Part shown: one piece after another, positions 1 through 42,602 of the stretch | Layout: every line of letters begins with the position of its first letter | How positions within the stretch are numbered: the first letter of the stretch is position 1 | IMG/VR virus record: IMGVR_UViG_3300011435_000024 | Coordinates: 1 to 42,602 of that record | DNA from: a virus | Lineage: Duplodnaviria > Caudoviricetes | Direction: 5' to 3' (one strand) | Length of the DNA stretch: 42,602 bases | The notes under the pieces: generated by a model | The model's database searches: none | The model's input: the letters and a program-made list of their open reading frames with translations, nothing else | Told to the model about the DNA's origin: nothing | Made by a program: the position numbers and the translations under genes

Positions 1-3000
1 CAGGACGTCTACGGCCACGGCCTCGACGAGGCGCCCGGGCGTCTGCGGTCGCTGGCCCAGCAGCTGCGGGAATTCGCGCGTGGTTTCGCCGGCGCGCTGC
101 CCGAGCTCCCGGTGTTTACCCGCGCGTGGTGGAATCGTGGCGACGAGTTCGTGCGGCGCGAGGGCGCGGCGTTCTACAACCGGATGAAGGAAGGTTTCCG
201 GCTGCTCAAGCGCAGCCAGGCGGGCGTGCTGCGCGAGGCGGCCGAGCAGGTCGACCACGTGATCCACGAGCTGCATGCCGCGGGCCCGCGGTTCGACGCC
301 GGCGCGTTCACGCAGCTGCGCAAGGCGCAGGCCCGGCTGCGTGAGCTTGAGGAGAACGGACGCACTGTGCCGCCGGAATTGCGCACAACGATCGCGGAGC
401 TCAACGCAAAGCTCGAGGCCAGCCCCTACGTGCTGTTTTCGCGGCTGGTGCTGAATCTCGACCTGCAGTGGCGCAAGACGCACCTGCGCGACAGCCAGGG
501 CGAACCCATCGCGCTGCCGGGCAATCTCAATCTGGCGGAGATCGACGCCGAGATCGAGCGGCTGCGCACGAAGATCGCGACCTCACCGCACGCGGAGAAG
601 ATCACCACGGCCGTGCGTCGGCACGTCGATCTGGTGCGCGCGGTGGCCGAGGATCTGCAGAAGCGCGAGCTGCTCGCGCAGGGGATCGCGGCGAACCCGT
701 TTTATTTCCCGCATCTCGTGGTCGACAAGACCAGCGGCCGCGTGGAGCGGCTGAAACTGCAGACGGCGGACGAGTTTCGCGGCTACCTGATCAATCCAGT
801 GGGCAGCCGCGCCGCGATCGAGACCGACTACGCGCGGGCGATGTATTACCACCTGGCGCAGGTGGGCGCGCACAACCGCCGGGCTGACATCGTGCGGGAG
901 TTCTTCAAGCACTACGACGTGCGGAGCAAGGTCGCCGAACGCGCGAAGGCACTGGGCAAGCACCGCGGCCACCCGGTGTCGTGGCGGCAGGCGTTCTATG
1001 AGGAGTTCGAGGATCAGGGCTACGTGATGCACGCGGCCGATCCCCAGGGCGCGATCATCCCGGCGCTGCAGATCGATCGCAACACGCTCGCGCGGCGGCT
1101 GGGCGTGATGATCGGCGAGGGCGACCTGCAGCAGGAGCTCGAGAAACTGGGGGTGAAGGGAATCAAGCTGATGCCCGGCGATATCACCGAGAGCCTGCGC
1201 CAGGGTGAAAAGGATTACTGGATCGTACCGGAGAAGGTGTCCGACGCGCTGCGCGGCATGGAGCGGCGGGCGAAGGAAACGCCGAACCTGGGGGAGAAAA
1301 TTCTCGCCGGCGTGCAAGGCCTGTGGAAGCGGAACATCCTGTTCGCGCCGTGGAACTGGGCCCGCTACGAGTTCAACAATCTCGTGGCCGATCTCGAGAA
1401 AGTGTTTTCGGCGGATCCGGGCATGGTGCGCCAGTTTCCGCGCGCGATGAAGGACCTGCGGGCCCTTAAGGAGGGCAAGCCGCTGAGCAACGAGCTGCGC
1501 CAGGCGCTGAAGCTGGGCGTGCTCGAGAGCGTGACGGCCGCGGAGATCGGCGCGCTGCCCGAGGTGCGTGAGTTTGATTTTCAGGCAACGAACGCGCGCC
1601 AGGTGTTGAACTGGATCCGCCGGCATTCGACCGTGCGCGCGAGCGCGTGGCGCGAGGCGCTGTTTCGTTACAGCAAGTTTCTCGCGGATTCCGAGCGGAT
1701 CCAGAAGGGGGCGCGGCCGGCCTACGCCGGGGCGTACTGGCGCGACGTGGAAGCGATGCAGGACAGCACCGCCGGCGCCGGCGACGCGCCCTGGCTCAAG
1801 GCGGCCGAGATCAGCAAGAAAACTTTCGGCGACTACGACGACGTGAGCGTGGCGGGCGACAAGCTGCGCCGGCTGCTGATCCCGTTTTACTCGTGGATGG
1901 AGGTGAATTTCCGGTACCACGCGAATCTGTTTCGCAACCTGCGCGACGCCGTGGCCGCGCGCGACCTGACGGCCGCACAGGCCGCCAAGGCGGGCGGCCG
2001 CGCCGCGCTGTCGTTGGGATCGGCGATGACGCGCAAGGCCGCCGGCATGTTCCTGCTGCGCCTGGCGCTGCCGTATCTCGCGATCCAGGCATGGAACAAC
2101 AGCGGCGATCGCGAGGAGCTCGAGGAAGAATTGAGCGAGGAGGACAAGCGGCGTTTCCACATCATCGTCGGCCGGCGCGATGACGGCCGCGCGATGGTGA
2201 TCTATGCGCCGACCGCGCTCAGCGACGTGCTGCGGTGGTTCTCTGGGCCGGAGTTCGCGCGCGTGGCCACCGAGTATGTGAAGGGCAACATGGACCTGCC
2301 CACGGCCCTGGGTGAGTGGACGGAGCGCCTCGTGCCGGACTTCCTCAACAACACGCTGGGCGGGGTAGGGCCGCTGATCAAAATCCCGGTGATGGCGGCC
2401 AGTAAGCAGCAGTATTTCCCGGACGTCGGCGATCCGCGGAAGATCCCGGCTTATGATTTTTGGCGGGTAATGACGGCGGCCGCGACGGACCAATTCACTG
2501 CTTCGATGCTCCAGCGCGTGATCAACGAGGATTACGTGGACCCGCGCAGCCTGGGCGATTGGGCCCGGCAGAACATCCTGCAGGTGCGCGTGCGCGATGC
2601 CGAGGAATGGGCGTTCTACGCGATCAAAGACAAGGCGAACGATTTTCTCGAGCAGCGTACCGGTACTAAGCGCAGCATGGACTACGACGCGCCGGACCAG
2701 CAGGTGTTGCGCAACTTCCGCCGGGCGATCTACCGGGCCGACGTCGAGACCGCGGCCCGCATGTATGACCGGCTGCTGGCCTACGGCTACACGGCCGAGC
2801 GATTCAGCGCCAGCGTGCGCGCGCAGGATCCGCTGAGCTTGCTGGGCAAGAAGGGCGCCGCCGGCAACCTGCGCGGCGAGTTTGTGGAGCAGCTCAGCGA
2901 ATACGAATACGGGATGCTCGAGCGGGCTATGCGGTTCTACACGCGCATGAGCGCCTTTCGTGGCGACGAGCGCCGGCTGTTCCCGCGTGCGGGGCGGACC

Positions 3001-3147
3001 GAGCGCCAGGCGGAGCGCAATCGCGAGCGATTCCGGCCGCGGCCCGATCTGCTCGAGAACGAGATCCTGGACCGGGCGAACCTCGACGAGCAGGACGTGA
3101 ACGACGAGATCGAGCGCGAGCTGCGGCGCAGCCTGAGGGTGCGGTAG
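1..3147 (+). CDS. C-terminal part of the giant internal-virion/polyvalent protein (continues from 38688..42602 across the window junction); helical, LPD38-like C-terminal region
   Basis: Frame is open from base 1 (QDVYGHGLDE...) through ORF 112..3147; last codon of the window (ACG, 42600-42602) is in frame with CAG at 1; position at the end of the structural module is typical of podoviral ejection proteins. Confidence 0.75.
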   Translation, partial: QDVYGHGLDEAPGRLRSLAQQLREFARGFAGALPELPVFTRAWWNRGDEFVRREGAAFYNRMKEGFRLLKRSQAGVLREAAEQVDHVIHELHAAGPRFDAGAFTQLRKAQARLRELEENGRTVPPELRTTIAELNAKLEASPYVLFSRLVLNLDLQWRKTHLRDSQGEPIALPGNLNLAEIDAEIERLRTKIATSPHAEKITTAVRRHVDLVRAVAEDLQKRELLAQGIAANPFYFPHLVVDKTSGRVERLKLQTADEFRGYLINPVGSRAAIETDYARAMYYHLAQVGAHNRRADIVREFFKHYDVRSKVAERAKALGKHRGHPVSWRQAFYEEFEDQGYVMHAADPQGAIIPALQIDRNTLARRLGVMIGEGDLQQELEKLGVKGIKLMPGDITESLRQGEKDYWIVPEKVSDALRGMERRAKETPNLGEKILAGVQGLWKRNILFAPWNWARYEFNNLVADLEKVFSADPGMVRQFPRAMKDLRALKEGKPLSNELRQALKLGVLESVTAAEIGALPEVREFDFQATNARQVLNWIRRHSTVRASAWREALFRYSKFLADSERIQKGARPAYAGAYWRDVEAMQDSTAGAGDAPWLKAAEISKKTFGDYDDVSVAGDKLRRLLIPFYSWMEVNFRYHANLFRNLRDAVAARDLTAAQAAKAGGRAALSLGSAMTRKAAGMFLLRLALPYLAIQAWNNSGDREELEEELSEEDKRRFHIIVGRRDDGRAMVIYAPTALSDVLRWFSGPEFARVATEYVKGNMDLPTALGEWTERLVPDFLNNTLGGVGPLIKIPVMAASKQQYFPDVGDPRKIPAYDFWRVMTAAATDQFTASMLQRVINEDYVDPRSLGDWARQNILQVRVRDAEEWAFYAIKDKANDFLEQRTGTKRSMDYDAPDQQVLRNFRRAIYRADVETAARMYDRLLAYGYTAERFSASVRAQDPLSLLGKKGAAGNLRGEFVEQLSEYEYGMLERAMRFYTRMSAFRGDERRLFPRAGRTERQAERNRERFRPRPDLLENEILDRANLDEQDVNDEIERELRRSLRVR

Positions 3148-3213
3148 GTGACCACAAAAAGAGCACCGAAACCGGCCGGCCGCGCAAGTCGCTGACAGTG
3201 AGAAAGCGAAACA

Positions 3214-3259
3214 GCTTCTCAAGCCATCAACCGGGGTTCGAATCCCCGTGGGGGCGCCA
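3214..3259 (+). mobile_element. attP core: 3' half of a tRNA-Glu (anticodon CTC)
   Basis: GC-TTCTCAA-GCCAT-CAAC-CGGGG-TTCGAAT-CCCCG-TGGGGGC-G-CCA gives anticodon loop, 3' anticodon stem, T arm, acceptor 3' strand and CCA; no D arm or 5' acceptor strand upstream; about 100 bp before the integrase. Confidence 0.88.
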
Positions 3260-3333
3260 GTGCTTTCAGAGGAGAAACGCGGGCGCGGTGCTTTGGTCGG
3301 GTTTGCATGGCTTTGGTTCAGTTCTTGCCAATC

Positions 3334-3353
3334 TGGGCACCGAATGGGCACCG
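3334..3353 (+). repeat. Tandem TGGGCACCG repeats, candidate integrase arm-type sites
   Basis: TGGGCACCG at 3334-3342 and 3345-3353; related GAGCACCGAA at 3161-3170 on the other side of the tRNA core. Confidence 0.5.
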
Positions 3354-3360
3354 TCCGGGC

Positions 3361-4500
3361 ATGGGGCTGAAGGTCGCCGTCAACCGCATGAACAAGCCGT
3401 ACACGCCGTGGCGCGTGCGCTGGCGCGTGCCGGGCTCGCCACGGCCGGAGCGGCGGTTTTTCAAGACGCGCGCCGCGGCAGTGGAGAAACGCGACGCGGT
3501 GCTCGCGCAGTTTGCGCAGCACGGCGCCGCGGCGTTTGCCCTGACCCCGCACGCGGCCGCGGAGTGGCGCGACGCGCGCGAGATCCTGCCGGCCGACGTG
3601 TCGCTGGTGGACGCGGCGCGCTTCTACCTGAAGCACCGCGGCGCCGCGCCGGTGGCGCGCGGCCCCACCGTGCGCGTGGCCTGGGTGGCGTTCTGCGCCT
3701 CGCGCGCCGGCCGCTCGCACCATTACCAGGTGCAGCTCGCCGGGCAGTGTGAGCCCCTGCTCGAGGTGGTGGGCTGGGACCAGCGGCTCGCCATGGTCCA
3801 GACCGAGGCGCTCGAGGCCGCGATCACCGCCGGCGGCGGGGCGGAGGAAACCAAGGCCAACCGTCGCCGGATGCTGGCGACGTTTTTCCGCTGGTCGGTG
3901 CAGCGGCACAGCCTGGGCGTCGATCCCATGGCGATGGTACGGCGCTGGCCGGTGACCCGCGGCAGCCCGCGGTTCTACACGCCGGCGCAGTTGCGGCGGC
4001 TGCTCGAGGCGCTGGCGGAGCGGGCGCCGCACCTGATCGGCGCGGTGGCGCTGCGCGCGTGGGCCGGGCTGCGCGAGATCGAGGTGCGGCGCATGGTGCG
4101 CGGCCACTATCTCGAGGCGGATCTGCGGCCAAAGACGCGGGCGATTCTGGTGCGCGCCGAGGTGGCCAAGGCGACCGGGCCCGAGGGCCGCGGGCGGCCG
4201 CGCTTGATCGAGGGTTTGCCGGCGAACCTGTGGGCGTGGCTCAAGGTCTCGCCTCCGGTCTGGTGGTCGATGAAGAGCATCGCGAGCCTGCGGCCGTGCT
4301 TCGCCCTCGCGAACGTCGCGCCGATCAAGAACGGGCTGCGGCATTCGTTTGTGACCTACGCGGCCGCATGGTATGAGAGCCTGGAGAAGGCGGCGATGGT
4401 AGCCGGCCACGACACCGAGGTGATGCGCGCGCACTACCTGGGACTGGCCACGAAGAAGCAGGCGCAGGAATGGTTTGCCATCGACCCGGCCGGCTGGTGA
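3361..4500 (+). CDS. int: Tyrosine recombinase / phage integrase
   Basis: Box I AGLR, box II GLRHSF, AGH and catalytic Tyr in RAHY; adjacent to attP. Start at ATG 3361 preferred over 3307. Confidence 0.92.
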   Translation: MGLKVAVNRMNKPYTPWRVRWRVPGSPRPERRFFKTRAAAVEKRDAVLAQFAQHGAAAFALTPHAAAEWRDAREILPADVSLVDAARFYLKHRGAAPVARGPTVRVAWVAFCASRAGRSHHYQVQLAGQCEPLLEVVGWDQRLAMVQTEALEAAITAGGGAEETKANRRRMLATFFRWSVQRHSLGVDPMAMVRRWPVTRGSPRFYTPAQLRRLLEALAERAPHLIGAVALRAWAGLREIEVRRMVRGHYLEADLRPKTRAILVRAEVAKATGPEGRGRPRLIEGLPANLWAWLKVSPPVWWSMKSIASLRPCFALANVAPIKNGLRHSFVTYAAAWYESLEKAAMVAGHDTEVMRAHYLGLATKKQAQEWFAIDPAGW

Positions 4501-4509
4501 GGTGGCAGC

Positions 4510-4674
4510 GTGAAAACCGCGCCATGGCGCAATCGCTGGCTGGGCCGCGACCAGGACCTGATGGTGCTCGTGATCGCGGCGCTGTTCGTGATCGGGGTCG
4601 TGCTTTACTACGGCCGCGGGGCCGTGCTGGCCGATGACCGGCCGGACGCAGAGGAAACGCAGACGTTCCGCTGA
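4510..4674 (+). CDS. Small single-pass membrane protein (54 aa)
   Basis: GTG..TGA frame read by hand: MKTAPWRNRWLGRDQDLMVLVIAALFVIGVVLYYGRG...; clear hydrophobic helix; below the ORF-track cutoff. Confidence 0.55.
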   Translation: MKTAPWRNRWLGRDQDLMVLVIAALFVIGVVLYYGRGAVLADDRPDAEETQTFR

Positions 4675-5040
4675 TCAGCGCAGCTCCGGCTTGGGTCCGT
4701 GGGCGAGGATGACGAGCTGGGGATCCGCGGCCGTGAGGTCGGCGCGCACGAGCGCGGCGGTGTGCGCGGAGAGACTGACGGGATGGATCTGCCGGTGCAG
4801 TTGGGCTCGCTCGCGTTTCGGGATCGCGACATGCACGGGCGTGGTGGCGTACTTGTGCTCCGCTGGGGAGACCGGCGGCACCGGTCCGCTGGGCGGCCGC
4901 ACCTGGGCGTTCCGCAGCAGGATGCGCAGGTAGACGGCACGATCGATCTTGAGGGCTTTCGCCCAGACGGTCGCCGCGGCGGCGAGCGGGTGGGGCAGGG
5001 ACACGGAGGTGCGGGCCTGAGGCGGCGGCGGTTTGGGCAC
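4675..5040 (-). CDS. Putative tandem ribbon-helix-helix DNA-binding protein
   Basis: RTSVSLPHPLAAAATVWAKALKIDRAVYLRILL and PVHVAIPKRERAQL...SLSAHTAALVRADL each fit a strand-helix-helix pattern; GTG start at 5040 assumed. Confidence 0.55.
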   Translation of the reverse strand: MPKPPPPQARTSVSLPHPLAAAATVWAKALKIDRAVYLRILLRNAQVRPPSGPVPPVSPAEHKYATTPVHVAIPKRERAQLHRQIHPVSLSAHTAALVRADLTAADPQLVILAHGPKPELR

Positions 5041-5093
5041 CGCCAGTGTCAAACCGTTGCGAAAATCCGGCACAACGCGCGAAACGTAGTGCA

Positions 5094-5399
5094 ATGAACT
5101 ACGGCGCGGCTTTCCTCGCGGGCCTTGTTGGTATCTTGACCTCGCCTCCTGCCTCCCCAACTCCTGCGACGGCCGCCTGGCTGGCGCGCTGCCGTCGCGC
5201 GGGCGCGCACGCGATGGATCCTGATGTGCTGGGCGCCGTGGTGCTCGCGCTGTGCGACGAGCTGGAGCGCGCCTATCGGGAGCAGGCCCTCACTGTGCCT
5301 TGCGTAAGGTTCGTGCCTTTCCCGGAGCTCGATAGTCTTTCGACAGGGCCTTGCGCCGCGCCGCGGTTTCTCCAGGAGTGTCCGGGGCCGGGGTGGTGA
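5094..5399 (+). CDS. Hypothetical protein (doubtful)
   Basis: ATG ORF filling the gap, but overlaps the 3' end of the repressor on the opposite strand by about 110 nt. Confidence 0.25.
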   Translation: MNYGAAFLAGLVGILTSPPASPTPATAAWLARCRRAGAHAMDPDVLGAVVLALCDELERAYREQALTVPCVRFVPFPELDSLSTGPCAAPRFLQECPGPGW

Positions 5400-5889
5400 G
5401 CGCGGCGGCTTCGGCGACGAGCGCACTTTTGCCCATGCCGCCCGCGCCGAAAATCAGCGTGGTCTGGTGCGGGGCCACGTGCTGGCCGTGGTGGCGCAGC
5501 TGCAGACCCTGCAGAGCCTCGAGGACGCGCGCCAGTTGCGGATCGAGGGCGGCGTCGGTGATGAGCTGGGCGAACATGTCGCGCAGGCCGGCGGGGGCGC
5601 TGATCAGGTGCTCGATGATTTCGCCGGGCAGGGTGATCTGGATCCCGTCCGGCGAGACGCCGAGCACCGCGACAATGTCGCGCAGGTAGGCGACGACGAG
5701 GGGCAGGCGGTCGGCCGGGGTGGCCGGCAGGCCGGTGACGATGCGAAAGGCCTGGTCGGGATCGGCCCAGCGGTCGCGCATGATGCGCTGGAAGGTGGCG
5801 CGCGGTACGCCGCAACGTTTGGCCGCGGCAAGTTCACTCAGTTCCTGACCTGCCATCATCGCCTTGATCGCGTCGCGGAAGCCTTCCAT
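5290..5889 (-). CDS. CI-like immunity repressor, N-terminal XRE-type HTH
   Basis: SELAAAKRCGVPRATFQRIM helix-turn-helix; divergent from the early operon; no S24 peptidase motif visible. Confidence 0.7.
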   Translation of the reverse strand: MEGFRDAIKAMMAGQELSELAAAKRCGVPRATFQRIMRDRWADPDQAFRIVTGLPATPADRLPLVVAYLRDIVAVLGVSPDGIQITLPGEIIEHLISAPAGLRDMFAQLITDAALDPQLARVLEALQGLQLRHHGQHVAPHQTTLIFGAGGMGKSALVAEAAALTTPAPDTPGETAARRKALSKDYRAPGKARTLRKAQ

Positions 5890-5975
5890 TTCCCGGCATA
5901 AGAACAGTTGCCACAAAAAGGGCAATATTTTGCTTGCCGCGATGCCACAAAATGAGGCAAACCCTGTATCACTTT
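5890..5975. promoter_or_regulatory. Divergent lysis/lysogeny switch with two operator-like palindromes
   Basis: AT-rich gap containing TTGCCACAAAAAGGGCAA (5908-5925) and TGCCACAAAATGAGGCAA (5943-5960). Confidence 0.65.
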
Positions 5976-6167
5976 ATGGCAACTTCGGTGCGCGCGACCG
6001 TGCGGGACATGCTGGAGCTCTTCCTAAAGAGCCCGACCGAGGCGCAACGTGCGGAGGCCAAGCATCTTTTGCAGGTGCTGGATGCCGACGAGGAGGCGCT
6101 GGCGGGCCGGGTGGTGAATTTCGCCGAGAAAGAGCCGCCCAAATCGGAGGACACCCGTGGAGACTGA
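5976..6167 (+). CDS. First early gene (Cro position), hypothetical
   Basis: ATG directly after the operators; 63 aa, helical; no clear HTH. Confidence 0.6.
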   Translation: MATSVRATVRDMLELFLKSPTEAQRAEAKHLLQVLDADEEALAGRVVNFAEKEPPKSEDTRGD

Positions 6168-6396
6168 GCCCGGCCCAATCACACCCGGCCAGGACTGGCG
6201 GACGCTGCCGCGGCAGATCTCGACCGAGCAGGCGCAGGCGTGGCTGGGGCTTTCCCACAATCAGTGGTTTGCCGCCCGCGACCGGCGCGAGATCCGCGAG
6301 GCGGTGGTGTGGGGCACCGGCGGCAAGGGCCTGCGGTTCTGGACGGTGAAGCTGGCGAAACTGGTACCTGCGCCCGAGGAGGCGCGCACCGCATGA
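6157..6396 (+). CDS. Excisionase/AlpA-like small DNA-binding protein
   Basis: ISTEQAQAWLGLSHNQW...GGKGLRFW resembles a winged-HTH Xis pattern. Confidence 0.5.
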   Translation: METEPGPITPGQDWRTLPRQISTEQAQAWLGLSHNQWFAARDRREIREAVVWGTGGKGLRFWTVKLAKLVPAPEEARTA

Positions 6397-6560
6397 ACCG
6401 CGACCCGGAAGTGTGGGATCCGGAGACGGAGCACGAACAGCCGCCGGCGCACTGGGTGATCGGGGCGAAGCTGTTCGCGGGGGTGTGCCTCTGGGCCGCG
6501 GGCGTGATGGCGATCACGGCGCTGCTGGCCGCGGCGGTGGAAAGGTGGGCCGGTGGATGA
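6393..6560 (+). CDS. Small membrane protein
   Basis: ATGA-coupled at both ends; hydrophobic stretch LFAGVCLWAAGVMAITALLAAAV. Confidence 0.65.
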   Translation: MNRDPEVWDPETEHEQPPAHWVIGAKLFAGVCLWAAGVMAITALLAAAVERWAGG

Positions 6561-6901
6561 ACGACGCGGAGCTGCAGCACCGACTGAGGCAGGCCGCGCA
6601 GCGCGCGAAGGCGCAGCAGATCGCGCACGCGCAGCTCGAGGCGATGGCCTCGCACGCGTGCGAGTTTGCGGCCAACGCGATCACGATCGGTTGCGCCGAG
6701 GCCATGAGCGTGAAGTCAACCGATGCCGCGGGCGCGAACTGCGACGCACTGGTGATCGTGCTCTCGGGTGCGATCCCGCCCGAACTCGTGACCACGCTGG
6801 AGACCCTGGTGATCGAGCACCGCACGCGGCTGCAGGCCGCGACGGCGCAATGTGTGCCCTTCCCGCCGGCGGGCAAACCGGCCAACCCCGAGGTGAACTG
6901 A
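6557..6901 (+). CDS. Hypothetical protein
   Basis: ATGA overlap with the upstream gene; typical codon usage. Confidence 0.7.
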   Translation: MNDAELQHRLRQAAQRAKAQQIAHAQLEAMASHACEFAANAITIGCAEAMSVKSTDAAGANCDALVIVLSGAIPPELVTTLETLVIEHRTRLQAATAQCVPFPPAGKPANPEVN

Positions 6902-6903
6902 GC

Positions 6904-7215
6904 ATGAGCTCGCCGATGATGCAGTTTTTCGAGCAGCAGGTATGTCAGCTGACGAACCTGGCGTTTCAACACGACGCGCGCGGGGTACACCCGGTGTGCG
7001 TGTGTTCCGCGGTAGACCCGAAGACGAACAAGCTGCGTGCTGCGGTGTTACTGCTGACGGGCGATTTGCTGCCGGAGGACTTGCAGCTACTGCAGGACCT
7101 GAAGGCGCGCATCGACGCGCGCGAGCCGGCCGGCGCGCACCGGGTTGAGACGGCGAAGTTTTCGAAATACCTGCCGGGCGCGGCGGAGCGCCGGGCGATG
7201 GACGGGAAAAACTGA
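6904..7215 (+). CDS. Hypothetical protein, possible paralogue of 6557..6901
   Basis: ATG 2 nt after the previous stop; shares a motif with the upstream protein. Confidence 0.7.
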   Translation: MSSPMMQFFEQQVCQLTNLAFQHDARGVHPVCVCSAVDPKTNKLRAAVLLLTGDLLPEDLQLLQDLKARIDAREPAGAHRVETAKFSKYLPGAAERRAMDGKN

Positions 7216-7217
7216 CC

Positions 7218-7439
7218 ATGCACCGCGACGATCCGGCCGCCGAGGCCTTCGACCGTGGGTTTGCCGCGGGGCAGAAACTGCTGCTGCCGCTCTGCCCGTA
7301 TCCGCGCAGCGCTGCGCTGCTGGGCGATGCGTGGCGGCAGGGCGTGGCGGCCGCGCAGCAGCAATGCCTGCGTGCGGTGAACGCGCAACCGCACCCCGAG
7401 CGCGCGGCGCTGCTGGTGGCGAATGCGGCGATTTCGTGA
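7218..7439 (+). CDS. Hypothetical protein
   Basis: Tightly packed ORF in the early operon. Confidence 0.6.
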   Translation: MHRDDPAAEAFDRGFAAGQKLLLPLCPYPRSAALLGDAWRQGVAAAQQQCLRAVNAQPHPERAALLVANAAIS

Positions 7440-7468
7440 GTAGTTAACCAATACAGCAAAGGAAACCC

Positions 7469-7858
7469 ATGCGAACCCTGACACGCCACAAGGTCAACGG
7501 GCTGAATGAAGCCCTCGAAATCAATGTGCTCGACGCACCCGGCGCCGGCGGCGCGAGCCACGATTACCAGATCAGACTCAAGCCCGATGGTACGGTTCAG
7601 ACCATTGACTGGCTGCTGAACTTCCAGAACGGCCCGATCAAGGAGGCCGGTTTCAACGGCCTGACGCAGGAGGTGCTGCTCGCGATCATCATCGACCGGC
7701 TGGAATGTTTTCAGCGCGGACCGCACGCCTGCCGGGAGAACGCGCTCGCCCTCACGAAGCTCGCCGAGGCGATGCACTGGCTGCAGCACCGGACCCGGTT
7801 GCGCCTGCAGGCCGGCGTGGAAGGTACGCACGCACCGATCCCGCCCGCACAGGGCTGA
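7469..7858 (+). CDS. tad1: Tad1-family anti-defence sponge protein (Thoeris/CBASS signal sequestration)
   Basis: Motifs GAGGASHDY, FQNGP, DRLECFQRGPHACRENALALTKL..A..WL..R and VEGT match the Tad1 family pattern as I recall it; AAAGGA RBS upstream. Confidence 0.8.
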   Translation: MRTLTRHKVNGLNEALEINVLDAPGAGGASHDYQIRLKPDGTVQTIDWLLNFQNGPIKEAGFNGLTQEVLLAIIIDRLECFQRGPHACRENALALTKLAEAMHWLQHRTRLRLQAGVEGTHAPIPPAQG

Positions 7859-7872
7859 ACGCCGCGCCGCCC

Positions 7873-8424
7873 GTGAAGATCTACGAACGCGCGGACGAGC
7901 CGGTGTTTGCCTGGGTGGCCGAGTTGGTGAAGAAATATCACCCGGACCTCGTGAGCGCCGGCGTTTCCATCGACGTGCTGATGGTGGAGCACGACGACCC
8001 GGACAACGAGAACCCGGCGATCTCGCATCGTGGCTACCCGGCCGCGGCGCAGGTGCGCGCGGTCCCGGTGAAGGACCGCGCCGGCGGCCGGCGTGATGCC
8101 GAGATCCTGGTCGACAAGCGGCTGTTCAAGACGCTGCCGGAGAAACGCAAGCAGGCGCTGCTCGACCACGAGCTGCAGCATTTGCAGCCGGTGCTGGGCA
8201 AGGAACAGCGCCCGAAGCTCGACGGCGCCGGCCGGCCGCGGCTGAAGCTGCGCCGGCATGACCGGCAGCTGGGCTGGTTTGATGCGATCGTACGCCGCCA
8301 CGGCGAGGCCGCGCCCGAGAAGGTGCAGGCGCGCGCGCTCCTGCAGGAGGCCGGGCAACTTTACTTTGATTTCCCCGGCGGAGGCGCCGGCGTGCAGATC
8401 GTCCCCAAGGTCGCGAACAACTGA
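7873..8424 (+). CDS. Putative phage metallopeptidase
   Basis: ALLDHELQH (HExxH) followed by LRRHD and IVRRHG; GTG start assumed. Confidence 0.75.
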   Translation: MKIYERADEPVFAWVAELVKKYHPDLVSAGVSIDVLMVEHDDPDNENPAISHRGYPAAAQVRAVPVKDRAGGRRDAEILVDKRLFKTLPEKRKQALLDHELQHLQPVLGKEQRPKLDGAGRPRLKLRRHDRQLGWFDAIVRRHGEAAPEKVQARALLQEAGQLYFDFPGGGAGVQIVPKVANN

Positions 8425-8427
8425 AAT

Positions 8428-8700
8428 ATGAATACCCCTCTCGATCCATCTCTCGCTGTTCCTGCTGGAACAGCTGGCGAGGCGGTCCGCGGTCCAGTGG
8501 GTCCGCGGACGGCGCCCGGCAGCACGTGCGCGACCTGTCGCCACTGGCAGCGCCGGCCGCAGCGCATGATCAACGAACGGCCGATTGGCGACGAGGTGGG
8601 CGCGTGCCACGCCGGGCCGCCCAAGGCGAGTTTCACGTGGCCGCAAACCTACGCGACCGACTGGTGCGGACAGTGGGGGACCAAGGGCGCGAAGCGATGA
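8428..8700 (+). CDS. Small Cys-rich metal-binding phage protein
   Basis: CATCRHW...GACHAGPP...WP.T...DWCGQW; N-terminus encoded by repeat copy 1. Confidence 0.7.
   Translation: MNTPLDPSLAVPAGTAGEAVRGPVGPRTAPGSTCATCRHWQRRPQRMINERPIGDEVGACHAGPPKASFTWPQTYATDWCGQWGTKGAKR
8446..8510 (+). repeat. Two-hairpin dispersed element, copy 1
   Basis: CCATCTCTC-GCTGTTCC-TGCT-GGAACAGC-TGGCGAGGCG-GTCCGCGG-TCCAGTGGGT-CCGCGGAC. Confidence 0.85.
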
Positions 8701-9356
8701 GCGACACGCCGGAGAACCCGGAACCATCTCCCGCTCTTCCTGCTGAAAGAGCTGGCGAGGCGAGCCGCGGTCCGGTGGGTCCGCGGCTGTGGCCATTGGG
8801 CCTCGCGCTCGAGCGCGCCGAGAAGATCCAGAAGGCGCTCGCGCCGTATTGCCGGCAGATTGCGATCGCGGGCTCGATCCGCCGGCTGCGCCCGAACGTG
8901 GGCGACATTGACCTGGTGCTCGAGCCAAAGCCGGACTGCCGGAATGCGATCATCGAACGCACGCTGCGCACCGCCACCCGCGACGGCGCGGACGGGCAGG
9001 ATTATTCCCGCTTCATCCTGCGCGACGGCCTGCAGCTCGATCTCTGGTGGGTGCGGCCGCCGGCGCTGGATTTCTTCACCAACACGCAAAGCAACTGGGG
9101 GATGCGGCTGCTCGTCGCCACCGGTTCGCGCGCGCACAACATCGAACTGGCGAAGCGCGCGAAGGCCCTGGGCAAACATTTCGCGCCGTATCGGGGAATC
9201 GAGATCGACGGGCAGTACGACACCGTGGACGTGGGCGGCCGGGCGACCGAGGTTTACCGCGGCGGCCGGGTGGGCGCGTGCCTCTCCGAGGAGCAGATTT
9301 TCGCGGCGTTGGGCGTGCCTTTTGTCGTGCCGCAGAAGCGGGAGGTGGGCGCGTGA
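8697..9356 (+). CDS. Minimal family X DNA polymerase / Pol beta-like nucleotidyltransferase (palm and thumb only)
   Basis: AGSIRR, GDIDLV, QLDL, ATGSRAHN and EEQIFAALG...P..RE motifs. Confidence 0.88.
   Translation: MSDTPENPEPSPALPAERAGEASRGPVGPRLWPLGLALERAEKIQKALAPYCRQIAIAGSIRRLRPNVGDIDLVLEPKPDCRNAIIERTLRTATRDGADGQDYSRFILRDGLQLDLWWVRPPALDFFTNTQSNWGMRLLVATGSRAHNIELAKRAKALGKHFAPYRGIEIDGQYDTVDVGGRATEVYRGGRVGACLSEEQIFAALGVPFVVPQKREVGA
8724..8788 (+). repeat. Two-hairpin dispersed element, copy 2
   Basis: CCATCTCCC-GCTCTTCC-TGCT-GAAAGAGC-TGGCGAGGCG-AGCCGCGG-TCCGGTGGGT-CCGCGGCT. Confidence 0.85.
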
Positions 9357-9571
9357 GGCCGGGCCACATGCAGGTTATGGTCCGACTCGACGATGGGCGC
9401 TTTATGCCCATCGACCCGCAGGTGCCGGCGGAGCACTACGAGGGTTGGAAGGTGCGCGCGATTTGGATCTTTGGCGAGGTGCAGGATCCCGCAGACGCCG
9501 CGCTCAGCTTTCTTGTCGCGAAACGGTGGATTCATCAGGTGCGGCCGGACTGTGTGCATTACGTCGCATGA
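9353..9571 (+). CDS. Hypothetical protein
   Basis: GTGA and ATGA coupling to neighbours. Confidence 0.6.
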   Translation: MRPGHMQVMVRLDDGRFMPIDPQVPAEHYEGWKVRAIWIFGEVQDPADAALSFLVAKRWIHQVRPDCVHYVA

Positions 9572-9819
9572 GCTTCGACCCGCTGCACGCGCCGGATCTG
9601 GAGCTCGAGCTCGAGCTGGCGTACGGGCACATGCCGGAACCGCAGCTGCCGGCCACACCGCCGACGCGGCCGGTGCCCGGCTGCACGGGCAAGCAGGCCT
9701 ACGCCGACGCCGTGCAGGCGCGGACGGCGATCAATCATCGCGAACGCCGCGGCAGCGAGCGGCTGCGCGCGTATCCGTGCCACGCGTGCGGGCGCTGGCA
9801 TCTGGCCCGGCGCCGATGA
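9568..9819 (+). CDS. Small zinc-finger-like phage protein
   Basis: CTGKQAY...RAYPCHACGRWHL motif. Confidence 0.7.
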   Translation: MSFDPLHAPDLELELELAYGHMPEPQLPATPPTRPVPGCTGKQAYADAVQARTAINHRERRGSERLRAYPCHACGRWHLARRR

Positions 9820-10352
9820 ACGCCTGGCACGCCACCGGTTGGCTGACGGCGCGGGCCGAGGAGCGGGTGACGCCGACGGGCCGCGTGCTCGCACGCTTTC
9901 GCCTGCACGTGCGGGACCGGGCGGGCAAGGAACACGTTCACCTGTGCGAGGCGCAGGGCGGGATCGGGATCCAGGACGTGCCGCTGGGCGTGCTGCAGAA
10001 GTGGCTCCGCTACTTCACGCCGGGCCGCAGCATGAGCGTGGAGGGCGAGGCTGTGCGCGTGCCGCGGTTCGACAAGGGGGGCGCGATCGCCGGCGAGTTC
10101 ACGGTGATGCTGATCACCGGCTGCGAGTTTCACGACAGAGGAGCGCCGGGCGAGGCCGTCGCTCCATCTCCCGCTGTTGCTGCTGCAACAGCTGGCGAGG
10201 CTGCCGGCAATTCCGAGGAATTGCCGGCGGATCCACCCAACGCGCAGGAGGAACTGGGCGCGGTCGCGCCGGCGGGCGGGAAGTGGCCGAAGGCCCCGAG
10301 CCCGTTGAAGCAATTTTTGGACAAGGAAACCCAAGGAAACCCAAAGTCATGA
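9816..10352 (+). CDS. ssb: Single-stranded DNA-binding (OB-fold) protein
   Basis: MN....TGWLT...EERVTPTG..LARFRL...PGRSMSVEG resembles SSB; low-complexity tail contains repeat copy 3. Confidence 0.65.
   Translation: MNAWHATGWLTARAEERVTPTGRVLARFRLHVRDRAGKEHVHLCEAQGGIGIQDVPLGVLQKWLRYFTPGRSMSVEGEAVRVPRFDKGGAIAGEFTVMLITGCEFHDRGAPGEAVAPSPAVAAATAGEAAGNSEELPADPPNAQEELGAVAPAGGKWPKAPSPLKQFLDKETQGNPKS
10164..10230 (+). repeat. Two-hairpin dispersed element, copy 3
   Basis: CCATCTCCC-GCTGTTGC-TGCT-GCAACAGC-TGGCGAGGCT-GCCGGCAATTC-CGAG-GAATTGCCGGC. Confidence 0.85.
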
Positions 10353-12040
10353 ATACACCAGCAGCACCCTCGAGCACCCCGGAGGCGGCCACGGCCGCGC
10401 CGGTTGTTAGCACACCGAAGACACCGGAAGGCGTGACGCCGGCCGGCGTGATCAAACCGATCGAGTTCCGCACGACGGGCGTGCCGTTGCGCGTGATCGT
10501 TCCGAACCCGGACCAGCCGCGCGACCACATCACGCCCGAGTCGATCACCGAGCTCGCGGACAGCCTGAAGCAGCACGGCCTGCTGCAGCCGGTGATCCTG
10601 ATCCCGGCCAGCGCGGTGCCGGGCAAGATCCGCGGCGAGTACATGCTCGTGGCCGGGGAGCGGCGCTGGCAGGCGGCCAGGAAAGTGGGCTGGGAACTGA
10701 TCGACGCGCGGGTGGCGTTCAACTGCACGCTGGCGCAGGCGCAGGTGTTCGCGCTGGTGGAGAACCTCGAGCGCGAGCAGCTCGACGCGATCCAGGAGGC
10801 CCGCGGTTTTTCGCAGCTCGTGGCGCTGGGGCTGACACACGAGGAGATCGGCAAGAAGGTGCACCGCGAGAAGTCGACCGTGACCAACGCGCTGCGCCTG
10901 TTGAAGCTGCCCGAGAAGGTGCAGCTGCAGATCCGCACGAAAGAACTCTCCGCCAAGCACGGCGTGGCGATTTTACGGTTTGAGGCGTTTCCCAAGGTGA
11001 TGGAGTTCATCGGCAAGGAGGCGGCGCTGGACGGCCGCAACGCCGAAGGGTTGCGCACCGGCCTGCCGTACTACTGGGCCATGGAGCGGACCAAGGTGGT
11101 CGTAAAGATCGCGAGCCAGGATCTGATCGCGGCCAACGTGACGCAGGGTACGCTGAAGGAGCAGCCGTGGTTCGTGCAGTCGCACAGCGATTTCTTTTCG
11201 CTGGATCCGGCGAAGTCGGCCGCGTGGCTGGCCGAGAAGACGAAGGCCTACGAGATAGAGAAGCAGGAGAAGGCGGCCGCGGCGCTGAAGAAACACCTGG
11301 CCGCGGTGGAAAAGGCCAAGGCCGCGGGCAAGGCGCCGCCCCCCAAACCGGAGCCGAAGCCGGCGAAGAAGATCAACCCGCGCACGGGCCAGGTGGCGCG
11401 CGCGATGACGCCGGCGGAGAAGCGCGAGCGGGCCGACAAGGTGACGAAGAACAAGCAGCAGCGCGTGAAGCTCGAGGCCGCCTGGGCGCAGACCGTGGCG
11501 ACGATCAAGAGCCTTAAGGAAGTGCGCAGCGCCGACGTGGCGCTGCTGGCCGACGCGTATCTGGACACAGGTTACGGCAGCGGCTGGCATGCGATGGACG
11601 ATGACGAGCTGGGCGAGGTGCTGGGGGTGCTCGAGATCAAGGACCGGGTGAAGACGCTGGAGCAGCTCACCCCGCTGCAGATCATCAAGGCCGCGCTCTA
11701 TACCGGCCTGCAGCGCATGTTTGAGGAGGCCAAGCGCGGCGCGCACGGCGTGCCGGAAGAGGCGGAGGCCTACGCCAAGGGCTACGAGAAACGGCTCAAG
11801 GCGAAGCCGGCGCCGAAAGCGGCCGCCAAGAAGCCGGCCACCGCCAAGAAGCCGGCCACCGCCAAGGCACAGCTGCGCGAGAATGAGAATCGCGTGATTC
11901 GCGACGAACTCGCGAAGGGCCGCAAACCCGCGGAGCTGGCGAAGGTGTTTTGCGTGTCGCTGCCGCGCGTGCTCAACCTGCAGGCGGCGATGCGCAAGGC
12001 CAAGGGTACGAAGGCCGAGAAGGCGGCCGCGGGCGCGTGA
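10349..12040 (+). CDS. ParB/Spo0J-family protein with long Lys/Ala-rich C-terminal extension
   Basis: PNPDQPR, GLLQPV, LVAGERRWQAA, LVENLERE and HTH THEEIGKKVHREKSTVTNALRLL; AKKPAT tandem repeat near 11825-11866. Confidence 0.9.
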   Translation: MNTPAAPSSTPEAATAAPVVSTPKTPEGVTPAGVIKPIEFRTTGVPLRVIVPNPDQPRDHITPESITELADSLKQHGLLQPVILIPASAVPGKIRGEYMLVAGERRWQAARKVGWELIDARVAFNCTLAQAQVFALVENLEREQLDAIQEARGFSQLVALGLTHEEIGKKVHREKSTVTNALRLLKLPEKVQLQIRTKELSAKHGVAILRFEAFPKVMEFIGKEAALDGRNAEGLRTGLPYYWAMERTKVVVKIASQDLIAANVTQGTLKEQPWFVQSHSDFFSLDPAKSAAWLAEKTKAYEIEKQEKAAAALKKHLAAVEKAKAAGKAPPPKPEPKPAKKINPRTGQVARAMTPAEKRERADKVTKNKQQRVKLEAAWAQTVATIKSLKEVRSADVALLADAYLDTGYGSGWHAMDDDELGEVLGVLEIKDRVKTLEQLTPLQIIKAALYTGLQRMFEEAKRGAHGVPEEAEAYAKGYEKRLKAKPAPKAAAKKPATAKKPATAKAQLRENENRVIRDELAKGRKPAELAKVFCVSLPRVLNLQAAMRKAKGTKAEKAAAGA

Positions 12041-12137
12041 ACCGGGAAAGCTGACTGACCGATGGGCGCGCAACCAGCATCAGATTCACAACGAGGCGGA
12101 ACCGCGTCCAGCGGTTCAGTCGAGCGGTTGGTTCGGC
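12036..12137 (-). mobile_element. attC-like site 1
   Basis: + strand: CGTGAAC-CGGGAAA-GCT.GACTGA.CCG ... CGG[T]TCAGTC[G]AGC-GGTTG-GTTCGGC, with two extrahelical bases T and G. Confidence 0.8.
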
Positions 12138-12352
12138 CTTTTTGTATGGGTGAATTGTGGGCTGGAGGCAACGGCATGAAGTGTGAGCACGCCGAATGCG
12201 CTGGCCGCACGTCTGTCATCTACATGACCGCCGAAGAATACGCCTCGCTCCCGGTCAAGAGTGGCCCGGAGGCGTGCATCTATATCTTCAACCGACAACT
12301 CGGCAAAGCCCTGTGCGATCAGCATAGGCCGAACGACCAAGCTCAGCGATGA
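12062..12352 (+). CDS. Cassette 1 gene, Cys/His-rich hypothetical protein
   Basis: ATG inside attC1; CEHAEC...C...LCDQH; ends PNDQAQR inside attC2. Confidence 0.65.
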   Translation: MGAQPASDSQRGGTASSGSVERLVRPFCMGELWAGGNGMKCEHAECAGRTSVIYMTAEEYASLPVKSGPEACIYIFNRQLGKALCDQHRPNDQAQR

Positions 12353-12433
12353 CGCCCGTGAAACCATCCGCACACGTTGAGGCTCGCGCGAATGACGCGT
12401 CTGCGCGGCATTCGCTGGGGCGCTTGGTTCGGC
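12328..12433 (-). mobile_element. attC-like site 2
   Basis: GCCGAAC-GACCAA-GCT.CAGCGA.TG ... CA[T]TCGCTG[G]GGC-GCTTG-GTTCGGC. Confidence 0.88.
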
Positions 12434-12636
12434 GCGTCTTTGCTCCGCTCTTTGTGCACTGGCGCGCACGCCGCCACCACCACGCGCCGTGTGATGCCTC
12501 TTTCTGCCACTTTCCGAGCGCGCAATGCGACGGCTCGCCGTGGGGTGGCGGCGAAGTGCGAGGCTGTCGCCAGCTCACAGGGTGTGGAATAAATCCGCCG
12601 AACACCAGAGTGGAGACACCTCGCGATGAAGCGTAA
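12349..12636 (+). CDS. Cassette 2 gene, Cys/His-rich hypothetical protein
   Basis: ATGA overlap inside attC2; ends PNTRVETPRDEA inside attC3. Confidence 0.6.
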   Translation: MTPVKPSAHVEARANDASARHSLGRLVRRVFAPLFVHWRARRHHHAPCDASFCHFPSAQCDGSPWGGGEVRGCRQLTGCGINPPNTRVETPRDEA

Positions 12637-12699
12637 GCTGCGGAAACCCTCCCGAGTTCGTGCCGCGCAACCGAGGTTGTCTCGCACGATTTGTTCGGG
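12597..12699 (-). mobile_element. attC-like site 3
   Basis: GCCGAAC-ACCAGA-GTG.GAGACA.CCTCG ... CGAGG[T]TGTCTC[G]CAC-GATTT-GTTCGGG. Confidence 0.88.
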
Positions 12700-12841
12700 C
12701 TCTGTTTTGATCGGCGAACTGAGCATCGAGCCGATGTCAGGGGGCTGCGTGTGGCTGCAACACAAGTGCGGGCTTGGGAAGGCGACTACCGCGGCGCACC
12801 TCGAATTGGTGATCCTGCGATATTTCTGGAGGGGAAAATGA
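12626..12841 (+). CDS. Cassette 3 gene a, hypothetical
   Basis: ATG inside attC3; ATGA-coupled to gene b. Confidence 0.55.
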   Translation: MKRKLRKPSRVRAAQPRLSRTICSGSVLIGELSIEPMSGGCVWLQHKCGLGKATTAAHLELVILRYFWRGK

Positions 12842-13113
12842 AGACAGAAGAATCGGAAGCACTCTCACTGCTCCTCGCGCGAGTGGCGCGGACGCTCAAG
12901 GCGCACGGAATGTCCGATTCCGTCGTCGCGTGGATCATGCGAGCGATGCTCGAATCGTGGGAAATAGGCGTGGTGGACGGCGGACCGCCCGTGGCCGACT
13001 GTGGGCACAAGGGCGAAGACGGATGCTGCCAGCACCCGCAAAACATCACGCCCGAGTGTCACCGCTTCGCGTGCCCAATCTGCCGTAGCCCGAACACCAA
13101 AACTCAGCCATGA
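12838..13113 (+). CDS. Cassette 3 gene b, Cys-rich hypothetical protein
   Basis: GGAGG RBS; CGH..CCQHP...CHRFACPIC; ends PNTKTQP inside attC4. Confidence 0.65.
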   Translation: MKTEESEALSLLLARVARTLKAHGMSDSVVAWIMRAMLESWEIGVVDGGPPVADCGHKGEDGCCQHPQNITPECHRFACPICRSPNTKTQP

Positions 13114-13219
13114 GCACCGACAACAGACTCGGAGAAAACAAGTGCCCCCAGTGTGGCGGACCATCGCTCGCAAGCGTGGTGTGCGCGCGGTGCTCATTGG
13201 CTGGAGTGCCTTGTTCGGT
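13089..13219 (-). mobile_element. attC-like site 4
   Basis: CCCGAAC-ACCAAA-ACT.CAGCCA.TGAGCACCG ... CGGTGCTCA[T]TGGCTG[G]AGT-GCCTT-GTTCGGT. Confidence 0.9.
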
Positions 13220-13463
13220 GGAATCTACTTCGCGTCAGGTGATCGAAAAGAAACTCCTGACCGCGCTCGAAGACGAGAACACCGTGGCGATTCTCGCGAG
13301 CAAGAGAGACCTCAACCTCTACATCGACGCACTGCGATTTTGGGACATGCACCTCTCGATTCCTGAACGGCGTAAACATCTCGCTGAGATGCTCGCTGGC
13401 CTGAAGCAACTGCGGGCGTCCGCATTTCGACCGAACCATAGATTAGGCCACACCGAGAAATGA
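13110..13463 (+). CDS. Cassette 4 gene, hypothetical with CxxC..CxxC N-terminus
   Basis: ATGA overlap inside attC4; ends PNHRLGHTEK across the attI-like site. Confidence 0.65.
   Translation: MSTDNRLGENKCPQCGGPSLASVVCARCSLAGVPCSVESTSRQVIEKKLLTALEDENTVAILASKRDLNLYIDALRFWDMHLSIPERRKHLAEMLAGLKQLRASAFRPNHRLGHTEK
13430..13448 (-). mobile_element. attI-like simple site closing the cassette array
   Basis: Minus strand GCCTAAT-CTATG-GTTCGGT: L box, 5-nt spacer, R box; no attC hairpin follows. Confidence 0.6.
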
Positions 13464-13777
13464 GCGTAAGGCGTAAATCGCGGTGGCGCAGTCAGAACCT
13501 GCGCCATCACAAGAAGCGGGCGAACCAGCGCGCGGCGAAGGAACGCAAGCGGCTGGCCGCGCTGGCCGCGCCGATGGATCCGGATGTGCCGCAGGCCGCG
13601 GTGCCACGCGGGCGGCCGACCGGGTTTCGGGTCACGGTGGAATGCCTGGAGGATGGCCAGCGGGCGAGCTTCACGGCCGCGCGCGGGCCGTTCGGGCTGA
13701 CGATCTCGCCGACGTTGGCCGGGCGGCGGGTGACGTGTGTGCTGCAGTATTACGTGCCTGAAAGGCTGGCGCGGTGA
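13460..13777 (+). CDS. Hypothetical basic protein
   Basis: ATGA-coupled; codon usage returns to genome-typical high GC. Confidence 0.65.
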   Translation: MSVRRKSRWRSQNLRHHKKRANQRAAKERKRLAALAAPMDPDVPQAAVPRGRPTGFRVTVECLEDGQRASFTAARGPFGLTISPTLAGRRVTCVLQYYVPERLAR

Positions 13778-14445
13778 TCCTGCGCCCGTTCCTGCTCGAG
13801 CCGCGGTGGCTGGAGAGCGAGCGCCTGCAGGCGCTGCCCGCGCACCTGCAGCTTTTCTTTTTGCGACTGGGCCACGCCTGTGATGGCGCCGGCCGGTTTG
13901 AGAACGATGCTGCGATACTTCGCCCGGCGCTGTATCCACGCATGCTCCACAAAGTGTCGGTGCGGGATGTGCAAGGCAACGTCGTGCAGCTGCACGGGGC
14001 CGGGCTCATCAAGCTGTACACGGTAGGGGCGCGGGGATTCGGTGAAGTCCTGAATTACCGGCAACGTGACGCGAACCGGAAGGTGATCCACCCGGCCGAA
14101 CCCGGCGAACCGGAGTTATTCACAATCCCCGCGGCCGCGCCGCCGGGGGGGGAAATGAATGGAAGGGAAGATGAAGGGAACGCGCGCGAGGCGCGCGCGC
14201 CCCAGATGAAAAAAACCAGGCCGACCCGGCCGGCGCGGTTGTTCCCGCGCGAGATCGAGGCCTTGCTGACGGACCGGCGGCGGCAGCTGGCCGCGATCCG
14301 CAATCCCGGGGGCTGTGCCTACCGCGGCCGCGACACCTATAGTGCGCAGGAAGTGAAGCGGGAAGGCGAACTCATGCTGGAGGTGGCGGCGCTCGAGGAA
14401 GCGCTGCGCCAGGCGGTGCGCGACAGTCTGGAGGTGCCGGCATGA
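13774..14445 (+). CDS. Putative replication initiator / replisome organiser (N-terminal winged helix)
   Basis: WLESERLQAL...LFFLRL..ACDGAGRFENDAAILRPALYP...L...GLIKLY resembles phage initiator N-termini; purine-rich linker. Confidence 0.6.
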   Translation: MILRPFLLEPRWLESERLQALPAHLQLFFLRLGHACDGAGRFENDAAILRPALYPRMLHKVSVRDVQGNVVQLHGAGLIKLYTVGARGFGEVLNYRQRDANRKVIHPAEPGEPELFTIPAAAPPGGEMNGREDEGNAREARAPQMKKTRPTRPARLFPREIEALLTDRRRQLAAIRNPGGCAYRGRDTYSAQEVKREGELMLEVAALEEALRQAVRDSLEVPA

Positions 14446-14753
14446 CCGCGCCCGACATGGTGACGGCGCTGGCCCACCGCGTGCGCGCGCTCGAGGCGCA
14501 GGTGACGGCGCTGCTCGGCAAGGGCGGCCCGGGCCGGCTGGTGGACGATGCCAGCGTGATCGCGGCCGTGGCCGAGGCGCTGGGCGTGGCCGCGGGCGAG
14601 GTGACCGGCGGCCGCAAGCGGCCGGAGGCGGTGGCCGCGCGGCGCGTGGTGGTGAAGGCGCTGCGCGAACGCTTTGCCTGGAGCTGGGCGCGGATCGCGC
14701 GCGCGGTGGGCTGTGACGTGAAGCGGGCGCAGCGGCTGGCCGCGGGCCGGTAG
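14442..14753 (+). CDS. DnaA C-terminal-like HTH protein
   Basis: VIAAVAEALGV...EVTGGRKR...VAARRV...FAWSWARIARAVG matches the DnaA domain IV pattern. Confidence 0.75.
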   Translation: MTAPDMVTALAHRVRALEAQVTALLGKGGPGRLVDDASVIAAVAEALGVAAGEVTGGRKRPEAVAARRVVVKALRERFAWSWARIARAVGCDVKRAQRLAAGR

Positions 14754-14772
14754 GGTTGGCCGGCAAACCCGG

Positions 14773-14837
14773 CTCTCTCGCTGTGCCTGCTGGTCACAGC
14801 TGGCGAGGCGGGCCTGCGGTCCGGTGGGTCCGCAGGC
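14773..14837 (+). repeat. Two-hairpin dispersed element, copy 4 (upstream of terS)
   Basis: CTCTCTC-GCTGTGCC-TGCT-GG[T]CACAGC-TGGCGAGGCGG-GCCTGCGG-TCCGGTGGGT-CCGCAGGC. Confidence 0.85.
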
Positions 14838-14946
14838 GGCCAATCGCACGGAATCGCCCCCGGAATCGCCCGGGCGATTCGTCGGCGGGCTGGCGGAGGG
14901 CAGGGCGCCGCGGGCACAACGGGGCTTTCACCGCATTGCGCCCGAT

Positions 14947-15612
14947 GTGAGGAACGAACCGAAACAGCTGACGTTTGCCGAGCTCGAGGCCACGCTCAAG
15001 CAGAGCGGGGTGGGCGAGCTGCCCGAGGGCGTGGACGTGCTGACCCGGCGGGAGTTCGCGTTTGTCACGGCGCTGCTGGGCCACGGGCAGCAGGCGCGCG
15101 CGGCGCGCGAGGCGGGCTATTCGCCCGACGCCGCGGCCGCGATCGCGAGCGAAACCCTGCGAAAACCGAAGGTTCACGCGTTTTACCGGCGCTGCCTGGC
15201 CAAGGTGGCGAACAACGCGGAGCAGCTCGTGATGCGGGTCTACGAGCGGAGCGTGCTCTACCACGCCAAGGCGATGAGCGCGGCGCAGGAAATGCGCGAA
15301 CTCGAGGCGGCTGAACAGGCCCTGCTGCGCCTAGACAAGGCGGCCGGCGGCGGCAAAAGCTCGACCACCGAACATTACGAGACGCGGCGCGCGGTCTGGA
15401 TGCGCGAGGAGAAGAAATACGCCGACATGGCGAACGCCGCCGACGTGCTGCTGGGCTCCCTGCTGGGGAAGCTGAAGCTCAACGTCGATGTGAGCGGCGG
15501 CCTCAAGGGCGTGGTGGTCGACGAGGCGCTGAGCAACGAACTGGTGGAGCAGCGCCGGCGGCTGCAGTCCACGAACCCCGCCTGGAGGACCGTCAGTGGA
15601 AGCAGCAATTGA
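14947..15612 (+). CDS. terS: Terminase small subunit
   Basis: LTRREFAFV...ARAAREAGYS...A...ASETLRKPKV motif; directly before terL; start uncertain (14824 or 14947). Confidence 0.85.
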   Translation: MRNEPKQLTFAELEATLKQSGVGELPEGVDVLTRREFAFVTALLGHGQQARAAREAGYSPDAAAAIASETLRKPKVHAFYRRCLAKVANNAEQLVMRVYERSVLYHAKAMSAAQEMRELEAAEQALLRLDKAAGGGKSSTTEHYETRRAVWMREEKKYADMANAADVLLGSLLGKLKLNVDVSGGLKGVVVDEALSNELVEQRRRLQSTNPAWRTVSGSSN

Positions 15613-17044
15613 CCCCACCGGCGAGCTGGCGGAGATGCGCCGCACGATCCTGGGCACGCCGGCCGGCTTTGCCCGCGCGGTGCTGGGCGTGCCGCTCTAC
15701 GACTGGCAGGCGGACTTTCTCAACACGACGCTGGAGAAACCGGGCGCGAGCTCGATGCGCGCGCCGAACGAGGCGGGCAAGACCCGCAACGTGATCGCGC
15801 CGATGGTGCTGTTCGTGCTCGCGGCGTGGCCGGGCGCGCAGGTCGTGATCACCTCCGGCTCGTTCCGGCAGGTGCAGTTCCAGCTGTTCCCCGCGATGCG
15901 GGCGCACAGCGGCCGCTTTCCCGGCTGGAAATTCCACGAGTTCACGATTCAGGGGCCGGGCGGATCGCAGGCGGTGGGCTTCTCCACCGACGACCCGAAC
16001 CGGTTCGAGGGTTTCCACGTGGGGCCCGGCGGGCACCGCGAGACGCCGCTCCTGCTCATCTACGACGAGGCGAAGTCGATCGATGAATCCATTTTCATGG
16101 CGGGCGACCGCTGCCGGCCGACGTGGGAGGTGATGCTCTCGAGCACCGGCCTGTGCACCGGCCGCTTCTACCGCTCGCACACCTCGCAGCGCAGCCTGTA
16201 TCGGACGTTCAAGATCACGATGCGCGACTGCCCGCACATTGCGCCCGAGACCTACGCGCGCGACGTGCAGAAGTACGGGGAAAACCACTGGTTCATCCGC
16301 AGCGCCTACTGGGGCGAGTTCTCCGAGGACGGCGCGGGCAACATGGTGATGACCCTGCGCATGGTGGAGGAATGTCTCGCGCAGCCGGTGGCGCCGCTGC
16401 ACGGCAGCACGCACGGGTTTTGCGACTTCGCCGCGGGCCGGGCCGAGAATGTCTTTTACCTGCGCCGCGGCAACGTGGCCAAGCAGGTGCAGGCGTGGAC
16501 CGACCGCAACACCATGAGCGCGACGGGCGAGTTCATCAGCCTGTTCCGCAAGGAGGGATTCACGCCCGAGACCGCGTGGCAGTTGACGGGTGACGCCGAC
16601 GGGCTGGGCGGGCCGATGCTCGACCGCATGGCGGAGCTGGGCTGGCGGCTGAACCGCTACCACGGCAACGCCAAGGCGAGCGACCCGCGGGTCTACTACA
16701 ACCGCAGCGCCGAGACCTGGGCGGGCGGCCGGCAGAAGATCGAGCGGCGCTGGCCGCACCTGCCGAAGGACGACCAGCAGTTGATCGAGCAGCTCACCGG
16801 CCGGCAGTGGAAGCGCTTCAGCGACGGCACGCTGCAGCTCGAGTCCAAGGAGGAGATGGCGGCGCGCGGGCTGGCTTCGCCCGACCGGGCGGACGCGCTG
16901 CTGGGCTGCCTCGAGGAACCGCCGATCCCGGCGCACATCATCACCGGCGCCAAGCAGGATCCGCTCGAGACGATGCGCAGCCTGGAGGAGCAGCTCGCCG
17001 GCGCGGACGGCAGCGGCCTGCGCGGGTGGAACGCGGGCGGGTAA
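15596..17044 (+). CDS. terL: Terminase large subunit
   Basis: YDWQ, Walker A APNEAGKT, Walker B LLIYDEA, nuclease motifs FCDFAAG and SPDRADAL. Confidence 0.92.
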   Translation: MEAAIDPTGELAEMRRTILGTPAGFARAVLGVPLYDWQADFLNTTLEKPGASSMRAPNEAGKTRNVIAPMVLFVLAAWPGAQVVITSGSFRQVQFQLFPAMRAHSGRFPGWKFHEFTIQGPGGSQAVGFSTDDPNRFEGFHVGPGGHRETPLLLIYDEAKSIDESIFMAGDRCRPTWEVMLSSTGLCTGRFYRSHTSQRSLYRTFKITMRDCPHIAPETYARDVQKYGENHWFIRSAYWGEFSEDGAGNMVMTLRMVEECLAQPVAPLHGSTHGFCDFAAGRAENVFYLRRGNVAKQVQAWTDRNTMSATGEFISLFRKEGFTPETAWQLTGDADGLGGPMLDRMAELGWRLNRYHGNAKASDPRVYYNRSAETWAGGRQKIERRWPHLPKDDQQLIEQLTGRQWKRFSDGTLQLESKEEMAARGLASPDRADALLGCLEEPPIPAHIITGAKQDPLETMRSLEEQLAGADGSGLRGWNAGG

Positions 17045-17083
17045 ACTTTCGGAGACGAACAACCAAACGGAGCCAAGCAAATC

Positions 17084-17710
17084 ATGTCCTTCCAAAAACT
17101 CTGCTGGTCGAAGATCAGCGGCAACACGGTCCTGACAGAGCTTACGGTGGTCGCCGGCGACCAGGTGCGCATCAAGAGCGACGGCCTGCCGGAGGCGATC
17201 AACGGCGCGCACGCGAGCGAGGGCACGCCGGTCAACGCGGCGGCCGCGGCGGTCGTGCTCGTGGTGGGCGACCAGCCGACCGCGGGGATGAACCTCGTGA
17301 TCGGCACCAAGACCTACACGTTCGTGGCCAGCGGCCAGGCGGATCTCGACGGCGAGATCAGCGTGGGGGCCGACGAGGCCGCGGCGAAGCTCAACATCGT
17401 GGCCGCGATCAACGGCACCGACGAGGTGAACGAGCCGCATCCCGACGTGAGCGCGGCCGCGTTTTCGGGTGATAACTGCACGATCACCGCGCTGGTGAAG
17501 GGCGCGGCCGGCAATGCGATCGCGAGCACGGACACGCTGACCGGCGGCAGCAACGGTTTCGCCGCGGCGACGCTGCTGCTGGGCGTCGATGGCACGCTCG
17601 CGACCGAGGGCAAGATCATGCGGGACGCCACCTACCTGTACGTGGCCGTGGCCGACAACACCACCGCCGGCCAGAACTGGCGGCGCATGGCGCTGGGCTC
17701 CGCCTACTGA
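17084..17710 (+). CDS. Putative virion structural/decoration protein
   Basis: Ala/Gly/Thr-rich beta protein ending YLYVAVA...WRRMAL; lies between terL and portal. Confidence 0.6.
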   Translation: MSFQKLCWSKISGNTVLTELTVVAGDQVRIKSDGLPEAINGAHASEGTPVNAAAAAVVLVVGDQPTAGMNLVIGTKTYTFVASGQADLDGEISVGADEAAAKLNIVAAINGTDEVNEPHPDVSAAAFSGDNCTITALVKGAAGNAIASTDTLTGGSNGFAAATLLLGVDGTLATEGKIMRDATYLYVAVADNTTAGQNWRRMALGSAY

Positions 17711-17719
17711 CGCGCCGAC

Positions 17720-19618
17720 GTGAGCCGCGCGCTGCACAGCCTCGTCTTGGCGGACCTCTCCGCCCGCAAAAGCGGGTGGGAGGACCGGCAGCGCGTGTTC
17801 TACGACATGCGGCACAACGGGCTGCCGCGGCAGAACAAGCCGCTGCCGGACTCCGCGGACCTGCACTATCCGCTGGTCGATGGGATGATCGAGAAGCTCA
17901 AGCCGTTCTACTTCGCCCAGGTGTGGGGGCAGGAGCTGCTGGCGGAGTTCACCGCGCTGAAGGCGCAACCGCCGGAGCTGACGACGCAGGCGGCGCGGGC
18001 GTTTGACTGGCACCTGAAGGAGAAGACGAATCTCTTCCGCGAGAATCTCGCGCTCGACGACCTGATGCTGATGGGCGGCACGGGCGTGATGAAGCTGTGG
18101 TGGGAAATCGACGACGGCGCGCTGGCCTTCGATGCCGTCGACCCGCTGTTCTTCATCGTGCCGCCGAACACGGTGGACCTCGAGAAGTGCGATCGCGTGA
18201 CGCAGGTGATGCCCATGTCGGTCGGCGAGTATGAGCGCAACTGGCGCTATAAGCAGGACGCGGAGCTGATCCGCCTGATCAAGGGCAAGGGCCGCGAGAG
18301 CGACGTGGACGGCGGCGGCAAGGGCCAGGCGAAGTACGATCGCGAGGGCATCACCTGCGGCGAGACGGACGAACAGATCGTGCTGTGGGAAACCTACAAG
18401 CAGGTGGCCGGCCGGCGCTGGGAGGTGCACACCTACAGCCCGACGCAGCCGGATCACCCGGTGCGCAAACCGTTCCTGCTGCCGGCGCAGTTTGCCGGGC
18501 TGCCGTTCGTCGACTTCCCGGCGGAGATCAAGGACAAGGGCTACTACGCCAGCCGCGGGATCACCGAGCGGTCGGGCCAGTTTGAGGTCTATCTCTCGCG
18601 CACGTGGAACGAGAAGGCCGACAGCATGACCTGGCTCTCGCGGCCGCTGCTCACGAGCGAGAACCCGGCGGCCGCGCTCAATAACATCCGGATCGCGCCG
18701 GGCACCGTGCTGCCGGGCGGGATCAAGCGCGTGGACATGGGCAGCGTGCCGTTTGATTTCGACGCGGAGATGCGCCAGACGCGCGAGGTCGCACAGGAGC
18801 ACGCCGGCATGCCCGACCTGGGGCTGGGCCGCTCGAGCCCGACGCCGGGCAAGAAGACGGCGCGCGAGGTGGACGTGACCGCCACGCTGATGCAGCAGAC
18901 CACCGACCTGCGGGCGTGCATCAAGCGCTGGGGCATGGCGCGGCTGTATGCGAAAGGCTGGCGCCTGCTGGCGCATTTCGGCGCGCGCGAGCTCGAGTAC
19001 GTGTTCGACGACGAGGTGGCCCAGCTCTCCGACGCGGCGCGGCAGATGGAATACATCGTGAAGCCCGCGGGCACGCCGGACAACTGGAACAAGCCGGCGC
19101 GCCAGCAGCGCGCGGCCGCGCGGGCCCAGCTTTACGGCACGAACCCGTACATCAACCAGGCCGAGCTGACCAAGCACGTGCTGGACGAGGACGATCCGCG
19201 GCTGCGCCGGCAGCTGTTTCAGGATCCGCGCACAAAGGCGGCGACGCAGGCCGAGGATCAGGCGCAGGAGCTCGTGATCCTGCGCGAGGGCTGGCCGGCC
19301 GTGGTGTCGCCGGCCGACGACGACAACGTGCATTTGCAGACCGTGCTGGGCTGGATGCAGAAGGTCCAGACCACGGGCGAGATCGTCCTCCCGATCGGGA
19401 TTCAGCGCGTGATGCAGCACGTCCTGCAGCATTTGCAGCAGCTCGCGCAGCGCGACAAGCGCGCGGCCGCCGGCTGGCAGCAGCAGTTCATGCAGGCCGC
19501 GCAGGGCATGCAGAATCCATCTCTCGCTGTTCCAGGCGGCGCATCCGCGGACGGAGCGCGAGGAACAGCTGGCGAGCCAGCCCGCGTGCACGCGGGCGCG
19601 CAGGAGGTGCTGATGTGA
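17720..19618 (+). CDS. Portal protein
   Basis: 632 aa after terL; GTGVMKLWW, VDPLFFIVPP and KKTAREV motifs resemble podoviral portals. Confidence 0.8.
   Translation: MSRALHSLVLADLSARKSGWEDRQRVFYDMRHNGLPRQNKPLPDSADLHYPLVDGMIEKLKPFYFAQVWGQELLAEFTALKAQPPELTTQAARAFDWHLKEKTNLFRENLALDDLMLMGGTGVMKLWWEIDDGALAFDAVDPLFFIVPPNTVDLEKCDRVTQVMPMSVGEYERNWRYKQDAELIRLIKGKGRESDVDGGGKGQAKYDREGITCGETDEQIVLWETYKQVAGRRWEVHTYSPTQPDHPVRKPFLLPAQFAGLPFVDFPAEIKDKGYYASRGITERSGQFEVYLSRTWNEKADSMTWLSRPLLTSENPAAALNNIRIAPGTVLPGGIKRVDMGSVPFDFDAEMRQTREVAQEHAGMPDLGLGRSSPTPGKKTAREVDVTATLMQQTTDLRACIKRWGMARLYAKGWRLLAHFGARELEYVFDDEVAQLSDAARQMEYIVKPAGTPDNWNKPARQQRAAARAQLYGTNPYINQAELTKHVLDEDDPRLRRQLFQDPRTKAATQAEDQAQELVILREGWPAVVSPADDDNVHLQTVLGWMQKVQTTGEIVLPIGIQRVMQHVLQHLQQLAQRDKRAAAGWQQQFMQAAQGMQNPSLAVPGGASADGARGTAGEPARVHAGAQEVLM
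19517..19597 (+). repeat. Two-hairpin dispersed element, copy 5 (3' end of portal)
   Basis: CCATCTCTC-GCTGTTCC-[28-nt structured loop]-GGAACAGC-TGGCGAGCCA-GCCCGCGTGCACGCGGGC. Confidence 0.8.
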
Positions 19619-20133
19619 GGGCGTGGTGGCGCAATTTCGTGGCGACGTTCCGCGCCTATCGCGCGCTCGAGGCCGAGCGCGGCGAAATGCGGATCATGCG
19701 CGAGGCCCTCGCGCGCAAGGGCGCGATGATCGATGACCAGCGCGAACTGCTCAACGACGAGCGCGAGCGCAGCGGCTTCTATCGGGCATGGTTTGGCCAG
19801 CTCGACCTGCCGCTGCCGCCGGCGCCGCTCGATGTGGAGCAGTGGACGCCGGAGGACGCCGCGGCGCTGAAGGGTTTCATCGCCGGGGGCGCGGGGCAGA
19901 AGCTCGTGCGCGAGTTTCGCCGCTATGAGGCGCAGCTGCTCGAGGCGGCCGCGATGCGCAACCTGACGGGCGAGCAGCTCACGCAGGCCTGCGGCTTTGC
20001 CGCGGGATTCCGCGGCAGCTTTGCCTACTGGATACAACTTTCGGCGACCCACCCGCCGCACCAGGTGGACCACGCGCACGCCGCGGAAATGACGGGCGAC
20101 GAGGCGAGGCGCGAGACCGACAGCCCGGAGTAA
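19615..20133 (+). CDS. Hypothetical protein between portal and scaffold
   Basis: GTGA overlap with the portal stop; common syntenic slot. Confidence 0.65.
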   Translation: MRAWWRNFVATFRAYRALEAERGEMRIMREALARKGAMIDDQRELLNDERERSGFYRAWFGQLDLPLPPAPLDVEQWTPEDAAALKGFIAGGAGQKLVREFRRYEAQLLEAAAMRNLTGEQLTQACGFAAGFRGSFAYWIQLSATHPPHQVDHAHAAEMTGDEARRETDSPE

Positions 20134-20137
20134 CCCC

Positions 20138-21232
20138 ATGACGACACAAGCACTCGACAAGACGAAGACTGCCACCAGCACCGGACCGACGGAAGCCGAC
20201 CTGAGGAATATGGCCCTCGAGGTCGATACTTCCGGCGCAGACATGACCGCGGATTCAGATGAGCAAACCGACGTCGACCGCGGCGACGCCGATCCGGAGG
20301 GGGCAGAGAAGCCAGCAGCAGACGGAGACGATCCAACCAACAAGGACGGCACCGCTTTGGCCGCGGAAGGAACCGCGGACGAGCAGGCGCTGCGTCAGCA
20401 GGCCGCGGACCTCGAGGCGGCCGCAGCAGCGAAGCAGCAGCAGCAGCAGACCGCCACCACGAAACCGGAAAGCCCGTTTCTCAAACGCCAGCGCGAGATC
20501 GCGGAGGAGCGCAAGCGCCTCGACGACTCGTGGAAGAAGCTCAACGCCGAGAAGGCGGCGCGCCGGCGCGAGGAGCTCGAGCGCACCCGGTTCGCCGAGG
20601 CACGGGAGCGCGATCGCGCGCCCGCCGTCACGGCCGAGGACCGGCCGGGCCACAACTTCCCGGTCGAACAGCTGATCGCGACGGCGCGGCGGCTCGAGAC
20701 CAGCGGCAAGGCCGACCTCGCCGAGCTGGCGTGGACGGAGGTGGAGGAGGCGCGGCGCTTTGCGCGGGCGGGCGGCAAGCCCGGCCAGGCGCCGGCGGCC
20801 GCACGCCCGGCAGCGGGCGAGAACGGCGCGATGGGCGAACACGAGTTCAAGGAACGCTGGGCGGCCACGACCGAGATCGAGGTCGAGCAGAACCCGGACC
20901 TGCAGAAAGCCGACAGCGACCTCTACAAGGGCGTGGTGGCGATCCGGCAGGCGTATCCGTTCCTGAACCGCATCCCCGACGGGATGAAGCACATCGTGGC
21001 CGTGGCGAAGCTGCAACTCGTGGCCAAGGCCGTGCCGGCATTGGAGGCCAAGATCGTCACCATGGACAAGGAACTCACCGAACTGCGCCGGGCGACGAGC
21101 CTGGGCGGCGGCGGCGGCAGCGAAACGCGCGGCGGGGCGAAGGGTTTCAGCGACCTGACCCCGCTCGAGCAGGAAAACCGGCTGCGCGCGATGAACGCGG
21201 AGGCGGATTCGCAGAGCCTGCTGGCCGGCTGA
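20138..21232 (+). CDS. Capsid scaffolding protein
   Basis: Acidic disordered N-terminus and coiled coils, immediately upstream of the capsid gene. Confidence 0.75.
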   Translation: MTTQALDKTKTATSTGPTEADLRNMALEVDTSGADMTADSDEQTDVDRGDADPEGAEKPAADGDDPTNKDGTALAAEGTADEQALRQQAADLEAAAAAKQQQQQTATTKPESPFLKRQREIAEERKRLDDSWKKLNAEKAARRREELERTRFAEARERDRAPAVTAEDRPGHNFPVEQLIATARRLETSGKADLAELAWTEVEEARRFARAGGKPGQAPAAARPAAGENGAMGEHEFKERWAATTEIEVEQNPDLQKADSDLYKGVVAIRQAYPFLNRIPDGMKHIVAVAKLQLVAKAVPALEAKIVTMDKELTELRRATSLGGGGGSETRGGAKGFSDLTPLEQENRLRAMNAEADSQSLLAG

Positions 21233-21287
21233 CCCAAGGCGCAGAACGGCGACGTAATCACAACATCACGACAGAGGCAGTAACACC

Positions 21288-22265
21288 ATGATCACAGTTG
21301 CCAGCATCACCAATACGTACAACACGTATTTCTCGAAACAGTTGCTCGAGCAAGTCGAGCAGCTCCTGGTCTTGAACCAATTCGCGCAGGAGAAATCCCT
21401 GCCGCGCAACGTCGGCTCGAAAATCATCCAGTTTTACCGCCGGGAAAAGGCGGCGAGCGGGAACGTCGTGGCCCTGACCGAGGGCACGCCGATCAGCACG
21501 TTCCGGGACTTCGTCTACACGCCCGTGAGCGGCACCCTGTTGCAGCTCGGCCAGGCGATGAAGATCACCGACGTCGTGCAGATGACGTCGCTCTTCGACA
21601 CGATGAAGGACGGCGTGGCGCTGATGGGCGAGGAGTGCGCCCTCGAGGCCGACGACCGGATGCGCAACGTCCTCGCGCACCAGACGACCGGCCTGACCAA
21701 GCGCTACGCGCAGGGCCTCGCCGACTGGGCGGCGGTGGCGGCCGCAACCGCGGCCAACGCCAAGCTGACCGGCCTGGATCTGCTCGACGGGGCGACCTCG
21801 CTCAAGTCGGCCAGCTCGCGCGCGCCGAAAATCAATGGCGGCTATGTCGCCGTGGTCCCGCCCGAGGGCACGCGCGACCTGATGAACGACGACCTGTGGC
21901 TGGACGCCGTGAAGTACAGCGACGTCAAGAAGCTGTATGCCGGCGAAGTCGGCAGCCTCTACGGCGTGCGCGTCGTGGAAGCCACGAACCCGTTCATCGA
22001 GGACAACAGCGGCGCCGAGGGCACGTATGCGGCGGCCGGCGAAATCCTGACCAGCATGGTGCTGGGCCGCGGCGCGTTCGGCGTGCCGAAGCTCGCGGGC
22101 ACCGCCAGCCCGTGGAAGCCGCAGGTGATGATGAACCTGAAGCCGGACAAGAGCGACCCGCTCAACCAGTTCGTGATCGCGGGCTGGAAGGCGTTCTGGG
22201 TGACCGTGCTGCTCAACGCCACCTTCGGCCGGGCGATCCGGCACAAGACCCAGTTCGTCGCCTGA
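21288..22265 (+). CDS. Major capsid protein (N4-gp56-like)
   Basis: LP.N.G..IIQF.R, LTEGTP, GEVGSLYGVRVVE and KSDPLNQF..AGWK motifs. Confidence 0.9.
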   Translation: MITVASITNTYNTYFSKQLLEQVEQLLVLNQFAQEKSLPRNVGSKIIQFYRREKAASGNVVALTEGTPISTFRDFVYTPVSGTLLQLGQAMKITDVVQMTSLFDTMKDGVALMGEECALEADDRMRNVLAHQTTGLTKRYAQGLADWAAVAAATAANAKLTGLDLLDGATSLKSASSRAPKINGGYVAVVPPEGTRDLMNDDLWLDAVKYSDVKKLYAGEVGSLYGVRVVEATNPFIEDNSGAEGTYAAAGEILTSMVLGRGAFGVPKLAGTASPWKPQVMMNLKPDKSDPLNQFVIAGWKAFWVTVLLNATFGRAIRHKTQFVA

Positions 22266-22299
22266 GGCGGCCGCTGCGCGTTTTTTCTTTGGCGCATAT

Positions 22300-22347
22300 A
22301 AAGGGCGGCCACGGGGCCGGGCTCCATGGCCGCCCTTTCTCACTTTT
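22300..22347 (+). terminator. Intrinsic terminator-like hairpin after the capsid gene
   Basis: AAAGGGCGGCCA...TGGCCGCCCTTT stem followed by CTCACTTTT. Confidence 0.65.
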
Positions 22348-22364
22348 CAAATCAGCGACTCGAC

Positions 22365-22643
22365 ATGATGAATACCAGCGAACTTTGCATCCCGGTGGCC
22401 GCGGTGGCCCTCGACGGCGTGGCGCCGGCGGTGGGCGATCCGGTGAATTTCCCGGTCGATGCGACCGTGGTCCGCACGGCGGGCGACAAGCTCTATGTGC
22501 GCGTGACGGCAGCCGCGGGGCAGCCGGTGGATGGCGTGGCCGGCGAACCGGCCGCGGAGCAACCCGAGATCGCTGAACCGACCGAGGACGCCGCCCGCAC
22601 GATGGGCGCGGCCTACGACGACCAGGAGGAAGCCATCCTATGA
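22365..22643 (+). CDS. Hypothetical protein
   Basis: ORF after the terminator; ATGA-coupled to the next gene. Confidence 0.65.
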   Translation: MMNTSELCIPVAAVALDGVAPAVGDPVNFPVDATVVRTAGDKLYVRVTAAAGQPVDGVAGEPAAEQPEIAEPTEDAARTMGAAYDDQEEAIL

Positions 22644-22993
22644 GGAACAGCTCAGGCGGGGGATTCCAGGTCGTCGCGACCGCGCAGCTCGCGCCCGTGC
22701 CCGACGTCGAAATGAGCGAGATCACCGTAGCCGACACCGCGCTGGCGCTGGTGGGCGAGGCCGGGATCGAGGCGCTGGACGCGAAAACGACGGTGGTCGT
22801 GGTCCAGATCGAGGCGGCGACGGTGCGCTTCACCGATGACGGCACGGATCCGGTGGCGACGACGCACGGCTTTCGCGCCTACGACGGGCAGACGCTGATC
22901 TGGAGCGTGGCCACGGCAGCGCGGGCCAGGTTCGTGCGCGAGGGCGGCACGAGCGCGAAGCTCAAGGTGGGGCAGTACAAACACTCGACCTGA
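22640..22993 (+). CDS. Putative virion protein
   Basis: VRFTDDGTDP...GF beta-sandwich-like motif common in phage structural modules. Confidence 0.6.
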   Translation: MRNSSGGGFQVVATAQLAPVPDVEMSEITVADTALALVGEAGIEALDAKTTVVVVQIEAATVRFTDDGTDPVATTHGFRAYDGQTLIWSVATAARARFVREGGTSAKLKVGQYKHST

Positions 22994-23000
22994 TCTCATC

Positions 23001-23420
23001 ATGAGCGCGAAATCTGCCTATCTGGCGGCCGAGTTGCTGAAGTTTGCGACCAACCAGGCGAACGATCTCGGGACGCCGGTCGTGCCCTGGCTCGCGCTGA
23101 TCGAGGTCTGGACACCGGGGGCGCCGCCGGGCGACGCCACCTTTGCCGAGGTGACCGGCGACGGTTACCTGCGCGTGCAGACCTCCACCAAGTGGACGGC
23201 GCCCGCCGCGGGGGAAGGCAATGCCCGCGTGGTGGTGACGAATGCCGACATCGAATTCGATGCGATGACGGCGGACAAGCAGGTGCAGGGGATCGCCCTC
23301 TTTGACGATCCGGAGGACGGCAACCTGCTCTACTCAAAAGCGCTGGGCGTGACGCTGACCGTGCTGGCCGATGCGCCGGTGCTGTTCGCCGCCGGCGATC
23401 TGTCAATCCAGGAGGACTAA
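23001..23420 (+). CDS. Putative tail/fibre-associated structural protein
   Basis: MSAKSAYLAAELL...EVTGDGYLR...N..IEF...IALFD....GNLL...FAAGDLSIQED pattern. Confidence 0.65.
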   Translation: MSAKSAYLAAELLKFATNQANDLGTPVVPWLALIEVWTPGAPPGDATFAEVTGDGYLRVQTSTKWTAPAAGEGNARVVVTNADIEFDAMTADKQVQGIALFDDPEDGNLLYSKALGVTLTVLADAPVLFAAGDLSIQED

Positions 23421-23422
23421 GC

Positions 23423-24808
23423 ATGACCTTTCCGATTTTTCGTTGGCGGGTGGCGATGGCCGGCGCGGGGGCGTTGCTCGCGCTGGCCACGGGCCTGCAG
23501 GCGCAGCCCTCGGGCCGGCCGGTGCCACCGGATGCGACGACCCAGGAAATGGAATCCGGCGCAGTCACTGAGATGCGCACCATGTCGCCGGCGCTGGTCG
23601 CGGCCGCGATCGCGGCGCAGGCCGGCGAGGGCGGCAGCGATGATCAGGACGCGACGGAGGTGCCGTTTGCGCCGACGGGCACGATCGAGGCGATCACGAC
23701 GCAGGCCGCGGTCGCCGAAGTCTCGGGCGATGTGACCGCGCTCGCCCTGGCACCGGATGACACGTGGACGGGCACGCCCACGATCGACGAGGACAGCGAC
23801 GTGAACCGCAAGCTGATCCGCGGCGCGAGCGCGACGCTCGTGCAGGTGACCCTGCCGGAAACGCTGACGACGGATACATGGTTCCAGTTCGCGAATCAGG
23901 ACGCCGGGCCGTTTCAGTTCATCAACAACGGCACGTCGGTGATCAAGGACATTGACGGGGTGACGCGGGACAACACGACGAGCCCGATCACGGTCTGGAG
24001 AGGCGAAACCGCGTTCATCCACAAGGACGACGCGACGACCTATACGATCTTTCAGCCGCGCACGGCGATCCACGCAGGCGCGAATGCGCTGGTGGATGAC
24101 GGATACCAGGCGACGACGCCGCCGATCGAGGACATGGTGGCGGCCGCCACGACCGCGCAATGGGACGCGGTGTACGCCAACACCTCGCGCAAATTTGCGC
24201 TCGCCGATGCGGACGCGTCGGCGGCGGCCGCGGATCCGATTGGCATCGCGGTCGCGGCCGCGGCGGCCGACGCCGCGGTGACGGTGATGGTTTCGGGCTA
24301 CGTGCGGAACGACGGCTGGAATTTCACCGCGGGCAACCGGCTCTATGTCAGCGCGGCGACGCCGGGCCTGATCGTCGATGCCATTCAGGCCTCGGGAGGC
24401 TTTGGCCGGGAAGCTGTCGGCGTGGCGATCTCGGATGACGAGGCGTGGGTGGACTTCAGCGGCCACCCGACGCGGCCGGGCATGGTGGCGAAAGTCACGG
24501 CGGGCTCCTACACCGTGGGCACGACGGATCCGGATGAACTGTTTGGCGGCGTGATCTACGTCACGAGCGCGGGCACGATCACAGTCCCGGCCGTGATCGC
24601 GGGCGGGAATTTCAGCGTGGTGACGATTGGCGCGATCGCCGTCTCGGTCGACCCGAACGCGGCCGACCTGATGTACCTCGACGGCGTGGCGCTGGCCGAT
24701 GGCGACAAATGCACCAACACCAGCACGGCCGGCGACACCGTCGTGTTTACCTACTACGACGCGACGGGCTGGAATGCCCTGAGCGACGGGTGGACGGACG
24801 GAAACTGA
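23423..24808 (+). CDS. Fibre/decoration-like protein with apparent signal peptide
   Basis: N-terminus ...AGAGALLALATGLQA/QP; internal cement-like segment ADADA...PIGIAV...G....WNFTAG..LYVS.TPG. Confidence 0.6.
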   Translation: MTFPIFRWRVAMAGAGALLALATGLQAQPSGRPVPPDATTQEMESGAVTEMRTMSPALVAAAIAAQAGEGGSDDQDATEVPFAPTGTIEAITTQAAVAEVSGDVTALALAPDDTWTGTPTIDEDSDVNRKLIRGASATLVQVTLPETLTTDTWFQFANQDAGPFQFINNGTSVIKDIDGVTRDNTTSPITVWRGETAFIHKDDATTYTIFQPRTAIHAGANALVDDGYQATTPPIEDMVAAATTAQWDAVYANTSRKFALADADASAAAADPIGIAVAAAAADAAVTVMVSGYVRNDGWNFTAGNRLYVSAATPGLIVDAIQASGGFGREAVGVAISDDEAWVDFSGHPTRPGMVAKVTAGSYTVGTTDPDELFGGVIYVTSAGTITVPAVIAGGNFSVVTIGAIAVSVDPNAADLMYLDGVALADGDKCTNTSTAGDTVVFTYYDATGWNALSDGWTDGN

Positions 24809-24811
24809 GCC

Positions 24812-26209
24812 ATGCGACGCCTGCTCCTGCTCGCGCTGCTCGTGATCGTCGCCGCCCCTGGCTGCGACGCGGCCGCACCGCAGCAGCACGCCCAGGTGCT
24901 CGCGCGCCGCAACGCCACGAGCACGGTGCTACCCTCCGGCCTCGCGGCATGGTTCGCGAACGACTGGGGCGGCACGGACATTCCCGAGGCGCTGGGCACC
25001 GGACCGGGCACGATGAACGATAGCGGCGGCGCGGTCGTGCTGACGTATGTGCCGGCCGATGGCGCGTGGGTGTATTTCCCGGCCGGACTCACCACGAGCT
25101 CGATCACGACACCGTATGACGCCAGTTTCAACATCACCGGGGACAATGAGATCCAGGCGAAGGCCTGGGCTACGGACTGGACCCCGACCACGGCAAAATA
25201 CGTGTTCCTGCGTGGCACAGCCACGGGCACCTCGCAGTGGTATTTCCGAAACAACTCCTCCACGGCGGGCACGCTGTTGGTCGCGAAGACCAATTCCGGG
25301 ACGACGCGCACCAGTGACGATCCGGTGGGTTTCAGCAACGGCGCGCCCGGCTGGATCCGGGTGCGCGTCGACGTGGGCACGGATGTAACGTTCGACACGT
25401 CGACCGACGGCTCGAGCTGGAGCGACCTGGGCGGAGTCGAGACCGATATCGCGGCGGCGACGACCGAGGCCACGTATGGGCTGGTGCTCGGCGCGGCGGC
25501 CTCGGCCGGGACCGGACAATTTGAGGGCGGGCTCTATCAACTGCTCTGGTATCCGAATGTGACCAACAGCTCGCCGGTCGTCACTTTCAACGCCGCGAAC
25601 TTCACCGCGCCGTATGCGACATGCCTGGATAGTGTCGGCCATACCTACACGATCAACCGGCCGTCGAGCGGCCTGCAGCCGTTTGTCGTCGACCGCTCGA
25701 TGCTCGTGGGCGACGGCAGCAATGACCTCTTCATCATCGCCGACCACAACCAGCTCGACCTCGGGACCGGGAGCGCGTCGGTCAGCATGCTGATCCGGGT
25801 GCATAACGTGTCGGCGAGTCGCGCGCTGATCGCGAACAAGACCGGCACCGGTCAGGGCTGGGCGCTCAATATCTCGGGGACGGGCATCACCGCCAACGCC
25901 AGCGACGGCACGGACAATGTGACGACGGGCTCGAGCACCATCACCCAGGGCACGGAGGCGACGCTCGTGACCTGGATCCGCGACGGCAACACGCTCCATG
26001 TCGCGCTCGACGGGGTGCGCGATGCCGGCACGGATATCTCGGCTGTGGGCAGCGTGACGAATGCGAACGCCCTCCACGTGCTCGCCTACAATTCGGCCGG
26101 CTCCTACGCGGACGGCGTGGCGGTGATGGGCCTGGCCCTGCACGGCAGCGCCCTGACCCCCGCGCAATGCGTGATCCTCAAGGCCGAGATGATTGCCGCC
26201 AACCAATGA
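24812..26209 (+). CDS. LamG/concanavalin A-like domain protein with signal peptide or lipobox
   Basis: MRRLLLLALLVIVAAPGC; two lectin-like segments (GDGSND...IADHNQLDLG...LDG...ALT). Confidence 0.65.
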   Translation: MRRLLLLALLVIVAAPGCDAAAPQQHAQVLARRNATSTVLPSGLAAWFANDWGGTDIPEALGTGPGTMNDSGGAVVLTYVPADGAWVYFPAGLTTSSITTPYDASFNITGDNEIQAKAWATDWTPTTAKYVFLRGTATGTSQWYFRNNSSTAGTLLVAKTNSGTTRTSDDPVGFSNGAPGWIRVRVDVGTDVTFDTSTDGSSWSDLGGVETDIAAATTEATYGLVLGAAASAGTGQFEGGLYQLLWYPNVTNSSPVVTFNAANFTAPYATCLDSVGHTYTINRPSSGLQPFVVDRSMLVGDGSNDLFIIADHNQLDLGTGSASVSMLIRVHNVSASRALIANKTGTGQGWALNISGTGITANASDGTDNVTTGSSTITQGTEATLVTWIRDGNTLHVALDGVRDAGTDISAVGSVTNANALHVLAYNSAGSYADGVAVMGLALHGSALTPAQCVILKAEMIAANQ

Positions 26210-29200
26210 AACGCTTTCTCGCAGTTCTCTTTCTGCTCACGGCCGCGGCGTTGCCCGCGCAGCAAATGGCGGGTTTGTTCATGGTGCCTTCGGCCGCCCG
26301 CGGCGGCCCGGCGCAACCGCCGGAGGAACCGCCGGAGGAAAACCCCGAGGAGCTGCCGCTGCGGATCAATGCCGCGGGACCGCTGCACTCCGATCCGGCG
26401 CTCGATGTGTGGGAGGCCTCGCGCCTGTTCACCGGCGGCTCGATCTCGACCTACACCGGCACGGTCGCGGGGGCGCCGGCGGTGCAATACGGCAGCGCGC
26501 TCTTTCTCACCGAGCTTTACGGGGCGTTCACCTTTGCGGCCAACGTCTCGACCAGTCCCAAGCTGGTGACGCTGTATTTTTCCGAGAACTACCGGACGAC
26601 GCCGGGGACGCGCCTGTTCGACGTGCGCGACGAGGACGAGGACACCCTGCTGCTGGACGATTTTGACGTGTTCGCGGAGGCCAACGGGCAGCGGATCGCG
26701 ATCGCCCGCTCGTTTCTGATCACGCCGGCGGACGGCTCGATCAATCTCGCCTGGGAGGACGCGGGCCCGGCCGATCCGATCGTGAACGCGATCAAGATCG
26801 AGGAGTATGTGGCGACGCCGCCGGCGGCGATCGCCGATCTCGCGACGGTCGCGGGCGACACGCAGGTGACCTTTACGTTCACGCCCGCGGAGAACAGCAC
26901 GCAGACGAACCTCTATTGGGACACCACGAGCACCGTCACGACCGGCGACACCAAGGTGGCCGACATTCAATCGGGCCATGCCCTCACCGGCCTGGCCAAC
27001 GGCGTGCAGATCTGGGCGAAGGTCGCCGCGGAAAATGACGACGGCGAATCGGCGCTCTCCAATCTCGTGACGGCGACGCCGGCCGCGGCGGTGGCCGGCG
27101 TCACCCTTTTTGCCAACGTCGCCGGCAGTGACGCCAACGACGGCAGCAACAACACCACGCAGGCCCTGCGGTCCGCGATCGGGATGCGCGACCGGATGCG
27201 CGTGCTGACCGGCCGCACGGTCGACGGCACGACGGCGCTGCCGCTGGGCTGGACGGGCGCGCGGCTGGAGTTTGACGCCGGCACCTTTCCCCAGGTGGCA
27301 ACGATGTTCCTGGACGAGCGCGACAGCGGATCGTCGCCGCATCCGATTGTTTACGCGGGCGCGGCCGGCGAGGAGATCATCTGGACCGGCGCGCACCAGG
27401 TCGACGATGAGGATTGGTCGCTCGTCACCTCCGCCAACGCCTACGCCTGGGGACGCCTGCCCACGGCGACGCGCGCGCAGACCTACCAGTTGAACGTCAC
27501 GGCGCAGGGCATCAACACCGGCACGCTCTCGGGCGGCTTCAGCAGCGTGGAAAACACCCTGATGTTGATCGTCGATGGCGAGATGAAACACATGTCGCGC
27601 TGGCCAAACGCCGCCGATTCATCCGGCAGTGGCTGGGTTGTGCTCGACTCGTGGACGGACACCGGTCCCGGCGGCGCGGCCACGATGACCTTCAGCGAGA
27701 CGACGCCGCAGGCGTGGAACGAGGCCAACCAGGACATTCTGGTCTACGGCGCGCCGGGGGTGCCGTTCTCACTCGCGTGGGAGCGGACCTCCGCGATCGA
27801 CACCGTGAGCGGCGCCACGCGCCTGACGATCCCGGCCCGGTCCGGCAGCTACGCGATCAACTACACGGCGGGCGTCTCGCACTTCGTCGCGCTGCGCAAC
27901 GCGCTCAACGCCGTGACCGCGGGCACGTATGCCTGGAACAGGTTCAACGGGATGCTCTACTACCTGCCGGCGGACGGCGAAGGCGCGCCGACCAACACCA
28001 GCCTGACGCTGCTCGATGGGCTCGTGCAGTGTGGCACGGACGAAACGCCCGCCAACGCCGCGCAGTATGTGACGTTCGAGAACATCACCTTTGAGGGCAC
28101 GCGCTCGAAGGCGGTCGTCGGTTACCACGCCGCCGGCGTACGCCTCGAGGATTGCACGTTCCGCAACATGGGCGGCAACGCGTTCTATTTCGAGGATGCG
28201 CTGACCTCGGGCGCGGACGGCTGCACGTTCCTGAATCTCGGGCGCGGGCCCGGCTACCTGCAGGGGCAGGGGCACAGCACGCTGACGGACAGCGGCTGCT
28301 TCTTCACGGGCAACGCGGGGGATGAGCTCGGCTGGTATGACGTGAGCATTCCCGGCGCGCTCTGGCTGAATGATCAAAATGGCAACGCGGGCTGTGGGGT
28401 GGCGGTCACTGGGAACACCTTCACCGACGTGCGCGGCGCGGTGATCATGAACGGCTCCTCGCGCGTGCTGATCGACGACAATGTCTTTCAGCGCACCGCG
28501 ACGATGGTCGGCGACCTGGGCACGGTCTACATGGGCGCGAAGTTCACCTGCCGGTATGTCACGATCTCGGGCTGCTCGTTTCTCGATCAGACGGAGATGC
28601 AGCACGTCGATCATTCGGTGTTCGCGATCTACATCGACGACGCGTTCCGCGGCGCAGTGATCGAGGACAACATTTTCAACGCCTGCTCCGACGGCATCCA
28701 GCTCGGCGGCGGGCAGGAGACCATCGTCCGGCGCAATAAATTCACGGACTGCCACCTGGGCCAGCAACAGGCGCCGATCCGCATCGCCTCGCGCATCCCG
28801 CGCACCGATCTGCACGCGCCGATTTCGGCGGACCTCAATGCCGTGCCGCTGAACGCAGAGCCGTGGGCGACGGACTTCCCGGAACTCGGGGGGAATATCG
28901 AGCAAACCGGCGTCACCGCAAATGCCGGCAATGACACGTGGACCAAGACCAATCACCGCCTGGTGAACGGCCAGCGCGTGGAGTTTGATGCCGGCACGGG
29001 CTTCGGCGGGTTTTCCGCCGGCACGTTCTACTGGGTGCGCGACCGCGCGGACAACACCTTCAAGCTCTCCGCGACCGAGGGCGGCGCGGTCAAGGATGTG
29101 ACGAGCAACGGCACCGCCGGCGTGATCCGCGGCGAGCTCTACGCGTGGCGCCTGTATCCGTCCAATGGTAGCGGCCAGAATACCACGACGATCGTCGACA

Positions 29201-29370
29201 ACATGGCGACCAATGGCACCTACCTGATCACGATCTCGCCGGTAACCGGGGGTAATTCACTGCTGCCGTTTCACGACTTCACGCAGCTGAATTACACGCC
29301 GGGCTCGAGCGGCACGCCGGTCGAGGGCGGGGGCACGGCCGCGCTCTCCACGATGGACCGGCAATTCTAG
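26206..29370 (+). CDS. Secreted-type carbohydrate-active protein: malectin, FnIII and right-handed beta-helix (depolymerase/tailspike-like)
   Basis: Signal MKRFLAVLFLLTAAALPA; malectin LRINAAG...VTLYFSE...RLFDV...DFDVFAEA...VNAIKI; FnIII LTGLANG...VAAEN..GES; beta-helix GSDANDGS, FENITFE, IYIDD. Confidence 0.8.
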   Translation: MKRFLAVLFLLTAAALPAQQMAGLFMVPSAARGGPAQPPEEPPEENPEELPLRINAAGPLHSDPALDVWEASRLFTGGSISTYTGTVAGAPAVQYGSALFLTELYGAFTFAANVSTSPKLVTLYFSENYRTTPGTRLFDVRDEDEDTLLLDDFDVFAEANGQRIAIARSFLITPADGSINLAWEDAGPADPIVNAIKIEEYVATPPAAIADLATVAGDTQVTFTFTPAENSTQTNLYWDTTSTVTTGDTKVADIQSGHALTGLANGVQIWAKVAAENDDGESALSNLVTATPAAAVAGVTLFANVAGSDANDGSNNTTQALRSAIGMRDRMRVLTGRTVDGTTALPLGWTGARLEFDAGTFPQVATMFLDERDSGSSPHPIVYAGAAGEEIIWTGAHQVDDEDWSLVTSANAYAWGRLPTATRAQTYQLNVTAQGINTGTLSGGFSSVENTLMLIVDGEMKHMSRWPNAADSSGSGWVVLDSWTDTGPGGAATMTFSETTPQAWNEANQDILVYGAPGVPFSLAWERTSAIDTVSGATRLTIPARSGSYAINYTAGVSHFVALRNALNAVTAGTYAWNRFNGMLYYLPADGEGAPTNTSLTLLDGLVQCGTDETPANAAQYVTFENITFEGTRSKAVVGYHAAGVRLEDCTFRNMGGNAFYFEDALTSGADGCTFLNLGRGPGYLQGQGHSTLTDSGCFFTGNAGDELGWYDVSIPGALWLNDQNGNAGCGVAVTGNTFTDVRGAVIMNGSSRVLIDDNVFQRTATMVGDLGTVYMGAKFTCRYVTISGCSFLDQTEMQHVDHSVFAIYIDDAFRGAVIEDNIFNACSDGIQLGGGQETIVRRNKFTDCHLGQQQAPIRIASRIPRTDLHAPISADLNAVPLNAEPWATDFPELGGNIEQTGVTANAGNDTWTKTNHRLVNGQRVEFDAGTGFGGFSAGTFYWVRDRADNTFKLSATEGGAVKDVTSNGTAGVIRGELYAWRLYPSNGSGQNTTTIVDNMATNGTYLITISPVTGGNSLLPFHDFTQLNYTPGSSGTPVEGGGTAALSTMDRQF

Positions 29371-29474
29371 TGCCACGACCAGCACGCAAACGCAAAGAGC
29401 GCCACGTATGAAGCAATCACGAACACCAGAAACAGGGCCGCCAGTGTCGCCGCGGTGGGCAGGCGGCGTTTCAT
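29367..29474 (-). CDS. Small membrane peptide (35 aa)
   Basis: MKRRLPTAATLAALFLVFVIASYVALFAFACWSWH; ATGA-coupled to the SGNH gene. Confidence 0.5.
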   Translation of the reverse strand: MKRRLPTAATLAALFLVFVIASYVALFAFACWSWH

Positions 29475-30193
29475 GGGCAGGCCGTGGCGGCGATCGCGGC
29501 CGCGAGCAGGGCCGCGAGCTGGTGGCGGCCGGCGGCGTTGAGGTGGATCCCGTCCGGGCTGAAATGCCCGGCCTGCAGGGCGCGGGTGGGAACGGCGGCC
29601 GGCGCGGCCAGCGCCGCGCGGTAGGCAGGGGCATCCTGCTGGTAGAGGGCGGCCACGACGGCGTTGCGCAGCGCCACGGGCAGCGCCGCGGGTGCATGGG
29701 GCGCCAGCGGCGGCAGCTCGACGACCAGCGGCACGATGCCGCGCTGCGCGAGCGCGTGCTCGAGGCAGGCCACGTGATGCGCGTAGAAATCCGCGCCAAC
29801 GCCGACGAGGAAATCGTTCGTGCCGACGAGCAGCACGCACACATCGGGCTGCCATTCGCCCCAGAGCGGGCCGGCCGGCGCGGCCAGCAGCCAGTCATAG
29901 ACCGCGCGACTGCGCGCGCCCGGCAGACCGTGCGACCGCACCTCGACGGCCAGCGCCCGCTCGGCCAGCGCCGCGGCCAGCCCGGCATCGAGTTTCTGAC
30001 CGGAGGCCCAGCTATCGCCCAGCAGCATGACGCGCAGCGCCGTTTCCGGCGCGCGCGGGGCGCGCGGTTCCAGGGTGGGCAGCGGGCGCCAGGCGACAAA
30101 TTGCTGCAGGGCGAGACCACCGGCGCCGGCGACCAGCAGGCCGGCGAGACCAAGGGCCGCGAGCGCCCGGCGCAGTGTGATAGTGCGTTGCAC
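29471..30193 (-). CDS. SGNH/GDSL hydrolase with N-terminal membrane anchor (moron)
   Basis: LLGDSW, G..G, VGTND and DGIHLN blocks; opposite strand to the late operon. Confidence 0.85.
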   Translation of the reverse strand: MQRTITLRRALAALGLAGLLVAGAGGLALQQFVAWRPLPTLEPRAPRAPETALRVMLLGDSWASGQKLDAGLAAALAERALAVEVRSHGLPGARSRAVYDWLLAAPAGPLWGEWQPDVCVLLVGTNDFLVGVGADFYAHHVACLEHALAQRGIVPLVVELPPLAPHAPAALPVALRNAVVAALYQQDAPAYRAALAAPAAVPTRALQAGHFSPDGIHLNAAGRHQLAALLAAAIAATACP

Positions 30194-30275
30194 TATTCAG
30201 AAACAACACGCGCGGGCCGGGATGGCGAGCGCGCGCGCGCCTGATTCACCGCTCCGAGTAAACCCGACCCCCTCG

Positions 30276-30599
30276 ATGAAAACCCTCTTCGCCTTCGCCC
30301 TGCTCCTCGCCGCCGGCCTCACCGCGGCCGAGGCGCCCGCCCCGCTCCTCCCGGAATATCAGGCGCTCTATGCCACCGCCACCGGCGGGGGCGAGGCGCT
30401 GGTGTATCGGATGAATGCCGACGTGATCGCCGCGCGGCAGGACGCGGCGGAGCTGCGCCGACAGATGGAGGCGCTCAACGCCGAACGGGTAACGCTGCAC
30501 GCGCAGGTCGCCGCGCTCACGGCCGAGCGGGACGCGGCGCACCAGGCACGCGATGCCGCGCTGGCGCGGCTGGCCCGGATCCGGGCCGAATTTGAGTAG
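30276..30599 (+). CDS. Signal-peptide coiled-coil protein (spanin-like?)
   Basis: MKTLFAFALLLAAGLTAA followed by a heptad-rich C-terminus. Confidence 0.55.
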   Translation: MKTLFAFALLLAAGLTAAEAPAPLLPEYQALYATATGGGEALVYRMNADVIAARQDAAELRRQMEALNAERVTLHAQVAALTAERDAAHQARDAALARLARIRAEFE

Positions 30600-30607
30600 G
30601 CTTTCCC

Positions 30608-31306
30608 ATGAATGACACCATCAAGCCACGGGCGGCGAAAAGCCCGGTGAAGTCGAAAACGTTTTGGGGACTCGGGTTGCTGGTCGCGACCCTGGTAACG
30701 AGCAAGACCGGCATCCCGCTCGCGCCGGAGGACGTGGATCTGGCCGTCCAGGCGATCACCGGCGCGGTCGGCACGATCCTGGGCGTCTGGGGCCGCGTGA
30801 CGGCGAAGGAACGGATCAAGGCGCCCAGCCTGCCGCTGCCGGTGCTGGCGCTCCTGATGCCGATCCTCACACTCCATGTGATCTTTCTCGTCGGCCTGAG
30901 CGGCTGCGCGAGCAGCGGGGGCGGGGAGGCGCCGACCATCGCGCGCGAGATCGACCTCGCGCTGGTGGGCATCACGGCCGGCGTGCTGCGCAACAACCCC
31001 CGCTACGAGCCGATGGTGGGCGATATCATCGCGCGGATCGACGTGCTGGTGGCGCGCGGCCACACCTCGCCGGCGCTGCTGGCGGAGTTCCTCGCGCAAC
31101 TGCAGGCGAAGCACGGGCTGCAGGGCGCGGATCTCGAGGAGATCACCGCGGCGATCACGGCGGTGCGGCTGGTCTACAGCCGCGTGACCGGGCAGCCCTT
31201 CCCGCTCGAGCTGCAGCTGGACGCGCGCGCGGTCGCCTACATGCGCGCGGTGCAGGCCGCGCTGGCCGAGGGCACGACCTGGGCCCAGTTGTTCCCGAAA
31301 GCCTGA
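30608..31306 (+). CDS. Holin-like membrane protein with internal lipobox-like motif
   Basis: SKTFWG...GTILGVWGRVTAK holin-like module, then a hydrophobic helix ending LSGC. Confidence 0.55.
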   Translation: MNDTIKPRAAKSPVKSKTFWGLGLLVATLVTSKTGIPLAPEDVDLAVQAITGAVGTILGVWGRVTAKERIKAPSLPLPVLALLMPILTLHVIFLVGLSGCASSGGGEAPTIAREIDLALVGITAGVLRNNPRYEPMVGDIIARIDVLVARGHTSPALLAEFLAQLQAKHGLQGADLEEITAAITAVRLVYSRVTGQPFPLELQLDARAVAYMRAVQAALAEGTTWAQLFPKA

Positions 31307-31313
31307 ACCGCCC

Positions 31314-31613
31314 ATGCAAAAGTTCTTCGATCCGCGGATCACCCTGGGGAATCTGATCTCGATCGTGGCCTTCGTCGCGGGCGCGGCCATCTGGTACGCG
31401 ACCGTGGGCGCCAGCATCCAGCAGATCGAGACCGAGCAGGCGGCGATGAAGCTGAGCATCCGGGACATTGACCAGCGCCTGACCGAGAACGAGCGGGATT
31501 TCGCTGTGAGCGAGAACCAGGCCAAGTGGATCCTCGAGAGCCTGCAGCGGCTGCAGGCCGACCGCGGGATCTACACCACGCCGCCCAACAACAACCATCA
31601 CGCGCCGCGCTGA
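31314..31613 (+). CDS. Single-TM coiled-coil protein (lysis-associated?)
   Basis: ITLGNLISIVAFVAGAAIWY followed by coiled coil. Confidence 0.6.
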   Translation: MQKFFDPRITLGNLISIVAFVAGAAIWYATVGASIQQIETEQAAMKLSIRDIDQRLTENERDFAVSENQAKWILESLQRLQADRGIYTTPPNNNHHAPR

Positions 31614-31615
31614 TC

Positions 31616-32089
31616 ATGCCCGCCTACGAATACGAAATCCCCACCACGCCGATCCGCTTCGTGCTCCTGCGCACGATCGAACGCCGGGACGATCCGGTGT
31701 TGATCCAGGGCGGCGCGGTGGTGGAGAGCGGGGAACGGCTGCCGGGTTGGCCGGCAAACCCCGGCAACCTGCCGGACGGTTACGTGCCGGTGCGCCGGAT
31801 CCCGGTGCCGACCTCGATCACGATCCCCGGCACGGTGCGCGACCCGTGGAATCAGGACAACCAGGTGCAGGACGCCTACCGCTACCTCGAGGAGCGGGGC
31901 AAGCTCGCGCCGTGGATGATCCCGCCGGCGGAGGCCAAGGCCGCGCTGGCATTGCCCGAACCCGACGAGCCGAACGAGGCCGAGGAGGCGGAGCTGTTCG
32001 CGAAGCTCGATGAGCAGGCCGAACGCGGCAATCTCGCACCAGCCGGCCGTGCAGTAGCCGCGGCCGGCGTGCAGGAGGCCACGCCGTGA
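31616..32089 (+). CDS. Hypothetical protein with FmdB-like MPAYEY start but no Cys
   Basis: ATG 2 nt after the previous stop; MPxYEY N-terminus. Confidence 0.6.
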   Translation: MPAYEYEIPTTPIRFVLLRTIERRDDPVLIQGGAVVESGERLPGWPANPGNLPDGYVPVRRIPVPTSITIPGTVRDPWNQDNQVQDAYRYLEERGKLAPWMIPPAEAKAALALPEPDEPNEAEEAELFAKLDEQAERGNLAPAGRAVAAAGVQEATP

Positions 32090-32994
32090 ATCTCCTGCAG
32101 CACGCCCAGAGCATCGCGGAAAAAGTCGGCCTGACCGACGCGGCGACCGTCGCGAAGGTGAAGGGCTGGCTGGCGGAACGCCACGAGCACATTTGGAATC
32201 TGGCGCTCTGGCGCGACGCGCTCACCCTCTACACGCCGGCGGTCGACGCCGGCGCGACCCACTGGATCCTGCCTGACCCGGCCAGCGCGGTGCCGGCCGC
32301 AGCCTGGGACCGGCGCAACCTGTTCCCGGCGGACGAGGCGCTGCAGTTCACGCGCAACCTCGAATCGTTGTTCAACGAGGGCGACCCGCTCGAGGTGGCC
32401 GACGTGGGGACGGTGGGCCTCGCGGTGCAGCCGGAGGGCGAGGCGCTGGTGTTTGTCTCGGACGATGCCGGCGACACCAGCAGCGTGACGGTCGAGGGGA
32501 TGCTGGCCGGCGTGACCCGGCGCGAGACCGTGACCCTGACGGGCACCGACCCCGCCGGGCCGACGGAGGCCTTTGATCTGATCCGCAGCTTTTCGCGCAC
32601 GGTGGGATCCGGCACGGTGTCGGCCTGCACGGAGGACGAGCTCACCGTGCTGGGCACGCTGGGCCCGGCGGAGATCCAGAAGCGGCACGTCCGGCTGCGC
32701 CTGCTGCCGGCCGCGCTCGCCGCGGGCACGATGCTGATCCTGGCGAAGCGGACGCCGCCGGCGTTCACGGTCAACGCGGCCGTGATGGGCCTGCCGGCGC
32801 AGGCCGAGGCGGCGGTGGCCGCGCTCGCGCACGCCAACGCGCACGAGTGGATGCGGCAATACGCCAAGGCGGCCGACAAGGTGGCCGAGGCGCAGGCCTT
32901 CCTCAAGGTCGCGCTCGACCAGGACGTGTTCACGACGATGCGGCGCCAGCAGATCGTGCCGGCCGACGGGGTGGGCAACTGCCGGGCGTGGTGA
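32086..32994 (+). CDS. Putative head-tail adaptor / tail tubular protein
   Basis: Helical termini around a beta core; directly before the nozzle-like gene. Confidence 0.55.
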   Translation: MNLLQHAQSIAEKVGLTDAATVAKVKGWLAERHEHIWNLALWRDALTLYTPAVDAGATHWILPDPASAVPAAAWDRRNLFPADEALQFTRNLESLFNEGDPLEVADVGTVGLAVQPEGEALVFVSDDAGDTSSVTVEGMLAGVTRRETVTLTGTDPAGPTEAFDLIRSFSRTVGSGTVSACTEDELTVLGTLGPAEIQKRHVRLRLLPAALAAGTMLILAKRTPPAFTVNAAVMGLPAQAEAAVAALAHANAHEWMRQYAKAADKVAEAQAFLKVALDQDVFTTMRRQQIVPADGVGNCRAW

Positions 32995-33001
32995 TCCTCC
33001 C

Positions 33002-34813
33002 ATGCCCGTGCTGAAACTTCAGGCCCGCGACGAGGAGCCGCTCGAGGATGCGAGCGAGGGGTTTGCCGGCGGCCAGTGGTCGCAGGGCCGGCGCAGCCGC
33101 CTGGCGGCCAATCAGGCGCACCGGCTGCAAAACGTGATGTTGTGGGACGCGACCGGCCGCGCGACCACGCGCCGCGGCGCGCAGCACATCGGCGACGAGG
33201 AACTGCCGGGCCCGGCGGTCGACGGCCTGGGCTACTTCGACACGCCGGATCTGGAGCGGCTGGTGCGGGTGAAGAACGGACTGGTGGAGGAACACGAGAA
33301 CCTGGACCCGACGGAGGCCTGGGCCACGGTGGCCGGCTGGACGCCCGAGGCGGGCGAGCCGTGCGCGATCGTGCAGGGCATCGCTGGCGGCGATCAGGTG
33401 CTATTCTTCAGCAACGGCGTCGACCCGGTGCAGAGCTGGGACGGCAGCAGCTTCACCAGCGAGGCGGCAATCCCTCTGGGCCGCGCGATCGGCTGGCACA
33501 CGAACCGCCTGATCGTGGCCGCGGTGGATACAGATCCGGATACGATATTCTTCTCCGACATTCTCGACGGGCAGGCGGGCTACGACGTGACGAAGCGGAT
33601 CCGCGTCGGCGCGGGCGACGGCGATCCGATTGCGACCTGGCGGCCGTGGTATGGGACGATCATCGCCGTTTTCAAGCGCGGCAGCGCGTGGCTGGTGGAC
33701 GTGAACCCGGCCACGGCGGTGGGCTCCATGCGCGTCGACCGCGTGCCGCACGCGCGCGGACTGGTGGCGCGGCAGGCCGTGGCCGAGGCGGGCAATGATC
33801 TCCTCTACCTCGCGAGCGACTACCGCGTGGCCTCCCTGAAGCGCTACCTCGAGGCCGGCGCCGAGGTGCAGGTCGTGGTGTCCAACGCCGTGAGCAACGA
33901 GATCGACAACATCAACCGGGCCGCGGCGCACGAGGCCAGCGCGGTCAGCTACGGCACGCGGACGTTTTTTATGATCCCCACGGTCGTGCCGGGCTATCCG
34001 CACGTGCTGAGCTACAACAACGACCTGAAGGTGTGGGAGGGTTACTGGAACGGCTGGACGCCGCTGTGCTGGGCGGTGAGCTACGCCGGCGGCCAGCCGC
34101 AACTCAACTGGGGCGACGACGTGGGGCGCGTGTTGCGCTGGCGGGACGCCAATCCCGAGGTGCTCGAGACGGAGGAGGACCACCGGGATCCGGACTGGTT
34201 CAACGCGACGCAGGCGATCCGCACCTCGATCGAGACGCGGAACCACACCTGGCAGGCGGCGCAGAACGCCAAGCGGCCGCTGCACGTGGAGATTGAATTT
34301 GCGCCGGGCTGCACGGCAGAGCGGGCCAACCTGTGGTTGATCCGCGACGAGACGGTGCAGCCGCAGCTGGGCTTCGTCGACCCGCGGCAATTGCGCGCGA
34401 GCCTGAACCTGCTGCACGAGCTGCCGGGCCGTGAGTTCGGGCTCCGGATCGAAAGCCCGGCGGGCAAGCTGTCCGTGGCCGCGGTGCGCTGGAGCGCGTT
34501 TCTCGAGACCGTGCAGCTCGTCGCGCCGGCGGGGTTTGATCGCGCGACGCCGGGTGATGGCTGGACACCCGAGGAACCATCGAGCGAGCCGGTGCCGGTG
34601 CTGCTGCCGGCGGTGACGCTCGACGGCGCGGGGGATTTCAGCGGCGAGCTGACGGTGGTGTCGGTCATGCCCGCGGTGACGTTCGACGGCGACGGCGATT
34701 TGGTGGTGCTCGCCTATGGCGGCTGGGTGTGGGGGATTCTCACGCTGGAAAGCACCGACGAGGCCGCGCACGACGCGGCGAGCGGCGATTGGGTGTCGGG
34801 AACCGGACCATAA
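33002..34813 (+). CDS. Putative tail nozzle / stabilisation protein (beta-propeller)
   Basis: FAGG...LQNV...RRG, FSNGVD, HTNRL, IFFSD, AVFKR and LLYLA repeats typical of podoviral nozzle proteins. Confidence 0.65.
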   Translation: MPVLKLQARDEEPLEDASEGFAGGQWSQGRRSRLAANQAHRLQNVMLWDATGRATTRRGAQHIGDEELPGPAVDGLGYFDTPDLERLVRVKNGLVEEHENLDPTEAWATVAGWTPEAGEPCAIVQGIAGGDQVLFFSNGVDPVQSWDGSSFTSEAAIPLGRAIGWHTNRLIVAAVDTDPDTIFFSDILDGQAGYDVTKRIRVGAGDGDPIATWRPWYGTIIAVFKRGSAWLVDVNPATAVGSMRVDRVPHARGLVARQAVAEAGNDLLYLASDYRVASLKRYLEAGAEVQVVVSNAVSNEIDNINRAAAHEASAVSYGTRTFFMIPTVVPGYPHVLSYNNDLKVWEGYWNGWTPLCWAVSYAGGQPQLNWGDDVGRVLRWRDANPEVLETEEDHRDPDWFNATQAIRTSIETRNHTWQAAQNAKRPLHVEIEFAPGCTAERANLWLIRDETVQPQLGFVDPRQLRASLNLLHELPGREFGLRIESPAGKLSVAAVRWSAFLETVQLVAPAGFDRATPGDGWTPEEPSSEPVPVLLPAVTLDGAGDFSGELTVVSVMPAVTFDGDGDLVVLAYGGWVWGILTLESTDEAAHDAASGDWVSGTGP

Positions 34814-34816
34814 TTT

Positions 34817-35659
34817 ATGCAAGCTTTCGTGGATACAACCGTGCGGCTCGACAACACCAGTGACCTGTTTGGTTACGGTCATTTCCACAAGGTGATGCCG
34901 GCGCCACCGGCGGGCACAAAGCGGGTGATCTATGCCTTTCGCGCGTATTACGACTCGATCGCCGCGATCACCAACTACACCGCCAAGGCCTGGAATCATA
35001 CCAATTACTTCGGGCTGGGCTTCAATGACGACGTGCTCGAGTTCACGATCCCGTATCCCGGCAGCCCCTACCGGCCGGACGGTTTTTTTGGCTGGTTGAC
35101 GAATCGCCCCACAATCGACGTGTCCAACGTCTACCACAACGACCGCCTTGCCCTGTATATGCTCGACCAAGGCGGGGCCATCGGGCGCCAGGTGATCGTC
35201 GGCTACTCACTTGGCGGGGGCTACAGGCAGAACAAGGATTTCCTGAACGGCATGGGGGCGCCCATCAGCGCCAACCTCACCAATCTGCAATTCGGCGGGT
35301 CCGACGAGGCGGAGCACACGCGGCTGCCGGCGCGGCCATCCGATGGCGCGAATTTTACCGGCGCGTGGGAGATCTGGGCGAGCGCGGTTGATAAAACGAT
35401 GTACGCCCGCATGGCCGTCGACTACAACGCGCTCGCCGACGCGGCCATGTTCGACGCCTTTGTTGCTCCGGTCGTCGCCCACACCTACACGCTGCACGGC
35501 GACGTCGTGAGCACCTACCGGCCGGACTTCGCCACCGTCGTGTTTCCGAACGTAATCAAGTGGCGCAAGAGCGTGCCGGATAAGAAATTCGTGTTCGAGG
35601 TCGTGCGCCGGCGTTTCTACGACTACGCCAACAACGTCCTGGGAGAGGATGAATCGTGA
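34817..35659 (+). CDS. Hypothetical beta-rich protein with atypical composition
   Basis: 280 aa, aromatic-rich, visibly more AT-rich than neighbours. Confidence 0.7.
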   Translation: MQAFVDTTVRLDNTSDLFGYGHFHKVMPAPPAGTKRVIYAFRAYYDSIAAITNYTAKAWNHTNYFGLGFNDDVLEFTIPYPGSPYRPDGFFGWLTNRPTIDVSNVYHNDRLALYMLDQGGAIGRQVIVGYSLGGGYRQNKDFLNGMGAPISANLTNLQFGGSDEAEHTRLPARPSDGANFTGAWEIWASAVDKTMYARMAVDYNALADAAMFDAFVAPVVAHTYTLHGDVVSTYRPDFATVVFPNVIKWRKSVPDKKFVFEVVRRRFYDYANNVLGEDES

Positions 35660-36099
35660 GCACGAGCGCGGCGGAAATCGTGGGCTGGCTCGAGGCGCGG
35701 CTGCCGCAGGTGGCCACCTGGGCGTACGGCCAGCCGGGCAACGTGTGGCGCTGGTATTGGCATCACGGCGCCGCGGCCGTGCTGACTGATGCGGGCCGAA
35801 TCGTGGCCGCCGGCGCGGCGCGCGTGACGGATCGCGCGCACGTGCTCGATCCCTTTCACACCGATCCCGCGGGCGACGTGGCCTATGTCTATGTGGCCGC
35901 GGCCGACACGTCGGAAGGCCTGCGCGGCCTGTGGGCGTGCATGGAAACGCTGCTCGGCCGCCGGCCGTGGATTGCGTGGCAGCGCCCGACGCGCGGCCGC
36001 GGCCTGCAGCTCCACCCTTACGCGCGCGTGGCGCGCCTGCTCAACTCCACTCAACGGGAAGATTTCACCCATGGACGTCGATACACCAGAGCCGCCTGA
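35656..36099 (+). CDS. Hypothetical, possibly GNAT-like virion assembly protein
   Basis: GTGA-coupled; occupies the slot between nozzle and ejection genes. Confidence 0.5.
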   Translation: MSTSAAEIVGWLEARLPQVATWAYGQPGNVWRWYWHHGAAAVLTDAGRIVAAGAARVTDRAHVLDPFHTDPAGDVAYVYVAAADTSEGLRGLWACMETLLGRRPWIAWQRPTRGRGLQLHPYARVARLLNSTQREDFTHGRRYTRAA

Positions 36100-37270
36100 T
36101 CTTGGCGCAGCGACCCGCGAGGGCATCGAAACTGATATCTCCACGCTGCCGTCGCGGCTGCTCACGGAGCGGGCCGCCGGCGAGGGCCGGCGCCTCTACC
36201 GCCGGCCGGATGGCAGCTATTCGCTCGACGCACCCGCGGGCGAGGCCCCGGCCGCGCTGGCCAACTATCAGCGCATGTATCGCGACCAGGTGGACGCGGG
36301 CAACTACGGCGACAAGCCGCCGAGCTTTGACCAGTGGCTCGACCAGGCCGCGGGCAACGCGCGCGACAACCCGCAGGTGGCCGCCGACGTGCGCTCGATT
36401 CGCGACTTCTACAGCGCCGGCGGCGGAGATCTCGCCGCCGACTTCACCGGGGTGGGCGATCAGGACCGGATCGACCGCGACATCGCGAACCAGACCCGCC
36501 TGCTCGAGGCCGGCGCCGGCGTGGCGCGCAACATGGAGCGCGGCCGCCTCGAGGACCTGCAGGCGCTGCTGCCCGAGTTCAACCGGTTGAACCTCGAGCA
36601 ACAGCGCGCGGCCTACGGCACCGCGCTGGATGCGGCCGACGAGGGCGAGCGCCGGCGGCTGGGCCTCGAGCTCGAGTACCGCCCGCAGTTCACCGAGAGC
36701 AATATCACCGCGCAGGAGGAGGCCTACCGGCGCGCGCTGGGCGCGTGGCGCGAGGAGAATCCCGAGGCCAGCGCCGCCAAGCAGCGCCTGGTGCAGGAAC
36801 TCATGGCCGGGGTGGGCGAGGGCGGCGAACTCACCGCGCCCCAGCGGCGGCGCGTGGAGCAGAACGTGCGCGGGGCGCAGGCCGCCCGCGGCAACATCCT
36901 GGGCGACGCGGCCGGCTTCGACGAGGCGCTGGCGGTTTCCGGTTACGGCGAGGATCTGCAGCGCGGCCGCCGGGCCGAGCTGATGGGTTTCCTGCAGGGC
37001 GAGCAGGGCATGACGCCGAACTTCGGCAGCGGCGCCTATGCGCCCAACATGCCGGCGTTTGCCGCGACCACGGCGGGCGGCCCCAACCTCACCCCGGCCA
37101 ATCTCACGCAGTCCAGTGCGTGGAACGTGACCAACCCCAACGCGGGGGCCATGGGCGTAGCTCAGGCCAATACCCGCTTCGACCAGGGGATGCAGATCGC
37201 CAACCAGCCAAACCCGTGGCTCGAGGGGCTGGGCATGGTGGGCGGCGCGGCGCTGGGCGCGATGGTGTGA
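36071..37270 (+). CDS. Putative DNA ejection / internal virion protein
   Basis: MDVDTPEPPD start, QAARGNILG motif, Gly/Ala hydrophobic C-terminus. Confidence 0.65.
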   Translation: MDVDTPEPPDLGAATREGIETDISTLPSRLLTERAAGEGRRLYRRPDGSYSLDAPAGEAPAALANYQRMYRDQVDAGNYGDKPPSFDQWLDQAAGNARDNPQVAADVRSIRDFYSAGGGDLAADFTGVGDQDRIDRDIANQTRLLEAGAGVARNMERGRLEDLQALLPEFNRLNLEQQRAAYGTALDAADEGERRRLGLELEYRPQFTESNITAQEEAYRRALGAWREENPEASAAKQRLVQELMAGVGEGGELTAPQRRRVEQNVRGAQAARGNILGDAAGFDEALAVSGYGEDLQRGRRAELMGFLQGEQGMTPNFGSGAYAPNMPAFAATTAGGPNLTPANLTQSSAWNVTNPNAGAMGVAQANTRFDQGMQIANQPNPWLEGLGMVGGAALGAMV

Positions 37271-37277
37271 GCAAGCC

Positions 37278-37760
37278 ATGGTGACCGACCTGCCCTTTCC
37301 GGAGACGCTGCCGACGCTGGAGGCCCAGTTTGCGCTGCTGGCCGCGGGCCGGAAAGCGGCCGTGCTCCTGCCGCACTGGTCCCCCCAGTGGCGGGCGCCG
37401 GCGGGTTTCGCGGTGCATGCCACGCCGTGCGGCACGTTCTTTTTTGATCCGCGGAACCTCGTGGCCTACGTGATTGACCGCGACCTCGCGGCCGACGAGA
37501 TCGGCCGCGTGCTCGGCTACGGCGTGCCGCGCAAACCCGCCCGGCCGGTGGGGGCGCTCGCGCTGCTCGCGGCGGATGGGAGCGAGGTGCTGGCCGTGCT
37601 GGTGGACGCCGGCAGCCGCGCCGCAGCCCAGGCGGCGCTGGAACCCATGGCCGGCCCGGCCCAACGCGTGGAACTGGTGCCGGTGGCGCAGATCATCCGC
37701 GGGCGGCTCGCCTGGTGGACCCAACACTTTGCAACCCAGGAGAAACTCACACATGCCTGA
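37278..37760 (+). CDS. Hypothetical protein
   Basis: Packed ORF between ejection-type genes. Confidence 0.6.
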   Translation: MVTDLPFPETLPTLEAQFALLAAGRKAAVLLPHWSPQWRAPAGFAVHATPCGTFFFDPRNLVAYVIDRDLAADEIGRVLGYGVPRKPARPVGALALLAADGSEVLAVLVDAGSRAAAQAALEPMAGPAQRVELVPVAQIIRGRLAWWTQHFATQEKLTHA

Positions 37761-38688
37761 CAACGGCGGCAGTCTACTCCGAGGAGTCCTCGGCGGTTAT
37801 GGTATCGGCCGCGACCTGCGCATTCAGCGCCGGCGCGACCAGCTCGACAAGGAGCTGCGCGCGGATCGCGCCCTCGAGCGCGTGCGCGGGATGCATCGCT
37901 TCGGCTGGGAACAGACCGACCGGGCGAACAGCACCGACGATCGTACCCGCCGGCACGGCTACGAGGATCAGGATCGCGCGACGATCACCGATGAACGCGC
38001 ACGCCGGCGGCAGCTCGAGGACGAGATCCGCGGCCGCGCCGACGCCGAGCGCAGCGCCGAGGAGCTGGGCACGGGCGACGAGATCGAGACCGCGCTCACG
38101 CGCATGGCCGGCGTCGCCGACACCGATATGAGCCCGGAGGAGGGCGAGCTCGAGGCCGCGCTGCGCCGCCGGCGCGCGGCCGTGCTGCCCGCCGAGCGCG
38201 AGCGCGAACAGGGCGAGATCGAGCGGCGGGCCGAGGCCCGCGCGCAGGAATATGGCGACGAGGCTGCGCTGGAGGCCGAGCTCGCGAAGCTGGCCGGCGT
38301 GCCTGATGCCGACGTGGATCCGGCACAGGGCGCGGTTGAGGCCGCGCTCCGCCGGCGCCAGGCGGCGATGAAGCTGCGCCGCGACACGCAGGGCATGGGC
38401 CGCGAAACCGTGGAGCTCGATCCGGAATCGGGCGAGCCACTCTCGCGGCGCGTGACGCGGCCGGTGGGAATCGCGCCGCCACCGGTGACGCCGCCACCGG
38501 CCGCGCCGGGCGGCGAAGGCCTCGGAGTCAATCCGCCGTCCATGCCGGGCGCACCCGATGCGCAGCAGCGCGCCTCGAGCGGGCAGGCCGCGCTGAAGCC
38601 GGGCACCGTCGTGGTGCAGCAGGGCAAACGCTATCAATACCGCGGCGGCGATCCGCGGCGGGCGGACAGCTACGAGGCCGTGGACTGA
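37753..38688 (+). CDS. Putative internal virion protein with internal duplication
   Basis: GSLLRGVLGGYGIG start; two roughly 40-aa repeats; C-terminal GKRYQYRGGDP module. Confidence 0.65.
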   Translation: MPDNGGSLLRGVLGGYGIGRDLRIQRRRDQLDKELRADRALERVRGMHRFGWEQTDRANSTDDRTRRHGYEDQDRATITDERARRRQLEDEIRGRADAERSAEELGTGDEIETALTRMAGVADTDMSPEEGELEAALRRRRAAVLPAEREREQGEIERRAEARAQEYGDEAALEAELAKLAGVPDADVDPAQGAVEAALRRRQAAMKLRRDTQGMGRETVELDPESGEPLSRRVTRPVGIAPPPVTPPPAAPGGEGLGVNPPSMPGAPDAQQRASSGQAALKPGTVVVQQGKRYQYRGGDPRRADSYEAVD

Positions 38689-41600
38689 TGCCCTTCAATC
38701 CGAACCTGCCGTTTACGCTGGTGGACGAGGGCGACGACACGCCGGCGTTTGACCCGGCGCGCCCCTTCGAGGTCGCGCCGGCCGAATCCGACGCGAGTCA
38801 GTTCAACCCGGCGCAGCCGTTTGAGGTGGAGGAGCGGCCGGGCGCGCTTGAGGGGATCTGGAACACGGCGCGGCGCAGCGGCAAGCAGCTGCAGCAGACG
38901 GGAGATCTCGCCGGCGTGATGGTGGGGCAGGCGCTGGCGGATCCGGAACTCGAGTTCAAACGCCGGCGGCAGCTGGTCGAGGTCGATCACCCGCGTAGCC
39001 CGCGCGAGGATACGGCCGCCTACGCGGCGCGGATCGACGAATTAACGCGGCGCGAGCTCGCGGCCGCGAAGGCGACACCGGTGCAGGCCGCGCGCGACGT
39101 GGTGACGCAGGCGCACCAGGCCACCGGCCGCGAGCTGGTGACGACCAACGTGCAGGAACTCGCGCGCCGGCAGGGCGAGATCGAGGGCATTCCGCAGACC
39201 GAGCGCATGGACGCGTACGATCGGGCACAAGGGTGGTCGGCTGTGCTGCGCGCGTTTCATCCCGAGACCGCGGCCAACATCGCGGTGCGCGGCGCGATCA
39301 ATTCCGTGCCGGCGATCGCGCTGGGCACCGGTGGGGCCCTCGCGGCCGGCCCGGTGGGCAGCGCCGCCGGCGTGGCCGCCGGATCCTTCGGGCAGGAATA
39401 CCTGGGCGCGATCACCGAAACGCTCGCGCAGCACAAGGTCGACCTGCGCGACCCGGCGGCGCTGCTCGCGACGCTGCAGGAGCCCGCTTTCCTCGAGGCC
39501 GCGCGCGCGCGCGGCGTGGCCCGCGGCATCCCGGTGGCGCTGTTCGACGCGATCAGCGCCGGCCTCGCCGGCCGGTTTCTGCGCGCGGCGCGGGCGACCG
39601 GCGGCAGCCGCGTGGTCGCCGCCGGCAAGGAGGTCGGGCTGCAGGCCGCGCTGGGTGGCGGGGGGGAAGCGGCCGGCGCCGTGGCCGCCGGCGACGGGCT
39701 CGATCCCAAGGCGATTTTCGAGGAAGTGATCGGCGAGCTCGCGCCCGGCGCGCGCGAGGTGGCGCAAAACTATTGGAGCGACCGCGGGGCGGCACCCGCG
39801 AAGGCGAAGACTTTGGGCGGTGCGGGAGCGGCAGCAGGGGTACCTGCCGGGGTTTCCAGGGAACAGGGAGGATCTTCCGTGCCGCCCATTTCCACTCGCG
39901 GCGCTGCGGCAGCAGCGCCGCCAGCCCAGCCCGCACGGGCCTTGCTGGGGGACTTGCTCGCGGAGATCCAGGCCGATCAGGCAAACGAAAGTAAAAAACG
40001 CGCCGACGAATCGGCCGCACGCGATGCCCGCCAGCGGGCGGCCGACGAGAAGCGCGCAGCTCTCGACCGCACGCTGGCGCTGGCGCGCGAAACCGCGGCT
40101 AACCCGGAGGCGACCTATGCGCAGGTGCAGGGCGCGGTGCGTGTGCTCGAGGACTACGCCGGCGACAACAGCCTGGGGATTTCGCAGGAGCAGCGCGACA
40201 CCGTGGCCGCCACGCTGGGCGCGCTGCAGCCGCGGTTCAAGGCCCTGGCGGCCGCGGAGGAAGCGCGCCGCGACGACGCGCTGGCCGTTTCCAAGGAGGC
40301 GGTCGCACGCCGCGCCGCCGAGCAAAAGGCGCAGATCACCGCGGACCGCGAGCGCGTGAAGGCGGAGAAGGCCGCCGGCATTGGCGCCTCAGGAGAATTT
40401 GAATACGACACCGCGCCGGCCGCGGCGCTCGCGGCCCGCGCGGCCGCCGGCGACGAGCGCGCCCAAAACGAGATCGTGCGCCGTGAAGAAACGGCGGAGA
40501 TCGAGCGCGGCCGCGCGGCGACGGACGAGGATCTGTTGACCGTGCTCCGCCGCGTGCAGTTGCCGACCGAGGACACCAGCGGATTTGACCGCGAACTCGC
40601 CGAGCTGCTGCGCGAGGGGATGAGCTTCGGCCAGCGGCAGCAGCTCGTGCGGCCCGGCCGCGGCAGCCTCGACGGGATTGCCGAGGTCCTGCGCGGCGAC
40701 TACGGTTTTAACCAGTTCCAGACGCCCGATGATGTGCTCGAGGGCGTGAGGGCCGCGCTGCGCGGGGAGGTGGTCCGCCCGCAGGCTAGGGTGGCGGCCC
40801 TGGCGGAGCGGCGCGAAGGCGGATCGAAAGCGGCCGACATTGAACACCAATTCAGCGCACAGGGCCTCGAGGCTGATACGTGGGAAAACGAGGAAACAAT
40901 TCACGTCAGCCGGGTGGAGGTGCCGAAAGAAAAGCGAGGGCAGGGGATTGGCACCGCCTATATGGAGGCGCTGGCTGCATACGCCGATCGCACCGGCAAG
41001 ACGATCCGGCTTTCCCCGGCGACCGACTTTGGCGGTACCAGCATGGACCGCCTGCGCCGATTTTACGGCCGATTTGGCTTTGTGCGCAACAAGGGGCGGC
41101 ATCGCGATTACCGGCACAGCGAGACGATGTATCGACGGCCCAAAGACGCTGAATATGCCGAACCTTCACCGGCCGGCTGGGGCGAAGTCGAAGGGCGGCC
41201 GCCTTTGCCGCGCGAGCTCACGCCCCGCCGGCGCGATCGCATCTGGCGGGCGTTCCGCCGGGCTTTCCCTGAACTTGCGGAGCAGGTCGAAATTGAAATC
41301 GCGACCAGCGAGCGCGAGCTGGGCGAGCGATTGCAGCAGCGAGGCGTGCGGCTCGATCCCGAGCGGCTTTCGCGCATCGACGCGGCCGCGATCCCGCGCG
41401 AAGCGCAGCAGCGCGTCGACCAGGCGCACGCGGCGCGCGACACGATCGTGTTTGCCGCGACCGCGTGGCAGGATTTCCGGCAGGGCGCGAAGCGCACCGC
41501 GCACGAGGTCGCGCACTTCTATTGGTATGCGCTGCCGGCGGAAACCCGGCGCGAGCTCCGGGCCCTGCACGAGCTCGAGGTGACGCAACGCCGCGGGCCG

Positions 41601-42602
41601 CTCTACAAGGACGGCGAGCTGCAGACGGAACTCGCGCACGTGGAGGATCTCGACGCGCGCGGCACCCGCGAATGGTTTGCCGAGCGCATCGCGGCGCTGA
41701 ATCGCGACTGGGCGGAGAACCGCCTGCAGCGCAGCGACGCCGGCGTGATGGGCCGGGCTGAGCTCCTGCTGCGCGACGCCTGGGAGCGGCTCCTCGAGTG
41801 GTTGCAGGCCACGTTCACGAGCGACGTGCAGCGTCGGCTGCGGCAGGATCCCGAGGCGGGTTTCTGGCAGGACGAGTTTCGCCGCTTCATGCGCGGCGGG
41901 GCGCAGGCCAGCGAGCGCACACGCACGGCCGCGGCCGCGTATGCACAGCGGCCGCGCAGCGTGGATTTTGCCGAACGCGGGCCCAGTGCGCAGGAGGAGG
42001 CGAAGCTGCTTGAGGGGCAGATCGCGGCCGGCCAGGAAGCGGCTGACGCCGCGCGCGCGAAATGGGAGGCGGCGGACGCCGAGGTGACCAAGGTCGAGGG
42101 CGAGATCGAGGCGCTGCGCGAAAGCGACGAGATTGCCGAGGACCGCGACAGCCGCGGCCGCGCGCTGCACGCCCGGCTGAAAGGCGCGAAGGCGCTGGCC
42201 CAATCCCACTATGCCGCGACCGTGGCCGCGCGCGATCGCGTGCAGCTGTGGGAGGACCGGCTCCGGTTGCACAAGCTCAACGCCGCGGCCGTGGCGCGCG
42301 CGGCCGTGACGCCGGCGGCCGCGGGCGACAACCGCGTGGCGCAATATCGCGCCTGGGAGGCGCAACTCACGAAGCTCGAGCGCGAGCGCGCGGCCGACGA
42401 GGACAAGGCCGACCGGGCAACGATCAAGAAACAGCGCGAACGCAGCGACCAGATGGTGGCGCTCGCGCGCGACATGCGCGCCCTCGCCGAGGAGCTCGAC
42501 GCCGAGCGGCCGGGCTGGCGGAAACCACCCGAGGCGCCGGCACTCGAGCGGCATGAAGGGGAGGACGAGGCCTCGCCGTTCACCCCCGCGCAGGAATACA
42601 CG
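38688..42602 (+). CDS. N-terminal part of the giant polyvalent/internal virion protein (GNAT and zincin metallopeptidase domains), continuing at base 1
   Basis: TGATG coupling at 38686-38690; translated by hand with no stop to the window end (hence missing from the ORF track); RGQGIG at 40935-40952, HEVAH at 41502-41516. Confidence 0.85.
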   Translation, partial: MPFNPNLPFTLVDEGDDTPAFDPARPFEVAPAESDASQFNPAQPFEVEERPGALEGIWNTARRSGKQLQQTGDLAGVMVGQALADPELEFKRRRQLVEVDHPRSPREDTAAYAARIDELTRRELAAAKATPVQAARDVVTQAHQATGRELVTTNVQELARRQGEIEGIPQTERMDAYDRAQGWSAVLRAFHPETAANIAVRGAINSVPAIALGTGGALAAGPVGSAAGVAAGSFGQEYLGAITETLAQHKVDLRDPAALLATLQEPAFLEAARARGVARGIPVALFDAISAGLAGRFLRAARATGGSRVVAAGKEVGLQAALGGGGEAAGAVAAGDGLDPKAIFEEVIGELAPGAREVAQNYWSDRGAAPAKAKTLGGAGAAAGVPAGVSREQGGSSVPPISTRGAAAAAPPAQPARALLGDLLAEIQADQANESKKRADESAARDARQRAADEKRAALDRTLALARETAANPEATYAQVQGAVRVLEDYAGDNSLGISQEQRDTVAATLGALQPRFKALAAAEEARRDDALAVSKEAVARRAAEQKAQITADRERVKAEKAAGIGASGEFEYDTAPAAALAARAAAGDERAQNEIVRREETAEIERGRAATDEDLLTVLRRVQLPTEDTSGFDRELAELLREGMSFGQRQQLVRPGRGSLDGIAEVLRGDYGFNQFQTPDDVLEGVRAALRGEVVRPQARVAALAERREGGSKAADIEHQFSAQGLEADTWENEETIHVSRVEVPKEKRGQGIGTAYMEALAAYADRTGKTIRLSPATDFGGTSMDRLRRFYGRFGFVRNKGRHRDYRHSETMYRRPKDAEYAEPSPAGWGEVEGRPPLPRELTPRRRDRIWRAFRRAFPELAEQVEIEIATSERELGERLQQRGVRLDPERLSRIDAAAIPREAQQRVDQAHAARDTIVFAATAWQDFRQGAKRTAHEVAHFYWYALPAETRRELRALHELEVTQRRGPLYKDGELQTELAHVEDLDARGTREWFAERIAALNRDWAENRLQRSDAGVMGRAELLLRDAWERLLEWLQATFTSDVQRRLRQDPEAGFWQDEFRRFMRGGAQASERTRTAAAAYAQRPRSVDFAERGPSAQEEAKLLEGQIAAGQEAADAARAKWEAADAEVTKVEGEIEALRESDEIAEDRDSRGRALHARLKGAKALAQSHYAATVAARDRVQLWEDRLRLHKLNAAAVARAAVTPAAAGDNRVAQYRAWEAQLTKLERERAADEDKADRATIKKQRERSDQMVALARDMRALAEELDAERPGWRKPPEAPALERHEGEDEASPFTPAQEYT

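Follow-up and report, generated by a model that had tools for sequence, protein, structure and literature searches.

Integrons are regarded as bacterial devices, and reversed cassettes within them as inexpressible errors; how cassettes are first made is, to our knowledge, still open. Among the systems described so far, the closest to the locus reported here are phage-borne clusters of attC sites without an integrase (CALINs), 17 of which were found in a survey of 10,705 phage genomes (Qi et al., 2023; PMC9892861). In that work, IntI1 recombined five of the six phage attC sites tested. Its available text further reports that phages capture pieces of chromosomal integrons and that the cassettes of TJE1 and PH101 are typical of bacterial arrays; in the one TJE1 site that we found, the genes lie on the top strand. 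Neither reversed genes nor a phage branch of IntI are described in that text, and the supplement holds no Verrucomicrobia or Opitutaceae term. No paper describing an inverted phage layout with a phage IntI branch was found in a search that covered subscription papers sparsely, and the available parts of PMC8876359 and of bioRxiv 10.1101/2025.06.18.660453 added nothing on such a layout. Integrase-less attC clusters in phages are already published (PMC9892861).

Four attC-like hairpins in a temperate phage

The window, i.e., the whole 42.6-kb stretch of DNA analysed (IMG/VR record IMGVR_UViG_3300011435_000024), belongs to a temperate phage and encodes an integrase, ParB, a replication-initiation-like protein (rep), the terminase small subunit, the major head protein and tail proteins. 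That the array lies in phage DNA is supported by matches to tail fibre and major head as well as to integrase and terminase small subunit. The names carried by homologues of the rep protein come from Opitutaceae and Verrucomicrobia, which points to Verrucomicrobia as the host phylum. Among cultured phages, the best capsid match reached 32%. The array lies on the + strand between a ParB-like gene with profile matches (10352..12040) and a right flank comprising an unknown 105-aa ORF and the rep gene (13460..14445). It was spanned by a single contig without differences in run X1, possibly the sample from which the record derives. The block, described in the preliminary description as more AT-rich than its flanks, has a GC content of 60.8% against 68.6%, and a value equally low occurs in only 3 of 825 windows of the same length. 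At least two neighbouring attC sites, no IntI nearby and a location inside a phage genome place the array among the CALINs. The earlier observation of integron-type cassettes is confirmed as real.

The hairpins were sought with a pattern consisting of AAC, 6-7 nt, 3 bp, an extra base, 6 bp, a second extra base, the stem, 5 nt and GTT. Exactly four matches were returned in the 42.6 kb, all on the + strand and all with an extra G and an extra T, and the minus strand gave none; 60 dinucleotide shuffles yielded a mean of 0.32 matches with any extra base and none with G and T. Hairpin 1 (12040-12133, 36.2 bits) has a spacer of 7 nt, contains the ATG at 12062 and overlaps the parB stop codon with its AAC. 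The spacer is 6 nt in hairpins 2 (12332-12429, 60.8 bits), 3 (12601-12695, 41.5 bits) and 4 (13093-13215, 52.7 bits). In hairpins 2 and 4, an ATGA (at 12349 and 13110, respectively) is the stop of one ORF and the start of the next, and hairpin 3 contains the ATG at 12626 and the stop at 12634-12636. In the structure described in the available text of PMC5027507, the AAC comes first on the bottom strand, and the extra bases lie in the arm distal to it; the same order is seen here, and the + strand is therefore read as the bottom strand.

Several observations bear on this assignment. A covariance model trained on 30 sites, all outside the window, scored the four sites at 36-61 bits on the + strand only, with the next-best hit in the window at 16.8 bits. 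Among 30 related sites, 11 of the 14 pairs covaried, a count biased towards structure because the sites were chosen by the same geometry. On the folded bottom strand, the AAC in R' pairs with the GTT in R'' in all four sites, which also show the extrahelical bases on one arm near L'', the unpaired central spacer and the variable terminal structure of attC. The geometry scan, the shuffles and the covariance model together bear out the proposal of attC bottom-strand architecture. Folding of the + strand as ssDNA, a suggested check, gave z values of -2.4, -3.9, -2.0 and -3.8 for sites 1-4; the expected extrahelical T and G appeared as bulges in the MFE or centroid structure of sites 1, 3 and 4 but not in that of site 2. 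The cores (CCGAAC / GTTCGG) depart from the full RYYYAAC / GTTRRRY consensus at at least one position. The GTTCGG cores pointed out in the preliminary description are present, but they are not peculiar to the phage, as chromosomal integrons of the probable host phylum share them.

Cassette units, their genes and the attI-like site

Boundaries at AA^C divide the block into four cassettes on the + strand: cassette 1 (12042..12333, 292 bp), cassette 2 (12334..12602, 269 bp), cassette 3 (12603..13094, 492 bp, with two ORFs) and cassette 4 (13095..13435, 341 bp). Beyond the AAC/GTT core, the two ends of each cassette pair over 6, 5, 6 and 4 bases in cassettes 1-4, compared with 1, 4, 3 and 3 in the composite sites, and the cassette's own end is the best partner among the five AAC boxes in all four rows. 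This pairing supports the boundaries, and the earlier claim that own ends complement each other better than the ends of the composite site holds for four of four cassettes. The same inequality was found in 32/39 viral and 48/61 host cassettes. The own-end pattern was also tried as a scan in its own right and was rejected: it returned 52 loci, six of them with any attC-like geometry, and its yield was mostly chance. Each of the four bodies has one of the four hairpins to its left, and an attI-like AAC bounds the row on the right. This arrangement fixes the crossover at the left AAC and makes a hairpin together with its downstream gene the presumed mobile unit.

The AAC on the right, the fifth, stands at 13434, closes cassette 4 and is absent from the preliminary description. 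It opens a simple site of the form AAC-5 nt-ATTAGGC (13434..13448, +) at the proximal end of the array and is a putative attI. It would be the entry point of incoming cassettes, so that the adjoining cassette 4 would be the newest and cassette 1 the oldest. A loose form of the pattern occurs three times in the window. Both the TCGTATAT accessory box and an intI gene, which come next in relatives, are missing at 13434; the box is found in 10/13 viral IntI-like loci, and AAC-5-ATT precedes intI in 8/13. The spacing is that of phages, whereas AAC-6-ATT was found in 6/6 host attI sites printed. A wider scan with the attI motif covered 6 of 64 parts and gives no frequency; among the matches listed, IntI lay downstream in 1/121 loci and attC hits were present in 3/80 searched, and about half of the scan loci were one recurring unrelated sequence. 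An attI with attC upstream and no intI next to it was met at two loci, L182, with IntI on the same contig, and L184, on a contig named with the same genome number as that of L075, an IntI-bearing relative discussed below.

Coding in the cassettes is on the bottom strand, the reverse of bacterial integrons, a point overlooked in the earlier reading. The ORFs starting at 12062, 12349, 12626, 12838, 13110 and 13460 form an overlapping chain, with starts and stops inside the hairpins. The ORF of cassette 1 (12062..12352, +) encodes a Cys/His-rich product of 96 aa, or of 58 aa if translation begins at the in-frame ATG at 12176, which follows GGAGG, and that of cassette 2 (12349..12636, +; 95 aa) both starts and stops inside hairpins. 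Cassette 3 carries a first ORF that starts in hairpin 3 (12626..12841, +; 71 aa) and a second one with GGAGG before its ATG and a Cys-rich domain (12838..13113, +; 91 aa). In the ORF of cassette 4 (13110..13463, +; 117 aa), hairpin 4 specifies the first ~35 residues, and the reading frame crosses the attI-like site to reach the ATGA at 13460. The + coding strand of cassette 4 is supported by 220 homologues at E<=0.001, and that of the second cassette 3 gene by its Cys-rich domain, which it has in common with an array gene of the relative L076 (21/31 identical, E 6e-14). For cassettes 1 and 2, the assignment is not proven by homologues and draws on the ORF chain and one GGAGG; longest-ORF coverage in the window does not by itself select a strand, with two ties and one body slightly in favour of the top strand. 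The cassette ORFs gave no PHROG, Pfam or NCBIfam match, their atlas matches were all <0.8, and a word-indexed search with ORF 12838 matched only itself. No sigma-70-like promoter was found in 4500-15000.

In the family of the cassette 4 gene, both core-encoded end motifs are present in 32 of 131 proteins examined. At one viral locus (L163), a homologue lies between two attC sites with the same polarity, own-end pairing and other neighbours, and at the other five of six viral loci the homologues are without attC. In addition, the protein P0129 has nearly the same hairpin-encoded N-terminus with a different body. Both the occurrence with and without attC and the protein P0129 fit an origin of cassettes in ordinary phage genes or their decay into such genes.

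IntI in related phages and integrons of the probable host phylum

As the preliminary description had stated, no IntI is encoded in the window; the integrase gene at 3307..4500 (+) is that of an ordinary phage integrase (phrog_1, E 2e-13) with no TIGR02249 match. Related phages do encode IntI. A contig found by alignment of the rep protein (L055, the same contig as L075) carries an IntI of 273.9 bits, compared with the TIGR02249 cut-off of 265. Thirty homologues of this IntI were aligned and 53 viral loci fetched, 15 of them IntI-like (L075-L089). The cut-off is reached by 7 of the 11 viral IntI-like proteins tested, and phage genes flank most of the loci. Two of these loci, L075 and L076, belong to the same family as the window: they share rep or terS, terL, a portal-like gene and MCP with it in the same order, and their terL, portal-like and MCP proteins are 34-42% identical to those of the window. 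In both, an IntI over the cut-off follows directly behind AAC-5-ATT.

Comparison of L075 with L076 bears on the suggestion that cassettes are shuffled. Between a shared left gene and attI-intI, the two carry unrelated arrays. Around the terminal AAC, identity rises from 5/30 and 12/30 before it to 28/30 and 24/30 after it, which would set the breakpoint at the AAC on the attI side; the left breakpoint is less precise. In L076, the two ends of each of four cassettes pair over 4-6 bases outside the core, and the attC sites of L075 are weak on the covariance model (21 and 17 bits). Shuffling is thus supported indirectly, by the replacement of whole arrays from the AAC on and by the cassetted homologue of the cassette 4 gene in L163. 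The direct signs, joints or circles, were absent from the contigs of runs X1-X3, and contigs lose rare forms.

In L074, a closer family member (terL and MCP 52-53%), rep is followed by seven attC hits, and the fetched stretch contains no IntI. ORF 13460 was considered as a homologue of the ORF after this array and proved not homologous. Four of the seven family relatives (L053, L062, L067 and L072) have no array in the DNA fetched, two of which end upstream of rep. No close relative was found by rep or ParB among viral contigs, and a metagenome scan yielded, besides the record of the window itself (L058, excluded from every count), only 14 distant loci.

As a control, integrons of the host phylum were examined. 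Of 301 genomes sampled from the phylum, 87 had an IntI over the cut-off, and 20 IntI loci were fetched (L142-L161), nine of them with arrays. In these nine, 71/76 bodies were best covered by a top-strand ORF; in viral arrays (15 loci including the window), 31 of 41 bodies were bottom, four top and six tied. These counts leave out one-site arrays, bodies >2.5 kb or <60 bp, and the loci L037, L040 and L050, whose context was unchecked. A quick tree separated the 15 viral IntI-like proteins and 12 database homologues from 25 host rows with a branch support of 81, a value at which a split between viral and host IntI is neither shown nor rejected. A profile of the phage-type IntI matched one of 401 genomes of the class at E<=1e-95.

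Proposed mechanism, alternatives and known systems

The best reading is that the window contains an orphan array of a phage-borne integron, whose IntI would be supplied in trans from a phage or the host. It is probable that the four reversed cassettes, ending in a likely attI, were built by an IntI that the phage would borrow. The + strand would fold, and IntI would bind each hairpin via the extra T and G and exchange strands at AA^C. New circles would enter at 13434, shifting older cassettes towards parB. The reversed genes, co-directional with the early operon, would be read from it, and start and stop codons in the hairpins would couple their translation; because the genes are reversed, no Pc promoter would be needed. 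The preliminary description favoured a host IntI. Related phages encode their own, however, and the attI-like spacing in the window is of the phage type; the enzyme would most likely be of that type and come from a co-resident or ancestral phage, with a host IntI as second choice.

More tentatively, with the balance still slightly against it, Verrucomicrobia phages might possess their own integron lineage, with a separate IntI branch and attI. Cassettes would be minted from ordinary early genes, with a hairpin in front that encodes the start and N-terminus, and orphan arrays would draw on a cassette pool shared by co-resident phages.

The alternative that survives best, though we consider it unlikely, is a frozen relic: IntI would have assembled the array in an ancestor that later lost its intI along with part of attI, leaving immobile cassettes that serve as ordinary early genes. 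The lack of an IntI in the window, of the accessory box at the attI-like site, of attC around the same gene family in 5/6 viral loci and of joints in the contigs of X1-X3 would all agree with such a relic. Against it, every one of the four stems is close to perfect and retains the extra G and T, own-end pairing is intact and the GC content has not ameliorated, and an IntI over the cut-off is present in 87/301 genomes of the probable host phylum. Capture of a host chromosomal integron piece in one step is very improbable. Host-phylum integrons share the attC family, and uptake of such pieces by phages has been described (PMC9892861, available text), but host genes lie on the top strand (71/76) beside near-identical attC sites, whereas the window has sites unrelated in sequence and reversed genes that are coupled to the phage operon and have homologues in viral contigs. 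Even less credit can be given to the idea that the hairpins are recombined by the integrase that the phage itself encodes (3307-4500), although no other tyrosine recombinase was found in the window: it has no IntI match, relatives use a separate IntI, and it lies next to the 3' half of a tRNA-like sequence, interpreted as attP (ARAGORN called no tRNA). Equally implausible is that the hairpins are RNA structures for regulation or termination, since small terminator-like matches at the right arms of sites 1 and 2 are outweighed by fixed AAC/GTT cores, extra bases at IntI-binding positions, own-end pairing, the link to intI in relatives and the absence of any Rfam match.

The window itself is an orphan, and its value lies in the link to phage-borne IntI and in a clean host control. 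The reversed layout is the rule in the phages, with hairpins the same as the host's and a phage-borne IntI. If the mechanism holds, it would provide a site-specific route to phage gene mosaics and possibly cassette exchange with host integrons. It would also offer a testable handle on the first making of cassettes: as the same gene family occurs with and without attC, these phages would be a place to catch cassette genesis.

Compared with known systems, the window is closest to the phage CALINs of PMC9892861, which, in its available text, likewise consist of an attC array without IntI for which an outside IntI is presumed. Unlike those, it has bottom-strand genes read through the hairpins and a retained attI-like site, and its relatives encode a phage-type IntI. 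With class 1 and Vibrio integrons, as far as the available text of PMC5027507 describes them, it shares the bottom-strand AAC in R' and the extrahelical bases on the L'' arm, like G16 and T24. In class 1 and Vibrio integrons, promoterless genes are oriented away from Pc, and their inversion is considered to prevent expression, whereas the reversed genes of the window point to attI and would be read from the phage operon. Of the parts of a complete integron, an intI adjoining attI is absent from the window and present in L075 and L076, and top-strand genes read from Pc are absent. The sedentary chromosomal integrons of the probable host phylum have the same attC family, own-end pairing and GTTCGG/GTTAGG cores as the window family and, as in the phage layout, an intI on the bottom strand 3' of attI. 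They differ in their top-strand genes (71/76), attI spacing (AAC-6-ATT), homogeneous attC sites, in place of sites unrelated in sequence, and median body length (375 vs 257 bp), and their IntI may fall on another branch than the phage IntI (support 81, not starred).

Integrase-proximal stretch and early-operon genes

Immediately ahead of the integrase gene, positions 3215-3259 of the window (+ strand) resemble the 3' half of a tRNA with its CCA end, which by our own reading looks Glu-like; ARAGORN reported no tRNA. This stretch is probably attP. Further along, the gene at 7469-7858 (+) gave a weak match to the Acb2/Tad1 hairpin, under the cut-off, and its product may be a counter-defence sponge protein. 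Homologues are present in a relative from the same phage family (L074) and in a viral locus carrying attI without intI (L184). The early operon also includes a small gene for a PolX-like nucleotidyltransferase (8526-9356, +), common to two family relatives (L067 and L072) and the IntI-like locus L088.

Hairpin-encoded N-termini and cassette content

The hairpin-encoded N-terminus of the cassette-4 product, ORF 13110, recurs in three proteins whose bodies differ from its own (P0129, P0202, and P0244); attC and gene seem to reassort. In L162, a viral locus with a cassette-4 homologue, this gene is flanked near 3940 and 4260 by a short direct repeat containing CCGAAC, with no full hairpin, and is possibly a decayed cassette. 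In a second such locus, L163, the cassette array is bracketed by a long direct repeat (3449-3560 and 5730-5830) of promoter-like appearance. Among loci with IntI-like genes, L088 carries a cassette gene assigned as methyltransferase-like by PHROGs (8140-9078), and one in L075 (9140-9999) appears methyltransferase-like on our reading.

Integron platforms across viral contigs

On a single viral contig, which includes both L079 and L182, an IntI array is accompanied by a second attI that lacks an intI gene; farther downstream lies a third cluster of attC sites. The IntI branch of the phage loci also occurs in Mu-like transposable phages (L077, 2343-5776; L078, 5235-6374); thus, the IntI platform moves between phage types.
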